A stretch of 64,000 bases of DNA. Origin: Flavobacteriales bacterium (lineage in GTDB: Bacteria > Bacteroidota > Bacteroidia > UBA10329). The stretch lies in contig JAIOYO010000008.1 of the NCBI GenBank assembly GCA_021741075.1, positions 12,283 through 76,282 on the forward strand, read 5' to 3'. Each line of letters starts with the position of its first letter. Within the stretch, counting starts at the first letter, position 1. The position numbers and the translations under genes are program-made. Under the pieces are notes generated by a model. That model was not told where the DNA came from. It searched no databases and saw only the letters and a program-made list of their open reading frames with translations. Positions 1 to 64,000 of the stretch are shown here, in pieces.

Positions 1-238
1 CTCCTAGTGCAAGAGCTTTTCTAATAACTGGGTCAGAAGTTGCGTCTCCAACGTTGATAACGGTAACCGAACCGCCACTTGTTTCGGTAAGTTCAAGTGC
101 GCGTACAAGCGCATACCATTCATCGTATGGGTTCACAATCCATTGGATTCCTTCTTCGTTGAATTTTGAATCTCCATCCGTGAAGGCAATCTTGGACGTG
201 GTATCAGGCACTTTGCTGATAGGTACTAAGATTTTCAT
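1..238 (-). CDS. etfB: Electron transfer flavoprotein beta subunit (5' part; runs off window edge)
   Basis: Not in the ORF track. Manual translation from ATG 238: MKILVPISKVPDTTSKIAFTDG...WIVNPYDEWYALVRALEL...IRKALALG, which carries the EtfB motifs K-VPD, NPYDE and RKALALG. Confidence 0.92.
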   Translation of the reverse strand, partial: MKILVPISKVPDTTSKIAFTDGDSKFNEEGIQWIVNPYDEWYALVRALELTETSGGSVTVINVGDATSDPVIRKALALG

Positions 239-552
239 GCTATATAAATTGAATTACTGTTTTCTAAAATCGAGCGCGAATTTAAGGATTAAGAAGTGGA
301 TTCTCTAGCTAAGTTTGGTCGGGTTAAGTATGCATTATTAACCATCAAAAAGAAGGATTGTTTTGATTTCAAGAAACTCGAGAACCGTTCCGTTCGAAAG
401 TACATTCGCCACTTTAATCTTGGTAATTGAGTAAAGTTTTATGGTACTTCTGTGTAATTACTTGTGCTAGATTCTTTTTCTGCTCCGTGTTTATTTGAAA
501 CAGAATAGTTTGTAATCTTATGGTGAGAAAACCAAATTAATACCAATAAAAC

Positions 553-1188
553 ATGCTAGTAGCTGGATTAGGAGGAAATTGTAAAGATGCGTTGATTGAT
601 ATGCTCAATCAGTTCGGTAAGGAAGGTGTTACCTTTTACACAGATGTAGCAGATGATGCCAATCTATCGTTTTTCAGAAAGCATGGCCTCCAATTGGCGG
701 TGGGGCCCGAGGAGGCAATTCGGCATTTTAAAAACAAAGGTCCAGAGTTTTTCTCCATCATTGGAAACAACCAGCATCGCGCCAATCAAGTGGCTAGACT
801 AGAGCAACTAGGAGGGAACCCCGTTTCGTATATCAGCACTACAGCCATGGTCAACAAGGATTTTTCTATTATATCGGACCGCAACGTAATCATTATGCAT
901 TATGCAAACATTAGTGCCGATGCCATTATTGACGAAGGCGCCATTATTTACGCCTATACCGCTATTGCGCATAATGTGCATGTAGGTAAGTATGTGTTTT
1001 TTAGCGCGCATTGCGCAGTAAGCAATGCCAGCATAGGCCAGTTTACTTTTGTTGGTCTCAATGCTATGATAAATCCTGGAGTAACCGTTGGAAGCAACTG
1101 CATAATTGGCGCCAATGCATACGTGAACAAGGATGTGCCAGATGGTGCAACAGCTTATGGTGTACCGGTAAAGATTAAGGTGCCATAA
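553..1188 (+). CDS. NeuD/PglD-family sugar O/N-acetyltransferase (hexapeptide repeat)
   Basis: N-terminal Rossmann-like LVAGLGG, IIGNNQHR, left-handed beta-helix repeats with IAHNVHVG, and C-terminal YGVPVK. Confidence 0.8.
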   Translation: MLVAGLGGNCKDALIDMLNQFGKEGVTFYTDVADDANLSFFRKHGLQLAVGPEEAIRHFKNKGPEFFSIIGNNQHRANQVARLEQLGGNPVSYISTTAMVNKDFSIISDRNVIIMHYANISADAIIDEGAIIYAYTAIAHNVHVGKYVFFSAHCAVSNASIGQFTFVGLNAMINPGVTVGSNCIIGANAYVNKDVPDGATAYGVPVKIKVP

Positions 1189-1291
1189 TTGCCCTTTTGC
1201 GGTGGTAGTTTTACGCGTTGATTGCGTACCTAAACGGTCTAGGCATGTATAGTGACGGCACTGCTGTCCACGGTTGACGGGGAGGTTCTAA

Positions 1292-2380
1292 TTACCCTTC
1301 GCCCGTCAGGGCCTTTACCACTTTAAACTGGTTGAAGAACTCGCCAACAAACACGCGGCCAATGCTGTAGGTGGGCACGGCTAGAATCATCCCGGCAATG
1401 CCAGCTACGTTTCCGGCCATAAGAATAACGAGGAAAATCTCGAGCGGGTGTGCCTTTACGCTTTGCGAATAGATGTAGGGTTGCAACAGGAAATTGTCGA
1501 GCAACTGTGCGGCTGCGTACACGATAGACATTTGTCCGGCTAGGCTGAGCATTTGGGCCACATCGAGCCCTTCGGCATTGGTGGTTAGCCCAATAGTAAT
1601 ACCTACGGCTGCACCAATAATTGGCCCCACGTAGGGAATCACGTTAAACAGGCCGGCAATGAACCCAATGAGGATGGCATTATCTATTCCAACTATGGCT
1701 AATCCAACGGAAACGATGGCCATAACGATGGCTACTTCGATAATGACACCGATGAAGTAACGGGTGAGGAGTTCTTTGCTTTTGTGCAGGACTTTGCCAA
1801 TACGTTCTTCATACTCATTGGGCACTAGGGTCATAATCATGTTCTTGAAAAGTCCTTTGTCTTTGAGAAAAAAGAATGTGATGAAGGTGATGGCAAAAAA
1901 GGCGATAAAGATGTCGCCCGTGAGGCCGAGCGCGTACTGCACGCTATCGCCCACGGCAGAAATATCGAATAGGTTGGTGAGTAGTTTTTTGAGTTCCAAC
2001 TCAAGCACAATGGGTGCTTCGGTTAGGTTGTATTGATTGATGTAATCCTGCGCCAGTTGAATTGGTCCTTGAATATTGGCGAGGGTTTCTTCTACACTTA
2101 CGTTAGAGAGTTTGCGCGCCTCATCTGCCACCATCGGAATAATGGCGCTGATGATGCCTCCGAAGAAGGAAAGCAATCCGAGGATAGTAAGAGTGGCGGC
2201 CAATGCACGCGGCATTTTCCTTCCTTTTATTTCCAGATTAACGAGGAAACGAATAATGGGCTCACCGATAAGCGAAATGACTCCTGCCACCAAAATGTAG
2301 GCTATTATGGTATGGAAATACCATGCAAGCACCAAAAGGAGTAGGAGAATGGGAAGGTAGATCCAGTTGCGGTTTTTCAT
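1292..2380 (-). CDS. AI-2E family transporter
   Basis: Multi-TM protein with FFFLKD, IPYVGP, QLLDNFLLQP, HPLEI and GMILAVP motifs. Confidence 0.9.
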   Translation of the reverse strand: MKNRNWIYLPILLLLLVLAWYFHTIIAYILVAGVISLIGEPIIRFLVNLEIKGRKMPRALAATLTILGLLSFFGGIISAIIPMVADEARKLSNVSVEETLANIQGPIQLAQDYINQYNLTEAPIVLELELKKLLTNLFDISAVGDSVQYALGLTGDIFIAFFAITFITFFFLKDKGLFKNMIMTLVPNEYEERIGKVLHKSKELLTRYFIGVIIEVAIVMAIVSVGLAIVGIDNAILIGFIAGLFNVIPYVGPIIGAAVGITIGLTTNAEGLDVAQMLSLAGQMSIVYAAAQLLDNFLLQPYIYSQSVKAHPLEIFLVILMAGNVAGIAGMILAVPTYSIGRVFVGEFFNQFKVVKALTGEG

Positions 2381-2392
2381 TGGGAAATTGAT

Positions 2393-2517
2393 TTAACCGC
2401 AAAGACGCGGAGGTTTTTACGCGGAGAGCGCAAAGGTCAAGAAAGTGATTAAAACGAAAAAGCGCAAAGCTCTGCGAAGGAATTCCTTTGCGAAAGCTTT
2501 GCGCTCTTTGCGGTTAA
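2393..2517. repeat. Inverted-repeat element built from CGCAAAG units
   Basis: 13-bp terminal IR TTAACCGCAAAGA (2393-2405) / TCTTTGCGGTTAA (2505-2517); nested IR AGCGCAAAGCT (2461-2471) / AGCTTTGCGCT (2495-2505). Confidence 0.8.
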
Positions 2518-2524
2518 GAATAAT

Positions 2525-4642
2525 TTAATCTACCGACTGATGCAGGAACTCGTTACCATCGCTCAATCCGCCACGTCTGTTGCCGTTCTCATCGGTTTGG
2601 TCTGTGTCGCGCACATCAAAACGTGTAACAGAACTTTCAGATGAATGAGGTGTGTCGTTCAGGTTTACGTTGCGTCTTTTAAAAGCAGGAACGTTTTCCA
2701 ATTCGGCCAAGTTGCTTGGCGAGCGGAAACGCTGGTTCATGTTTCTTAGACGCTCCATTCTTTCTGCCTGCTTACGTTGCATTTCCTCGGTATCTATTCC
2801 GTTATCAAAACGGTTTTCGATTGGCTCTGTACGGGTAATGAGTTTTGGCTGTTCGGAAAGTCCGTTTCCGAATGTCTTTTCGGCAGCAACAGGCTCATCA
2901 TCATACAAACCGAAAGTTTTGGTTTCGTCCTTGGCATTTGGAAGGTCGGCTTTTAATTCGAATTCAAATTCGGTAGCTGTTTCTGTGGTGATGATGTCGT
3001 CATCTACATTATCGTCCTCTTCAACCAATGCAAACAGATCTTTGGTAATCTCCGAAGCAGGTCGTCCTTTAAATAAGGTGAAGGGTGGTACTTCGGTTTC
3101 ATCTTCAACTTCCTCGGTATTTTCCATTACGGGAAGTTCGTTCACTTCTGTTTCTGAATTTAGTTCGAGGTCAGTTTTGGCAAGAATGGCAAGGTTAGCG
3201 TCTAACTCACCAGTCATTTCAAATTCGCTGCCATCATCATCATCTTCGTCTTCATCGTTGTAAAGCGGAAATTCTTCGCCATCCTTTATGCCAATCATTT
3301 CGGGAGCTTCTGCATCGAGCAACGCGTTTAGTTCGGCATCAGTTTCATCCACCTTAAACGCCATGATAGAAGCCTTCACTTCTTCGATGCTATCGTCTAA
3401 AAGAGAATGTTTGATGACTGGAGTTTCGGCAATTGGCTCCATCTTCATGTTAGTTGAAGGCGTGGTCAATTCATCCGTTGTATTCAAGGTTGTGTTCGGA
3501 GTAGAATTGAAAAGAACTGGCCGCTGCGTAAGCCCAGCAGGTATGGAGGATCTCTGCTCAGGTGCTTGCGTTGGCGCAGTAGTTTGGGCCTTAGGAGTTT
3601 CTACTCTTGTTGGACGATTGTACAAATCGTGCTTAATAACGTTCTCCTTTCCAGTTACTTTCTCTAGTTTCTCCCCAGAAAAACCAGTTGCAATAACGGT
3701 AAGCGTAAGCTTATCGCCAAGCTCTTCATCGGTGCCGTTACCCCAAATAACATCGGCATCCATACCTGCTTCTTCCTGAATGTAATCGGTTATTTCAGCA
3801 ACCTCATCCATTGTGACTTCTTCCAATCCAGAGCTAATGTACAGGAGGATGTTGCTAGCTCCGTAAATGTTATTGTCGTTGAGAAGAGGAGAGGCCAACG
3901 CCTGCTCTACAGCTTTAATGGCACGGTCTGGGCCAGAAGTAGTTGCTGATCCCATGATGGCCACGCCTGAGCTTGTCATAACGGTACGAACGTCTTCAAA
4001 ATCCACGTTCACGTAACCCTCCACCGTGATGATTTCGGCAATGCCTTTGGCGGCAATGGTTAACACATCATCGGCCTGTCCGAAAGCTTCGCTAAGTTTC
4101 AGATTTCCGTACATCTCGCGCAGCTTGTCGTTTGAGATTATGAGCACGGTATCTACGTGTTTCTTTAATTCTTCCAAACCGTAATCGGCTTGCATCTTTC
4201 GCTTTTTTCCTTCAAATCCGAACGGAATTGTGACGATACCCACGGTCAGGATTCCCTGCTCGCGTGCCGCTTCCGCAATAACGGGGGCAGCACCTGTTCC
4301 TGTTCCACCACCCATACCTGCAGTAATGAAAACCATTTTGGTATCTGGACCAAGGATTTCCTTGATGTCGTCTAAGTTTTCGATAGCCGCATTACGGCCC
4401 ACTTCGGCCTGTGCTCCTGCACCGCGACCTTCTGTTAGGCTAGAGCCCAACGCAATCTTCTTCGGCACAGGACTCATGTCCAACGCTTGCTGGTCCGTAT
4501 TACAGACTACGAAGTCTACACCTCGAATGCCTTGTTTGTACATGTGGTTTACAGCATTTGAGCCGCCACCACCTACTCCGATCACTTTGATGATCGAGGT
4601 TTCCTCTTTGGGGAGATTGAAATTCATCATTTCCTTAGCCAT
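2525..4642 (-). CDS. ftsZ: Cell division protein FtsZ with long acidic linker
   Basis: GVGGGGSNAV, tubulin signature GMGGGTGTG, VNVDFEDV, and C-terminal peptide VPAFKRR. Confidence 0.99.
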   Translation of the reverse strand: MAKEMMNFNLPKEETSIIKVIGVGGGGSNAVNHMYKQGIRGVDFVVCNTDQQALDMSPVPKKIALGSSLTEGRGAGAQAEVGRNAAIENLDDIKEILGPDTKMVFITAGMGGGTGTGAAPVIAEAAREQGILTVGIVTIPFGFEGKKRKMQADYGLEELKKHVDTVLIISNDKLREMYGNLKLSEAFGQADDVLTIAAKGIAEIITVEGYVNVDFEDVRTVMTSSGVAIMGSATTSGPDRAIKAVEQALASPLLNDNNIYGASNILLYISSGLEEVTMDEVAEITDYIQEEAGMDADVIWGNGTDEELGDKLTLTVIATGFSGEKLEKVTGKENVIKHDLYNRPTRVETPKAQTTAPTQAPEQRSSIPAGLTQRPVLFNSTPNTTLNTTDELTTPSTNMKMEPIAETPVIKHSLLDDSIEEVKASIMAFKVDETDAELNALLDAEAPEMIGIKDGEEFPLYNDEDEDDDDGSEFEMTGELDANLAILAKTDLELNSETEVNELPVMENTEEVEDETEVPPFTLFKGRPASEITKDLFALVEEDDNVDDDIITTETATEFEFELKADLPNAKDETKTFGLYDDEPVAAEKTFGNGLSEQPKLITRTEPIENRFDNGIDTEEMQRKQAERMERLRNMNQRFRSPSNLAELENVPAFKRRNVNLNDTPHSSESSVTRFDVRDTDQTDENGNRRGGLSDGNEFLHQSVD

Positions 4643-4747
4643 GTTTCCTCCGATTTATGGTTAGTATTAATTATTTGGGTTTCTATTCAGGTTGTAGGCT
4701 TCGTGCCTAACGTTATTCTTTTTTCGTTTTCTCTTTATTCCTTGGAA

Positions 4748-6139
4748 TTAATCAATTCCTTCGTTCATCCACTTCTCTAGCTTGCTCTTGAAGTTTGCTA
4801 GGCCGCCAAAAACGCTGCTTCCGCTTTTTTCTTCTGCCACTTCGCGCGCCACTTCTTCTGCTTCGGTGATAGTATTCTTTGGTTCTTCCACTTCTACTGC
4901 CTTCGGAACTTCTTTTTTAACGATGGGTGTGCCTTCTCGGCCTTCCGCCCAATCATCAACGGTCAGTCCGCGCGCAGCTAGTTCATCTCTAAATTCTAGT
5001 CCTTTCATTACCAACCCAACACCAGTTGAGAAGATGGGGCTGGTAACTTCCTCAGAATTGCCACTGGCAAGATGTTCGTTCGGGAAACCGACACGCACAT
5101 CCATTCCCGTTACGTATTCCATCAGTTGCGGAAGGTGTTTCAGCATGGCGCCACCACCCGTCACCACGATTCCGCCAATGAGTTTTTTCTCGTAGCCAGA
5201 ATTCTTAATCTCGTAATACACGTGCTCAATAATTTCTTCCATTCGAGCTTGAATGATGCTCGCTAGATTCTTCAGGCTGATTTCTCTCGGCTCACGTCCT
5301 CTCAAACCAGGAATAGAAACGATTTCGTTGTCTTTTGCCTCAGTTGCCAATGCCGAACCGAACTTCACTTTCAGCAATTCCGCTTGATGCTTGATAATGG
5401 TGCAGCCTTCTTTGATGTCTTCCGAAATGATGTTTCCACCAAATGGAATTACAGCCGTATGGCGAATGATATTGTCTTGGAAGATGGCAATGTCGGTTGT
5501 TCCACCACCGATATCAACCAGCACAACTCCAGCTTCCATTTCTTCATCATTAAGAACGGCAGCCGAAGAGGCCAATGGCTCCAGAATCAATTCTGTCACC
5601 TGCAAGCCAGCTTTGTGGGCGCAACGGTGGATGTTCTTTCCAGCGGCAACCTGTCCCGTGATGATGTGGAAATTGGCCTCTAAACGGATGCCGCTCATTC
5701 CCACAGGGTTCTTAATTCCCTGCTCGTTATCCACAATATACTCTTGCGGAAGCACGTGAATAATCTCCTCACCAGGAAGCATTTGGAGCTTGTACATATC
5801 GCGGATGAGATTGCGAACGTCCTCTTTGCTTATCTCCGTATCCAGCGAGTCGCGCGTGTAAATACCACGGTGCTGCAACGACTTGATGTGCTGACCCGCG
5901 ATACCGACATTCACATACTTGATCTCGATTCCCGTCTTATTCTCGGCCTCTTCCACGGCAGTTTTTATCGACTGAACCGTCATGTCGATGTTTGAAACAA
6001 CGCCACGGCTTACGCCCAACGATTCTGATTTACCGATACCAAGGATCTCAATCTTGCCATGCTCATCCCTGCGTCCAACGATGCAAGCAATCTTGGTTGT
6101 TCCGATGTCTAGTCCTACTACGATGTCTGAATTTTCCAT
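4748..6139 (-). CDS. ftsA: Cell division protein FtsA
   Basis: VGLDIGTTK, DIGGGTTD and VTGGGA actin-fold motifs; dcw position. Confidence 0.99.
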   Translation of the reverse strand: MENSDIVVGLDIGTTKIACIVGRRDEHGKIEILGIGKSESLGVSRGVVSNIDMTVQSIKTAVEEAENKTGIEIKYVNVGIAGQHIKSLQHRGIYTRDSLDTEISKEDVRNLIRDMYKLQMLPGEEIIHVLPQEYIVDNEQGIKNPVGMSGIRLEANFHIITGQVAAGKNIHRCAHKAGLQVTELILEPLASSAAVLNDEEMEAGVVLVDIGGGTTDIAIFQDNIIRHTAVIPFGGNIISEDIKEGCTIIKHQAELLKVKFGSALATEAKDNEIVSIPGLRGREPREISLKNLASIIQARMEEIIEHVYYEIKNSGYEKKLIGGIVVTGGGAMLKHLPQLMEYVTGMDVRVGFPNEHLASGNSEEVTSPIFSTGVGLVMKGLEFRDELAARGLTVDDWAEGREGTPIVKKEVPKAVEVEEPKNTITEAEEVAREVAEEKSGSSVFGGLANFKSKLEKWMNEGID

Positions 6140-6936
6140 TAGCTGTTCTTTTTGGTACAGATGACCTGGTCTTTGTATTTAAGGTTGATGTGAGAGTATT
6201 GGTCCCAGCCAGTTTTGTTAAGCCCTTTACGGTAGAAAAGGAGCAGTTTTTTGAATTTCTGTTCCATTTTGTCGATGTGTCCGAGCAGAATGTGGTGGTC
6301 GCCAACGGTCGGGATTAAGGTCAGTTCACCATTCGGTTCCACACGAATCTGCTGGATTTGTGCTTTCCAGAATTCATCGTTTCTGATGAACGTAGCGAGT
6401 TGGAACAGGTCGTCTAGTTTTGATCGCTGATTCATGCTATCCGTCATTTCCGCCACGTTGAAACGTAACATTTTAAACTGCTTGTCCATGATGAATCCGC
6501 TTGCAACTGGCACACGTGCTGTGTAGTTGTCGCTGGTCGGCATCACGTTTCCGTCTTTATCCAAATAATAGCTTTCGCCATACACGTTAAAAACGCGCAA
6601 AATTGGTTCGCGCTGATATACCTTCACTGCAAACACGCCATTGTGCTTGGTGTAAACCTCAGATCGTTTCACGGATGGATCGGCAGTAATCTGACGTTCG
6701 TAAACCGCAATTGGAATCGAAGTAATCGGCTTTCCAACCAAGCTATCTCCCTTGCTGAAAATGATGTCGAGCACATCATCGTTTGTCACGAAGAAGTTAC
6801 CTGCGTTGTTGTCCACCTCAATCTTGATGCTCTTGCATGGAATCTTATCCGATTCGCGTGCGCTGAACGCCAACGAAACGAACAATCCAGCTATGGCTAG
6901 AACCCAAACTGTTATATTTAGAATCTTACGAATCAT
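6139..6936 (-). CDS. ftsQ: Cell division protein FtsQ/DivIB
   Basis: N-terminal TM, POTRA-like region, C-terminal YSHINLKYKDQVIC; lies between murC and ftsA. Confidence 0.92.
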   Translation of the reverse strand: MIRKILNITVWVLAIAGLFVSLAFSARESDKIPCKSIKIEVDNNAGNFFVTNDDVLDIIFSKGDSLVGKPITSIPIAVYERQITADPSVKRSEVYTKHNGVFAVKVYQREPILRVFNVYGESYYLDKDGNVMPTSDNYTARVPVASGFIMDKQFKMLRFNVAEMTDSMNQRSKLDDLFQLATFIRNDEFWKAQIQQIRVEPNGELTLIPTVGDHHILLGHIDKMEQKFKKLLLFYRKGLNKTGWDQYSHINLKYKDQVICTKKNS

Positions 6937-8300
6937 GACAGCAGTTTCGATTTAATAGGTGAAACCAATTGGTCAATGTCGCCAGCTCCTAAGGTCAAAA
7001 GCACATCTGTGTTTTCCTTAGTAATCGAATCCAAAACAGCGGTTTTGCTCTGCAGATTCTTGTTCTTAGCTGTAATCTTCTCAAGCAGGACGGAAGAGGT
7101 AATTCCAGCAATGGGTTCTTCCCGTGCTGGATAAATTTCAAGCAAGGTCACTTCGTCCAACGCACTCAACGAATGCGCGAATTCCTCCATGTGATCTTTC
7201 GTTCTGCTGAAAAGATGCGGCTGAAAAACAGCTTTCACTTTTCTTCCTGGAAAAAGTTCGCGAACGGAATTCACGCAAGCGGAAATCTCTGTTGGGTGAT
7301 GTGCGTAATCATCAATATAAACGAGTTTATCCGTGTTGATGTGCACTTCAAATCTGCGTTTCACTCCTTTGTAAGTTGCAAAGCCAATTCTGATTTCGTC
7401 TTCCGATAAACCAAGTTGGCTAACTGCTGCGAAAGCTGCTACTGCATTCTCCACGTTATGCAATCCTGGCATTCCGAATTTCAAGTCCTTTATCATTCCC
7501 GAAGGAGAATGAAGATTGAATTTGTATTGACCCGATTCGATGGAAAGACTGGAGGTGTAGTAATCCGAATTTTCGCTCAGTGAATAGGTGAAATGCTTCT
7601 TTTTCGTGTCGCTGAAAGGAAGTCCGAGACGATAGATTAGTGTTCCATCAGCCGTTATCTTTTCCGTGAATTCATGGAATGATTTCAGCATTTCATCGGC
7701 AGATCCGTAGATGTCCAAATGGTCAGCATCAACCGAGGTGACAATGGCAATATCTGGCGAAAGCGTCAGGAACGAACGGTCGAATTCATCCGCCTCAACC
7801 ACCATCAAATTACTGCTTGCAGATGTGAGCAGGTTCGTGTTGTAGTTCGAGCTTATTCCGCCCAAGAAAGCATTGCAATCCTTTGAAGATGATTTCAACA
7901 GATGTGCAATGATGGAACTGGTAGTTGTTTTGCCATGTGTTCCAGCCACCGCAACTGTATTGTACGTTTTTGAGAGCTCGCCCAAAACCTGGGAGCGTTT
8001 CAGAACTTCAAAACCGTTGTTGCGGAAATAATTCAATTCTGAATGATTGGCAGGAACCGCTGGCGTGTAAATGACCAATGTAGTTTCAGCATTCTTGAAT
8101 TCAGCAGGAACGGCATTCACATTATCCTCAAAACGAACCGAAATACCAGCTGCTTCAAGCTCCTTGGTCAAGTCGGTTGGAGTTTTATCGTAGCCACCAA
8201 CCATCTTGCCCTGTGCAGCAAAATAACGCGCAAGGCCGCTCATCCCAATACCACCGATACCGATCAAATAGACAGCTTGTATGTTGGTCAATCCTTTCAT
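6933..8300 (-). CDS. murC: UDP-N-acetylmuramate--L-alanine ligase
   Basis: GIGGIGMSGLA, AGTHGKTTTS, EADEFDRSF, DDYAHHP, FQPHLFSRT. Confidence 0.99.
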   Translation of the reverse strand: MKGLTNIQAVYLIGIGGIGMSGLARYFAAQGKMVGGYDKTPTDLTKELEAAGISVRFEDNVNAVPAEFKNAETTLVIYTPAVPANHSELNYFRNNGFEVLKRSQVLGELSKTYNTVAVAGTHGKTTTSSIIAHLLKSSSKDCNAFLGGISSNYNTNLLTSASSNLMVVEADEFDRSFLTLSPDIAIVTSVDADHLDIYGSADEMLKSFHEFTEKITADGTLIYRLGLPFSDTKKKHFTYSLSENSDYYTSSLSIESGQYKFNLHSPSGMIKDLKFGMPGLHNVENAVAAFAAVSQLGLSEDEIRIGFATYKGVKRRFEVHINTDKLVYIDDYAHHPTEISACVNSVRELFPGRKVKAVFQPHLFSRTKDHMEEFAHSLSALDEVTLLEIYPAREEPIAGITSSVLLEKITAKNKNLQSKTAVLDSITKENTDVLLTLGAGDIDQLVSPIKSKLLS

Positions 8301-9463
8301 GCCGCTTTCGCCAGTTTTAGGATTTCCTTCGCGATGTCTTCGTCCGCATTTGGTAGCGCCAACTTTTGGATATTCAATCGGAATTTGGCCTGTGTTGCTT
8401 CGTCAGAAAGCAGTTTCAGCGTTTCTTCGCAGGCTCTTGCGCCAGCTTCGTTGTCGGGTACGAGAATGGCTGCATCCACATCTACCAACGCTTGTGCATT
8501 TTTGGTCTGATGGTCTTCTGCTGCAAATGGGAACGGCACCAGAACCGAAGGCTTGCTCACGATACAGAGTTCCGAAATGGAGCTCGCGCCAGCTCGCGAA
8601 AGCACGACATCCGCAACCGCGTAAGCTTGATCCATTGTATAGATGAAATCGGAAACGAAGAAGTTCGTTGCATTGGCATCGGCAACGGCTTTCTTGGCTT
8701 CCTCAATGAAGAGTTTGCCCGTTTGCCAAACCACTTGCACGTCTGCCTGTTTGAAATCTTCGATATGGGATTTCACAGCCAGATTGATGGAGCGAGCGCC
8801 CAGACTTCCACCGATCACTAAAAGCGTTTTCTTACCTGGGTCAAGGTTGAATGTCTTTTGGCCCAACTCGCGTTTTCCTTCCAAATTCAAAATATCCTGA
8901 CGAACGGGATTTCCGGTTTGGATAATGTTTTTTGCTGGGAAGAATTTATCCATTCCATCATACGCCACACAGACTTTCTTGGCTCTTGCTCCCAGTAGTT
9001 TATTTGTAATTCCCGCATAAGAGTTCTGCTCTTGAATGACGGTGGGGATGGCTTTGATACTTGCTGCGTACATTACTGGTCCAGAAGCAAAACCGCCCAC
9101 GCCTACTACCACGTTCGGTTGGTACTCCTTGATAATCTTTAGCGACTTCAGTAGGCTTCCGACCAGTTTGAATGGGAATGCCAGGTTCTTAAGCATATTG
9201 CTGCGATTCAGTCCCGCAATATTGAGCCCGATGATTTGGTAACCAGCCGCAGGAACCTTCTCCATCTCCATCTTGCCCAATGCACCTACGAAAAGAATTT
9301 CTACATCCGATTGAAGTTTCTTCAGGGCATTCGCAATCGCAATGGCAGGGAAGATGTGTCCGCCCGTGCCGCCTCCAGAGATAATTACACGAACACCCTG
9401 AGCAGCCCTCCTGCCCCCCGAAGAGGGGTGAGGCGCAAATTGTATGTTTTTGCGATTATCCAT
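8297..9463 (-). CDS. murG: Undecaprenyl-PP-MurNAc-pentapeptide GlcNAc transferase
   Basis: GGGTGGHIFP, GGSLGA, SRAGA, DHQTKNA. Start reassigned to ATG 9463, which overlaps the ftsW stop (ATGGATAA). Confidence 0.97.
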   Translation of the reverse strand: MDNRKNIQFAPHPSSGGRRAAQGVRVIISGGGTGGHIFPAIAIANALKKLQSDVEILFVGALGKMEMEKVPAAGYQIIGLNIAGLNRSNMLKNLAFPFKLVGSLLKSLKIIKEYQPNVVVGVGGFASGPVMYAASIKAIPTVIQEQNSYAGITNKLLGARAKKVCVAYDGMDKFFPAKNIIQTGNPVRQDILNLEGKRELGQKTFNLDPGKKTLLVIGGSLGARSINLAVKSHIEDFKQADVQVVWQTGKLFIEEAKKAVADANATNFFVSDFIYTMDQAYAVADVVLSRAGASSISELCIVSKPSVLVPFPFAAEDHQTKNAQALVDVDAAILVPDNEAGARACEETLKLLSDEATQAKFRLNIQKLALPNADEDIAKEILKLAKAA

Positions 9464-9536
9464 TTGCGACTTGTAAATCCGACATGTCTGTTTCGGCCGC
9501 TTCCGAGGCACTTCCCCCTTTGGGGGATGAGGGGGC
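9405..9536. repeat. G/C-run palindromic (REP-like) element spanning the ftsW-murG junction
   Basis: Arms GCCCTCCTGCCCCCCGAAGAGGGG (9405-9428) and CCCCCTTTGGGGGATGAGGGGGC (9514-9536) are imperfectly complementary and each contains its own hairpin. Confidence 0.75.
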
Positions 9537-10688
9537 TTTTTCTTCATTCAACGAGCGACTCACGCTCAAAATCATTCCGATGGCAATGGATGTGAACCAA
9601 ATGGAGGTTCCGCCCATGCTCAAAAGAGGTAGTGGTTGACCAGTTACAGGAAACAAATTCACAGCAACAGCCATATTTATAAAAGCTTGAAAGATGAGGC
9701 TGAACGTGCAGCCAAATGCGAGCAACGTTCCGAATGTGCTGGTTCCTTTATGCACGATTCTAAGTCCACGGAATAACAGAATTAGGTATAGAAAGAGAAT
9801 TCCCATGCCGCCAACAAATCCCCATTCTTCGATGATAATCGCATAGATGAAATCCGCGTAGGCGCTCGGCAACCTGTTTCGCTGAACGCTGTTCCCGGGA
9901 CCAACACCAGTTATTCCACCTGTTGCAATGGCAATCTTGGCCTGCTCGGTTTGGTAGTTGGCATCGGCCGACTCTGGCGTTTCTTCATTGCTGATATAGG
10001 TTTCAACACGCTGCTTCCATGTTCCAAAGCGAGGAAGAACTTTCTCAATCGGTAAAGCGAAAGAGAGAAGGAAAACAAATGCACCAGCAAGGCCAATAGC
10101 ACCAATTAAGCCAGCGAGGTATTTGAATTTGACACGGCCAATGAATAAGACTACTAGCGATGTAGCGAAAAGCACCGCGGCTGTTGAGAAGTTCGCAGGT
10201 AGAATTAAGGCGCAGACAATGAGGACTGGCCAAATGATTTTCAGGAAACCTTCCTTGAAATCGTCCATGGAATCTTGCCTCTTGGCAAGTTGTCGAGCCA
10301 AGAAGGCAATGAGTGCTAACTTGGCCAAATCGGACGTTTGAAATGATATATTGATAACGGGCAGCGTCAGCCATCTCGATGCGGAGTTAACCGATGTTCC
10401 CGCGATTAGCGTTACAGCCAAAAGTGGAATAGAAACCCAAATAAAAATCTGAGCAACGCGAGAAAAATACGTGTACGGAACCTTGTGGATTCCGTAAATC
10501 ATTGCCCAACCCAGAACGATAATCATGAAGTGTTTGAACAAATAGTATTCAGTATTCCCGTGATGCTTGTAGTGCGCCAAATTGTTGGTCGCGCTATAGA
10601 CCGCCAGTATGGAAACAAGCGACAACAGAAACACAACGGCCCAAATGACCATGTCTCCCTGTAGATATTTCCTTACTAACGCGTTCAT
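9456..10688 (-). CDS. ftsW: SEDS peptidoglycan polymerase FtsW
   Basis: ASRWL, FQTSDLAK, YADFIYAII-EE, TGQPLPLLSMGGTS; about 10 TM segments. Confidence 0.97.
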   Translation of the reverse strand: MNALVRKYLQGDMVIWAVVFLLSLVSILAVYSATNNLAHYKHHGNTEYYLFKHFMIIVLGWAMIYGIHKVPYTYFSRVAQIFIWVSIPLLAVTLIAGTSVNSASRWLTLPVINISFQTSDLAKLALIAFLARQLAKRQDSMDDFKEGFLKIIWPVLIVCALILPANFSTAAVLFATSLVVLFIGRVKFKYLAGLIGAIGLAGAFVFLLSFALPIEKVLPRFGTWKQRVETYISNEETPESADANYQTEQAKIAIATGGITGVGPGNSVQRNRLPSAYADFIYAIIIEEWGFVGGMGILFLYLILLFRGLRIVHKGTSTFGTLLAFGCTFSLIFQAFINMAVAVNLFPVTGQPLPLLSMGGTSIWFTSIAIGMILSVSRSLNEEKAPSSPKGGSASEAAETDMSDLQVANG

Positions 10689-10691
10689 TTC

Positions 10692-10723
10692 AATTAATAA
10701 TTAAGAATGATGAATTAAAAATT
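10692..10723. repeat. AATTANN heptamer array (downstream arm of the four-helix-bundle cassette)
   Basis: aattaat-aattaag-aatgatg-aattaaa-aatt; inverted relative to 11104-11134. Confidence 0.75.
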
Positions 10724-10733
10724 TGGTGGTTCA

Positions 10734-11096
10734 TCAGTCCTTTTGAGTGTAGTTGGTTTTGGTTATTGCCGCTAATATTCGCAGGTTCTCGTCACAATCT
10801 TTAAGCATGGAATCAGCCTCCGATTCGTTCAAATAGTCAGTAGCTTTCATCAATCTCAACCAATACCTAGTTTCTCTCGCCTCTTTGTATGCTAAATTGA
10901 TTTTTGTCCCAAAGTCCTTTCTCGTTTGTCCTCCGATAGCTTCTTCCACATTTGCCCCTATGGATGTCCCACTTCTCAAAAATTGTTTTGATAGGACAAA
11001 CTCCTTCTTGTTTTCAGTAAGGTGACGGTACAACTTCACCACCCGAACTGCGAAATCGAAGCTCTTATCTTGGATAATGTTGCTGTCCTTACTCAT
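10734..11096 (-). CDS. Four-helix-bundle protein (23S rRNA intervening-sequence protein / Avd-like family)
   Basis: KSFDFAVRVVKL, LSKQFLRSGTSIGANVEEA and DF-x-KINLAYKEARETRYWL are hallmark motifs of this family. Confidence 0.93.
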   Translation of the reverse strand: MSKDSNIIQDKSFDFAVRVVKLYRHLTENKKEFVLSKQFLRSGTSIGANVEEAIGGQTRKDFGTKINLAYKEARETRYWLRLMKATDYLNESEADSMLKDCDENLRILAAITKTNYTQKD

Positions 11097-11103
11097 GGCG
11101 GCT

Positions 11104-11134
11104 ATTGTTAATTTTTAATTCCTAATTATTAATT
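11104..11134. repeat. AATTANN heptamer array (upstream arm of the four-helix-bundle cassette)
   Basis: Reverse complement reads aattaat-aattagg-aattaaa-aattaac-aat and supplies the final codons and TAG of the upstream gene. Confidence 0.75.
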
Positions 11135-11661
11135 AACCTTAAAACTGCTTTCGTGAATTGATTCCCTCGGTCTTCGTAGCTATCAAAAAGGTCATGCGAA
11201 GAGCATGCAGGAGAAAGAATAACCTTGTCACCTGGTTTAGCAAGAGCTACAGCAGCTTTCACTGCATCGTCAGCTGTGCTGGCCCCAACAATCACTTCTG
11301 CATCTGTTAAAAAAGTTTTGAAAACATTGCCATTTTCTCTTCCAAGACAGACCACAGCGCGAACCTTATCAGACACCAATTCCTTCAGCATACTGTAATC
11401 CTGACCTGCTTGCAGACCACCCACAATCCAAACGGCAGTTCCTTGCAAACGCTCCAACGAATACCACGTCAAATCCACGTTCGTAGCCTTAGAATCGTTA
11501 ATAAATTCGATGTCATTCCAAACGCCAATCACTTCCTGGCGGTGACGGGTGCTTTGCACATCCGAAACACTTTCTTCAAGGATCTGCTTCCTCAATTCAA
11601 GCAGACTGTTGAACATTTCCTGTTCCGTTTGCACTTCTTTATTCCAGTTCTTATTCTTCAT
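11122..11661 (-). CDS. Stand-alone MurD C-terminal (Mur ligase C) domain paralog, about 179 aa
   Basis: Gap-free manual alignment to the C-terminal ~157 aa of the adjacent MurD (about 83 identities): IEFINDSKATN, WIVGG, LSPAC, YEDRG. Likely ATG at 11661 (MKNKNW). Confidence 0.85.
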   Translation of the reverse strand: MKNKNWNKEVQTEQEMFNSLLELRKQILEESVSDVQSTRHRQEVIGVWNDIEFINDSKATNVDLTWYSLERLQGTAVWIVGGLQAGQDYSMLKELVSDKVRAVVCLGRENGNVFKTFLTDAEVIVGASTADDAVKAAVALAKPGDKVILSPACSSHDLFDSYEDRGNQFTKAVLRLINN

Positions 11662-11680
11662 AGGTTGATGATTCCTAGGT

Positions 11681-13012
11681 TTATAATGAGCGAACAGCAG
11701 CTTTAAATTGACGTCCTCGGTCTTCGTAATTTTCAAACAAATCGAAACTGGCGCAAGCCGGAGATAACAGAACGGTATCTCCTTTTTTGCCCAAATAGTA
11801 GCTCGCTTTTACCGCCTCAACTGCGCTTTGCGTATCTACAATCGTCTCCACAATTCCTTCAAATGCTGCGTGGATTTTCGCATTGTCGGTTCCCATACAG
11901 ATGATTGCCTTCACCTTGTCTTTCACCAACTCAGCAACCATCGAGTAGTCGTTGCCTTTGTCAACCCCACCCACAATCCAAATCACAGGTGTGTTCTGGC
12001 ATTCCAGCGCATACCATGTGGAGTTGATATTCGTAGCCTTGCTATCGTTAATGAATTCTATGCCTTGAACTTTTCCGACAGGTTCTAGTCGATGCTCAAC
12101 AGCGCTGAAATCGCTTAGACTTTCTCGGACTACGTCTTTGCGCAGCTCCAAGAGGCGACCCACAATTCCAGCAGCCATAGAGTTGTAGGAGTTGTGTTTG
12201 CCTTGTAATGCAAGATCGTGGATTGACATGGTTAGGTTTGAATTATTGAGGTTTATGTTGAGATTGTTCTGATCTGTGTAAGCACCTTCGGCAACCGTGC
12301 CGTTGAGCGTAAATGGAAGTCGTTTTGCCTTTATAGAATCGTTCAGTGCTTTAGCGATGTTTTCGTCATCAGCGCAGTAGATAAAAGCGTCTTCTGAGGT
12401 TTGATTTTGTGTAATTCGGAATTTGGAATTGATATAGTTTTCCATGTTTCCATAGCGATCCAAATGGTCTGGAGTAATGTTCATCAGCACCGCCACATTC
12501 ACACGACTTTCAAACATTCCGTCTAATTGATAACTGCTGAGTTCGAGCACCAGATAATCAAACTCCGAATCGGCCACTTGCCACGCCAAACTTTTGCCAA
12601 CGTTGCCTGCCAATCCCACATCCAAACCAGCTTTGGTAAGCATATGATGGGTTAGGAGGGTAGTCGTAGTTTTTCCGTTAGTTCCTGTAATGCCGATGAT
12701 TTTCGCATTGGTGTATCGCAAGCCAAATTCAATCTCAGAAATAACTTTCACGCCTTTCTTTAAAAGTGCTTGAATGAGAGGGGTTGAGTCAGGAATTCCT
12801 GGGCTTTTGATTACTAAATCAGCATTCAGAATTTTCTCTTCGGAATGCTTTCCTTCTTCAAATTCGATTTTCCAACTGCGCAATTTTTTAGCATAGGTAT
12901 CTTTCAGCTTTCCCTTATCCGAAAGGAAAACATCGTAGCCTTTTACCTTGCCGAGATAGGCTGCCCCAGCACCACTTTCTCCACCACCCAATATGACCAG
13001 TCTTTCTGCCAT
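11681..13012 (-). CDS. murD: UDP-MurNAc-L-Ala--D-glutamate ligase
   Basis: [47 protein letters not shown]. Confidence 0.99.
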   Translation of the reverse strand: MAERLVILGGGESGAGAAYLGKVKGYDVFLSDKGKLKDTYAKKLRSWKIEFEEGKHSEEKILNADLVIKSPGIPDSTPLIQALLKKGVKVISEIEFGLRYTNAKIIGITGTNGKTTTTLLTHHMLTKAGLDVGLAGNVGKSLAWQVADSEFDYLVLELSSYQLDGMFESRVNVAVLMNITPDHLDRYGNMENYINSKFRITQNQTSEDAFIYCADDENIAKALNDSIKAKRLPFTLNGTVAEGAYTDQNNLNINLNNSNLTMSIHDLALQGKHNSYNSMAAGIVGRLLELRKDVVRESLSDFSAVEHRLEPVGKVQGIEFINDSKATNINSTWYALECQNTPVIWIVGGVDKGNDYSMVAELVKDKVKAIICMGTDNAKIHAAFEGIVETIVDTQSAVEAVKASYYLGKKGDTVLLSPACASFDLFENYEDRGRQFKAAVRSL

Positions 13013-14262
13013 TATCTAAGTTTGAGGGTTACCACTGTGAGTACTGCAAGCATGATTCCCACAATCCAAAAGCGCCCAACGATTTTGGCCTCGTGCCAAC
13101 CCTTTTTCTGGAAATGGTGATGAAGAGGTGACATCAGGAAGATTCTTCTTCCTTCACCGAATTTCTTTTTCGTGTATTTGAAATAGCTTACCTGCATTAC
13201 CACAGAGAGGTTTTCCACTAGGAAAACGCCACACAGAATTGGAATCAAGAGTTCTTTTCTGATCGCCAGTGCGAAAACAGCAATTATTCCACCCAAAGCA
13301 AGGCTTCCTGTATCTCCCATGAAAACCTGAGCTGGATATTGATTGTACCAAAGAAATCCGATGCAAGCGCCAATAAATGCCGAGATGAAAACCACCAGTT
13401 CGCCCGATCCAGGGATGTACATGATATTCAGGTAATCGGCAAAAATGATGTTACCCGAAACGTAGGCGAATGCCGCTAACGTAACGCCAATGATTGCCGA
13501 AGTTCCTGTTGCTAATCCGTCCAGCCCGTCTGTGAGGTTTGCTCCGTTTGAAACTGCTGTCACAATGAAAATCACAATCGGAATAAAAACCAGCCAGCCC
13601 CAATCTTTCGCTTTATCTCCTAGGAAAAATAGTAGAGAGCTATAGTCGAATTCGTTGTCTTTTACGAAAGGAATGGTTGTAACGAGCGAATGTTCTGCTT
13701 CACCATAAACAGGAAGCGTTTCACCTTTTACCAGCTTGCCATCAATGGTTGTTTCAATGCTTTCACCGCCACTTACAAGTCTGTCTTTAACGGCTACGCT
13801 ATCATTAAAATAAAGCGTGCAGGCCACAATAAGGCTGATTCCTACTTGCCCCATAATCTTGAACCTTCCAGCAAGACCTTCTTTGTCTTTCTTGAAAACC
13901 TTGATGTAATCATCAATAAAGCCGATGGTTCCCAACCAAACGGTGGAGACAATCATCAGGATTACATAAACGTTATTCAGCTGCGCGAAAAGAATGGTCG
14001 GAATGAGGATGGAGGAGAGGATGATGATTCCGCCCATAGTTGGCGTTCCCTTCTTCTGAGTTTGCTCTGCAAGGCCTAAATCACGAACGATTTCACCCAC
14101 TTGCTTTAACTGCAAAAACTCAATTACTTTCTTGCCAATAACCATTGAGCAAATGAGGGAAGTGATAACGCTTGCAGCTGCACGAAATGAGATGTACTGG
14201 AACAATCCTGCCCCAGGCAAATCATAATGTGTTTGAAGAAATTCGAACAGATGGTAAAGCAT
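13012..14262 (-). CDS. mraY: Phospho-MurNAc-pentapeptide transferase
   Basis: [39 protein letters not shown]. Confidence 0.99.
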
Positions 14263-15722
14263 TAGTTGGTCTGTTTGAGGTTCGTGGTTAGGATTTCCAT
14301 GTCGTCAAAAGGCGTTTTTACCCCTTTGATTTCTTGGTATTTCTCGTGTCCTTTTCCAGCCACAAGAATGATGTCGCCAGATTGGGCCAACATGCAGGCA
14401 GTTCGGATGGCTTCCGCTCGGTCAAGAATGGTTACCGCTTTTCTCACTGTTACTGGGTCAAGACCTTTTTTCATGTCTTCGATGATTTGCTGTGGGTCTT
14501 CGCTTCTTGGATTGTCTGAAGTGAGAATCACTTTGTCGCTTCCTTCTGCCGCAATGCGTGCCATTTCTGGCCGTTTGGTCTTGTCGCGATCACCACCGCA
14601 CCCCACAAGTGTTACCAGTTTTTCATTCCCCGTTCTAAATTCGCGAATTGTAGAAATTACATTGTCCAATGCGTCTGGCGTATGGGCGTAATCAACAATA
14701 CCTAGAATGTTGTTCGAGGTTTTGAAAAATTGGAAACGACCTTCTGGCGAATGAAGATTGCTTACCGTGGTGAGAATCTGAAGCTTTTCCTCTTTCAGCT
14801 CCAGCGCGGCTCCGTACACGCTTAATATGTTGTAAGCATTGAATGAGCCGATTAACCGGGTAATTACTTCCTGTCCGTCAATGTTCAGAATCAAACCTGT
14901 CAGATTGTTCTCAAGGATTTTTGCCTTGCGGTCAGCCATCGACTTTAAACCGTAGGTTACAATCTTAGCATTGGTATTCTGCACCATTATTCCACCATGT
15001 CTGTCATCCGCATTAATAAGGGCGAACGCTTTGGATGAAAGCCCATCAAACAACATCTTCTTAGCTAAGATGTAATTGGTGAATGTTTCGTGATAATCGA
15101 GGTGGTCGTGTGTAATGTTTGTGAAAATGGCTCCTGTGAAACTCAATCCAGCCACACGATGCTGATGCAAAGCATGCGAACTCACTTCCATAAAACAGAA
15201 TTCGCAACCTGCTTCAACCATTTCGGCCAATAGCTTATTTAAATTGATTGGGTCTGGTGTGGTGTGGGTAGCGGCAACTACAGTTCCGTTTATTAAATTT
15301 CTAACTGTTGAAATAAGGCCAACCTTGTAGCCCAGTGCTATGAAAAGTTCGTAAAGCAAGGTGGCTGTGGTCGTCTTTCCATTGGTTCCGGTTACCCCAA
15401 CCAGTTTCATGTCCTGTGATGGGTTGTCGAAAAAATTGGATGCAATAATGCCAGCAGCATAGTGGCTATTCTTCACTTGAACGTAGTTCACATCTTTCTC
15501 AAGATTTTCTGGAAGAGTTTCGCATACAATTGCCAGTGCGCCCTGCTTAATGGCCAGTGCTATGTAATTGTGTCCGTCTGCCTGAGTTCCCTTTAGAGCA
15601 ATGAAAAGCGAGAATTTTTTCGCTTGACGAGAATCAGTGCAGATGTTCTCAATAGCGACATTGGTAGATCCAATTACTTCTTCCAGACCAGCTTTGTATA
15701 ATATGTCCTTCAGTAATTTCAT
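14262..15722 (-). CDS. murE: UDP-MurNAc-dipeptide--meso-DAP ligase
   Basis: [21 protein letters not shown], the DNPR motif associated with meso-DAP specificity, AGKGHE. Confidence 0.99.
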
Positions 15723-17818
15723 GATAAGCGAAGTATTATTTCGTTACCACGCATGGTGCGTGTGCCCGGGCGGATTGACTGCTGGCGAACAACCCCAGAA
15801 CCTACCATACTTACTTTTAGTCCTGAGTTTTCCAATAGGAAGAGCGCGTCCATTGCTCCCATTCCTATTACTCTAGGAACGAGGTTGTCAATTACTGGAC
15901 GTTCAATAATGTCAACCGAATTGGAGTCTACCGAAGCCAGTGCCCATTTTGCGTCAGGAGCTTTGATATCTGTTTTTATATCGAGTATCTCAAACGCTTT
16001 AACGAGGTCTTCTTTCTCGGTTACTTTCGAGAATGGGATGATGGAGTTTGCCAGCAGTGGATCTGTTCCAACTTCTTCCAACATCTTCACCTGTGTGGAA
16101 TAAACTTTATCTGAAATTTCTTTGAAAATCGGTCCAGCAACTACGTTTCCATAATATGCAGAGCTAGTCGGTGAATCAATCACTACAATGCACGTATAGC
16201 GCGGTTTGTCGGCTGGGAAATAGCCAACGAACGATGCCTGATAGGTTTTGTCTCGTTGATAGCTGCCACCTTTCGAGATTAAGGCTGTACCCGTCTTTCC
16301 AGCAATTTTGTAGTTAGCGTGTTTAAGGTTGCTGGCGGTTCCATGTTCAACCACGCCTTCCATTACTGTTTTAAGTTTGTCGATTGTTTTCTGTGAACAA
16401 ATACGTTCCTTGAGAACCACTGTCGGAAACTCTTTAACCGTTGTTCCGTGCTTGGTAATGGTGCTTACAAATTTTGGTCGAACCATTTTTCCATCGTTTG
16501 CAATGGCATTATAGAATGCGAGAATTTGCAATGGTGTTTGGAGAACACCGTAGCCTATACTCATCCACGGAAGCGAAATCCCTGACCAACTTTCGTCCTT
16601 TGGCGATGGAATCGAAGGCTCACCTTCTCCCGGAATTTCCAATCCTAAGGGGGCATTTAATCCCATTGCCACCAAGCGGTCAATTAGCTTCTCAGGGTTC
16701 TTTTGGTAGCATTGGTTTATCAGTTTTGATATTCCAACATTGGAAGAGATTTCGAAAACTTTGGCAACGGTAATTTTGTCGTAAACCCCTGTTTTCGAAT
16801 CTTTCATGAAGTCATTGTGGAATTTCTTGATACCACCTTCAATGTCTACGGTATCGGTTATGTCCACAAATCCATCTTCTAAAAGACATAAAAGACTTGC
16901 CAATTTGAATGTTGATCCCGGTTCTGTAGATGAGCCAATGGCGTAGTTATAGGTTTCTGCATACGTCCCATCGCCTTGAGAAGTAAGATTTGCAATGGCC
17001 TTGATGTTGCCTGTTTGCACTTCCATCAAAATAGCACAGCCGTGATGCGCACCGTGCTTTTGCAATTGGGTAAGCAAAGCGTTTTGCGCCACATCTTGAA
17101 TATTAATGTCTATGGTGGTAACGAGGTCGGAACCATCTTCTGGCTCAATTTCGTTCTCATCGCTTAAAGGTTTCCAGTTGCCACCGGCAATTTTTCTCAT
17201 CAATCGTTTTCCACCAACACCTGCCAATTCAGTAGAGTAAGCGCCTTCTAATCCAACGCTAAATCCGGGCTGATCATAGCCGATTGTTCTGGCTGCTAGT
17301 TGTTTAAACGGTTTCGAACGCTTGTTGTGCTGATTGTAGATGAGTCCTCCGCTGTATTTTCCAAGATTGAAGATTTCGAATTCGCGAAGCGCCTTCAACT
17401 CTTTGTGTCCAACTTTCCTTTTAATAAGGTAATACTGACTCTTGTTGAGTCTAGCTTTGGTTAGTTCACGTTTATAAGCTTCAGCCGATTTATCGCCAAA
17501 GAGTGCGGCAAGCTGTCGCGATAATTTCCCAATGTGTTCGTTAAAATAGTCATCCTTCAATGTCGGAACGGCTGCGTCCCAACGGATTTCATATATCGGT
17601 TCGGAAGTGGCCAAAAGACTACCGTCATTGGCGAAGATATTTCCGCGCGCTGCTTCTATTTCTCGAAAAGCGGTTGTCTGAGTTTCAGCTTTTTCTTTCC
17701 ACTTTTCGCCTTCAACAAATTGAATATGAGCCACGCGCGCAACAATTGCAACCGCGAATAAACACATCAGTCCATAAGAGACATAGACACGGGTTTTTAT
17801 TTCCTTTTCGTGGCTCAA
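15719..17818 (-). CDS. ftsI: Penicillin-binding protein FtsI (with PASTA domain)
   Basis: EPGSTFK (SxxK), SSN (SxN), KTG, and a C-terminal PASTA domain. Confidence 0.97.
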   Translation of the reverse strand: MSHEKEIKTRVYVSYGLMCLFAVAIVARVAHIQFVEGEKWKEKAETQTTAFREIEAARGNIFANDGSLLATSEPIYEIRWDAAVPTLKDDYFNEHIGKLSRQLAALFGDKSAEAYKRELTKARLNKSQYYLIKRKVGHKELKALREFEIFNLGKYSGGLIYNQHNKRSKPFKQLAARTIGYDQPGFSVGLEGAYSTELAGVGGKRLMRKIAGGNWKPLSDENEIEPEDGSDLVTTIDINIQDVAQNALLTQLQKHGAHHGCAILMEVQTGNIKAIANLTSQGDGTYAETYNYAIGSSTEPGSTFKLASLLCLLEDGFVDITDTVDIEGGIKKFHNDFMKDSKTGVYDKITVAKVFEISSNVGISKLINQCYQKNPEKLIDRLVAMGLNAPLGLEIPGEGEPSIPSPKDESWSGISLPWMSIGYGVLQTPLQILAFYNAIANDGKMVRPKFVSTITKHGTTVKEFPTVVLKERICSQKTIDKLKTVMEGVVEHGTASNLKHANYKIAGKTGTALISKGGSYQRDKTYQASFVGYFPADKPRYTCIVVIDSPTSSAYYGNVVAGPIFKEISDKVYSTQVKMLEEVGTDPLLANSIIPFSKVTEKEDLVKAFEILDIKTDIKAPDAKWALASVDSNSVDIIERPVIDNLVPRVIGMGAMDALFLLENSGLKVSMVGSGVVRQQSIRPGTRTMRGNEIILRLS

Positions 17819-18183
17819 TTCTCAGGGTGTTCTTTTGATTTGACCACGATTTTCTTTGGCGGCACCACACTTTCGTAAATTCCCATTGGAGCCACAGCTT
17901 TTGCTACTTCGCTTTGCTTGCTCACAAACATCAATTCTGACCGTGTAGAGATGAATTCTGATTTCAATTCCTTGATCTCGCGGTTCATTTTTTCCATTCC
18001 GATAATGGTTCCTTCACCAAAGTGGCTGTTGGCGATGTAGAAGATGCCAATGCCAAACATGAAAAGTAGAAATGGAATATTGTTCAGCATGTTATCTCGC
18101 GTGAGGAAACTTCCGTCAAGCACGCCAAGAACGCGCTTCGCTACGCCTCTTTCTTCTGTGGTATTTTCCGCTTCCTGACTCAT
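17815..18183 (-). CDS. ftsL: FtsL-like cell division protein
   Basis: Single TM, YIANSH, coiled coil, PPKKI; lies between rsmH and ftsI. Confidence 0.88.
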   Translation of the reverse strand: MSQEAENTTEERGVAKRVLGVLDGSFLTRDNMLNNIPFLLFMFGIGIFYIANSHFGEGTIIGMEKMNREIKELKSEFISTRSELMFVSKQSEVAKAVAPMGIYESVVPPKKIVVKSKEHPEN

Positions 18184-19079
18184 TACTTTCTTTCTGCAAC
18201 TCTCAGTTTTGCGCTTCTGGCGCGAGGATTCCTTTCTATTTCTTCATCCGTTGGGATGATTGGTTTCCTTGAAATGGCAGTGAATGGAACAAGAGGTTTT
18301 CCGAAGAAATCCTTCTCCATTTTCCCATCGATATTTCCGCTTTTCACAAGATTTTTTACCAGTCTGTCTTCTAATGAATGGTAGGAAATGACCACTAAGC
18401 GTCCACCTTCTGAAAGGAGGTTCGGCATTTGAGCGAGCATTTCCTCTAATGCATTCATCTCATCATTCACTTCTATTCTTATTGCTTGAAAAACTCGCGA
18501 CATGAAGCTGTTTTCCTTACCTCGCTGCGCGATGGGAAGTATTACCACTTTGAATTGTTCGATGGTTTCAATCGGTTCAATTCCGCGGGCAGCTACAATT
18601 GTTTTTGAGAGTTTCCATGCTTCGTTCAGATCGGCATTTTCTCGAAAAATTCGGGAGAGGTTTTCTACAGAATATTCGTTGATAATCGTTCTTGCAGTAA
18701 GTTCAATTCCATCAGACATTCGCATGTCCAACGGGCCATCTGCGCGTGTGCTAAAGCCTCTGCTTGGCTCATCAATTTGAAAAGAGGATATGCCTAGATC
18801 TGCCAGCACGCCATCAACTGGAATGGCTTTGAAATACCGCAAAAAGTTGCGCACATACCTGAAGTTGTGTGGTATAAATGTGAAGCGTTCGTCCTGTAAC
18901 AGGTTCATTTGTGCGTCTTGGTCTTGATCGAAAGCGTACAGATGTCCGCTTTTTAAATGCTTTAAAATTTCGCGCGAATGACCTCCTCCTCCGAAGGTCA
19001 AGTCCACGTAAATTCCAGCAGGATCAATCCTTAAGCCGTCAATGCACTCCTGTAACAGAACCGGATTATGGTAGGTCAT
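18183..19079 (-). CDS. rsmH: 16S rRNA m4C1402 methyltransferase
   Basis: YHNPVLL, TFGGGGHS, DLGISS, SYHSLEDR, NPRARSAKLR. Confidence 0.99.
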   Translation of the reverse strand: MTYHNPVLLQECIDGLRIDPAGIYVDLTFGGGGHSREILKHLKSGHLYAFDQDQDAQMNLLQDERFTFIPHNFRYVRNFLRYFKAIPVDGVLADLGISSFQIDEPSRGFSTRADGPLDMRMSDGIELTARTIINEYSVENLSRIFRENADLNEAWKLSKTIVAARGIEPIETIEQFKVVILPIAQRGKENSFMSRVFQAIRIEVNDEMNALEEMLAQMPNLLSEGGRLVVISYHSLEDRLVKNLVKSGNIDGKMEKDFFGKPLVPFTAISRKPIIPTDEEIERNPRARSAKLRVAERK

Positions 19080-19539
19080 CAGCCCCATCATTTAGGCTGC
19101 CCATGACTTCTTCAGCCAGTGTGGCAATGTCTGTTTCAGGATTGCTCAACTTCTCCTCGTAAGCGTCCTTGTCCCATATTTCCACATAGGTACCAGCACT
19201 TGCGAGAACGATGCTGTTGGTGATTGAACTGAATCCTACAAGGTCTTTCGGAATCAGCAATCGGCCCGTTGCATCAAGCTCAACGATCCTCACCCCAGCA
19301 GTAAACAACCGGATGAACTCAACATTCTTGCGCACAAACCTATTCAGTCTGTTCACCTTACTCATCTTGTCATCCCACTCGCTCATTGGGTACAATTCAA
19401 TGCACTTCTCAAACATGCCGCGCTTCAAAACGAAGCCGCTTTCGAGCTGAGACATCAATTGTTTCTTCAATGCTGTAGGCAGCATGAGTCGACCCTTGGT
19501 GTCCACTTTGCATTCATATGTCCCGATAATGTTGGTCAC
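19066..19539 (-). CDS. mraZ: Transcriptional regulator MraZ
   Basis: Two DxKGR/DxxGR AbrB-like repeats and EIWD; probable GTG start at 19539. Confidence 0.97.
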   Translation of the reverse strand: MTNIIGTYECKVDTKGRLMLPTALKKQLMSQLESGFVLKRGMFEKCIELYPMSEWDDKMSKVNRLNRFVRKNVEFIRLFTAGVRIVELDATGRLLIPKDLVGFSSITNSIVLASAGTYVEIWDKDAYEEKLSNPETDIATLAEEVMGSLNDGADDLP

Positions 19540-19575
19540 TACACTGGAATTTATCAGGTAAAGTAAGGGAATATC

Positions 19576-19601
19576 TCCCACTCTCTACCACAGTTTACCA
19601 C
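19576..19601 (-). promoter_or_regulatory. Putative MraZ operator (three GTGG boxes at 10-bp period)
   Basis: Minus strand GTGGTA-aact-GTGGTA-gaga-GTGGGA directly upstream of mraZ, matching the known 10-bp-spaced GTGG dcw-box pattern. Confidence 0.75.
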
Positions 19602-19684
19602 AACTGTTGAAAACTTTATAGCTCAAAATTACTGAAAGGTTACGACTCAGTGCTGTTTAAATACAAATGAGCGAAAATTGACTG

Positions 19685-19700
19685 GTGGTAGAAAGTGGTA
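19685..19700 (+). promoter_or_regulatory. Second, oppositely oriented pair of MraZ-like boxes
   Basis: GTGGTA-gaaa-GTGGTA on the + strand with 10-bp period. Confidence 0.5.
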
Positions 19701-19765
19701 CGTATGTTAATAAACATGTCATTTTTGTATTGATTTATTCGAGATTGCGCCCCCTCATTTTTGGT

Positions 19766-19773
19766 TAATTTTG
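19766..19773 (+). promoter_or_regulatory. Bacteroidota sigma-70 -7 element
   Basis: TAATTTTG fits TAnnTTTG and lies 17 bp before GTG 19791. Confidence 0.6.
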
Positions 19774-19790
19774 CCGAAAGCATCAAACAA

Positions 19791-20549
19791 GTGGTAAAAG
19801 AGGAATCAGGACACAGATACATTGAGCAAGGCGAAGGTCCTGTGTTGTTGGTACTCCATGGCCTTTTTGGAGCTCTCAGTAATTTTCAGGATGTGCTGGA
19901 AGAATTCTCTAAGGATTACAAAGTGGTAATTCCAATCATGCCGATATACGAGCTGCCACTTTTGAAGACCAATGTGAAGGAATTGGCTGCATACGTACAC
20001 GAGTTTGTGGTATTCAAAAACTTCAGCAACCTGACCTTGCTTGGTAATTCGCTCGGTGGTCACGTTTCTCTAGTGTATTCTGTCGCTCATCCCGAAAAAG
20101 TGAAAGCTTTGGTTTTGACTGGAAGTTCTGGTTTGTACGAAAATGCATTTGGTGGTTCGTTTCCACGTAGGGAGGATCGAGAATACATTAAGAAGAAGGT
20201 GGAAGACACGTTCTATGACCCAGCCAATGCGACCGATACCCTTATAGAAGAAGTATTTGAGATTATCAATGATCGGAATAAGTTGATTCGCGTTCTGGCC
20301 ATTGCCAAGTCAGCCATACGCCATAATATGAAGGATGATCTTCCTAGTATTACAATTCCCACTTGTTTAATTTGGGGAAAGAATGACGGGGTTACTCCAC
20401 CAGAAGTCGCGGAAGAGTTTCACGAACTACTTCCCAATTCTCAATTGCATTGGATTGATAAATGTGGTCATGCACCTATGATGGAGCACCCAAAGCAGTT
20501 CAATGCGCTCCTATCACCTTGGCTGAAAAAACACGTTCTTATTGATTAA
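19791..20549 (+). CDS. Alpha/beta fold hydrolase
   Basis: LHGLFG, nucleophile GNSLGG, WGKND, CGHAPMME. Confidence 0.92.
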   Translation: MVKEESGHRYIEQGEGPVLLVLHGLFGALSNFQDVLEEFSKDYKVVIPIMPIYELPLLKTNVKELAAYVHEFVVFKNFSNLTLLGNSLGGHVSLVYSVAHPEKVKALVLTGSSGLYENAFGGSFPRREDREYIKKKVEDTFYDPANATDTLIEEVFEIINDRNKLIRVLAIAKSAIRHNMKDDLPSITIPTCLIWGKNDGVTPPEVAEEFHELLPNSQLHWIDKCGHAPMMEHPKQFNALLSPWLKKHVLID

Positions 20550-20553
20550 TCTG

Positions 20554-21168
20554 ATGGTGGTAAAAGATGTCGAGTTTGTGATGAGCAACTCGGACGTTCG
20601 CAAGTGTCCAAAGCCAGATCGACCTGAATTTGCTTTCATCGGACGGTCTAATGTCGGCAAGTCTTCCCTGATTAATATGTTGATGGGAAGAAAGAATTTG
20701 GCAAAAACCAGTTCTACTCCAGGAAAGACGCAATTGATAAATCATTACATGGTTAATGAATCATGGTATTTGGTGGATTTGCCAGGTTATGGTTATGCAA
20801 AGGTTCCACCTTCTCACAAGAAAAAGTTTGAGAAGATGATTAACGATTACATTCTCCAAAGAGAAAACTTGGTGACTGTATTCGTTCTAGTTGATATCAG
20901 GCATTCTCCACAGCAGATTGATTTGGAGTTTATGGAATGGTTGGGTATGTCTGAAATCCCATTCACTATGGTATTTACCAAGCTTGACAAGCTTAAACGT
21001 GGAGAAATAGAGCCAATGCTCAAGATGTACCGTACGAAAATGCTTGAAACATGGGATGAGTTACCACTTCAGGTGTTGACCTCAGCTGAAAAGAGTGATG
21101 GAAAGGAAGCGTTGCTTGAATACATTGGGACTCTCAATTCGGATTTCAAGTCGAAGTTTACTGCATAA
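20554..21168 (+). CDS. engB: Ribosome biogenesis GTPase YihA/YsxC
   Basis: GRSNVGKSS, PGKT, DLPGYGYA, TKLD. Confidence 0.97.
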   Translation: MVVKDVEFVMSNSDVRKCPKPDRPEFAFIGRSNVGKSSLINMLMGRKNLAKTSSTPGKTQLINHYMVNESWYLVDLPGYGYAKVPPSHKKKFEKMINDYILQRENLVTVFVLVDIRHSPQQIDLEFMEWLGMSEIPFTMVFTKLDKLKRGEIEPMLKMYRTKMLETWDELPLQVLTSAEKSDGKEALLEYIGTLNSDFKSKFTA

Positions 21169-21196
21169 AAAAAGCATCCAGATGGATGCTTTTTTT
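21167..21196. terminator. Bidirectional intrinsic terminator
   Basis: A-tract, AGCATCC-loop-GGATGCT, T-tract, between convergent genes. Confidence 0.85.
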
Positions 21197-21215
21197 ATGC
21201 TTTAGAATTATCAGA

Positions 21216-23126
21216 TTATCTGATTAACTGTAACCACCCTGTTTCCTTGTAGCTAAAATTGTCTAATTCGTTATTAATGGCGTTTCCAGAAAGCATTTCT
21301 GCTTTTGAAATCACATAGAAGTAGGTTCCAGCGGAAGCTGGCGTTCCTGCCGATGTCGTACCGTCCCATGAAATAAGTGGTGAAGAATTTTCAAAAACCA
21401 CGTTGCCCCAACGGTTATAAATCTCCAATTTGTATGGTCCTACAGCACTTGTTCTTACGTCAAACACATCATTCCATCCATCGTTGTTTGGTGTGAATAC
21501 ATTTGGTACGATTAATCCTTCCACTACGTTGACGTCAATCGTTAATGTATCAAGACATTCTAAGCCACTTCGGGTCACTAGTTGAATTGTGTACGTGCCA
21601 GTTTCGTAATAAGAATGATAGGGTTCTGTTAAGATACTTGTAGTGCCATCGCCAAAATCCCAATACCACTCACTTGTATTAATGCTAGCATCGACCATTC
21701 CAAGAATGTCGTGTACGAAGATTCCTCCAGGAAGTGTAGAGTCTGTAGAAATACTGAAATCAGCTACAGGGAGTGGCCAAACTTCAACGCTAAAGTTTTC
21801 TGTTAATGACACGCAACCCCCGTTACTTGGATTAAGGTTGTTTGGTACTGTCTCAATCACTTGGATGTTTCCGAAAACAGCTGCTAGGCTATCGTTGTCC
21901 CAAACTACTGTTACAGAATAGTCTGTTTGATCAGTAACAGTTCCTCCAGTAACCACGAAGTCGTAATCAGAACCATTTTCAGGAACAGTATAAACGGATT
22001 CGATGCTAGCGCAAAGTGCTGAATCACCAGTTACCACTGGTTCTAAAGGCACGTTAAATGACATGATGTAAGCATCGTCCTGATATGCTTGGAAATCATC
22101 CCATGCGTATCGAACAACTTGTTTCCAAAATGCACTTGTCACTGCCGAAGCCGTGTTGCCCATGTTTTCCCAAATATTGTTTGCTGTGCTCCAATTTGCC
22201 ATTCCGTTGTAGTTTTCGTCTCCTTCCCATGGATTTGAGTACAAAGCAACTTCTGCATTCGCATTAGCCCCGCCAGTTTGGTTGATACGGTGATACCACC
22301 AAGGATTTACAAAACAAATGTCGCTACCAACATTGTCAACAGGTAAGCTGTTAATTGTTGGAACGCGGTTTACGAATCGAACGTGATACCAGTCTGGCGC
22401 GTTTGTTTCTGGTTTAATCTGAACAGGTCTGTAACGTTCAAACTGATTGGGAGAAATGGCTAGGCTAGAACCAGTTGGGAATAGGTAAGGCACGCTTTGA
22501 GCGGTTGCTCGTGCCAGGTTTCCATCTTGCAAACTAGAAACATATCCACAGGTATCACAAGGGGTATGACGTTGAATGGCGCCAGTTGAAGTGTTGTATA
22601 CCCAAAGCGTATCAAAATCAGTCGCCCACTCAGCTTTGTTCAATTTCAAAGTTCCAGTAGCATCAATTTCTGAATTAACATTGTCCTGAATTCTTCGGAT
22701 ATCGCCAATCAAATCGACATCATGGAATCGTGTAACAGAAGTTCCTTGAATTGAATCGGTTGTCATGAAACGAACCTTGCCTTGACCTGCACGATATATC
22801 CCGTTGTTCTCCCAATCGCCATAAATCTCAAAAAGACCATTGTTTCCAGGTAACTGAAGCGGAAAAGAACCATCACCACCACAAGTGGCGTTGTTTATGA
22901 AGTCGCCATGTATGATGAATTTGCCAAGGTTTACCATCAAGCTGTCGTTGTTGGTAACCCCACCGTCAACCCAAACAATTGCAGAGTCGTTTAATCCGCC
23001 ATTAATGAAAAACATGGCGCCATTGTTCGAAATAAGTGGGTCAACTTGTCCTGCTGCAGGTCCAATCAGACCAATAGAAAAAGCCAAAAACAGAGAAAGT
23101 CCTTTGATAGGGGAAGGAATGTTCAT
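21216..23126 (-). CDS. T9SS cargo protein with PKD domain and type B (gliding-motility-associated) CTD
   Basis: Signal peptide; WYWDFGDG PKD motif; C-terminal VPNVFTPNNDGWND...IYNRWG...WDG...GTYFY...GWLQLIR. Confidence 0.9.
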   Translation of the reverse strand: MNIPSPIKGLSLFLAFSIGLIGPAAGQVDPLISNNGAMFFINGGLNDSAIVWVDGGVTNNDSLMVNLGKFIIHGDFINNATCGGDGSFPLQLPGNNGLFEIYGDWENNGIYRAGQGKVRFMTTDSIQGTSVTRFHDVDLIGDIRRIQDNVNSEIDATGTLKLNKAEWATDFDTLWVYNTSTGAIQRHTPCDTCGYVSSLQDGNLARATAQSVPYLFPTGSSLAISPNQFERYRPVQIKPETNAPDWYHVRFVNRVPTINSLPVDNVGSDICFVNPWWYHRINQTGGANANAEVALYSNPWEGDENYNGMANWSTANNIWENMGNTASAVTSAFWKQVVRYAWDDFQAYQDDAYIMSFNVPLEPVVTGDSALCASIESVYTVPENGSDYDFVVTGGTVTDQTDYSVTVVWDNDSLAAVFGNIQVIETVPNNLNPSNGGCVSLTENFSVEVWPLPVADFSISTDSTLPGGIFVHDILGMVDASINTSEWYWDFGDGTTSILTEPYHSYYETGTYTIQLVTRSGLECLDTLTIDVNVVEGLIVPNVFTPNNDGWNDVFDVRTSAVGPYKLEIYNRWGNVVFENSSPLISWDGTTSAGTPASAGTYFYVISKAEMLSGNAINNELDNFSYKETGWLQLIR

Positions 23127-23242
23127 TAGAGTGATAGAATTAAATCAATTCGATTTTCTATAAGTACACAAATATATAGGTGCAAGACCAATTGTTCAAA
23201 TAATTTTGAACGGAGTTCAATTCGTGAAATTAACGAATCAAA

Positions 23243-23569
23243 TCAAGAGAACATCTCTTTGGCAAAATGCTGTCCAAATTCGCGCATGTCGGCAGCCATT
23301 TTGTCTTCATTTGTGGCTCGTTGTAATGTATCTGCCATTGATATAATTGTTTGATGAAAGAATCGTTTCATTTCATCAACGCGCATTTCTTTTGTCCAAA
23401 GATCCATTCGCAAGGTTTCTTCACTTTCGGTGTCATAAACAGAAATCATGATGGCTTTGCTGTCAAGATTCTTGTCCATTCCTGCATCTGTGGCAAGCCA
23501 GTTAATCTTTTCTGGAATTTGGTTTTCGTCAAGCGTGACGTTGAATATTATTTGTGAAGTTTCGCTCAT
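23243..23569 (-). CDS. gldC: Gliding motility protein GldC
   Basis: VTLDENQIPEKINW, LRMDLWTKEM, FFHQT; lies downstream of gldB. Confidence 0.95.
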   Translation of the reverse strand: MSETSQIIFNVTLDENQIPEKINWLATDAGMDKNLDSKAIMISVYDTESEETLRMDLWTKEMRVDEMKRFFHQTIISMADTLQRATNEDKMAADMREFGQHFAKEMFS

Positions 23570-23570
23570 C

Positions 23571-24584
23571 TTAGAGTTTGGGTTTGTATTTCGATTGGGC
23601 AAGTATGTTCTGCGAATCTCGGTTTGTCATTAAATCAAGCAGTGTCAACTCTGGATTCTCATCCATGTATTTTCTTACGATTTGCCATCCGACCCATTGG
23701 CCTAGTCGTCCTGGCGAATCTTTTGGGATGCCTGCCACAAATGGAGCTTGATTAATCCATTTATTGATGTTCATGTATTCGGTTGCATAGAGCATTTGTT
23801 GGTCGATGAGATGCGCCCATATTCTTGGTTCATATTCTTTACACCACGACATTGCATCTGGTGTGTAGCCAATTTTGATGGAATCAGCACTTGTTCGAAG
23901 CGTTGCATCCAACACATAAAGCAGTTTTCCTTCAAATATCATGTAGTCGAGCAAGGTATTTCGCACTGCATCTGTTTCGTATGTTGATTGCAGCCAGCCT
24001 TTCATGGCTTGAGGTACAATTTGTTCGCGTTTCATATTAACGTACATGTATTTTGGCAGGCCAATCATTGGGTAAACCGGGTAGTCAGCACCAAGAAACA
24101 TGTCGAGGCCAATTCCGAGGGTTGTTGGAGTGGCAACTATGGCATAATTCAAAGCGGAAATGTTGAAAACGACATTCGGAATGAGACTGTCAGGGAAATG
24201 ATACTTGAAATAGCGGAATGCTTCGGTTAGTTCGGTTTCGATCTGGTTTACGTCCTCATATTCAAACTGAACATCTTCATGAAGCGTTTTCATGTTTTCA
24301 TCCGTAATGAATTGAGCAACAGCAAACTGAAAAGCTTCAGAGTCTGGATTACCTAAGCGGAGTACGCCTTCGCAATAATCCACGAAAAAATCTCCGTATA
24401 CCTGGTGTAACGAATCCGTATTCGTTTGACCTGAGCTAGGATTGAGAGCAAACAAATCTTGGTCTAAGCGTTTGAAATCCATTTCGATTTCAACGGAACT
24501 TACGTCTACATCTAACCGGTCTTTTTTACATCCAGTTATGGTAAAAATGAAAATGACAAGCACAGTTGTCAGGGTAATTCTCAT
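23571..24584 (-). CDS. gldB: Gliding motility lipoprotein GldB
   Basis: Lipobox ITGC, GLDMFLG, EGKLLY, SPGRLGQWVGWQIV, KYKP. Start reassigned to ATG 24584. Confidence 0.93.
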   Translation of the reverse strand: MRITLTTVLVIFIFTITGCKKDRLDVDVSSVEIEMDFKRLDQDLFALNPSSGQTNTDSLHQVYGDFFVDYCEGVLRLGNPDSEAFQFAVAQFITDENMKTLHEDVQFEYEDVNQIETELTEAFRYFKYHFPDSLIPNVVFNISALNYAIVATPTTLGIGLDMFLGADYPVYPMIGLPKYMYVNMKREQIVPQAMKGWLQSTYETDAVRNTLLDYMIFEGKLLYVLDATLRTSADSIKIGYTPDAMSWCKEYEPRIWAHLIDQQMLYATEYMNINKWINQAPFVAGIPKDSPGRLGQWVGWQIVRKYMDENPELTLLDLMTNRDSQNILAQSKYKPKL

Positions 24585-24599
24585 GCCCGAATAATGGTG

Positions 24600-24607
24600 T
24601 AATTTTG
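24600..24607 (+). promoter_or_regulatory. Bacteroidota -7 promoter element
   Basis: TAATTTTG upstream of ATG 24634. Confidence 0.55.
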
Positions 24608-24633
24608 CGAACGAATTTGAAGCGGACGAAATT

Positions 24634-25458
24634 ATGAAAAACCTACTTCTGACATTGATGGTTCTTGTGTTTGCTAGGGAGCTATTTGCACAAGATGTAC
24701 CTGTTGGGCCTAACACTCGAAAGAAATTTAAAATAGGGTTTAACCTATCTCCATCGGTAGATTTCTTTCAGCCAAATACCGATGGAGTGAAGCTTGACGC
24801 TGCCAAAATGAAGTTTGGTTATGGCATGATGGCAGAATACGCTTTTACTAATAACTATGCGGTTGGTTTTGGCCTCGAGCACAAAATGGGTGGCGCATCA
24901 TTGGATTTTGGCGGTGCCGATGTTAGGTACATAGCCAAAGATGATACGACTGAATTCAGATTATTGAGCCGAACGTATCGCTATGATTATGTGAATTTGC
25001 CCATTACGCTGAAGTTGATGACGAACCAGATTGGTTACTTCACTTATTTCGGTCAGTTTGGGGTTGATTTGTCCGTTTTAGTTTCTTCTAAAGCAAAAGA
25101 TGAAAGGCAATCGTTGCAGTCATTTAAGACCGATTCGTTAGGAATTGTTACAGAAGAGTTGTTTAATGGAACCGAAAAAGGGGACTTTCAAGGGCGATAC
25201 AATCAAAGCTCGTTTGCTAATATCAAGCTTCGAATTGGCGCTGGTTTTGAGTGGAATTTTTCAGGAAATACGTCACTCGTTGTTAGCGTTTCGTATCACA
25301 ACGGATTTATTGATTTGATGAAAGATGCTAAAGAGAAACAAGTTAATGACGAAGAAGGCTTGTTTAAGCACGATGTAACTGACTATGCGAAGAAGATTCC
25401 GTTTGAATTGAATGCGAATCTTCATCATGTTGCACTTAACGTTGGGATTCTTTTCTGA
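24634..25458 (+). CDS. Outer-membrane beta-barrel protein (PorT-like/porin family)
   Basis: Signal peptide, YVNLPITLKL motif, amphipathic strands, terminal Phe (VGILF). Confidence 0.8.
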   Translation: MKNLLLTLMVLVFARELFAQDVPVGPNTRKKFKIGFNLSPSVDFFQPNTDGVKLDAAKMKFGYGMMAEYAFTNNYAVGFGLEHKMGGASLDFGGADVRYIAKDDTTEFRLLSRTYRYDYVNLPITLKLMTNQIGYFTYFGQFGVDLSVLVSSKAKDERQSLQSFKTDSLGIVTEELFNGTEKGDFQGRYNQSSFANIKLRIGAGFEWNFSGNTSLVVSVSYHNGFIDLMKDAKEKQVNDEEGLFKHDVTDYAKKIPFELNANLHHVALNVGILF

Positions 25459-25474
25459 ATCCGGCACCTAAGGA

Positions 25475-25508
25475 TAACTTTGCCGAAGCCGCAAGCTTCG
25501 GCTTTTTT
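25475..25508 (+). terminator. Terminator hairpin overlapped by a nadE promoter element
   Basis: TAACTTTG (25475-25482) runs into GCCGAAGC-cgcaa-GCTTCGGC-TTTTTT. Confidence 0.6.
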
Positions 25509-25513
25509 ATATT

Positions 25514-27151
25514 ATGCAGATACGATTATCACAGCTTAATTATCATATCGGGAACTTCGACAAGAACGTTCAGAAGATAATTGGCGAGGTAAAATTGGCT
25601 AAAGTTGATGGAGTTAATCTGATTGTTTTTTCTGAGCTTTCTGTTTGCGGCTATCCGCCACGAGATTTTCTTGAGTTTGAAGATTTCATCTTACGGTGTG
25701 AACAGGCAATTAATGAAATTGCTGCGAAATGTGATGGGATTACTGCGATAGTTGGCGCACCCTTGCGCAACGAAGCGCCAAGCGGAAAACGCCTTTTTAA
25801 TGCCGCATTTGTCCTTGAAAATGGAAAAGCGAAGCAGGTGATTAAAAAGTCGCTGCTACCGAATTATGACATCTTTGACGAGTACCGCTACTTTGAGCCT
25901 AACCGCGATTTTGAGGTGGTTGATGTAAACGGTGTTCGGGTTGCACTCACAATCTGCGAGGATCTCTGGAATATCGAAGACTCATTGTACATCACAAGTC
26001 CGATGGACGAGTTGATGAAGCACAAGCCGCAATTGATGGTGAATATTGCGGCCTCTCCGTTCGACTTTTCGCATCGTGAAGACCGCATCCGCATTCTGGA
26101 GAAGAACTGCAAGAAGTATGATTTGCCTCTCCTGTATACCAATCATGTTGGGGCGCAAACAGAATTGATTTTTGATGGTGGTTCTATGGCTCTTAATTCC
26201 AAAGGAGAATTGCTTCACGAATTGGATTATTTTAAAGAAGACGCCTCAACTTTTCAATTTGATGGAGATTTAAAACTGGTTGGAGAAGAAAAGACTATTG
26301 ATAATCGACCAAAAATTGAGCGTATTCATGATGCAATCGTTCTAGGAATATCAGACTACTTCGGGAAGCTTGGTTTTAAGAAAGCCATTTTGGGATTGTC
26401 GGGAGGAATTGACTCTGCGGTGGTTCTGTATTTTGCGCAAGAAGCGTTGGGAGCTGAGAATGTCCGTACACTTTTGATGCCGTCTGAATTTTCGTCTAAT
26501 CATTCGGTGGATGATTCAATAAAGCTTTCTAAGAATCTTGGAACGGAGTACGAGATTATTTCGATAGAAAATCTCTTTAATAATTTTAGGCAGGACCTAA
26601 AGCCATTGTTTGGCGATTTGCCTTTCAATTTGGCAGAGGAGAATCTTCAGGCGAGAATACGCGGAGTGCTGTTGATGGCTGTTTCAAACAAGTTTGGAAA
26701 TATTCTGTTAAACACATCCAATAAAAGTGAATGCGCGGTTGGTTATTCTACAATATATGGTGACATGAATGGCGGTCTCTCTGTAATTGCCGATTTATAT
26801 AAGACGGAAGTTTATGAGCTGGCGCGATGGATTAATCGAAATGGCGAAGTCATTCCCGAGAATATCATTACTAAGGCGCCTAGCGCAGAACTAAGACCAG
26901 ATCAAAAAGATTCTGATTCGTTGCCCGATTACGATATCTTGGACAGGATATTGATAGAATACATCGAAAATCGGAAGGGACCATCTGAGATTACAGGGAT
27001 GGGATTGGATGAAACACTGGTCAATCGCATTTTGCGGTTGGTAAATTTGAACGAATACAAAAGATATCAGACGCCTCCTATACTACGAGTGAGTAAAAAG
27101 GCGTTCGGTATGGGCCGTAGGGTGCCAATTGTAGGTAAATATCTTTGCTAA
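25514..27151 (+). CDS. nadE: Glutamine-dependent NAD+ synthetase
   Basis: Nitrilase domain (FSEL, KSLLPNY, ICEDLW) plus GLSGGIDS, NLQARIR, PSAEL. Confidence 0.97.
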   Translation: MQIRLSQLNYHIGNFDKNVQKIIGEVKLAKVDGVNLIVFSELSVCGYPPRDFLEFEDFILRCEQAINEIAAKCDGITAIVGAPLRNEAPSGKRLFNAAFVLENGKAKQVIKKSLLPNYDIFDEYRYFEPNRDFEVVDVNGVRVALTICEDLWNIEDSLYITSPMDELMKHKPQLMVNIAASPFDFSHREDRIRILEKNCKKYDLPLLYTNHVGAQTELIFDGGSMALNSKGELLHELDYFKEDASTFQFDGDLKLVGEEKTIDNRPKIERIHDAIVLGISDYFGKLGFKKAILGLSGGIDSAVVLYFAQEALGAENVRTLLMPSEFSSNHSVDDSIKLSKNLGTEYEIISIENLFNNFRQDLKPLFGDLPFNLAEENLQARIRGVLLMAVSNKFGNILLNTSNKSECAVGYSTIYGDMNGGLSVIADLYKTEVYELARWINRNGEVIPENIITKAPSAELRPDQKDSDSLPDYDILDRILIEYIENRKGPSEITGMGLDETLVNRILRLVNLNEYKRYQTPPILRVSKKAFGMGRRVPIVGKYLC

Positions 27152-27155
27152 CGAA

Positions 27156-27566
27156 ATGAAGAACATGAAAAATTTGATTGCAGTATTATTGGTGGTAATG
27201 GTAAGTGCAGGTTGCGCCACCAAAGACGAACAGGCTCGGAACAACATTTCTAAAACATGGAGAATTTCGAAAGTTTTTCAGAATGGCAGCGATGTGACCA
27301 CTGCCTACATTCAGACGCATGTCGATTATCGGCTTCAGTTTACGGCTAGCGGATTATTTACAGAGCAATACAAACCAGGAACCGGAGAAACGCAACTTAA
27401 CATTAGCGGTACTTGGGTGTTCTCTGATGGGGTAAATAAAGTTACGCTAACAGATGCCAATCAAACCCGTGTTTTTGCTATTGATGCTTTAGACAAAGAG
27501 GTGCTGAATATCAAGGATCTTGGTTCAACCAATAACCGTGAGATTCAGTTTGTTCCTGCTAGTTGA
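27156..27566 (+). CDS. Lipocalin-like lipoprotein
   Basis: Lipobox SAGC followed by KDE (resembles the Bacteroidota lipoprotein export signal); KTW and GTW motifs. Confidence 0.7.
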   Translation: MKNMKNLIAVLLVVMVSAGCATKDEQARNNISKTWRISKVFQNGSDVTTAYIQTHVDYRLQFTASGLFTEQYKPGTGETQLNISGTWVFSDGVNKVTLTDANQTRVFAIDALDKEVLNIKDLGSTNNREIQFVPAS

Positions 27567-28584
27567 TAGTCCACGTGCTTTTGCCGCGAAGCAAAGCATT
27601 TAAATCACCTTCGCCAAACTTGCTTTTGGCGGTTTCTACTTGATTAACTAGCAAGTCTTCGTAGCACGCTCGCTCTTCTGTATAGAACACTCCAAACGGA
27701 CGCGGAAAGTTTCCTTCTAATGATGGGTCTTGGTAGAAACGCACGAGCAAATTAGCCTTGGTTCTATCGGTTTCGTCATGAATCCATAGCTCGTTTTCGC
27801 TTGCAGAATTCATGTTTACGATAACTGGCGTAAAGCCATCCAATTTGATTCCAAATTCTTTGGTTGCGCCAAAAACCAACGGCTTTCCGTGCTCAACAAA
27901 TAAGGTCTGATTTCCTTTGGTTTCTTTATCGGTCATGCCGAAAAAGGCGCCATCATTAAAGACATTGCAATTCTGGTAAATCTCCACCATGGAAGTGCCT
28001 TTATGCGCGTTGGCACGAGAAAGTACATCGCGCAAATGAATAGGGTCTCTGTCCATAGTTCTGGCATAGAACGTAGAATCAGCTCCTAAGCACAAAGCTG
28101 CTGGGTTGAAAGGATGATCTAACGAACCCATTGGGGTTGATTTTGTTGTTTTCCCTTCTTCTGAAGTAGGCGAGTATTGCCCTTTGGTAAGCCCGTAAAT
28201 CTGATTGTTGAAGAGAAGAATGTTGATGTTGAAGTTTCTTCTCAACATGTGAATCAAGTGGTTCCCACCGATGGAAAGGGCATCTCCATCACCTGTTATC
28301 ATCCACACGCTAAGGTCCGGATTGGTGGCTTTCAACCCACTTACAACAGCGGGTGCGCGACCGTGGATGCTGTGCATTCCGTAGGTATTCATGTAATAAG
28401 GGAACCGGCTACTGCAACCGATTCCTGAGATGAAAACCACGTTTTCGCGCTTTACGCCAAGCTCTGGAATTACTTTTTGTACCTGCTTAAGGATGGAGTA
28501 ATCGCCACAACCTGGGCACCATCTTACTTCTTGGTCTGTTTCAAAATCTTTGGCGGTCAATTCGCCATTTAATACTTCTGCCAT
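27559..28584 (-). CDS. korB: 2-oxoacid:ferredoxin oxidoreductase beta subunit
   Basis: WCPGCGD, SGIGCS, GDGD...NN TPP-binding motif, GLTKGQYSPT. Confidence 0.96.
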   Translation of the reverse strand: MAEVLNGELTAKDFETDQEVRWCPGCGDYSILKQVQKVIPELGVKRENVVFISGIGCSSRFPYYMNTYGMHSIHGRAPAVVSGLKATNPDLSVWMITGDGDALSIGGNHLIHMLRRNFNINILLFNNQIYGLTKGQYSPTSEEGKTTKSTPMGSLDHPFNPAALCLGADSTFYARTMDRDPIHLRDVLSRANAHKGTSMVEIYQNCNVFNDGAFFGMTDKETKGNQTLFVEHGKPLVFGATKEFGIKLDGFTPVIVNMNSASENELWIHDETDRTKANLLVRFYQDPSLEGNFPRPFGVFYTEERACYEDLLVNQVETAKSKFGEGDLNALLRGKSTWTIN

Positions 28585-28585
28585 T

Positions 28586-30439
28586 TTATTTCAGTATTTC
28601 CAGAACCTTATCCTTGATTTCGTTTTTGCTGAAAGGAATTCCCTTCACCTTATTCAGCGCAACGGTTGGAATGAGGTACTGACTACGAATCATCATGTTT
28701 AATTGCCCCATGTTCATTTCGGGGATAAGAACGGTTTCAAAATTCCTTAGCACTTCTTCAAAGTTCTTAGGAAAAGGAAACAGGTAACGGGCGTGTGCAT
28801 GCGAAACAGAATGTCCGTCCTCAATTAGTTCTTTGGTAGCGCCTTTAATTGCACCAAATGTAGAGCCCCAGCCAAGGATGAGTACTTTACCTTTTGCTGC
28901 GCCCAATTCAATATCTTGAAGAGGAATATTATTGGCGATGTTGGAGATCTTCTGAGCCCGTGTATTCACCATGTGCTGGTGATTGTCGGGATCGTAGCTA
29001 ATGTTGCCTGTGCCGTCTTGCTTTTCAATTCCTCCTACACGGTGCTCTAGCCCAAGTGTTCCAGGAATAGCCCATTTGCGCACAAGGTTTTCGTCTCGTT
29101 CGTATGGGCGATAGTTTTCTCCTTCTTCCGCAGCATCAGCCGAGGTAGCAAAGTTTCCTTTGAAAGCAGGCAATTCATCAGCAGTTGGGAAACGCCAAGG
29201 TTCTGCTCCGTTAGCTAAATATCCATCGGAAAGGAAGAAAACGGGAGTCATGTGCTGCACTGCCAATCGGCAAGCTTCATACGCCATTTTGAAACAATCG
29301 GCTGGTGTTGCTGCTGCAACTACTGCTACAGGTGCTTCACCATTTCGGCCATAAATGGCTTGCAAAAGGTCGGCTTGTTCTGTTTTTGTAGGAAGTCCGG
29401 TTGATGGACCGCCACGCTGTACATTCACAATTACCAATGGTAGCTCTAACATAAGCGCCAATCCGATGGCTTCGCCTTTTAGGGCAATGCCCGGACCGCT
29501 TGAAGCAGTGATTCCTAACGCGCCACCGAAGGAAGCTCCGATTGCAGAAGCAACAGCGGCAATTTCATCTTCGGCCTGAAAGGTTTTTACACCAAAATTT
29601 TTGTGTTTGGCCAGCTCATGCAGAATATCTGATGCTGGAGTAATAGGGTAGGAGCCGTAAAATAATTCTAATCCTGAACGTTGCGCAGCTGCAACCAATC
29701 CGATGGCGGCTGCTTCGTTGCCCATAATGTTTCGGTAGGTGCCTTTGCCCATTTGGGCTTTATCCACACTAAAACGAGTGGTAGGCGTTTCTGTAGTGTC
29801 TCCAAAATTGTAACCAGCACGCAAAACTTTGCTGTTGGCATCAACGATTTCGGGCTTTTTCTTGAATTTATCTGATAGATATTTGAGGGTTGGGTCTAAG
29901 GAGCGATCAAACATCCACAGCACATAACCGAGTACGAACATGTTCTTGGTACGGTCAATGTCTTTTTGACCCAATCCGCTGTCTTTGAGGCATTCTTTGG
30001 TCAGTTTGGTTACCTCAATTGGGTAAACTTTGTAATCGCTTAGCGAACCATCTTCTAACGCACTAACTCCACTATCAATCTTGGCAAGACGTAGATTTTT
30101 TGGGTCGAAACCATCGGTATTGGCAATGATTATTCCGCCTTTTTTGAGGCTTTTGAGGTTGGCTTTGAGTGCTGCCGCGTTCATTACCACCAATGCATCG
30201 CATTCATCACCTGGTGTGAAAATTTCGATACTCCCGAAGTGCAGTTGAAAACCCGAAACGCCCGCCAATGTGCCTTGAGGGGCGCGAATTTCGGCAGGGA
30301 AATTTGGGAAGGTGCTTAGGTCGTTTCCGAAAAGGGCGTTTGTGTCGGTAAACTGGGTGCCAGTAAGTTGAATACCATCTCCGGAATCACCGGCAAACAG
30401 GATGGTAATTTCTTTTGGCTTCTCTATTGTTGCAGACAT
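28586..30439 (-). CDS. korA: 2-oxoacid:acceptor oxidoreductase alpha subunit
   Basis: AGDSGDGIQLTG, YPITPAS, QAEDE, QRGGPSTGLPT. Confidence 0.96.
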   Translation of the reverse strand: MSATIEKPKEITILFAGDSGDGIQLTGTQFTDTNALFGNDLSTFPNFPAEIRAPQGTLAGVSGFQLHFGSIEIFTPGDECDALVVMNAAALKANLKSLKKGGIIIANTDGFDPKNLRLAKIDSGVSALEDGSLSDYKVYPIEVTKLTKECLKDSGLGQKDIDRTKNMFVLGYVLWMFDRSLDPTLKYLSDKFKKKPEIVDANSKVLRAGYNFGDTTETPTTRFSVDKAQMGKGTYRNIMGNEAAAIGLVAAAQRSGLELFYGSYPITPASDILHELAKHKNFGVKTFQAEDEIAAVASAIGASFGGALGITASSGPGIALKGEAIGLALMLELPLVIVNVQRGGPSTGLPTKTEQADLLQAIYGRNGEAPVAVVAAATPADCFKMAYEACRLAVQHMTPVFFLSDGYLANGAEPWRFPTADELPAFKGNFATSADAAEEGENYRPYERDENLVRKWAIPGTLGLEHRVGGIEKQDGTGNISYDPDNHQHMVNTRAQKISNIANNIPLQDIELGAAKGKVLILGWGSTFGAIKGATKELIEDGHSVSHAHARYLFPFPKNFEEVLRNFETVLIPEMNMGQLNMMIRSQYLIPTVALNKVKGIPFSKNEIKDKVLEILK

Positions 30440-30547
30440 GCTTGTTTTTATGGGTGGCAAAAGTAATTGCTGATAGTGGTAAAATCTTGACGGTTGTCAG
30501 AAGAGTGGTAAGGTTTTTACAACGTCCGTAGTGGTTTGCATATTCAC

Positions 30548-30580
30548 AGATTCCTCGGCTCGTTCCTCGCTCGGAATAAC
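30548..30580. repeat. REP-like palindrome
   Basis: AGATTCCTCGGCTCGTTCCTCGCTCGGAATAAC resembles the widespread AGATTCCTCG...GCTCGGAATGAC intergenic palindrome. Confidence 0.6.
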
Positions 30581-30608
30581 GTGAGGGTTTACTGTCGTTT
30601 GTTTTTGT

Positions 30609-30848
30609 TTAAGTGGTGATGGCTTCAACAGATTTGATTTGCGGCACGGAACGTTTTACGGCTTCTTCAATGCCTGCTTTGAGGGTCATTTCGCTCATGT
30701 TGCAGTCTTTGCACGAACCTAGAAATTTCAATTGTACAACCATGTCTTCGGTAATGTTTATCAGTTCCATGTTGCCACCATCGGCTGCTAGGAATGGGCG
30801 CATGGTTTCCAATGCTTCTTCCACCTTGTCTCTTAATTCCGTGTTCAT
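30609..30848 (-). CDS. NifU/Nfu family Fe-S scaffold
   Basis: RPFLAADGG, GSCKDC (CxxC), TLKAGIE. Confidence 0.93.
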   Translation of the reverse strand: MNTELRDKVEEALETMRPFLAADGGNMELINITEDMVVQLKFLGSCKDCNMSEMTLKAGIEEAVKRSVPQIKSVEAITT

Positions 30849-30857
30849 TTCTTGGTC

Positions 30858-31958
30858 TTATCGTGTGGTAATTTCGACCCGTTTGGTGGCCTCCTGTGTT
30901 GTGTTTCTTTTCTGAACCTCTTGATCAACGGCCGCTGCTAGGTGTTTGAATATCTGAGCGGAGGGCGTGGTGTCCTGCAGCAGGGCTGGTCTTCCAGCAT
31001 CTCCCGCTTCGCGGATGGATTGTACCAACGGAATTTGTCCCAACAAGGGAACATTCATTTGTTCTGCTAATCCTTTTACACCGTCTTTTCCGAAGATGTA
31101 ATACTTGTTTTCTGGCAACTCGGCTGGGGTAAACCAAGCCATGTTTTCTATCAATCCAAGCACAGGAACGTTGATGCTATCGAGTCGGAACATGGCTACG
31201 CCTTTTCGGGCATCGGTAAGAGCAACTTCCTGTGGCGTACTCACCACAACGGCACCTGTAACGGGTACGGCTTGCACGATGGTCAAGTGCACATCGCCTG
31301 TGCCGGGAGGAAGGTCGAGTAGTAGGTAGTCCAACTCATCCCACCATACATCACCGAACATCTGCTTGAGGGCTTTGGTAGCCATGGGTCCGCGCCAAAC
31401 GATTGCCTGCGTAGGGTCGGAGAAGAACCCGATGCTCATCACCTTCACACCATAACTCTCAACAGGAAGCATGTATTGCTTGCCTTCGATGACGGTAACT
31501 TTTGGTTTTTCGCTGACGATATCAAACATCAACGGCATGCTCGGGCCGTAGATGTCGGCATCTATTAACCCCACTTTAAAACCTTGCTTGGCCAGACCGA
31601 CCGCCAAGTTGGCCGTAACGGTACTTTTACCGACACCTCCTTTGCCAGAAGCTATGGCAATAATGTTTTTGACTTTGCTTAATGTGGGCGGTCCTTGCGG
31701 ACCAGATTGAACAGGTTTTGCGGCAATGTTTACCCGCACCTTCACCACTCCGAATGCTTCGGTAAGCGCGGCATTGATGTCGCCTTCCAATTTCTTGCGG
31801 ATGTTGAGAGCGGGACTCTTGATTTCTAAATCAATGTCTATCTCTTTGCCGAAAACTTGTATGTTCTTTAATTCGCCACTTTCGGTAATGCTCACATTTC
31901 CTGCTGGCGATTTCACTGCTTTGAGTGCCTCTGCTACGCTTTGCTTATTTAGATTCAT
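30858..31958 (-). CDS. mrp: Mrp/NBP35 (ApbC) Fe-S carrier ATPase
   Basis: SGKGGVGKST, DADIYGPS, WRGPM, DLPPGTGD, IENM. TACCTTTG promoter element at 31967-31974. Confidence 0.96.
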   Translation of the reverse strand: MNLNKQSVAEALKAVKSPAGNVSITESGELKNIQVFGKEIDIDLEIKSPALNIRKKLEGDINAALTEAFGVVKVRVNIAAKPVQSGPQGPPTLSKVKNIIAIASGKGGVGKSTVTANLAVGLAKQGFKVGLIDADIYGPSMPLMFDIVSEKPKVTVIEGKQYMLPVESYGVKVMSIGFFSDPTQAIVWRGPMATKALKQMFGDVWWDELDYLLLDLPPGTGDVHLTIVQAVPVTGAVVVSTPQEVALTDARKGVAMFRLDSINVPVLGLIENMAWFTPAELPENKYYIFGKDGVKGLAEQMNVPLLGQIPLVQSIREAGDAGRPALLQDTTPSAQIFKHLAAAVDQEVQKRNTTQEATKRVEITTR

Positions 31959-32025
31959 TCTAAACGCAAAGGTAGTCAAGTGTGGTTTAGTTCAAAGCTG
32001 AAAGTTTGTGCTAATTACCATCAAT

Positions 32026-32691
32026 TCACTTCAGAGCAACAGCAACATGAGAGTTAGCTAATGATGAAGGCTCTACCTTGATAGAAATATCTGAAAAACC
32101 AGCGTGCACAAAAAGTTGTTCCACTTCTTTATCTGCGTATCGATTCTTAAAGATGTCGAGGTTCCTACTCACAAAAGGATAGCGTTCCATCTCTTCCTTA
32201 GTGCGATAACCGCAAACCATTTTCCCCTTTGGCCTGAGAACACGGAGAAGTTCCTGAGCATCGGCCAATGGCTCAGGCCAGAAATAAATGGTGTTGTTGG
32301 TGATGATGGTATCTACGGAGTTGTCAGGCAATGGAAGCCGACTCACTCCCGCCAAATGCAGTTCCAGTTGTTTGGTGCTGATCTGTATGCTTAATCGTTT
32401 CCCAACCTGATGGACAAGGTCATCCGCAATATCAACTCAATACACTTTGCTATATGAAGCCAATTTGCAAAGTTGCTCCAGAAACTTCCCATTGCCAAAG
32501 CCTATCTCCAGAACATGGTCTGTGGGCTTTAATTCGGCACACTGCAACGAAAGTAGTTCCAGATCTGCATTGCTTTTGTTCATCATTTGCCCGATAAACC
32601 GCGAACCGAAGAAACCGCTGGGTCTGCTTAGTTGTGCCGCAACATAATCGGCCATGCCGAGTTTCATTAGTAGTTGAATCAGATATTTCAT
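32026..32691 (-). pseudogene. Class I SAM-dependent methyltransferase interrupted by one in-frame TGA
   Basis: ORFs 32437-32691 and 32026-32355 share one frame: ...VLEIGFGNG...SKVY*VDIADD...LPLPDNSVD...NTIYFW. The TGA at 32437-32439 sits where Gly is expected. Confidence 0.8.
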
Positions 32692-32758
32692 GCCGATGAA
32701 ATTACTTGTTGCATGCTTTGTCGCGGCTTTTCGTTAAAATTGATGATCAAACAAACAC

Positions 32759-33799
32759 ATGATTATGTATCGACTTCCAATTGCCATCGTTTCCATTATC
32801 GCCTGCTGCGGATTGACCGCCAGCATGTTGGTGCAACCCCTTGCGTATGACGACCAAACACCTGTAAGCAGCATACTCTTGGCTTTGGGAGACGCAGCTC
32901 CTAGCCATTACGTAGGTACGGTAGATGCCGAAAAAGTTGAAAAGGGAAAGGATTTGGTTATAACTGGTGGCCCTTGGATGGATGGGAAGGTTGAGTATCG
33001 ACTTTCCAATCATTTTGTGTGTATTGATTGCCACAACATTCAGCTCGAAGCACCTTTTGCGGATGATAACGACCCCGATAGTCGATTGCAGTATTCCAAA
33101 GAATTCAATCAGGCCTACCTGCCTGGCTCCACGCTTTACGGCATTACCAACAGAACAAGCTGGTTCAATGGCGACCATGAGAAAAAATATGGGAAAGAGT
33201 TGATCGACCCAGCACGCCACGATCTGAAGAATGCCATTCAGCTTTGTTCAAAGGAATGTTCGGTTGGTCGCGAATTGACGGACGATGAAATGGAATCGGT
33301 GCTTTATTTTCTGAATGCAATTGAGTTAAAGATGAAAGACCTCAACCTTTCTGAAGAAGAATTAGCTCAAATTTCGAAAGTGGGTCAGAGTGAAGAGGAG
33401 AAAGCGGCTAGTATAAAGCTGATAAAGTCGAAATACTTGGATGGCTACCCGGCCACCTTTGTAGATGAAATTCCACGAAAGGAGCGGAAAATGGGAGAGG
33501 AAGGAAATTTGGAGAACGGTAAGTGGATCTATGAGAAGAGCTGTTTGCATTGCCACTCTCCAGAGAAGACGGTTACAGACAGAACCCTCTTCGGATCAGG
33601 TAAGGATCAGAAGGATTTTAAGTGGTTGGAAAGCTATTTCAAGAAAAGTAATGGGGGCTCCATCTATTGGATCACCCGTCACGGAACTGAATCAAAGGAT
33701 CATATTCCTCAGTACATGCCGATTTATTCCAAAGAGAAACTGAGCGATTCGCAGCTTGAAGATCTGGCGGTCTATATTTTGGCGGAGAGTAAGAAGTAG
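32759..33799 (+). CDS. Periplasmic diheme cytochrome c (TsdA/SoxA-like layout)
   Basis: Signal peptide, CIDCH and CLHCH heme sites, extra Cys in QLCSKEC, and C-terminal YMP...LSDSQLEDLAVYI. Confidence 0.8.
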   Translation: MIMYRLPIAIVSIIACCGLTASMLVQPLAYDDQTPVSSILLALGDAAPSHYVGTVDAEKVEKGKDLVITGGPWMDGKVEYRLSNHFVCIDCHNIQLEAPFADDNDPDSRLQYSKEFNQAYLPGSTLYGITNRTSWFNGDHEKKYGKELIDPARHDLKNAIQLCSKECSVGRELTDDEMESVLYFLNAIELKMKDLNLSEEELAQISKVGQSEEEKAASIKLIKSKYLDGYPATFVDEIPRKERKMGEEGNLENGKWIYEKSCLHCHSPEKTVTDRTLFGSGKDQKDFKWLESYFKKSNGGSIYWITRHGTESKDHIPQYMPIYSKEKLSDSQLEDLAVYILAESKK

Positions 33800-33894
33800 T
33801 TGAGCAAGTCCACAATCTGCTAATGGGGTATCCTTAATGGGCTTTGATTGGAAGAAGAGGAGGCAATAATATTCCACCCTACTAAGTAGGATTT

Positions 33895-34419
33895 ATGAAT
33901 AAAGCAACTCAATTATATCGTGTTACTGGCGCAAATCATCTAGCAAATGCTTGGGTAATAGTGTTTTATTTAGGCGGAGCTGCGCTTGTTCCCTTCTATA
34001 TGATTTCAAAATATGGAATGACCAATTTTGATAGCTATTTATTCGTTTCACTGGTCTTGTTCTTAATTTTCTTTATTCCAGTTTGCATTATACACCTCTC
34101 CTATTACTTGACAAACAGAGGTGATACATTAGTTTATTCTCCAAACGACCAGTATCTCGAGTTTAACCGCAAAGGCCAAATTCATAGATTTTTCATCCAC
34201 GAGATTGAGCGGGTTAATCGTTTCATGTCTTGGCCATTAGCTGAACGAAGGTCGCACTGGCTTCCTTGGGACAATAACAATTACTCTGAGATAATTCTTA
34301 AAGATGGTCGCCAATTTATTGTCACAAGTCTATTGGTGCCAAATCTCAATCTTCAGCTAAATGCTGACAAGGTTTTTGTTCACAAACGAGTGATTCATTT
34401 GGCGAGGACCAAATCATAA
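33895..34419 (+). CDS. Hypothetical membrane protein (2 TM plus small beta domain)
   Basis: 174-aa ORF, two hydrophobic segments, AT-rich. Confidence 0.6.
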   Translation: MNKATQLYRVTGANHLANAWVIVFYLGGAALVPFYMISKYGMTNFDSYLFVSLVLFLIFFIPVCIIHLSYYLTNRGDTLVYSPNDQYLEFNRKGQIHRFFIHEIERVNRFMSWPLAERRSHWLPWDNNNYSEIILKDGRQFIVTSLLVPNLNLQLNADKVFVHKRVIHLARTKS

Positions 34420-34492
34420 TCTCAGTTCGACCACGTGCTAGGCAAGAGAATTATTTTAAAAGCCCAGAATGAACAGGAGGTGAAAAAAGCTC

Positions 34493-34840
34493 TTACTGGT
34501 GCTCATCGATTCCAAGCTCAACCATCGGGTTCCAAAAGAGCTTTTCAAAATCAACCACCTGGTTGTTTTCAACCTTAACGCCTTCACTTTCGAGCAATTC
34601 CTGCATCAGATTAGGCCCTTGGAAATGTGTTTTGCCTGAAAGCATTCCAATCCTGTTCACCACACGCTGAGCTGGTACGGGTTCTTTGGAGGCTGCACAT
34701 GAATTCATCGCCCAACCGACCATTCGTGCTGCGCTAGGACTACCGAGGTATTTGGCGATGGCACCGTAAGAAGTAACTCGCCCTTTAGGAATCAGTCGGG
34801 CAACCTCCCAAACATCCTGAAAAAAGCCTTGGTTTTTCAT
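34493..34840 (-). CDS. MGMT-family alkyltransferase-like (ATL) protein
   Basis: IPKGRVTSYGAIA, ARMVGWAM, and PAQRVV where active MGMT has PCHRV. Confidence 0.9.
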   Translation of the reverse strand: MKNQGFFQDVWEVARLIPKGRVTSYGAIAKYLGSPSAARMVGWAMNSCAASKEPVPAQRVVNRIGMLSGKTHFQGPNLMQELLESEGVKVENNQVVDFEKLFWNPMVELGIDEHQ

Positions 34841-34842
34841 TG

Positions 34843-34972
34843 CTGATACGAATTACGAATAAACACGAATATACGAATGGCGAATAGTACAACCTGTGCG
34901 CGAGTGCCAATGCTGGCCGAATCTACATTCGTCATATTCGTACCGCGTAGCGGTATTCGTAATTCGTATCAG
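34843..34972. repeat. Inverted-repeat element built from ACGAAT units
   Basis: Perfect 19-bp IR CTGATACGAATTACGAATA (34843-34861) / TATTCGTAATTCGTATCAG (34954-34972), further ACGAAT/ATTCGT units, and inner hairpin TACCGC-gta-GCGGTA. Confidence 0.85.
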
Positions 34973-35688
34973 ATTGCAAATGCGATGTAATTGATCTTGC
35001 GGCCTTCTTCCAACCAAAGCCCTTCATAATAGGTTCGGATGCGGAGTTCGCGCTCACGTTCACAGAGGAATTTGTTCTCACCTGTTTCAAGGTCGGCATA
35101 CACGTCAGTCGATTCGCAGAGAGTTGTCAAACCCAGTTCAGCGATCACCTCCTGGGTGTACTCGAACAACGGAAAGTTGTCTGTTTTGAGCTGAACGATG
35201 CCACCTCTCTTCAATATTTGACGGTAACGCTCGATGAAAACGGCTGATGTAAGTCGGTTCCGTTCACGGTTTGCTTGCAACTGAGGGTCAGGGAAAATAA
35301 TCCAGATTTCGGACACTTCCTCTGCCGCAAACAGATTGGCAATGTGGTCGATGCGCGTGCGCAGAAAACCAACGTTGGTTAGTTTGGTTTCTAACGCATG
35401 CTTGGCGCCAATCCAGATACGATTGCCTTTAATGTCTATTCCAAGAAAGTTCCTTTCAGGATAAAGCGCTGCTTGTCCGGTGGAATATTCGCCCTTTCCG
35501 CAGGCCAATTCTAGCGTAATAGGGTTGTTGTTTTTAAAATGTTGTTGCGCCCACTTTCCCTTCAAAGGGAAGTCCTTCAACTCGTGACCTAAAGGAACTT
35601 CCACGCAGTTTTCAAACTTGCCGATGTCGGCAAAGCGCGCAAGTTTCTTGGAGAGGTTAGGCTTAGTTAAGTCGAATCTCCTCGCCAC
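34969..35688 (-). CDS. trmB: tRNA (guanine-N7)-methyltransferase
   Basis: LELACGKGEY, GIDIKGNR, FPDP, LKTD, TYYE. Nearest plausible start is GTG 35688, inside the 3' end of rng. Confidence 0.95.
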   Translation of the reverse strand: MARRFDLTKPNLSKKLARFADIGKFENCVEVPLGHELKDFPLKGKWAQQHFKNNNPITLELACGKGEYSTGQAALYPERNFLGIDIKGNRIWIGAKHALETKLTNVGFLRTRIDHIANLFAAEEVSEIWIIFPDPQLQANRERNRLTSAVFIERYRQILKRGGIVQLKTDNFPLFEYTQEVIAELGLTTLCESTDVYADLETGENKFLCERERELRIRTYYEGLWLEEGRKINYIAFAI

Positions 35689-37231
35689 GACTGTTGTAAA
35701 TATGGTATTCCATAAAATGGTAATTGGTTGAAGATTCAACCTTTATCTCACCGTTGAATTGCTTCTGCCACTCTTTTACAACGCTCTTCGACCAAGGCAA
35801 CCACGATTCGGTTTTGGTTAGATACGAGGCGATGTAAGGATGAACTTTAAGGGTGATTGATTTCTCGTTCTGTTCCATCATCACAAAACTGACGCTATTC
35901 TCAACTTCGGTATCGAAAAGTACTGCTGCTTCAATCTCACCGGTTCCGCTGCAACTCGGACACTTCTCGCGTGTCTTCACATTCATCTCTGGACGAACGC
36001 GCTGACGTGTGATTTGAATTAAACCAAATTTAGATGGAGGAAGAATGTTATGCTTTGCGCGATCGTCTTTCATTTCCTCCTTGAGCACATTATAGAGCTC
36101 TTTGCGGTTTTCTCCTTTGTGGAGGTCGATAAAATCTACCACGATAATGCCGCCCATATCGCGCAAGCGAAGTTGACGTGCAATTTCTTTGGCCGCTTCT
36201 AAATTACATTCGAGTGCGTTGGTTTCTTGATCTTGCCCAGCGTTGGTTCGAGCACCAGAATTCACATCAATTACGTGTAATGCTTCTGTGTGCTCAATTA
36301 CAAGATACGAACCATTTTTGAAGGTAACGTTCTTACCAAACGAAGCCTTAATCTGCTTGTTCAGCCCTAAACTCTCAAACAACGGCTGAGTTCCTCTGTG
36401 GAATTTCAGTTTCTTCAGCTTTTCTGGCGAGCTAGCTAGGTACTTGCTAATCTCGTCATGCACTTCGTTGCTATCTACATGGATGCTATCGAAGTTGGAG
36501 CTGAGCATGTCACGAATCATGGACGAGGTGCGGCTCAATTCGCCCATCACACGAGTTGCAGGTTGGGCTTCTCTTGCTTTCTCCACCATGGTTGTCCATC
36601 GCAAAACAAGATCGTTCATGTCTGCTTCCAGCACTTCAAGTTTTTTGTTCTCGGCTGCAGTGCGCACAATCAATCCAAATCCTTTCGGTTTGATGTCTCG
36701 AAAAATGTCTTTCAGACGTTTGCTTTCTTCCTTGTTCTTAATCTTCTGAGAGATATTGACCTTATCAGAAAATGGTACCAAAACCATGAATTTTCCAGCG
36801 AAAGAAAGTTCGGTGGTTAAACGTGGTCCTTTAGTAGAGATAGGCTCCTTGGCTACTTGCACGAGGATTTCCTTTCCCTGTTTCATGACGTCATCAATCT
36901 TCCCATTCTTTTCAATTTCAGCTTCTGGCCGAAACTTTTCGAGCATAGGAGATTTGAGCTTACCAGAACGGGTAAGTTCAATAAACTTCATCAAGGTTTT
37001 GACCTTGGGGCCAAGATCCAAATAGTGCAGAAATCCGTCTTTCTCATAGCCCACATTTACGAATGCGGCATTGAGACCGGGCATCACTTTTTGGATACGG
37101 CCAAGGTATAAGTCTCCCACCTGAAACGCGCTATTGCCTGTTTCTTCGTGGAGTTCTACTAGTTTTTTGTCCTTTAAAAGGGCAATATCAACCTTAGAAG
37201 GTTGTGATGAGATTACCAGGTCGTAATTCAC
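35663..37231 (-). CDS. rng: Ribonuclease E/G family
   Basis: S1 domain (PGLNAAFV), KGPRLT, IDVNSG, LRDMGGIIVVDFID, CPSCSGTG Zn link. Confidence 0.97.
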   Translation of the reverse strand: MNYDLVISSQPSKVDIALLKDKKLVELHEETGNSAFQVGDLYLGRIQKVMPGLNAAFVNVGYEKDGFLHYLDLGPKVKTLMKFIELTRSGKLKSPMLEKFRPEAEIEKNGKIDDVMKQGKEILVQVAKEPISTKGPRLTTELSFAGKFMVLVPFSDKVNISQKIKNKEESKRLKDIFRDIKPKGFGLIVRTAAENKKLEVLEADMNDLVLRWTTMVEKAREAQPATRVMGELSRTSSMIRDMLSSNFDSIHVDSNEVHDEISKYLASSPEKLKKLKFHRGTQPLFESLGLNKQIKASFGKNVTFKNGSYLVIEHTEALHVIDVNSGARTNAGQDQETNALECNLEAAKEIARQLRLRDMGGIIVVDFIDLHKGENRKELYNVLKEEMKDDRAKHNILPPSKFGLIQITRQRVRPEMNVKTREKCPSCSGTGEIEAAVLFDTEVENSVSFVMMEQNEKSITLKVHPYIASYLTKTESWLPWSKSVVKEWQKQFNGEIKVESSTNYHFMEYHIYNSRGEEIRLN

Positions 37232-37360
37232 GGATAGCGTTTTTTATGCCGCCTACCGCATATAGCGTACAACAAAGCATCGGGTCATGGTGACCCAATG
37301 CTCTAAAAGGTGTTGGCACTGCCGCGAGAGGCGGCCTGTGAACCTTATCTCAAAGGTTGA
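37232..37360 (-). promoter_or_regulatory. Structured leader upstream of rng (candidate cis-regulatory RNA)
   Basis: Hairpins at 37341-37358, 37321-37335 and 37274-37304, plus possible pairing of 37246-37250 with 37315-37319. Confidence 0.45.
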
Positions 37361-37453
37361 TTATTTTTTCTTCTTGTGACGATTCTTTCTCAAACGCTTT
37401 TTACGCTTGTGAGTGGCCATCTTATGTCTCTTTCTTTTCTTACCGCAAGGCAT
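37361..37453 (-). CDS. 30-aa basic small ribosomal protein, bS22-like (AURKAIP1/COX24 family)
   Basis: Below the ORF-track cutoff. Manual translation: MPCGKKRKRHKMATHKRKKRLRKNRHKKKK. Confidence 0.88.
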   Translation of the reverse strand: MPCGKKRKRHKMATHKRKKRLRKNRHKKKK

Positions 37454-37464
37454 GATCGTGTGAT

Positions 37465-38289
37465 TTAAATGTTCTTATTAAGTTCTAATATGTAATAGTC
37501 CACCTCTTGAACCTTTTTCGGGTCGTTGATTAAGGACTTGAAATTCTCTAGGTCGGCAATTGCCTCTTTGTACATTTTTTGGCGTTCGTGAAGGTCGGCC
37601 AAATACAAATACGCTTCAGCATACTTGCTGTCTATGGCCAATACTTGTCTGAACCGCTCTTCCGCTTTGTCAAACTGGCCTGATTTAATGCTGAAATAAC
37701 CGAGGTTAATCAGCGCTTTGATGTTCTTTGGATCTTTTGCCTCAACGGCTTTCAACATTCCGATTCCTTCCATTGGAGGTGTTCCCATAAAGGTGGAACC
37801 TTCCATGAGGCAAACTCCAAGGTCGACTTGAATGTCGAGGTCTTCTGGAGCCAATTCCACTGCTTTTTCGAAACAGGCACGAGATTGCGTAAACCAATCT
37901 GCTTTTTGCGCCTGTTCTCCCATGTACTTAGCATTGAGCAAAAGGCGTTCTCCAGCTTCTGTCCAATGGTCTGAGGTGTTGGTTTTCTCTGCACGTTTCA
38001 AAGCATAAAAAGCTGCACCAACTGGTTTGCGAAGCATATCGTAAAAGCCAACCAAGGAATCAAAGGCAAATTCGTTTTCAGACGATTCCCACTTGTTTAC
38101 TTCTGCTAAAGCCGTGCTATCAAGATTGTTCTTGATTTCAGTCAAATCATCCTGAATGTTGTATGCAACGGCATCCGCAGTAGTTTCTGCCGCCTCAGCT
38201 TTCTCGGCAATCGGTGAAATAGGAGTCATGTATAAAATGACACCAACAACTACAGCCAAAAGCACCAGTATGATTTGGGGACGCTTCAA
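37465..38289 (-). CDS. Membrane-anchored TPR protein
   Basis: N-terminal TM and several TPR motifs (ALINLGYFS...AEAYLYLADL). Confidence 0.85.
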   Translation of the reverse strand: MKRPQIILVLLAVVVGVILYMTPISPIAEKAEAAETTADAVAYNIQDDLTEIKNNLDSTALAEVNKWESSENEFAFDSLVGFYDMLRKPVGAAFYALKRAEKTNTSDHWTEAGERLLLNAKYMGEQAQKADWFTQSRACFEKAVELAPEDLDIQVDLGVCLMEGSTFMGTPPMEGIGMLKAVEAKDPKNIKALINLGYFSIKSGQFDKAEERFRQVLAIDSKYAEAYLYLADLHERQKMYKEAIADLENFKSLINDPKKVQEVDYYILELNKNI

Positions 38290-38290
38290 T

Positions 38291-38575
38291 CTATTTTACG
38301 CTCTTCTTTACCTTACCAACAAAGGTTTTTGCAGGTTTGAAAGCAGGAACGTTATGCGCTGGAATAACGATGGTAGTATTCTTGGAAATAAGACGCCCAG
38401 TCTTCTGTGCGCGTTTCTTTACAATGAAGCTTCCAAAACCTCTCAAATAAACGTTATCGCCTTTGGCGAGAGCGCTTTTTACGGAGACCATAAAGGCTTC
38501 AACCGTGAGTTGAACCTGTAGTTTTTCGATTCCTGTTTGTTCCGAAATCTCGTTTACGATGTCAGCTTTTGTCAT
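38291..38575 (-). CDS. HU/IHF-family DNA-binding protein
   Basis: MTKADIV, VYLRGFGSF, PAFKPAK. TACCTTTG promoter element at 38621-38628. Confidence 0.95.
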   Translation of the reverse strand: MTKADIVNEISEQTGIEKLQVQLTVEAFMVSVKSALAKGDNVYLRGFGSFIVKKRAQKTGRLISKNTTIVIPAHNVPAFKPAKTFVGKVKKSVK

Positions 38576-38675
38576 TAGTGCTTGATTATGAGCCGATTAA
38601 TGCTTCTTTTAAGGGGGCTGCAAAGGTATACGAATATTTGAATCATGAAATGGTTCGCTTTTTAATTTTGAAGAC

Positions 38676-39755
38676 TTGAAAGCAAAAAGCGAAATAAGCA
38701 CGTTTCCGAACTTAAAATTGCTCAATTGGTATTGGGGCGTAAAGCGCAATTTGCCTTGGCGGGAGACTAAAGACCCATATAAAATTTGGATTTCGGAGAT
38801 TATTTTGCAGCAAACGAGGGTAGATCAAGGGCTTCCTTATTATGAAAGGTTCATTGCTTCGTTTCCGCGCGTGGAAGATTTGGCCAATGCAAACGAAGAC
38901 GAGGTTTTGAAGCTTTGGGAAGGATTGGGCTATTATTCGCGAGCTCGCAATCTTCATTTTACGGCCAAGCTGGTTTCGAATGAATTAGGAGGTAATTTTC
39001 CTGATACATATAAAGGGTTGCTTGATTTGAAGGGAGTTGGCCCGTACACTGCTGCCGCTATTGGTTCCATTGCTTTTGGCTTACCTGTGGCTGCTGTTGA
39101 TGGAAACGTTTATCGGGTACTATCAAGGTATTTTGCAATTACTGACTCGATTGACGAAACCGCAACGAAGAATAGGATTACGGAATTAGCAAACGAATTG
39201 CTTACTAAAGCACATTCTGGAAATCACAACGAAGCGGTTATGGAATTGGGGGCAACAATCTGTTCTCCAATTAATCCAACGTGTAACGATTGTCCGTTGA
39301 ATATTTCGTGTAAAGCGAACGCGCAAAATCTCCAAAATGAGTTGCCAGTGAGAACCAAAAAAACCAAGGTTCGCGACCGATTCTTATATTATTCAGTGAT
39401 GGTCTCTGGAGATGAAGTTTTGATTTCTAGACGTAGTGCTGGCGATATTTGGCAGGGATTGTATGAGTTCCCGCTGTTCGAATCAGATGCGAAGTTGGAT
39501 GATGATGAAATTGTCAGGTCGATCAAATTGAATTCAAATGATGTCGTTCTTAGTGTTTCAAGTGAGTTCAAACACATTCTGTCGCATCAGCGTATTTTTG
39601 CCAAGTTCGTATTGATTAAAAGCGATAGCTTTGAAAGTTCGAATCTCACGCGAGTGAAAACTGAAAAATTGAATGATTTTGCCTTTCCTAGATTAATAAA
39701 TCGCTACTTGGAGAAACAAAGTCTTGTTATTGTTGAAGAAGTTTCGAATCTTTGA
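38676..39755 (+). CDS. mutY: A/G-specific adenine glycosylase
   Basis: [40 protein letters not shown], and the 4Fe-4S Cys cluster. Confidence 0.98.
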
Positions 39756-39780
39756 TTATAACCAATTAAAAAAGCAAATC

Positions 39781-40230
39781 ATGGCAGGAGTAAATAAAGC
39801 AATATTAATCGGTCACTTGGGCTCAGACCCTGAAGTCCGAACTATTGAAAGTGGTACCAAAGTGGCCAATTTCAGCATTGCCACCACAGAGCGTTACAAG
39901 GATAAAAGTGGCAATCCGGTTGATAAGACTGAATGGCACAATATCGTTATGTGGCGGGGATTGGCAGAAATAGCTGAAAAATGGCTGAAAAAGGGGTCAC
40001 AAGTTTACATTGAAGGCAGACTGAGAACTCGTTCTTGGGATGATAAGGATGGGAACAAGAGGTATACTACTGAGATTTTGGCAGATAATATGACCATGCT
40101 TGGAGGTGCTGGTGGTTCAGGCTCATCTTCTGGTGGCGGACAATCGCAATCTGCTGCTCCGCAGCAAAACCAACTGAATGAGCCACAAGGTTCTTCTCTT
40201 GATGATATTGATGATGACCTTCCATTCTAA
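39781..40230 (+). CDS. ssb: Single-stranded DNA-binding protein
   Basis: [25 protein letters not shown]-terminal DDLPF. Confidence 0.98.
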
Positions 40231-40268
40231 AATGATAGTAGGTTTTAGTTTAACGAATCCGACCTGAA

Positions 40269-41639
40269 TTGGAAGACCCTCCTGAACAGGTTTATACCTT
40301 TCTTGATTTAGTATTGCTTTCGGGCTGGTTACCTTTCGACCTGGTTTTTGGGTTGCTTGTGCTTATCATCTTGCTTGCGTGCTCCGCTATGATTTCAGGG
40401 GCAGAAGTGGCGTATTTCTCTCTTTCTAAGGCTGCGTTAGAGGAATTGGAGGCGTCTCCTCTGCGTTTGCATAAACAAGCGTTGGTTTTATTGCAACGTC
40501 CGAAGAGGCTGCTGGCTACTATTCTCATAGCAAATAACTTTGTCAATGTCGGAATCGTAATACTATCTACTTACCTCATAGCGGAGAATGTTTCGAAAGA
40601 TCTCCTGAGTTATATGTTAGGAGGAATTGTTCCTGTTGCTAGAATTATTGAGGTCTTTGGAATTACTCTCATCGTGCTACTTGTAGGTGAAATTATCCCA
40701 AAGGTTTATGCCAATCAGTATGCGGTTGGGTTCGCTTCCATCATGTCTTTCCCGTTGTATTACATGTCCATCATGTTTTCATTTTTGAGCGTGCCTCTCA
40801 TTAAAATGACAGCAATTGTAGATAGGCTTGCGTCTGCCAATAATGGACACATTTCAGTCGATGAATTGAGTCATGCGCTTGACCTTACCAAAGCGGAATC
40901 GATTAGAGAAAAAGAAGATCGAAAGATTCTTGAAGGCATTGTTAAATTCGGAAATACCGATGTGAAGCAGATTATGAAACCGCGAACTGATGTGGAAGGG
41001 TTTTCTAATAAGACAGTCTATCGGGAGTTGCTAGAGGGGATTTTGGAATCGGGCTATTCTCGTGTTCCAATCTATGAGGAAAGTTTGGATAAGATTGTAG
41101 GAATCATCCATATCAAAGACCTCTTGCCACACATTGATGAAGTGGATGGTTTTAAATGGCAAAGTTTGATGCGTCCGCCATTTTTTGTTCCTGAAAGCAA
41201 GATGATAGATGATCTTTTGGAAGAGTTTCGTGAGAAGAAAGTCCACCTAGCCATTGTGGTCGATGAATATGGTGGTTGCGAAGGTTTGGTAACCTTAGAA
41301 GACATCATAGAAGAAATCGTTGGAGATATTTCGGATGAATTTGACGATGAAGAAGTGGTTTATTCGAAGTTGGATGACGACAATTATGTTTTTGAAGGAA
41401 AGACCAATCTAAAACAGTTCTATCGTGTTATAAAGATTGACGGAGAACGATTTGAAAAGAACAAAGGGGAAGCAGATACCTTGGCCGGCTTTATCCTAGA
41501 GCAATCAGGAAAAATGCCAATGAAGAATCAAAAGGTCATCTTCGAATCGTACGAATTCACGATTGAAAGTGTGGATAAAAGGCGAATAAAACGCGTGAAA
41601 GTGACCCGTCTTCCAATGATTGAAAAGGAAGAAGAATGA
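40269..41639 (+). CDS. gldE: Gliding motility-associated protein GldE (CNNM/CBS/CorC)
   Basis: SGAEVAYFS, GEIIPK, CBS pair, VVDEYGG, CorC domain; lies upstream of gldD. Confidence 0.93.
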   Translation: MEDPPEQVYTFLDLVLLSGWLPFDLVFGLLVLIILLACSAMISGAEVAYFSLSKAALEELEASPLRLHKQALVLLQRPKRLLATILIANNFVNVGIVILSTYLIAENVSKDLLSYMLGGIVPVARIIEVFGITLIVLLVGEIIPKVYANQYAVGFASIMSFPLYYMSIMFSFLSVPLIKMTAIVDRLASANNGHISVDELSHALDLTKAESIREKEDRKILEGIVKFGNTDVKQIMKPRTDVEGFSNKTVYRELLEGILESGYSRVPIYEESLDKIVGIIHIKDLLPHIDEVDGFKWQSLMRPPFFVPESKMIDDLLEEFREKKVHLAIVVDEYGGCEGLVTLEDIIEEIVGDISDEFDDEEVVYSKLDDDNYVFEGKTNLKQFYRVIKIDGERFEKNKGEADTLAGFILEQSGKMPMKNQKVIFESYEFTIESVDKRRIKRVKVTRLPMIEKEEE

Positions 41640-42214
41640 GAACGTTACGCTTCCTTTTTTTGTTTTTCGTAGTCGTTGGATTGGCTTCTTGTAATCAGGA
41701 ATACACGCCAAAACCACGTGCGTACATGCGAATTGCACTGCCAGAGAAAGAATATAAACTCATAGAAACTGGTTGTCCGTATTCGTTTGAAATTGCAACG
41801 TATTCCGTGTTCAAACCGGATACCCGACCGCAATCAGATTCATGCTGGTTCAATATCGATTACCCACAATTCAAAGCACAGCTGTATTTCAGCTATAAGC
41901 CTATCAATGGAAACTTGGCTGGTTATCTTGAGGACTCTAGAGAGTTGACCAACAAGCACATAAGTAAAGCGTCTGGAATTGAGGAAACACTCATCATTAA
42001 AGAGGATACTCAAGTTTATGGAATGCTCTATACGGTTGCAGGAAGTCGTGCGGCTTCACCGCTACAGTTTCATTTGACCGATAGTACCAATCACTTCCTA
42101 CGCGGAGCGTTGTATTTCAATGTTTCTCCGAACAACGATTCTCTAGCTCCTGTGATTGATTTTTTGAAGGATGATATCCTTCACCTCATTGAGACGCTTA
42201 ATTGGCAGTCATAG
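41636..42214 (+). CDS. gldD: Gliding motility lipoprotein GldD
   Basis: LASC lipobox, YTPKPRAYMR, QFHLTDSTNHFLRGALYF, NNDSLAP. Confidence 0.95.
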   Translation: MRTLRFLFLFFVVVGLASCNQEYTPKPRAYMRIALPEKEYKLIETGCPYSFEIATYSVFKPDTRPQSDSCWFNIDYPQFKAQLYFSYKPINGNLAGYLEDSRELTNKHISKASGIEETLIIKEDTQVYGMLYTVAGSRAASPLQFHLTDSTNHFLRGALYFNVSPNNDSLAPVIDFLKDDILHLIETLNWQS

Positions 42215-43283
42215 CACTGGTGCGAATCTGAGTTTTTCGGCCAAATGCCGAGTACAGATAAACTTGTGCGCCAAAAATCAAGCAGGAAATAAATAGGTGC
42301 ACTGGTTGCGCCCAAGACGGAACGCTGAAGTACGCCATTATTATTCCTGAGACAGTGGCAATTCCAACAAATACAGCCAAATAAATCGCAGTTCTGAATA
42401 CCGCGTTATAATGTTGTTGGTACTTGAAAATATGATAGCAGAGCCACGCATTTCCTAGTAAAACAAGCAAAGAAAACGACCGGTGTACTTTGAATATCCA
42501 ATCGAGCTGCGCAATCCAAAGCTCTCTTTGGCTGAACTCTAGGCTTTTGGCAATCACATCAATTTGTTGACGAACTTGTGTTCCGAGTAAAACCTGAATA
42601 AGCGTAAGTCCGATAAGAATAGCCAACGCATAACGCATCGTATTTTGTAGGTTTACTGTAGCCAGCGCACGCATACCAAAAGCGGTTTTTACGTAGAGAT
42701 ACACCAATCCAGCGATGACTAAAAATGCCAAAAGCATGTGTGCCGTCAAAACACCAGGAAGCAAGTTTGTGGAAACTACAACCGACCCCATCCAACCTTG
42801 AAATCCAGTCACGATTATTACTCCCAAAACAAGTAGAGGAACGCTACGTTTCTTTTTCCAATAGATGAGCGAACTCAAAAAAGCTGCAATAAGGAGCACA
42901 CCGAGTAAGGCGCCAGCTAAACGATTCACATACTCAATCCACGTTCGTTGCCAGATGAAATCGGTTTCTTCGTAAATGCTTGGGTCTTCGCTGATTTTTG
43001 CGGCCATTTCGTCCCAGCCTAATGGGCGAATCAGCTTGGCTAATTTCTCGTTTTTTGTTTTTCGAACTTCGATGTAATGCGCTTTGTAATCTATTGGAAG
43101 TTCTCTGATGCTGGTAGGAGGAATATAGCTGCCAAAGCATTTTGGCCAATCTGGACAGCCCATTCCCGAGCCGGTCATCCGAACAACTGCACCAGCTAAA
43201 ATCACTAAATACGTACAGAATATTGATGCTCTCAGTAAGGCTCTGAAACGGTTTTGTTTTTTGCGGGTAGACGGAATAGTCAT
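42198..43283 (-). CDS. ctaA: Heme A synthase (COX15/CtaA family)
   Basis: VRMTGSGMGCPDWPKC, WIEYVNR, and conserved TM histidines. Confidence 0.9.
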   Translation of the reverse strand: MTIPSTRKKQNRFRALLRASIFCTYLVILAGAVVRMTGSGMGCPDWPKCFGSYIPPTSIRELPIDYKAHYIEVRKTKNEKLAKLIRPLGWDEMAAKISEDPSIYEETDFIWQRTWIEYVNRLAGALLGVLLIAAFLSSLIYWKKKRSVPLLVLGVIIVTGFQGWMGSVVVSTNLLPGVLTAHMLLAFLVIAGLVYLYVKTAFGMRALATVNLQNTMRYALAILIGLTLIQVLLGTQVRQQIDVIAKSLEFSQRELWIAQLDWIFKVHRSFSLLVLLGNAWLCYHIFKYQQHYNAVFRTAIYLAVFVGIATVSGIIMAYFSVPSWAQPVHLFISCLIFGAQVYLYSAFGRKTQIRTSAMTAN

Positions 43284-43318
43284 GGCAGCAAAGCTATTAA
43301 ATAGGCGTTTGTGAGAAT

Positions 43319-43345
43319 GAAAAAGGACGGCAATTGCCGTCCTTT
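43319..43345 (-). terminator. Intrinsic terminator of recQ
   Basis: AAAGGACGGC-aatt-GCCGTCCTTT followed by a T-tract on the minus strand. Confidence 0.8.
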
Positions 43346-43366
43346 CAACATTTCAAATCTTAATTC

Positions 43367-45574
43367 TTAGTGTCCGAACTCCGATATAAATTTAATTCGA
43401 ACCAATCGAACCTCTTCTTCTGTGTAATCATCTTCACCGAGTTCGGCCAATGCAGCTTCTATACTATCTGTTTCGGCTTCTTCTTGGAAGTATTCGTAAA
43501 TATCGTCCTGCTTGTCTTCATCCACTTCTTCATCAATGTAATAGTCGATGTTAACCTTTGTTCCGGAACTGACAATGTGTTCAATTTCAGTAAGTAGGTC
43601 ATCCATGCTTAAGCCTTTGGCATCTGCAATGTCTTGAAGGTCGAGTTTTCGGTCAATACTCTGGATAATGTAAACCTTATTGCTCGATTTGTTGACCACG
43701 GTTTTAACAACCATGTCTTGCTCGCGCTCGATTTCGTTCTCTTCGACATACTCTTGAATGAGTTCAAGGAACGGCTCGCCATATTTTTTTGCTTTTCCTG
43801 CGCCAACGCCCGTAATGTCGGTCAATTCATCCATTGTAATCGGATAACGAAAAGCCATGTCTTCCAACGATGGATCTTGGAATATGACGAACGGAGGAAG
43901 GTTCTCTTCTTTGGAGATGTCTTTTCGGAGGTCTTTCAACATTTTTAAAAGCACATCGTCTGTAGAACCGCCACCCTTCATGGCGCCCATTGGCATCGCG
44001 TCTTCTGCTTCAGTAGCAGCTTCGTAATCGTGGTCAATGGTCATCATGAACGAAGTTGGATTATCCAAATAGGCTTGACCCAAATCTGTCAATTTCAATA
44101 AGCCATAATTTTCAATATCCTTGGTTAGATAGCCATGAATTACGGCTTGTCTCACCATTGATTGCCAATAGCGTTCGCCTTTTTCGGCACCCTCTCCAAA
44201 GGCATCAAGGGTATCGTGTTTGTACGATTTAATTTGAGATGAACTGGTGCCCAACATGATATTGATAACATGTTTGGATTTGAATTTTTCCTTGATATCT
44301 ACAACCGTTTGAAGAATGGCTGTTAGTTCGTGTTGTGCTTCCTCTTGCTTTTTCGGATGCTTACAATTATCGCAATGCTCATCACAACCTTTGGCATCAA
44401 ACTCTTCTCCGAAATAATGTAGGATGAATTTTCTTCTGCAAACAGAGGTTTCTACATAAGAAACTACCTCGCCCAACAATTGTTTGCCGATTTCTTGTTC
44501 AGAAATAGGTTTCCCTTGCATAAACTTCTCCAACTTAGTGATGTCGTCATAGCTGTAAAAGGCTATACAATTTCCTTCGCCACCATCACGCCCGGCTCTA
44601 CCGGTTTCTTGATAATATCCCTCAAGACTTTTCGGAATATCGTGATGAATAACGAACCGGACATCTGGTTTGTCGATTCCCATTCCAAAGGCGATAGTGG
44701 CGCAAATCACGTCTGCCTCTTCCATCAAAAAGGCATCTTGATGCTTAACCCGTGTTGCAGCATCCAATCCGGCATGATAAGGTAAAGCCTTAATGCCATT
44801 GACTTGGAGTGTTTCTGCCATCTCCTCTACTTTCTTACGGCTAAGGCAATATACGATGCCAGATTTTCCTTCGTGTTCTTTGATGTAGCGAATCATATCG
44901 CGAGCTACATTCTTGGATTTCGGACGAATCTCGTAGTATAGATTGTCGCGATTAAAAGAAGATTTGAACACTTTTGCCTCGGTCATCCCAAGGTTTTTCT
45001 GAATATCGCTCTGAACTTTTGGTGTTGCTGTAGCAGTTAGAGCCATCACTGGAACTTCTCCAATAGCTTCAATCATTGGGCGAAGCCTTCTGTATTCTGG
45101 ACGGAAATCGTGCCCCCATTCAGAAATACAATGCGCTTCATCAATAGCAACAAGAGAAATATTTACGTCCTTAAAGAAATCAATATTCTCTTGTTTGTTT
45201 AGCGATTCTGGTGCAACGTAAAGCAACTTAGTGATGCCTGCTTTAATGTCGCTTCTTACTTGCTCGGCTTCGCCTTTATTAAGAGATGAATTGAGAAAAT
45301 GGGCAACTCCACGCTCCGAGCCGAAGCTTCGAATAGAGTCAACCTGATTCTTCATCAGTGCGATTAGCGGTGAAACGACAATGGCCGTTCCGTCAGATAT
45401 CAATGCTGGTAATTGATAGCAAAGCGATTTTCCACCGCCCGTTGGCATAATTACAAATGTGTCGTTTCCGTCAAGAACACTTTTAATGATTTGTTCCTGT
45501 TCCCCCTTAAATTGGTTAAAACCAAAGTACTTTTTAAGTGCGTCTTTCAATTCTGATCCTACTGCTGTTTCCAT
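43367..45574 (-). CDS. recQ: DNA helicase RecQ
   Basis: [23 protein letters not shown], Zn-binding Cys, RQC and HRDC domains. Confidence 0.98.
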
Positions 45575-45838
45575 TCAATTTTTTTTCCCTTGATGTCTAA
45601 AGGTAGGGATTTGCCCATAACCGACATCCCGTATTTTTAGTTTTTATCCTAACGTACAAATTCAATCGATGAACTTCTGTTTTTGGGGGCGCAAATGTGA
45701 GTAATAAACTCCTTTTTTCGTCATGTTTGCTAGGCTCAAACGCTTACTTTTATGATTATTGCAACGAGGACAACAATTCTGCATGCAGAATAAATTTGCG
45801 GAGGGCCGAATTTTAAAGTTCCAAGCGCTTTTGACTAG

Positions 45839-46717
45839 ATGAAAGACCTAACGATTATCATTCCGGCCTATAACGAAGCGGCCTCGTTAAATGAGTTTTT
45901 ACCCGAATTAATTTCGTTTATCCAAACGAACGACCTTCATCTGATTATTGTTAATGATGGCTCAAAGGATGAAACGTTAGCTGTTCTGAAGCAATTTGAA
46001 GGAACAGAACGGTACCAGTTCTTCTCTCATAAAGTAAATAGAGGTTATGGTGGAGCTATAAAAACCGGAATACGAAATGCGCTTACCGATTTCGTTATTA
46101 CGATTGATGCGGATGGTCAGCACGATTTGAATGATGTGTTGGCTTTGCGTGATATGATTGGAAAGACGGATGCTGACATGATTGTGGGCAGTAGGTTGGC
46201 GCATAAAGATGCATCCTTGTACAGAGGGATAGGAAAAAGCTTGATTAGGTGGTTTGCCAAACTGCTTTTACCGATACATATTAATGATATCAATTCTGGA
46301 ATGAAGATTTACAACACGGAAATGGCCAAACGCTATATCCGACTTTGTCCTGACCACATGGCCTACAGCGACATAATTGCGATGGTGTTCATTAGCAAAC
46401 GTCATTTAGTGTTGGAACAGCCAATCAATATCAAGCCGAGAACTGCTGGAGTAAGTACGATTAGTACACTAACAGCCATCGAAACTGTAAAGGAGATTTT
46501 GAATATTGTAATTCTATTCAATCCAATGCGTGTGTTTTTTCCAATTGCGTTTATGAGTCTTGCACTCGCATTGGCTTGGGGAATCCCGATTGCATTGCGC
46601 GGTCGTGGGGTCAGTACGGGAGCGATGCTTGGGTTCACCACCGGACTTTTGTTTTTCTTCTTAGGCCTTCTTGCCGAGCAACTTTCTCAGATCCGAAAGG
46701 ATAGCGTAGACAAGTAA
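45839..46717 (+). CDS. GT2 glycosyltransferase, polyprenol-phosphate sugar synthase (DPM1-like)
   Basis: IIPAYNE, VNDGS, NRGYGGA, DADGQH, GSR, DINSG, and two C-terminal TM helices. Confidence 0.88.
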   Translation: MKDLTIIIPAYNEAASLNEFLPELISFIQTNDLHLIIVNDGSKDETLAVLKQFEGTERYQFFSHKVNRGYGGAIKTGIRNALTDFVITIDADGQHDLNDVLALRDMIGKTDADMIVGSRLAHKDASLYRGIGKSLIRWFAKLLLPIHINDINSGMKIYNTEMAKRYIRLCPDHMAYSDIIAMVFISKRHLVLEQPINIKPRTAGVSTISTLTAIETVKEILNIVILFNPMRVFFPIAFMSLALALAWGIPIALRGRGVSTGAMLGFTTGLLFFFLGLLAEQLSQIRKDSVDK

Positions 46718-46734
46718 TCTACCTAGCCAATTCT

Positions 46735-48684
46735 TTATTTCTTCAGAAGAGATTTTCCCCAATTCAAATTGTTCTTAGCAAGTTCATAGCTTGGATTAAG
46801 TTCCAGTGCTTTTTCGCAAGCTTTAATTCCTTTTTCGGGTTCATTCAATTCATTGTATGCGCAGCAGATATTATTGTATGCTTCTGCATAATCGGGTTTG
46901 AGCACCAGCGCCTTTCTACACTCGGCAATGCAGTCTTCAAATCGCTTTAGCCGATAATATTCCAAACTTAGATTGAGATGATTTTCTGGCGAAGGATTAT
47001 TTGCCGCAAGGTTTTCTTTTTGTTTTAAAGTTTGATTGGCACTCACCGAAAAATCATCAAGTAATTGCTTGGCGTTCTCGTGGCCGGGACTCAGCCTTAG
47101 AACTTCTGTTAAATGATAGCGTGCATTGGAAAGATCTCCTTTTTTTATCAGCCATTGAGCGTAGAAATAATGACAATCAGGATAACTAGATCCCTTTTGG
47201 ATGCTTTTCTCATAATAGCGTTGCGCAAGCTCGCTGTTGCCCGAAGCGGCTTGGCATATTGCCATATTTAAACTCAAATAAGGATGATTTCCGTATTGAG
47301 TTGAGAACGCACGATTGTAATAGTCAATGGCGGTAGGATAATCTCCAACGCGCATTTTCGCTAAACCATAATTCATCAAACCGCGTCCGTTGTTTGGACT
47401 TTTAATCGTTACATCGCGCCATAGACTTTCATCGCTAAACCAAATAAGGTTTCGTTGATGAGTTCCGTATGCGTTTCCAGCTAAAATCATCAATCCTAAA
47501 ACCATTGAGATAGTACGTGCTGCCGAAGAATTTTCAAGCTGTGGTTTTAAGAGAAGATAGAATCCCCACGATGCAGCCATGGTGAGACCCACAAACGGAT
47601 AGAACATTCGGTGGTCGTTGGTTACTTCTGCCAACGGAATGATGCTTGAAGTTGGAACTAAAGCAACAATAAACCAAATGAGCCCAAAAGAAATAGGGCG
47701 TAAATGTTCCTTTTTTGTGCAATAGATGATGCTTGCGGTAAGCGCAATCAGAAACAAGATTCCGACAATGAAACGGTAGTCAGATAGGCTTGTGACAAGC
47801 GTCCAATCTGTATCGGCACTAAGATTTATTGGTATGAAGAACGTCCAAAAGTATCGGAGAATGACAAATGGCTGCGTAATCAAGTAATTGTACACCGATG
47901 GGCCTCCTGCAACCCACGTTTCTGGTTCCATGTGTCTCGTAAAAAGGAAACTAATAGCACAAACAATAATTACCGCTATTGATTTTTTGAAGGCGTTCCA
48001 TACGCTTTTGAATGTTTTACCCGTGAGTTTGGTGAAGTCGGTGTTTTCTTCGAACAAAAGAATATAAGCCAACAACAGCCCAACGTACATCACCGAAGTT
48101 GGTTTAGTGAGAATACCAATAATTACGATTGGAAGTGACCAAAGCTTTTTCTTGCCAGTGGTATACTGATACACTACAAATGCTGCTACCACCAGTGCGG
48201 TCGAAATAATGTCCGATCGTGCCGATATATAATTGATGGATTCGGCATTGGCCGTGTGTAACATGTACCACGCCACTGCAAATAATGCCACAGCATCTGC
48301 GGCAAATTGGTCGGTCAATTGTCTAAAAACCTTTCGGAATAGGAGGAACATGAATATTCCCTGAAAGATTACCCATAAAAACGTAGAAATATGGAAGTAA
48401 AAAGGGTCTAGTTCATTCCCAGCTAAGTAGTAATCCACGGCAGCCGAAAGAGTAACGATAGGGCGGTAAGATTGGTTGGTTGGAAGCGAACTCTGAGTAG
48501 TGCCATCCGTGAAATACTCTTTGAAATATTTTAAATCCTTCACATAACCATTATTGACAATGGTGTGACTGTCGTCAAAGTGAAAACCGTTGTTAAAGTG
48601 ATTCCAATAAGTTGCGGTAAAAGCAACCAAAAGCAGAATAGCAAAAAGTCTGATGATTGATTTTTGATTCAATTTCATGAACAC
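46735..48684 (-). CDS. TMTC-like GT-C membrane protein with C-terminal TPRs
   Basis: FHFDD loop after TM1, YRP, H-x-ANAESINYISARSD, many TM segments, DHRMFYP, W-x-DE-SLW, then TPRs. Confidence 0.8.
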   Translation of the reverse strand: MFMKLNQKSIIRLFAILLLVAFTATYWNHFNNGFHFDDSHTIVNNGYVKDLKYFKEYFTDGTTQSSLPTNQSYRPIVTLSAAVDYYLAGNELDPFYFHISTFLWVIFQGIFMFLLFRKVFRQLTDQFAADAVALFAVAWYMLHTANAESINYISARSDIISTALVVAAFVVYQYTTGKKKLWSLPIVIIGILTKPTSVMYVGLLLAYILLFEENTDFTKLTGKTFKSVWNAFKKSIAVIIVCAISFLFTRHMEPETWVAGGPSVYNYLITQPFVILRYFWTFFIPINLSADTDWTLVTSLSDYRFIVGILFLIALTASIIYCTKKEHLRPISFGLIWFIVALVPTSSIIPLAEVTNDHRMFYPFVGLTMAASWGFYLLLKPQLENSSAARTISMVLGLMILAGNAYGTHQRNLIWFSDESLWRDVTIKSPNNGRGLMNYGLAKMRVGDYPTAIDYYNRAFSTQYGNHPYLSLNMAICQAASGNSELAQRYYEKSIQKGSSYPDCHYFYAQWLIKKGDLSNARYHLTEVLRLSPGHENAKQLLDDFSVSANQTLKQKENLAANNPSPENHLNLSLEYYRLKRFEDCIAECRKALVLKPDYAEAYNNICCAYNELNEPEKGIKACEKALELNPSYELAKNNLNWGKSLLKK

Positions 48685-48847
48685 TCTTTCTTTAAACGCA
48701 ATTTCAACTTGTGGGATTTTAATAAGAATTCAGCCCCGAATATAATTGCGTCAGTCCAATCTACGCGACCATATTACCATTCATAATCCAATTTTTACGT
48801 GGAGGTCTGCGGTCAATAAACGAAACGCAACGTTACCTTTGCGCGCC

Positions 48848-49672
48848 ATGAGCAGAGAACTTCCTGAGGGAGAGGTAAGAGAAGAGGGCGAAATGTCGTT
48901 CTTAGAGCATCTGGAAGTGCTGCGATGGCATTTAGTGCGCTCGGTTTCGGCAATTTTCATTTTCTCTATTGCCGCTTTTATTGCTAAAGGTTTTATTTTC
49001 GATACGTTGCTTCTTGGTCCAAAAAATGGAGATTTTTGGACCTATCGCATGGCGTGCAAGTACCTCGATTTGTTGTGCTTTGAGGAAATGCCGTTCGACT
49101 TGATTAACATCAGCATGTCTGGTCAGTTTAGCACACATATTGTAGTTTCGATTATTGCTGGTTTTGTAGTGGCGTTTCCGTATGTAGTTTTTGAAATGTG
49201 GCGTTTTGTCAAGCCAGGTCTTCATAGCAACGAACGGAAATATGCCAATGGAATGGTGTTTTATGTGTCATTCCTATTCATTCTAGGAGTGTTGTTCGGG
49301 TACTATTTCATTGCGCCACTTTCTGTTAATTTTTTGGGAACCTATCAGGTAAGTGAGACCATTCGCAATCAAATAGATTTGAACAGTTATTTCAGCACAA
49401 TTGCAACGCTGGTATTGGCAAGTGGAGTCGTTTTTGAGTTGCCAATTCTTATTTACTTTCTTACCAAAATTGGAATGGTTACTCCGGCTTTATTAAGACA
49501 ATATCGCAGACACGCAGTTGTTGGAATCCTGATTTTAGCGGCAGTGATTACACCTCCTGATGTGTCGAGCCAGATACTTGTATTTATTCCATTAATGTTG
49601 TTGTACGAAATAAGTATTGGAGTATCTGCTATTGTTTTGCGAAACGAAGCCAAGGCAAATGCCGATATTTGA
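48848..49672 (+). CDS. tatC: Twin-arginine translocase TatC
   Basis: EMSFLEHLEVLR, FVKPGL, FELP, YRRHA, ITPPD. Promoter element TACCTTTG at 48834-48841. Confidence 0.97.
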   Translation: MSRELPEGEVREEGEMSFLEHLEVLRWHLVRSVSAIFIFSIAAFIAKGFIFDTLLLGPKNGDFWTYRMACKYLDLLCFEEMPFDLINISMSGQFSTHIVVSIIAGFVVAFPYVVFEMWRFVKPGLHSNERKYANGMVFYVSFLFILGVLFGYYFIAPLSVNFLGTYQVSETIRNQIDLNSYFSTIATLVLASGVVFELPILIYFLTKIGMVTPALLRQYRRHAVVGILILAAVITPPDVSSQILVFIPLMLLYEISIGVSAIVLRNEAKANADI

Positions 49673-49699
49673 ACCGATGAGAGAAGCGCGGCCTAGTTT

Positions 49700-52303
49700 A
49701 TGACCCATTTCCGATATTTTCTGCTTGCGCTATCCATGCTCATTTCGAGCGTTACACTCGCGCAAGAAAAAACCAAAGTAAAAGGAACGATTACTGATGC
49801 TCAAACAGGCGAGCCGTTGCCGTTTGTCAACGTGTCTTTTATGGGTAAAAATGTAGGAACAACAACCGATTTTAATGGTAAATATCAGATGGACACCAAG
49901 TGGGGTTCAGATAAAGTTCAGGCCTCGTTTATGGGCTATGATGCCATGGAAAAAGAGGTTGTTCAAGGCCAAAACAACACCATTGATTTTGCGCTGGAAC
50001 CCAAGCAGATTAAGCTTGACGAAGTAGTTGTAAAGGCAAAAGGTCGCTATAAGAACAAGGAAAATCCTGCGGTTGAACTGATTCAACGAGTAGTTGATAA
50101 TCGGGATAAAAACCGAAAGGAAGGGTTCGATCACTATCAGTACGATAAGTACGAGAAAATGCAACTCGATATCAACAACATTACCGAGGAGTTCATGAAC
50201 CGAAAGGCGTTCAAGAAATTCGCTTTCATGTGGGAATATGTTGATACATCAACCGTAAACGGAAAGCCATATTTGCCACTTTATCTTACCGAAACAAAGT
50301 CGAAAGTTTTTCTGCGAAAAGACCCGAAAGCTGAAAAGGAAGTTACCTATGGATTGAAGACAGTTGGTTTTGAAGACTTTATGGATGCCGAAGGAATTGA
50401 TTATTTCATGGAGAAGATTTATCAAGACATTGACATCTACGACAATACCATCCTGTTGATGGAGAAGCAGTTCAAGAGTCCAATTTCCAATATAGCACCT
50501 GTTTCCTACAAGTATTTCATCCTCGACACCATGGATATTAACGGGGTTGAATGCGTTCAGATGGCATTTCAGCCGCGTAATAGTGCGGATCTTGCGTTTC
50601 GAGGAGATTTGTGGGTGGCACTCGATTCATCTTACGCAGTTAAGAAGGTGGTAATGACCATCACGCGAAGCGCTAATATCAATTTTGTAAGTGCGTTGGA
50701 AATTCAGCAGGAATTCGATTATTCCACAGAGTTGAACTGGCATTTGGTAAAAGACCAAATGACTATCGATTACAACATGCTTACCAATAGCATGGGCATG
50801 TACGGTAAGAAAACCGTCACGTACAAGGATATTATTGTCAATCAGCCTGCACCAGATTCTATTTGGGCAAATCCCGCTCGGTTTGTTGTTCAAGAGGATG
50901 CAAAAACGCAAGGCGAAGAGTTTTGGGACGAAGCAAGACACGAAGAACTCAATAAGAACGAGCAAGGCGTGTACGAAATGACAAAGGAAATGAAGGAATT
51001 GCCTGCCTTCAAACGAGCCATGAATATTCTTTTCTTGCTTATTTCTGGGTATTATGAGGTTGGAGTTGTTGATTTTGGCCCCCTATACAATGCCGTTAGT
51101 CTTAATTCCGTTGAGCATTGGAGGTTCAGGCTTGCCGTAAAAACGAACAAGAAATTCAGCGAAAAGTGGAAGCTTGAAACGTATTTGGCTTATGGTCTTG
51201 ATGACCGAAAGGACAAACGATTGAAAGGGGGTGGAGGCGTCACTTATCTTTTCAAACAACGGCCATATCATCAGTTAAGTGTTGAATTTCAGAGGGATAT
51301 TCAAATGCCAGGTCAAGCACTTTTGCTTGCTAGTGATGACAACATTTTCCTTTCGGCCAGACGAGGAGTAGCCAACCTAATGATATACTACGATTCTTAC
51401 AGATTGAATTACTTGAAGGAATGGAATTTCGGTCTTGGAGTAGGTATAAATTTAGAACACAGAAGACGAGAAGTGGCGGGTGCGCTAACTTTTGACCCTG
51501 TCAATGAGAGCCTAGCTGATCCAAAGCTTGTTGCCACCAACGAGGTTGGATTGACCTTGCGTTACGCACCTAACGTTAAGTATTATGAAGGTCGCTCTTC
51601 TCGCGTGCCAATGCTTAATAAATACCCAATTTTGGATATCAGTTACAACTACTCCATTCCGGGATTTCTTGATGCCAACTACGAATATCACAAGATAGGA
51701 GTTCGCTTGTTTAAGCGTATTTACATGAGTCCGATTGGCTTTGCTGATACTCAGTTTGAAGGAGGATGGATGATAGGTAGAGTACCGTTTCCGTTGCTAT
51801 TCATACATCGAGGAAATCAAACGTTTTTCCATGATCCAAACACATTCAATATGATGAACTGGTTTGAGTTTGTGAGCGATAAGTACATTTCGATTGATTA
51901 TTACCATCATTTCAATGGCTTCATTTTTAATAAGGTTCCATTCCTTAAAAAATTAAAATGGAGGATGACAACTGGTGTCAAAGCAGTTTGGGGAGGCGTA
52001 TCCGTGGGAAATACACCAGGTATGACGGAAAGCGAAAACATATTCAAATTCCCGAGTAGAAGAGTGGAGGACAAAAAAGGAAATCCAATTCTTGATCAAT
52101 ACGGAAATGAACAATATGGCCAAGTAACATTTACGTTGGAAAAGATGCCTTACGTAGAAGCAAGCATTGGCATTGAAAATATTTTTAAAGTAATTAGCGT
52201 TGACCTCGTAAAGCGATTTACTCATTTGGACAACCCTAACGTATCTCAATTAGGTGCTGCCAAGGGTTGGGGTTTTAGAGTAAGAGCGGGAATTCGTTTC
52301 TAA
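49700..52303 (+). CDS. Outer-membrane protein with carboxypeptidase-regulatory-like N-domain and DUF5686-type barrel
   Basis: Signal peptide; [18 protein letters not shown]...GTTTDFNG; ENPA; [14 protein letters not shown]; terminal F. Stop overlaps the lptB start (TAATG). Confidence 0.8.
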
Positions 52304-53025
52304 TGAAACTTCGTGCGGAAAATATCAAGAAGAAATATGGCAGCCGTATGGTTGTAAAAGGTGTTTCTATTGAGGTGAGCCAAGGCGAGATTGTAGGTCT
52401 TTTGGGTCCAAATGGAGCTGGTAAAACCACTTCGTTTTATATGATAGTCGGACTTATTCGGCCAAATGAGGGTGCAGTTTATTTAGACGATAAAGACATC
52501 ACTAACCTTCCTATGTACAAACGCGCCCAACTTGGAATTGGCTATTTACCTCAGGAAGCTTCTGTTTTTAGAAAATTGAGTGTCGAAGACAACATTCTGG
52601 CGGTTCTAGAAATGGTTGGAGCTTCCAAAAAAGAACAACACGAAAAGCTAGAATCTTTGCTTGATGAATTCGGTTTGCAACACGTTCGCAAGAACCGTGG
52701 AGACCTGCTGTCAGGAGGAGAAAGAAGGAGAACCGAAATTGCACGCTGCTTGGCCGTAAATCCTCATTTTATTTTGCTTGATGAGCCATTTGCTGGGGTT
52801 GATCCCATAGCGGTTGAAGACATTCAGGAAATCGTAGCCAAACTCAAACAAAAAAACATCGGCATTCTTATAACCGATCATAATGTGCACGAAACGCTAC
52901 GCATTACTGACCGAGCTTACCTCCTGTTTGAAGGAGATATTCTTAAAGCAGGAACTGCCGAGGACCTCGCCAATGACGAGCAGGTTAGAAGAGTTTACTT
53001 GGGTCAGAATTTTGTGCTGAGGTAG
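52303..53025 (+). CDS. lptB: LPS export ABC transporter ATPase
   Basis: [41 protein letters not shown]. Confidence 0.98.
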
Positions 53026-53031
53026 CGCAAA

Positions 53032-53283
53032 CTAAGCTTTTGTAAGCTCAAATTCGAAGCTTTCCATAATCTGATTGGCTAAAAGATCTTTACAAGCTTT
53101 TTCTACTTTTTCCTTTGCAGCGGCTTCATTCTCTGCCTCAACCTCCAACGAAATGTGTTTGCCAATACGAACGTTTCCAACTTCCGGTAGTCCAAGGTTT
53201 TTCATACTTGAACTAACTGCTTTTCCTTGAGGGTCAAGTAGTTCTTTTTTTGGCATTACATCAATCTCAGCTTTGAACTTCAT
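53032..53283 (-). CDS. purS: FGAM synthase subunit PurS
   Basis: LLDPQGKAV, VRIGK, LLANQIME. Confidence 0.95.
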   Translation of the reverse strand: MKFKAEIDVMPKKELLDPQGKAVSSSMKNLGLPEVGNVRIGKHISLEVEAENEAAAKEKVEKACKDLLANQIMESFEFELTKA

Positions 53284-54016
53284 TTTTTGAAATAAATAGG
53301 TTGTTGAAAATAGAAATTACTACGTACAAAGATAGGATGATAGGAATGGCAACTGGGCGTAGAATTATCAACAGAACCACAGAAATTATCAAGAAAGTGA
53401 ACCGAACTTCATTTCCTTTCCATCCAAATCGCTTGAATTTCATAGCGAGTAAAGGAATGTCTGAAACCATTAGTGCGGATAGGCCAAGAGAAGAACCTAT
53501 AATAAAGCCTTGGCTGGTTATTATAGATTCTAAATCCCAGCTTAGTTCGAAAGGCATGAAGGCTATTATAAGTGGAATGGAAATAATCCAAAGTGCGCTT
53601 GCCGGAGTTGGAACTCCTCGGAAACTATCGGATTGCCGCGTATCAACGTTGAATTTTGCCAATCTCAATGCCGAAAAAACCGGAATCGCAAGCGGAATAA
53701 ACAACAACGGGTTTTGAAATAAATCTTGAACTCCACCTAGCAATTGAATGCCACCTGTAAGATAGTGCAACAGCATTAGTCCGGGAACAACCCCAAATGT
53801 CACCATATCTGCCAACGAATCTAATTCTGCGCCAATGGGTGACGAAACCTTGAGAAGTCTTGCGGCAAATCCATCAAAAAAATCAAAAACTGAAGCAGCG
53901 ATAAGGAGGTATGCCGCAGTAAGCGGGTCGCCCAATCCAACGGAAACAATCGCCAAGCAACCGCAAAGCAGATTTAAGCAGGTGATGAAATTTGGAACGT
54001 GTTTAATTGGATTCAT
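53267..54016 (-). CDS. pssA: CDP-diacylglycerol--serine O-phosphatidyltransferase
   Basis: PNFITCLN, DFFDGFAAR...GAELDSLAD, RLAKFN, FRGVPTPA. Confidence 0.9.
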   Translation of the reverse strand: MNPIKHVPNFITCLNLLCGCLAIVSVGLGDPLTAAYLLIAASVFDFFDGFAARLLKVSSPIGAELDSLADMVTFGVVPGLMLLHYLTGGIQLLGGVQDLFQNPLLFIPLAIPVFSALRLAKFNVDTRQSDSFRGVPTPASALWIISIPLIIAFMPFELSWDLESIITSQGFIIGSSLGLSALMVSDIPLLAMKFKRFGWKGNEVRFTFLIISVVLLIILRPVAIPIILSLYVVISIFNNLFISKNEVQS

Positions 54017-54127
54017 TTGCCGAAGGTAAGAAAGGCGTTAGTATACAATTAGGGACAAATAGTAAGATTTGAATACTAAGCATGTAACCTTTATGATGTG
54101 TAAGCATAGAAGGATACTGAAACAAGG

Positions 54128-55090
54128 ATGAGTAAACATTTAGATGAATTAGAACAATCTCTCGAGCAATCGGAGAGCGATGCACAAAGGCTAGAGGCTC
54201 TTTTGGGTATTTTGCTTGCCCATAAAGACGAAGATTTTGTTGAAGGATGGAAGTTTGGGAAAGAAGCGCTTCACCTTGCAGAAGCACTTAAAGACCGAAA
54301 CAGTGTGGCTAGTGCCCACGAAGGATTGGCAAATGTGCTTTGGAAATTGGCAGAATACTCCCAAAGTATAGAGCATTTTGAGCAAGCTTTGGATAAGTAT
54401 CTCGGCCTTGGCGACCTCTACGCTGTAGCCCGATGCTATTGCGGAATGGGAATTATTTCCGGGACATTGCAGGATTACCGCACCGCGCTGGAATATTTTG
54501 AAGATGGACTTTCTGCCAGCAGGCGAGCCGATAATCAACATTTGGCAGCAACAATTACTGGAAATATTGGCCATGTCTACTTCAATCTAGGAAGGTATAA
54601 AGAGGCGATGGATTGCTTTCAGCATGGATATGATTTTTACAAAGAAGTCAACGAAAACCAAGGCATTGCAAACATGCTTGGAGGAATGGCTGGAGTGTAC
54701 GTTTATCAAGGTGAATACGATAAAGGAATGGAACTCGTCCGAAGATCACTCGAAGCCCATAAAGTGAGTAATCACCGTAGAGGTATTGCCGTTTCAATGC
54801 AGAATATTGGAAATACTTTTCATCGAATGGGTAAATTGGATAAAGCCAAAATAGAATTGAAAGGGGCGCTCAATTACACACGTTCCATCAACTTAAAGAT
54901 GATGGAGTATGAAGTGCTCAAAAATTTGAGCGAGGTTTGTTCTGATTTGGGAGAGGAAGAGCAGGCAGCAGAATACCTTCGTTTATACATAGAAGGACAA
55001 AAAGAGGAAAATGCTATTTCGGTAAAACGTAAGAACGAACAGTTCAAGCAGCGTCAGCTAATTCGCGAAATACAAAACGAGAAGAAATAA
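54128..55090 (+). CDS. Cytoplasmic TPR protein (MalT/Rap-like ~40-aa repeats), no output domain
   Basis: Repeated A-x-x-x-G-N-I-G-x-V-Y...A-x-E-x-F pattern; no signal peptide. Confidence 0.8.
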   Translation: MSKHLDELEQSLEQSESDAQRLEALLGILLAHKDEDFVEGWKFGKEALHLAEALKDRNSVASAHEGLANVLWKLAEYSQSIEHFEQALDKYLGLGDLYAVARCYCGMGIISGTLQDYRTALEYFEDGLSASRRADNQHLAATITGNIGHVYFNLGRYKEAMDCFQHGYDFYKEVNENQGIANMLGGMAGVYVYQGEYDKGMELVRRSLEAHKVSNHRRGIAVSMQNIGNTFHRMGKLDKAKIELKGALNYTRSINLKMMEYEVLKNLSEVCSDLGEEEQAAEYLRLYIEGQKEENAISVKRKNEQFKQRQLIREIQNEKK

Positions 55091-55110
55091 TCGAGCGAAT
55101 CAATCACGAT

Positions 55111-56262
55111 TCACCCTCTTTTTGTGTAAAAATTCCGTTTAAGCCCTAAAATCGGTTTTTCGAAATAATGCCAGCTAAGTGTCGCAAATGGCGCAATAAC
55201 TGCAAATGCTAGTAACGGTTTTAATAATAGAAAAGCCCAAATGTTTTCGTCTAGGTCTGCAATTGCCAATACTCGTTGTCCAATGAGTAGCCCAATTTCA
55301 TGAAAGCAAAACAATCCATAGCTAATCACTCCGAGAAATGTTATGGTTTTCAACTTCCCGAACTTGAAAAAACTGTTGTCGCAATAGTTCTGTTCGAAAA
55401 TGAAGAATGAGAGGATTACCGCATAGAACATCTTCTCAATAATAAGACTGACGTAGCCGGGCAAAATCTGATTGTTGAAAACAGGGCCGTACACCAAAAG
55501 CGAACAGATAAACAGCAGATAAATACCGATTATGCTTCCTTTTTTCAAGTTTTTTAAAGTTTCAAATCCCCAATTCCGATTGAAGGAGATGAAAGCAAAG
55601 ATGGCACCAAGACAAATGTCGCCCAACAAAAACAGCGTGTGAAACCACAAATTGGCATCCGTTCCAAAAAGTTTAACGGTGGTGATGGCAAACACAATAA
55701 GAAGCAATCCGAACAACCACTTTTCATTCTTTCTAAAAATGATTAACAGGAACGGCCAGAATATGTAAAACTGTTCTTCCACCGAAACACTCCAGAGCAC
55801 ACTTATGATAGGAGAGTGTGTCCAACCGTGTTCTATCAGGAAGAAATTGCCTACAAAAAGGATGAAATACCACGGATTTCCGATCTCCTCGTATGGTTCT
55901 CCAATAAACTCCATCCCCATTGGAACAAGCACAAAACCAATAAATAGAACCAGAAAATAAAGTGGCCAAATGCGCAGTGCTCTCCTTATATAATACAGCC
56001 AGGGCTTAAATATTCCGGCATGTTGTCGCTCTTCCAAAATGACCCAAGTGTTAATGTAACTCGAAAGCACAAACGCAAAGCTGAATCCTGTTTTTCCAAA
56101 AATGTAAACGTAGTTCTTTACCCAACCATATATTCCAGATTGCTGAATGTAGGTGCTGTCGGTATCCAAGGCATGACCCAGAAAAATGAACAGAAAAGCG
56201 ATGAAACGCAGTGCATCTAGGTTTTTAAAGAAGACTCTTTGCGCTTTGGGCTGGTTAGGCAT
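55111..56262 (-). CDS. Acyltransferase-3 (OafA-like) membrane O-acyltransferase
   Basis: LDALRFIA, FVLSSY, RRALRIWPLY, LWSVSVEEQFY, SWHYFEKP. Confidence 0.9.
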   Translation of the reverse strand: MPNQPKAQRVFFKNLDALRFIAFLFIFLGHALDTDSTYIQQSGIYGWVKNYVYIFGKTGFSFAFVLSSYINTWVILEERQHAGIFKPWLYYIRRALRIWPLYFLVLFIGFVLVPMGMEFIGEPYEEIGNPWYFILFVGNFFLIEHGWTHSPIISVLWSVSVEEQFYIFWPFLLIIFRKNEKWLFGLLLIVFAITTVKLFGTDANLWFHTLFLLGDICLGAIFAFISFNRNWGFETLKNLKKGSIIGIYLLFICSLLVYGPVFNNQILPGYVSLIIEKMFYAVILSFFIFEQNYCDNSFFKFGKLKTITFLGVISYGLFCFHEIGLLIGQRVLAIADLDENIWAFLLLKPLLAFAVIAPFATLSWHYFEKPILGLKRNFYTKRG

Positions 56263-56403
56263 CTGGTTCAATTTACATCTATCATTGATGTCGTTCAAAG
56301 CTAAGAACTACCTTCGACACAATTTTCAGATTAGGTTTCCGTTCCCGGTGTCCAAAACCGTGTGAAAACTCATTTTTGATAACTTTAAGACCTGTTCGCG
56401 AAC

Positions 56404-57516
56404 ATGACTAAAAAGCTTTATTTACCCATCTTAATTGCCACTTCAATCCTATTCGGGACAGACGCAGTGGCACAGGCTCCAAAATACAGTAACGAATTCT
56501 TATCAATTGGTGTTGGAGCCCGTGGTATGGGATTAGGAAACTCGCTAGTTGCAAGTGTAAATGATGTGACGGGTGGTTATTGGAATCCCGCATCTTTGCC
56601 TTTGGCTCAGCAAAAATGGCAGGTTTCGCTTATGCACTCCGAGTATTTTGCAGGTATTGCCAAGTACGATTATGCAGCAGTTTCTGCCCCAATTGTGGAC
56701 GATCATACCCAAGCTTCGTTCAGTTTTATTCGCTTTGGTGTTGATGATATTCCAAACACAACTCAACTGATTGATGATGAAGGCAACATCGATTATGACA
56801 AGGTAACTGCATTTACCGCTGCCGATTACGGATTTCTTATTAGTGTTGGTAGAAGCAGTGCAAAAATTCCAGGATTGCGTTATGGTGGTACAGTGAAAAT
56901 CGTTTACCGGCACGTTGGGAAATTTGCCAATTCTTGGGGTTTTGGTCTTGATGGAGGCGTGCAATATGACTACAAAAAGTGGAAGTTCGGATTGATGGCG
57001 CGAGACGTGACCTCAACTTTTAATGCGTGGAATTTCACCTTGGATGATGAGACCAAGCAAGTTTGGTTGCAAACAGGTAACGAGATTCCTAAAAACTCCT
57101 TAGAGGTTACCCTACCGAAGATGATTCTTGCAGCAGGTAGGAGATTTAATATCTACAAAAAGTTTGGTCTCTATGCCGAGTTTGATTTTGATTTCACATT
57201 TGACGGAAAACGATCGGTCCTTATCAAAGGCGACCCTATTAGCATTGAGCCACATGCCGGAATCGAGTTGTTCTATTCCGATTTCGTTTTTCTCCGTTTT
57301 GGTGTGACCAATATTCAAGATTACACAAACGATGATGGTAAGAAGGTTTGGACATGGCAGCCTAACGTTGGAGTGGGCGTTCGCATCAAGGATTTTTACA
57401 TCGATTATGCTCTAACAGATGTCGGAAATCAATCAGTAGCCTTATTCAGTAACGTATTCTCTTTGCGGGCAGACATTCACAAAGACATGTTTAAGAAGAA
57501 ACCCAAAGCCGAATGA
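56404..57516 (+). CDS. PorV/PorQ-family T9SS outer-membrane shuttle (PorV2-like)
   Basis: Signal peptide, KYSNEFLSIGVGARGMG, YWNPA, FadL-like barrel; coupled to the downstream C25 gene. Confidence 0.85.
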   Translation: MTKKLYLPILIATSILFGTDAVAQAPKYSNEFLSIGVGARGMGLGNSLVASVNDVTGGYWNPASLPLAQQKWQVSLMHSEYFAGIAKYDYAAVSAPIVDDHTQASFSFIRFGVDDIPNTTQLIDDEGNIDYDKVTAFTAADYGFLISVGRSSAKIPGLRYGGTVKIVYRHVGKFANSWGFGLDGGVQYDYKKWKFGLMARDVTSTFNAWNFTLDDETKQVWLQTGNEIPKNSLEVTLPKMILAAGRRFNIYKKFGLYAEFDFDFTFDGKRSVLIKGDPISIEPHAGIELFYSDFVFLRFGVTNIQDYTNDDGKKVWTWQPNVGVGVRIKDFYIDYALTDVGNQSVALFSNVFSLRADIHKDMFKKKPKAE

Positions 57517-60500
57517 GGAAACTTTTACTGATAGCTTTCTTGCTTCAGTCTGCCTTGACCTTTTCTCAGCCGTATGGCAACGAGTGGGTCAATGCTTCTC
57601 AACCTCATTTTCAGTTCAACGTAAATAAAGAAGGAATTTACCGCATCAGTTATCAGGTGCTTGATGATGCCTTGGCGCAGCACGGATTCAATCTTTCTTC
57701 AATAGATCCTCGCAACATTCAGCTATTCGCCCGTGGCGAGCAGCAATTTATTTACCTCCAAGGAGAGGTCGATGGTGTTTTTGATTCGAATGATTTCATT
57801 GAATTTTATGCGCGTGGTAATGATGGCGTGTTTGACGATGGCGCCTATTTCGATAATCCGCTCAATAACGCTAACCCTTACTACAGCCTTATTAACGACA
57901 CCATTCGGTATTTTCTAACGTGGAATAACTCCACAAACAATGCTAGAATGGCATGGGAAACAGATGTCAATTTTAGCAGCTACACTGCTTCGCCTTACAT
58001 AATTCGTGATGAGATTGATGAGTTGCACAACAACTATTTCTACGGACAGACTTTTAATCAGACAAACAGCACAAGCCCAATTTATGATGGAGGCGAAGGG
58101 TTCTATGGTTATTATTTCGACCCCGGATTCATAGATTCTTTCTGGAATTTAGGCACAACTAATCGGTATGCTCAAGGTCCCGATGCTGAAATTGAAGTGA
58201 GCGTAGTTGGTAATTCTTATGACGATAAGAATCTCCGAATTGTGGGGCCATCCATCGATTTTAACACAATTGTTGAACAACGAAACGGATACCGATACAA
58301 TTTTACCGTTCCAACAGCATCTCTTGGTACTTCGGTTTCAAACTTTACCTTTTCTATAAATAACACACCAAGTGCTGGGTCATACAGAGCCATTGTCGGT
58401 TACGTCAAGGTACGCTATCCTCAAACACCTAATATTGGCAATGCAACTGCTGCCAAGTTTTTGGTTGACGATAATCCGAATTACCCAGCACAACCTAAAA
58501 GCCGTGTGCAATTGGCAGGATACGCCCAAAGCACTCCGCGTTTATATGATCTAACAAATCATAGAATCCTTCCCGTAGGTGGCGCTCCTGGTAGTTATGA
58601 GTTTCTTGTTCCTGACAACGGAAGCTTAAAGGAATGCTATATCACTAGTGAAGCCAGTATTACGGCAAATGCCATCACTACATTGAGGCCAGCCGGACCA
58701 AATGGCTCTGCCTATTTTACCGATTTTAATGCGCTGGATCCCAACACAGATTATTTTGCCATTGGCCATCCTTCCTTTTACACAGAGGTCCAGCAATATG
58801 CTTCCTACCGAAACAGCTCGGGCCACAACGCCATCGGAATTGATGTGGAAGAACTTTACAATCAGTTTGGTTGGGGAATCAATAAACATCCGCTTGCCAT
58901 CCGCAAGTTTGCACAGTGGGCTTTAGGAAACCTTACCGCTCCTAAGCACATTTTCTTAATCGGAAAGACCATTCCATCCTTAGCGGGAAGAACCAATCCT
59001 GCTCTTTTTGCCGAGATACTTGTGCCTTCGTTCGGTTATCCGCCTAGCGATAACATGATTACTTCCTATTTGGGAACAGGAACATATCTCGAAGAAACAG
59101 GAATCCCAATTGGACGATTGGCAGCAAAATCGCCTCAGCAGGTAAGTGATTATATGCAGAAAGTGCAGGAATATGAAGCCTTAGGAAACGAATTTTGGAT
59201 GAAGAGTGGAATGCACCTTTCTGGTGGAGCAGCTGGAGCTCAGTTGCTTCAAATTCGTGCGTTTATGGATTCATATAAGTACATTTTTGAAGACACGCTG
59301 CTAGGTGGTCACATTCAAACTTTTCAGAAAACCAGTTCGCAACCGTTCCAAATTACCCAGGTTGATTCCATTACCAACCTTATCAATAACGGAGTTCAGC
59401 TTATCAACTTCTTTGGTCATGGCTCTTCGGTCGGTTTCGATGTAAGTATCGACCATCCTTCCCTCTTCAATAACGACAACGGTAAATACCCAGTTATGAT
59501 GGCCAATTCGTGCTATGCGGGAGACATTCACCAGCCTCTTAGTGTTCCTTCTTCCATTTCCGAAGAATGGGTGCTAGAGCCTCAGGGCGGAGCTTTAGCT
59601 TTTCTCTCAACTGTTGGTCCTGGAAACCTTTTCTACCTTAATAGCTACTGCACCAATTTCTATCATAGCCTAAGTAATCTCGAATACAACAATACCATTG
59701 GTTGGCAAGTGAAACGCGCCATTCGCGAGAATGCGCAACCACTAAATTACGTGACGCGGATGCACAATTTGGAGTATACCCTCCATGGCGATCCCGGTAT
59801 CAACATCACCGATAGGCCCAAACCCGACCTGATGGTGAATCAGCAGAGCATTTGGTTTGAACCAACAGAAATCACCACCGAGATGGCAACCTTCGAAATG
59901 AACATCAAGATTACCAATCTTGGTGCTGCTTTTAGCGATACGTTCCTCATTGAAATTGCCCGTCAGTTGCCTACTGGACAGGTAGATACTACCCTAAGCA
60001 TTTTTCATCCACCCGTAAATTACATTGATACGCTTACGGTTTTCATTCCTGTCAATCTGGTAGATGGTCTTGGAATCAATACACTTTGCGTGTCGTTGGA
60101 CAATAGTCAGATTATTGATGAAATGTCTGAAGTGAACAATGATGTCTGTGTAACGGTAAATGTGCTTTCGCCCGACATCGTTCCTATTTGGCCATATAAG
60201 TTTGCCGTTATTCCTGACCAAGGGCCAACCTTGAAATGCTCAACAGGTAATCCGTTTGCCCCCGTCAAGACTTATCGGATTGAACTAGATACTACCGATT
60301 TGTTCAATAGCCCATTGATGCAGTTTACTACCATCACCCAAGGTGGAGGTGTGGTTAATTGGACCCCAAGCTTACTTGCCAATATGCCCGATAGCACCGT
60401 CTATTTTTGGCGCGCCAGTGTTGATTCTGCCACCTACGGTTTTTACAAATGGCGCGAAACCTCGTTTCAATATATAATTGATAAATACGGCTGGGGACAG

Positions 60501-62567
60501 GCGCATTATTTTCAATACAAGGAAGACGAGCACAGTAACATCATTTACGATCGCCCCGAAAGAGATTGGGATTTCTTGCAAACGCTCAAGCAATTGAAGG
60601 TAAATAGCGTTGGCATGATTGATAATCTTGCCGAAGGTGAAGGAACAAATTACTTTATTGATAACGGCCGCGAAGAATATCTAGGTTGCACAGGAAACAC
60701 GGCCTATTATCCACAACTACTAACCGCAGTTATGGATGCTTGTACGCTAGAACCGTGGTACACCCCTGGAGTTGATCAAGTAACTGGGCAGTTTTATCCT
60801 GGCGCAGGATCGCACGGGCAGCTCGAACCATGTAGAACACGACCAGAAGGATGGTATCAATGGGCAACCGACCCTCCGGGATCAGACAACATGATAAACT
60901 TCCTAAACAATGTTGTTCCAGATAGTAACTACATCGCTTTTACTACTTGGAGACCAGTTACTTCTACCGGATACGATTTGCAGAATCTCCCTGCCAACGT
61001 CATTCAAACATTGCATGACCTTGGCGCTACTGCCATAGACACGCTTGGGAATGTGGCATATGCTTTTTTTGCTAAGAAAGGCGACCCGTCATCAGCAATT
61101 GAAGTGTTTGGTCAGAACCTTACAGACAACATCAGCTTAACCGCAACCATGGCGGGTTGCTACAATCAAGGTACCATCACCACAAAATATATTGGGCCAA
61201 CATCCGAATGGAAATCGTTGCATGTACGGTCAAATCCGAAAGAGAATCCAACATTAGACAGTATCGCTATTAGCGTTATTGGCGTGCGACCGAGTGGGGT
61301 AGAGGAAGTAGTAATGTCTGGCATTGACGGCAATAGCACAGATATTCTCGACCTCTACAATTCCGTTGATGCCAGCATTTATCCACGATTACGGCTTAGT
61401 GCTTTTTGTGTTGATGATAGTGCAGCCAGCACCCCACCGCAAATCGATCGTTGGCAAGTGCTTTTCGAAGGTGTTCCAGAAGCCGCCCTTAACCCGCATA
61501 TTTCCTATACGTTTGAGAGCGACACACTTTATGATGGCGACATGCTCAAGTTCCATGTGGCCATCGAGAACATCAGCGAGTTTGATATGGACAGCCTACT
61601 GGTTCATTATTGGATAGAAGATGCCGCTGGTAATAGAAATTACCTGCCTTATCCGCGGCAAGCACCACTCTTGGCGGGCGAGTTTTTGTATGATACAATT
61701 GTCACAAGTCCGCTCGCATTCCTTGGCGGAAACGTGTTTTGGGTGGAGGTAAATCCGCGCAGACCAGATCAATCTTTCGGCTACGATCAGCTAGAGCAAT
61801 ATCATTTCAATAACCTCGCAAACGTAAAATTCAACGTGGCAGGAGATGGCGTAAATCCCATTATGGATGTCACTTTCGATGGCATCCACATCTTAGATGG
61901 CGACATCGTTTCGGCCAAGCCCTACATCGTTATTGAGTTGGATGATGAGAGTCAATTTAGGCTCCTTAACGATACTTCCGATTATCAAGTGTTTTTAAGG
62001 GAGCCCGAATCACAAAACCTTCAGCGTATTTGGTTCAAGAATTTTACCAATATGCAGTTCTACCCAGGAGAATCGCCCGATAATAAAGCACGAATTGAAT
62101 GGGATGCCGAGTTCCAAATTGATGGTATTTACGAGCTTTGGGTGCAGGGCTACGATCAGTCCAACAACGCTGCCGGAGACCAATATTACCGCATCAGTTT
62201 CGAAGTAATCAACGAAGCCACCATCTCCAACGTGCTCAATTATCCAAACCCATTCTCAACAGCTACCCACTTCGTATTCACCATCACAGGGTCAGAACAA
62301 CCAGATTATTTCAAGATTCAAGTGATGACCATCACCGGAAAAGTGGTGCGCGAAATAACCATGGACGACCTCGGCCAAATGAACATCGGTCGCAACGTAA
62401 CCTCCTATGCCTGGGATGGAAAAGACACCTACGGAGACCAACTAGCCAATGGCGTGTACCTCTACCGAATGGTAGCCAAACTCCAAGGCGACTACATCAA
62501 ACACCGCGATAGCGGAGCCGACAAATGGATTGAAAGCGGCTTTGGCAAGATGATGTTGATAAGGTAA
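57513..62567 (+). CDS. C25-family peptidase, PorU-like sortase (PorU2-like), with CARDB-like, ILEI-like and T9SS type A CTD domains
   Basis: EGIYRI propeptide motif, IPIGRL, catalytic FFGHG and NSC, LHGDP, and C-terminal NYPNPF...WDGKD...LANGVYLY. Confidence 0.87.
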   Translation: MRKLLLIAFLLQSALTFSQPYGNEWVNASQPHFQFNVNKEGIYRISYQVLDDALAQHGFNLSSIDPRNIQLFARGEQQFIYLQGEVDGVFDSNDFIEFYARGNDGVFDDGAYFDNPLNNANPYYSLINDTIRYFLTWNNSTNNARMAWETDVNFSSYTASPYIIRDEIDELHNNYFYGQTFNQTNSTSPIYDGGEGFYGYYFDPGFIDSFWNLGTTNRYAQGPDAEIEVSVVGNSYDDKNLRIVGPSIDFNTIVEQRNGYRYNFTVPTASLGTSVSNFTFSINNTPSAGSYRAIVGYVKVRYPQTPNIGNATAAKFLVDDNPNYPAQPKSRVQLAGYAQSTPRLYDLTNHRILPVGGAPGSYEFLVPDNGSLKECYITSEASITANAITTLRPAGPNGSAYFTDFNALDPNTDYFAIGHPSFYTEVQQYASYRNSSGHNAIGIDVEELYNQFGWGINKHPLAIRKFAQWALGNLTAPKHIFLIGKTIPSLAGRTNPALFAEILVPSFGYPPSDNMITSYLGTGTYLEETGIPIGRLAAKSPQQVSDYMQKVQEYEALGNEFWMKSGMHLSGGAAGAQLLQIRAFMDSYKYIFEDTLLGGHIQTFQKTSSQPFQITQVDSITNLINNGVQLINFFGHGSSVGFDVSIDHPSLFNNDNGKYPVMMANSCYAGDIHQPLSVPSSISEEWVLEPQGGALAFLSTVGPGNLFYLNSYCTNFYHSLSNLEYNNTIGWQVKRAIRENAQPLNYVTRMHNLEYTLHGDPGINITDRPKPDLMVNQQSIWFEPTEITTEMATFEMNIKITNLGAAFSDTFLIEIARQLPTGQVDTTLSIFHPPVNYIDTLTVFIPVNLVDGLGINTLCVSLDNSQIIDEMSEVNNDVCVTVNVLSPDIVPIWPYKFAVIPDQGPTLKCSTGNPFAPVKTYRIELDTTDLFNSPLMQFTTITQGGGVVNWTPSLLANMPDSTVYFWRASVDSATYGFYKWRETSFQYIIDKYGWGQAHYFQYKEDEHSNIIYDRPERDWDFLQTLKQLKVNSVGMIDNLAEGEGTNYFIDNGREEYLGCTGNTAYYPQLLTAVMDACTLEPWYTPGVDQVTGQFYPGAGSHGQLEPCRTRPEGWYQWATDPPGSDNMINFLNNVVPDSNYIAFTTWRPVTSTGYDLQNLPANVIQTLHDLGATAIDTLGNVAYAFFAKKGDPSSAIEVFGQNLTDNISLTATMAGCYNQGTITTKYIGPTSEWKSLHVRSNPKENPTLDSIAISVIGVRPSGVEEVVMSGIDGNSTDILDLYNSVDASIYPRLRLSAFCVDDSAASTPPQIDRWQVLFEGVPEAALNPHISYTFESDTLYDGDMLKFHVAIENISEFDMDSLLVHYWIEDAAGNRNYLPYPRQAPLLAGEFLYDTIVTSPLAFLGGNVFWVEVNPRRPDQSFGYDQLEQYHFNNLANVKFNVAGDGVNPIMDVTFDGIHILDGDIVSAKPYIVIELDDESQFRLLNDTSDYQVFLREPESQNLQRIWFKNFTNMQFYPGESPDNKARIEWDAEFQIDGIYELWVQGYDQSNNAAGDQYYRISFEVINEATISNVLNYPNPFSTATHFVFTITGSEQPDYFKIQVMTITGKVVREITMDDLGQMNIGRNVTSYAWDGKDTYGDQLANGVYLYRMVAKLQGDYIKHRDSGADKWIESGFGKMMLIR

Positions 62568-62568
62568 G

Positions 62569-62799
62569 CATACTCAGGTTTCCTACCCGTAAGATGCACT
62601 TTCGCTACTGCTAACATCGATTTTTTGGCAGCCAGTTCGAGTTCCGCCACAGCAAGAAGCGTTTCCGTCATTGCCAGTTCGGGTTTCGCCACAGCAAGAT
62701 GTGTTTCCACCATTACAAGGACGTGTTCCGTCACTGTAAGCATCAATTCCGCTGCTGCCTCTACCAATTTCTCAACCAACAGCATCAATTTCTAAATTC
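62569..62799. repeat. Degenerate 21-bp tandem array, about 11 units
   Basis: In register from 62569, every unit has TTY at positions 11-13, e.g. ccagttcgagTTCcgccacag, caagaagcgtTTCcgtcattg, ccagttcgggTTTcgccacag. Confidence 0.8.
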
Positions 62800-62864
62800 C
62801 ACATGATTACTTCATCACCTCATCCCCATAACCTACCTTTGCGCCCGTTCAAAAAGAAAGAATA

Positions 62865-64000
62865 ATGGCAAAGTATGATGTAACGATTATCGGTTCAGGC
62901 CCAGGAGGCTATGTAGGAGCAATTAGATGTGCACAATTGGGCATGAAAGTGGCCATCATCGAAAAATATCCAACCCTTGGTGGCACCTGCCTCAATGTGG
63001 GTTGCATTCCATCAAAAGCATTGCTCGATTCATCAGAACATTATCATAATGCCGTTCACACCTTCAAAGAGCACGGAATCGATATTTCCGCTCCAAAAGT
63101 CAACATCAAACAAATGATTGCTCGCAAAGGAGATGTAGTAAAATCAAACGTAGATGGCATTGCTTTTCTAATGAAGAAGAACAAGATTGATGTCTATGAA
63201 GGCGTTGGAAGTTTCGAAACCAAAAACAAAATCAAGGTCACAAAAACAGATGGCAGTTCGGAAGTGCTCGATACGGAGAAGGTGATTATCGCCACCGGTT
63301 CAAAACCTTCATCGCTACCATTTATTACCATTGATAAAAAGCGAGTCATCACTTCAACCGAAGCGTTAAATCTGACCGAAGTACCAAAACACCTAATTGT
63401 TGTAGGTGGAGGAGTAATCGGCCTAGAACTAGGTTCAGTTTATGCCCGTTTGGGAGCCGAAGTTTCTGTGGTAGAATACATGGATGGCATCATTCCAACC
63501 ATGGATAAGACCCTAAGTAAAGAATTACTGAAGGTTTTGAAGAAGGAAGGCGTGAAATTCTACCTAAGCCATAAGGTTAAAGCAGTAACGGCCAAAGGAA
63601 AAACGGTAACGCTCAAAGCAGATGATGCCAAAGGAAATGAGGTTTCGCTTGAAGGAGATTATTGCCTTGTTGCCGTAGGCCGTAGAGCTTACACCGATGG
63701 TCTTGGTTTAGATAAAGCAGGACTAACAACAGATGATAGAGGTAGAGTCGAGGTAGATGCACATCTACAGACAAAAGTTCCTGGCATATACGCCATTGGC
63801 GATGTCATAAAAGGAGCCATGCTTGCGCATAAAGCAGAGGAAGAAGGCATTTTTGTGGCGGAGGTAATGGCAGGGCAAAAGCCTCATGTTGATTACAATC
63901 TCATTCCTGGAGTGGTTTATACATGGCCCGAAGTGGCGGCTGTTGGGCAAACAGAAGAGCAACTGAAAGAAGCAGGCGTGGAGTACAAAGTGGGTTCATT
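62865..64000 (+). CDS. lpdA: Dihydrolipoamide dehydrogenase (runs off window edge)
   Basis: Manual translation MAKYDVTIIGSGPGGYVGAIRCAQLG...GGTCLNVGCIPSKALL; promoter element TACCTTTG at 62834-62841. Confidence 0.97.
   Translation, partial: MAKYDVTIIGSGPGGYVGAIRCAQLGMKVAIIEKYPTLGGTCLNVGCIPSKALLDSSEHYHNAVHTFKEHGIDISAPKVNIKQMIARKGDVVKSNVDGIAFLMKKNKIDVYEGVGSFETKNKIKVTKTDGSSEVLDTEKVIIATGSKPSSLPFITIDKKRVITSTEALNLTEVPKHLIVVGGGVIGLELGSVYARLGAEVSVVEYMDGIIPTMDKTLSKELLKVLKKEGVKFYLSHKVKAVTAKGKTVTLKADDAKGNEVSLEGDYCLVAVGRRAYTDGLGLDKAGLTTDDRGRVEVDAHLQTKVPGIYAIGDVIKGAMLAHKAEEEGIFVAEVMAGQKPHVDYNLIPGVVYTWPEVAAVGQTEEQLKEAGVEYKVGS

Follow-up and report, generated by a model that had tools for sequence, protein, structure and literature searches.

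A Free MurD C-Terminal Domain Encoded Between murD and ftsW in the dcw Cluster of Bacteroidia

The dcw cluster is among the most studied of bacterial gene clusters, and its gene list is treated as closed. The gene described here lies inside this cluster in a Flavobacteriales bacterium (assembly GCA_021741075.1, contig JAIOYO010000008.1) and encodes a stand-alone MurD C-terminal domain; the window referred to below is the whole stretch of 64,000 nucleotides that was analyzed. The closest described relative is MurD itself, with which the small protein shares its fold and the HR.E, NDS, SPAC.S, and Y.DRG motifs, being 53% identical to residues 287-443 of the host enzyme. Unlike MurD, it is without the N-terminal and central ATP-binding domains, has a start of its own, has a relaxed loop at the position of E. 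coli K348, and varies at the positions of K319 and T321. We take K348 of E. coli MurD to be the residue that binds the alpha-carboxylate of D-Glu. In MD runs of MurD with sulfonamide inhibitors carrying glutamate mimetics, one carboxyl group contacts Lys348 and Thr321 and the other Ser415 and Phe422, as reported in passages of PMC3527612.

Other described systems resemble the locus in part. MurD-FtsW chimeras, as presented in passages of Shirakawa et al. (2023; PMC10214165), likewise place a MurD C-domain just before FtsW at the same point of the dcw cluster, but there the whole of MurD is fused, in Proteobacteria and Actinobacteria, whereas here an extra C-domain is free, in Bacteroidia. The same passages describe Mur-ligase C-domains as contact surfaces (PMC10214165). 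At the dcw loci examined and among the best 150 matches in a representative library, the free domain was never fused to FtsW. The MurT subunit of the lipid II amidotransferase MurT/GatD is also of the Mur-ligase type and works with a partner protein (PMC6085368). MurT chains 6h5e_D and 7q8e_A are among the Foldseek matches of the small protein. GatD docks on the C-terminal domain of MurT. However, MurT keeps its central domain and is catalytic, unlike the small protein, and no GatD-like gene adjoins the small gene.

The plastid-encoded RNA polymerase contains a MurE-like subunit, presumably a non-enzymatic Mur-ligase homolog that has been retained in a structural role. This subunit (PDB 8r6s chain Q) ranks 43rd among the Foldseek matches of the small protein, but it is a full-length, three-domain plant protein in an unrelated complex, whereas the small protein is a single domain. 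Finally, MigC of Acinetobacter shows that MurD can be bound and inhibited by another, separately encoded protein, although MigC has an unrelated fold (a COG0523 GTPase), binds domain 2 of MurD, and is encoded outside the dcw cluster (passages of PMC12208494). No description of a free MurD C-domain gene was found in full-text searches of the literature, supplements (such as those behind the Mur-chimera figures of PMC10214165) aside, and the relevant passages of PMC8871954, PMC10214165, PMC12283558, PMC12208494, and PMC3527612 name no such gene. A preliminary description of this DNA had held that the gene is not a canonical dcw member, and it is indeed absent from the dcw gene lists given in passages of PMC8871954 and PMC10214165. 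The superfamily and the fold are known; the architecture is undescribed.

The dcw genes of the window are collected in Table 1. Downstream of ftsW follow, in order, murG, murC, a 265-aa ORF, ftsA, and ftsZ. Two proteins of the cluster carry additional segments: FtsI has a C-terminal PASTA domain (33 bits, residues 647-699), and FtsZ, at 705 aa, has about 380 residues beyond its FtsZ_C domain.

Table 1. The small gene and its dcw neighbors, in window positions
Feature	Position	Strand	Remarks
mraZ	19066-19581	-	Pfam; dcw cluster
rsmH	18183-19091	-	Pfam; dcw cluster
FtsL-like gene	17815-18183	-	dcw cluster
ftsI	15719-17818	-	Pfam; dcw cluster
murE	14262-15722	-	Pfam; dcw cluster
mraY	13012-14262	-	Pfam; dcw cluster
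murD	11681..13012	-	443 aa; complete three-domain UDP-MurNAc-L-Ala:D-Glu ligase; parent of the duplicated domain
spacer, murD stop to small-gene ATG	11662..11680	-	19 nt; murD and small gene in different frames
small gene (stand-alone MurD C-terminal domain)	11122..11661	-	intact ORF; ATG start; 179 aa plus stop
four-helix-bundle gene	10734-11096	-	120 aa; PF05635 23S_rRNA_IVP / TIGR02436; between small gene and ftsW
ftsW	9456-10688	-	PF01098; follows the small gene throughout the class
265-aa ORF at ftsQ position	6139-6936	-	no Pfam match at E<=1e-5
ftsZ	2525-4642	-	705 aa; dcw cluster

The preliminary description had read the small gene as an intact ORF of about 179 aa directly after murD, aligning with it without gaps at about 83 of 157 positions, and these readings hold. 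BLASTP against the neighboring MurD returns exactly 83 identities over 157 positions (53%), with 107 positives, no gaps, and an E value of 6e-57. Residues 20-176 of the ORF pair with MurD residues 287-443, that is, with the inter-domain helix and the whole C-terminal domain. An alternative frame with a TTG start (11122..11736, 204 aa) would overlap the end of murD. However, the methionine at 11661 is taken as the conserved start because M1 is at least 90% conserved in an alignment of 44 sequences (A1) and because the upstream open frames in relatives vary from 176 to 232 aa. Read-through or a frameshift that fuses the small protein to MurD was rejected: the two frames differ, and fusion by either route is unlikely because the spacing elsewhere ranges from about 1 to 167 nt without a constant frame.

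The only Pfam domain in the small protein is Mur_ligase_C (PF02875), which scores 40.4 bits against a cut-off of 28.4 over residues 40-153 and covers profile positions 1-127 fully. An N-terminal domain and a P-loop domain are absent by the same Pfam search, as had been claimed from the letters alone (no nucleotide-sugar domain and no P-loop). The host MurD, by comparison, carries MurD_N (PF21377/PF21799), Mur_ligase_M (PF08245), and Mur_ligase_C (PF02875), and, at 408.5 bits, passes the TIGR01087 cut-off of 211.95. On that profile, the small protein scores 136.9 bits, below the cut-off, and matches only positions 287-439 of 441. Classification as a MurD enzyme by the TIGR01087 equivalog was therefore rejected on its score and on the missing MurD_N domain, P-loop Mur_ligase_M domain, and K348 equivalent. 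Cyanophycin synthetase was also rejected as an identity, since that enzyme requires ATP-grasp and Mur-ligase M and C domains in about 850-900 aa, whereas the small protein has 179 aa and PF02875 only.

The layout of the small protein comprises a polar N-terminal tail of its own (residues 1-19), a linker helix (about 13-33), and a Rossmann-like domain 3 (40-179). In the AF2 model (pLDDT 84.4, pTM 0.76), residues 1-9 form a disordered tail, 13-33 a helix of lower confidence, and the region from residue 40 a confident alpha/beta domain. The best 33 PDB matches of this model in a Foldseek search are all MurD, with 7u35_C superposing at an rmsd of 1.6 A over 141 columns (TMq 0.72). The small protein is thus predicted to have the Rossmann-like alpha/beta fold of Mur-ligase domain 3. 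The median pI is about 5.1 for both the small-protein core and the MurD C-domain. The N-terminal tails are polar and variable, and inspection of the first 22 residues by eye shows nothing that resembles a signal peptide or a membrane segment.

The gene is widespread among relatives of the host. Of 21 same-genus genomes, 19 carry it intact after murD, and the two that gave no match at all are 70% and 63% complete; it also follows murD in both other genera of the family. All 17 genomes counted in the GTDB order carry it (completeness of at least 85%, except for G000, counted at 72.7%). Across these genus, family, and order genomes, identity to the window protein declines from 97% to 57%, and no stops are found. 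The preliminary description had suggested a search of Bacteroidota genomes for such a gene. Among 300 other genomes of the class Bacteroidia that are at least 90% complete, 77 have a second MurD C-domain match, and these are spread over 20 of 76 families (G112 and G187, each with a single match, are unpublished records and bear on this count only). For all 20 families, one or more genomes were fetched, and the second match always proved to be a short ORF of 156-227 aa. Among genomes from other classes of the phylum, only 1 of 188 has two MurD C-domain matches. The gene belongs to an old, class-wide family rather than being a local oddity. It is dispensable in many lineages, because about three quarters of the class genomes (223 of 300) lack a second match.

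A scan of contigs returned mostly MurD matches, with a second C-domain at 19 of 80 loci, all 19 in MAGs. Among the isolates noted, a second C-domain was not found in Wandonia haliotis, Crocinitomix algicola, Pedobacter sp., or Polaribacter aestuariivivens (tblastn, E 1e-8). Carrier families f21, f27, f37, f40, f41, and f46 include genomes assembled into very few contigs (that of G143 is closed), and some of these may be isolates. The databases hold hundreds of homologs of 170-190 aa, which are named "hypothetical protein," "UDP-N-acetylmuramoylalanine--D-glutamate ligase (partial)," or "cyanophycin synthetase." Some NCBI members of 182-201 aa bear the last of these names (P0153 and P0154; for example, a Vicingaceae MAG protein), and many JGI entries are called "UDP-N-acetylmuramoylalanine--D-glutamate ligase." Both the cyanophycin synthetase and the MurD-ligase names are domain-level misnamings. 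Many 182-aa matches that start like MurD residue 262 and keep GGVDKG were excluded from the family because they come from short contigs on which the MurD gene call is truncated.

In families f4, f46, and f50, there is also a third copy, which is remote and far more diverged. These Mur_ligase_C-only ORFs (L025 1968-2507 in G026, G143:C1:2841628-2842128, G072:C59:33233-33706, and G148:C3:308637-309089) lie outside the dcw cluster, are 24-34% identical, and have no HR motif. The copy in G026 encodes 179 aa and has MerR-B12, LEA_2, and aldehyde dehydrogenase genes as neighbors.

The age of the duplication was approached with a rooted tree of 68 rows (29 small proteins, the 29 MurD C-domains of their host genomes, and, as outgroup, 10 MurD C-domains from other classes), built with IQ-TREE under LG+C20 and leaving out 16 near-duplicate genomes of family f1 as well as the remote third paralog of G026. 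The outgroup MurDs are set apart with support of 100/99, the MurD C-domains of the class form a single clade (91/82), and the small proteins form another (83/80), which is recovered in 83% of bootstrap trees and agrees with quick trees. The paralog comparison that had been proposed from the sequence therefore yields separate clades for the small proteins and the MurD C-domains of the class. A recent duplication specific to f1 was rejected, given that a topology in which the f1 small proteins are constrained to group with the f1 MurDs costs 41.5 units of lnL (p-AU 0.013). The groupings of small proteins roughly follow those of MurD (f1+f4+f50+f46; f27+f18). Because all copies fall outside the MurD clade in the trees, the duplication is an old one in the class stem, and the simplest reading of the tree would be a single partial tandem duplication there, followed by vertical descent and many losses. 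A single origin is likely rather than proven, because the small-protein branches are long.

Codon comparisons within family f1 point in the same direction as the survey of frames. The median dN/dS (NG86) of the small gene is 0.072 (34 unsaturated of 231 pairs), compared with 0.044 for the murD C-domain (46 of 210 pairs usable) and 0.094 for the murD N+M domains (82 of 210 pairs usable). Synonymous sites are saturated in most f1 pairs, which implies long survival of the small-gene frame. Furthermore, none of the 46 short C-domain ORFs from 45 genomes (156-227 aa by longest-ORF calls) is interrupted by a stop. The small gene is therefore kept by purifying selection inside the dcw operon. The protein nevertheless changes roughly three times as fast as the domain from which it derives (mean distance 1.07 vs 0.37), so what is constrained is less a fixed site than the fold and a few motifs.

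These results bear on the proposal that the gene is a decaying or neutral partial duplicate, in other words a pseudogene remnant. An origin by partial tandem duplication, evolution faster than that of murD, and the failure to find a second match in 223 of 300 class genomes would all suit such a remnant, but the duplication is as deep as the class, the frames are uninterrupted, dN/dS is 0.07 with dS mostly saturated, and the start methionine, length, and C-terminal motif are conserved. The preliminary description had favored selection over decay and had named absence from relatives, a dN/dS near 1, and frameshifts as signs of the latter; the presence of the gene in nearly all same-genus genomes (19 of 21) and across 20 class families, the ratio of 0.072, and the 0 of 46 interrupted frames bear out its view. 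Decay is excluded.

The residue changes relative to MurD give some indication of what has been lost. As had been read from the letters, HR, DSKATN, SPAC.S, and YEDRG are present in the small protein, and the GGVDKG of MurD has become GGLQAG. In an alignment to E. coli MurD (2wjp_A), H40/R41 correspond to H301/R302, D56/S57 to D317/S318, S155 to S415, H156 to L416, and Y162 to F422, and the alanine of GGLQAG (Ala85) falls on K348, the lysine that the preliminary description had pointed out as lost. When 33 proteins of the f1/f4/f46/f50 clade were compared with 44 MurD C-domains, the loss was seen to extend across that clade: none of the clade sequences compared has lysine in the K348 column, which is K in 44 of 44 MurDs. 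In the MurD-invariant D-K-G-N loop (E. coli 347-350), no residue exceeds 55% among the 33 clade proteins, and within one genus the K348 site is variously A, P, E, D, S, N, Q, or V. The K319 site (K/G/R/H) and the T321 site (T/I/V) are variable even within the family, and the sites of Y405 and K437 of the window MurD are relaxed in the clade. Other sites have been fixed anew, with N330, S331, and A335 of the window MurD replaced by D, L, and S, respectively, and some 50% of the clade small proteins have H at the F423 site (E. coli L416).

Outside this clade, the K348 site keeps K or has R, and the variation lies elsewhere in the protein. The small proteins of f27, f18, f40, f77, and f42 retain every MurD motif, the K348 lysine included. 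Across the 44 sequences of alignment A1, E43, N55, P151, R165, and G166 are invariant, and H40, D56, S57, S155, F159, and Y162 are at least 90% conserved. The family-wide residues H40, E43, N55, D56, S57, P151, S155, Y162, R165, and G166 may be purely structural. Among the MurDs of carrier genomes, all 26 that were compared retain all motifs and a complete C-domain. Because the D-Glu loop is relaxed while the host MurDs stay complete, the small protein is, in this lineage, a soluble-looking, non-catalytic paralog, or pseudoenzyme domain. With neither a UDP-sugar domain nor a P-loop domain, the small protein alone cannot ligate.

It is conceivable that the free domain still takes part in catalysis by replacing the resident C-domain on the N+M part of MurD or of another Mur ligase, thereby altering the amino acid that is added, much as the in-trans specificity module suggested from the sequence. 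Consistent with this idea, the ATP side and part of the amino-acid pocket are invariant in the f1/f4/f46/f50 clade (H40, R41 = R302, N55, D56 = D317, S57, S155 = S415, and R165), and the five families just named have kept all MurD motifs along with the K348 lysine. Yet each of the 26 carrier MurDs has an attached canonical C-domain that would out-compete a free one, and no orphan ligase devoid of a C-domain, that is, no N+M-only Mur ligase, was seen in five genomes (G000, G004, G005, G008, and G016). Mur_ligase_M matches number 7-8 per genome in the four of these that are 98-100% complete and 4 in G000, and all lie in frames of at least 430 aa. Moreover, members of a single genus carry different residues at the K348 site, and none has become fixed there, a pattern that resembles relaxation rather than a new specificity; R302, K319, and T321 are not retained in the wider family. 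The complete host C-domains, the absence of a C-domain-less ligase in five genomes, and the loop that has not been re-fixed weaken the suggestion enough that we consider it improbable.

A free domain might instead serve as a small-molecule sensor or buffer that binds a D-Glu-like acid, a UDP-MurNAc-peptide, or a nucleotide, and then signals its presence or sequesters it. Domain 3 of the Mur ligases is the amino-acid-binding domain, and with the pocket defined as in passages of PMC3527612, the S415/F422 (Y162) half is conserved family-wide, whereas the K348/T321 half is lost. However, the pocket residues vary between and within families, unlike what one defined ligand would demand; in MurD, the other two domains complete the binding sites; and neither an output domain nor a fused partner appears among the best 150 representative-library matches. 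The variability of the K348 site in particular argues against the amino-acid sensor of the preliminary description, at least one for a single defined amino acid. A role in sensing or buffering therefore seems rather unlikely.

Gene order offers a different kind of evidence. The order mraY-murD-small gene-ftsW is found in 19 of 20 families examined, and ftsW is the next dcw gene at the 34 loci with enough fetched DNA. The small-gene stop lies at most 25 nt from the ftsW start, or overlaps it, at about 26 of the 34 (an approximate figure from longest-ORF calls), and in G009 the distance is 3 nt. The four-helix-bundle gene of the window is a sporadic insertion outside the conserved unit: of 22 loci of family f1, only 3 have it between the small gene and ftsW (G000, G020, and G006; the window included). 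The insert measures about 430 nt and is flanked by AT-rich ATTAGGAATTA-like stretches, at the same junction that spans 3 nt in G009. In G004 (L022 1914-4995), a DUF1444-like ORF and a YhcG/DUF1016 PDDEXK nuclease gene separate murD from the small gene, an IS200-like Y1 transposase gene separates the small gene from ftsW, and the small gene is still intact. Because inserts separate it from ftsW in G000, G020, G006, and G004, tight coupling to ftsW is not obligatory.

The one exception to the standard order comes from f46, represented by three genomes of a single genus (one genome is closed), in which the dcw cluster is split. One piece ends with murD, together with mraY; the small gene heads the other, 3 nt before ftsW-murG, and sits behind unrelated genes for an Hpt-domain protein, ferritin, and a succinate dehydrogenase flavoprotein. 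This split hints at a linkage of the small gene to ftsW, and it is a hint rather than a test because one genus with three genomes represents one independent event. In a Cryomorphaceae MAG (L129, 1986-3032), murD and ftsW are separated by two tandem stand-alone MurD C-domain genes (172 and 174 aa), of which the second overlaps the ftsW start by 4 nt; this arrangement may hint that the proteins pair.

Two further loci are recorded for completeness. In G018 (L014 661-3904), murD is in three ORFs (97, 124, and 255 aa) and ftsW in three pieces, and the small gene is intact at 182 aa; the breaks in murD and ftsW are likely assembly indel errors in this genome, which is 86% complete. In G177 (L043 2617-5205), mraY and murD, separate genes in the sister genome G026, share a single open frame of 862 aa, which represents either a MraY-MurD fusion or a sequencing error.

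Scans of positions 10500-11900 revealed no sigma-70 promoter-like site, by a method that does not cover Bacteroidota promoters, and three weak terminator sites, two inside ORFs and one across the start of the four-helix-bundle gene. Co-transcription with murD, as suggested by the 19-nt spacing and the lack of a promoter-like site, would suit an inhibitory decoy, whereby the free domain covers the domain-2 face of MurD in its open state and throttles flux. The small protein is, after all, paralogous to the very part of MurD whose surface closes over domain 2, and MigC in Acinetobacter binds and inhibits MurD through this same domain (passages of PMC12208494). Nevertheless, intramolecular competition favors the resident C-domain, and in a mirror-tree comparison of 29 genomes the small-protein distances do not convincingly follow MurD N+M (partial r of 0.34, given FtsW) over FtsW (0.24, given MurD N+M). 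A decoy is consequently an unlikely explanation.

Other searches for a partner were also made. Complex prediction for FtsW and the small protein, from alignments of 29 rows each (A2 and A3, respectively), gave a score of 0.00 against a mark of 0.32, which speaks neither for nor against a complex. Comparison of the FtsW proteins of 32 carriers with those of 46 non-carriers disclosed no clean discriminating column (best score 0.59), one family dominating the carriers. No Rosetta-stone fusion of the free domain was present in the best 150 of 23,530 representative-library matches (profile A4, E<=1e-3). The long proteins P0185, P0244, and P0212 were rejected as fusions, since they keep GG.DKG and are thus MurD 3' ends joined to unrelated sequence. 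Overall, no partner or ligand of the small protein was singled out by the analyses run here.

The explanation that we favor is that the small gene is an ancient, maintained dcw gene of Bacteroidia whose product, a free and non-catalytic MurD domain 3, probably serves as an accessory, adaptor, or regulatory protein that works by binding. The gene, its fold, its age, its selection, its relaxed substrate loop, and its synteny are the observed part of this explanation. Domain 3 of MurD would be produced in the cytoplasm as a protein of its own, from a transcript shared with murD and ftsW. It would then bind a partner and, in one of these three capacities, serve wall synthesis or division at the murD-to-ftsW stage. 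An adaptor or regulator is ranked first because it fits the gene's fixed position, the one split of the cluster, and the MurD-FtsW chimeras described in print (passages of PMC10214165); a decoy of MurD is ranked next, then a metabolite sensor or buffer, and then an in-trans catalytic module. A more specific version is that a Bacteroidia-specific accessory protein physically joins the cytoplasmic precursor line (MurD or other Mur ligases) to the steps at the membrane (FtsW, MraY, and MurG), or gates FtsW by precursor supply. This version is put forward only tentatively, but if true, a separate protein would do what MurD-FtsW fusions do in other phyla.

A small gene of this kind is easily dismissed as a gene fragment. 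Here, it amounts to an extra conserved dcw gene at a fixed place in about a quarter of the sampled Bacteroidia genomes (20 of 76 families), and short genes that encode only Mur_ligase_C after murD should not be called pseudogenes in annotation. Should the product prove to be a true regulator or adaptor of MurD or FtsW, it would provide a handle on the coupling of cytoplasmic precursor synthesis to the divisome, as well as a clear example from bacteria of an enzyme domain that has become a free subunit without catalytic activity.
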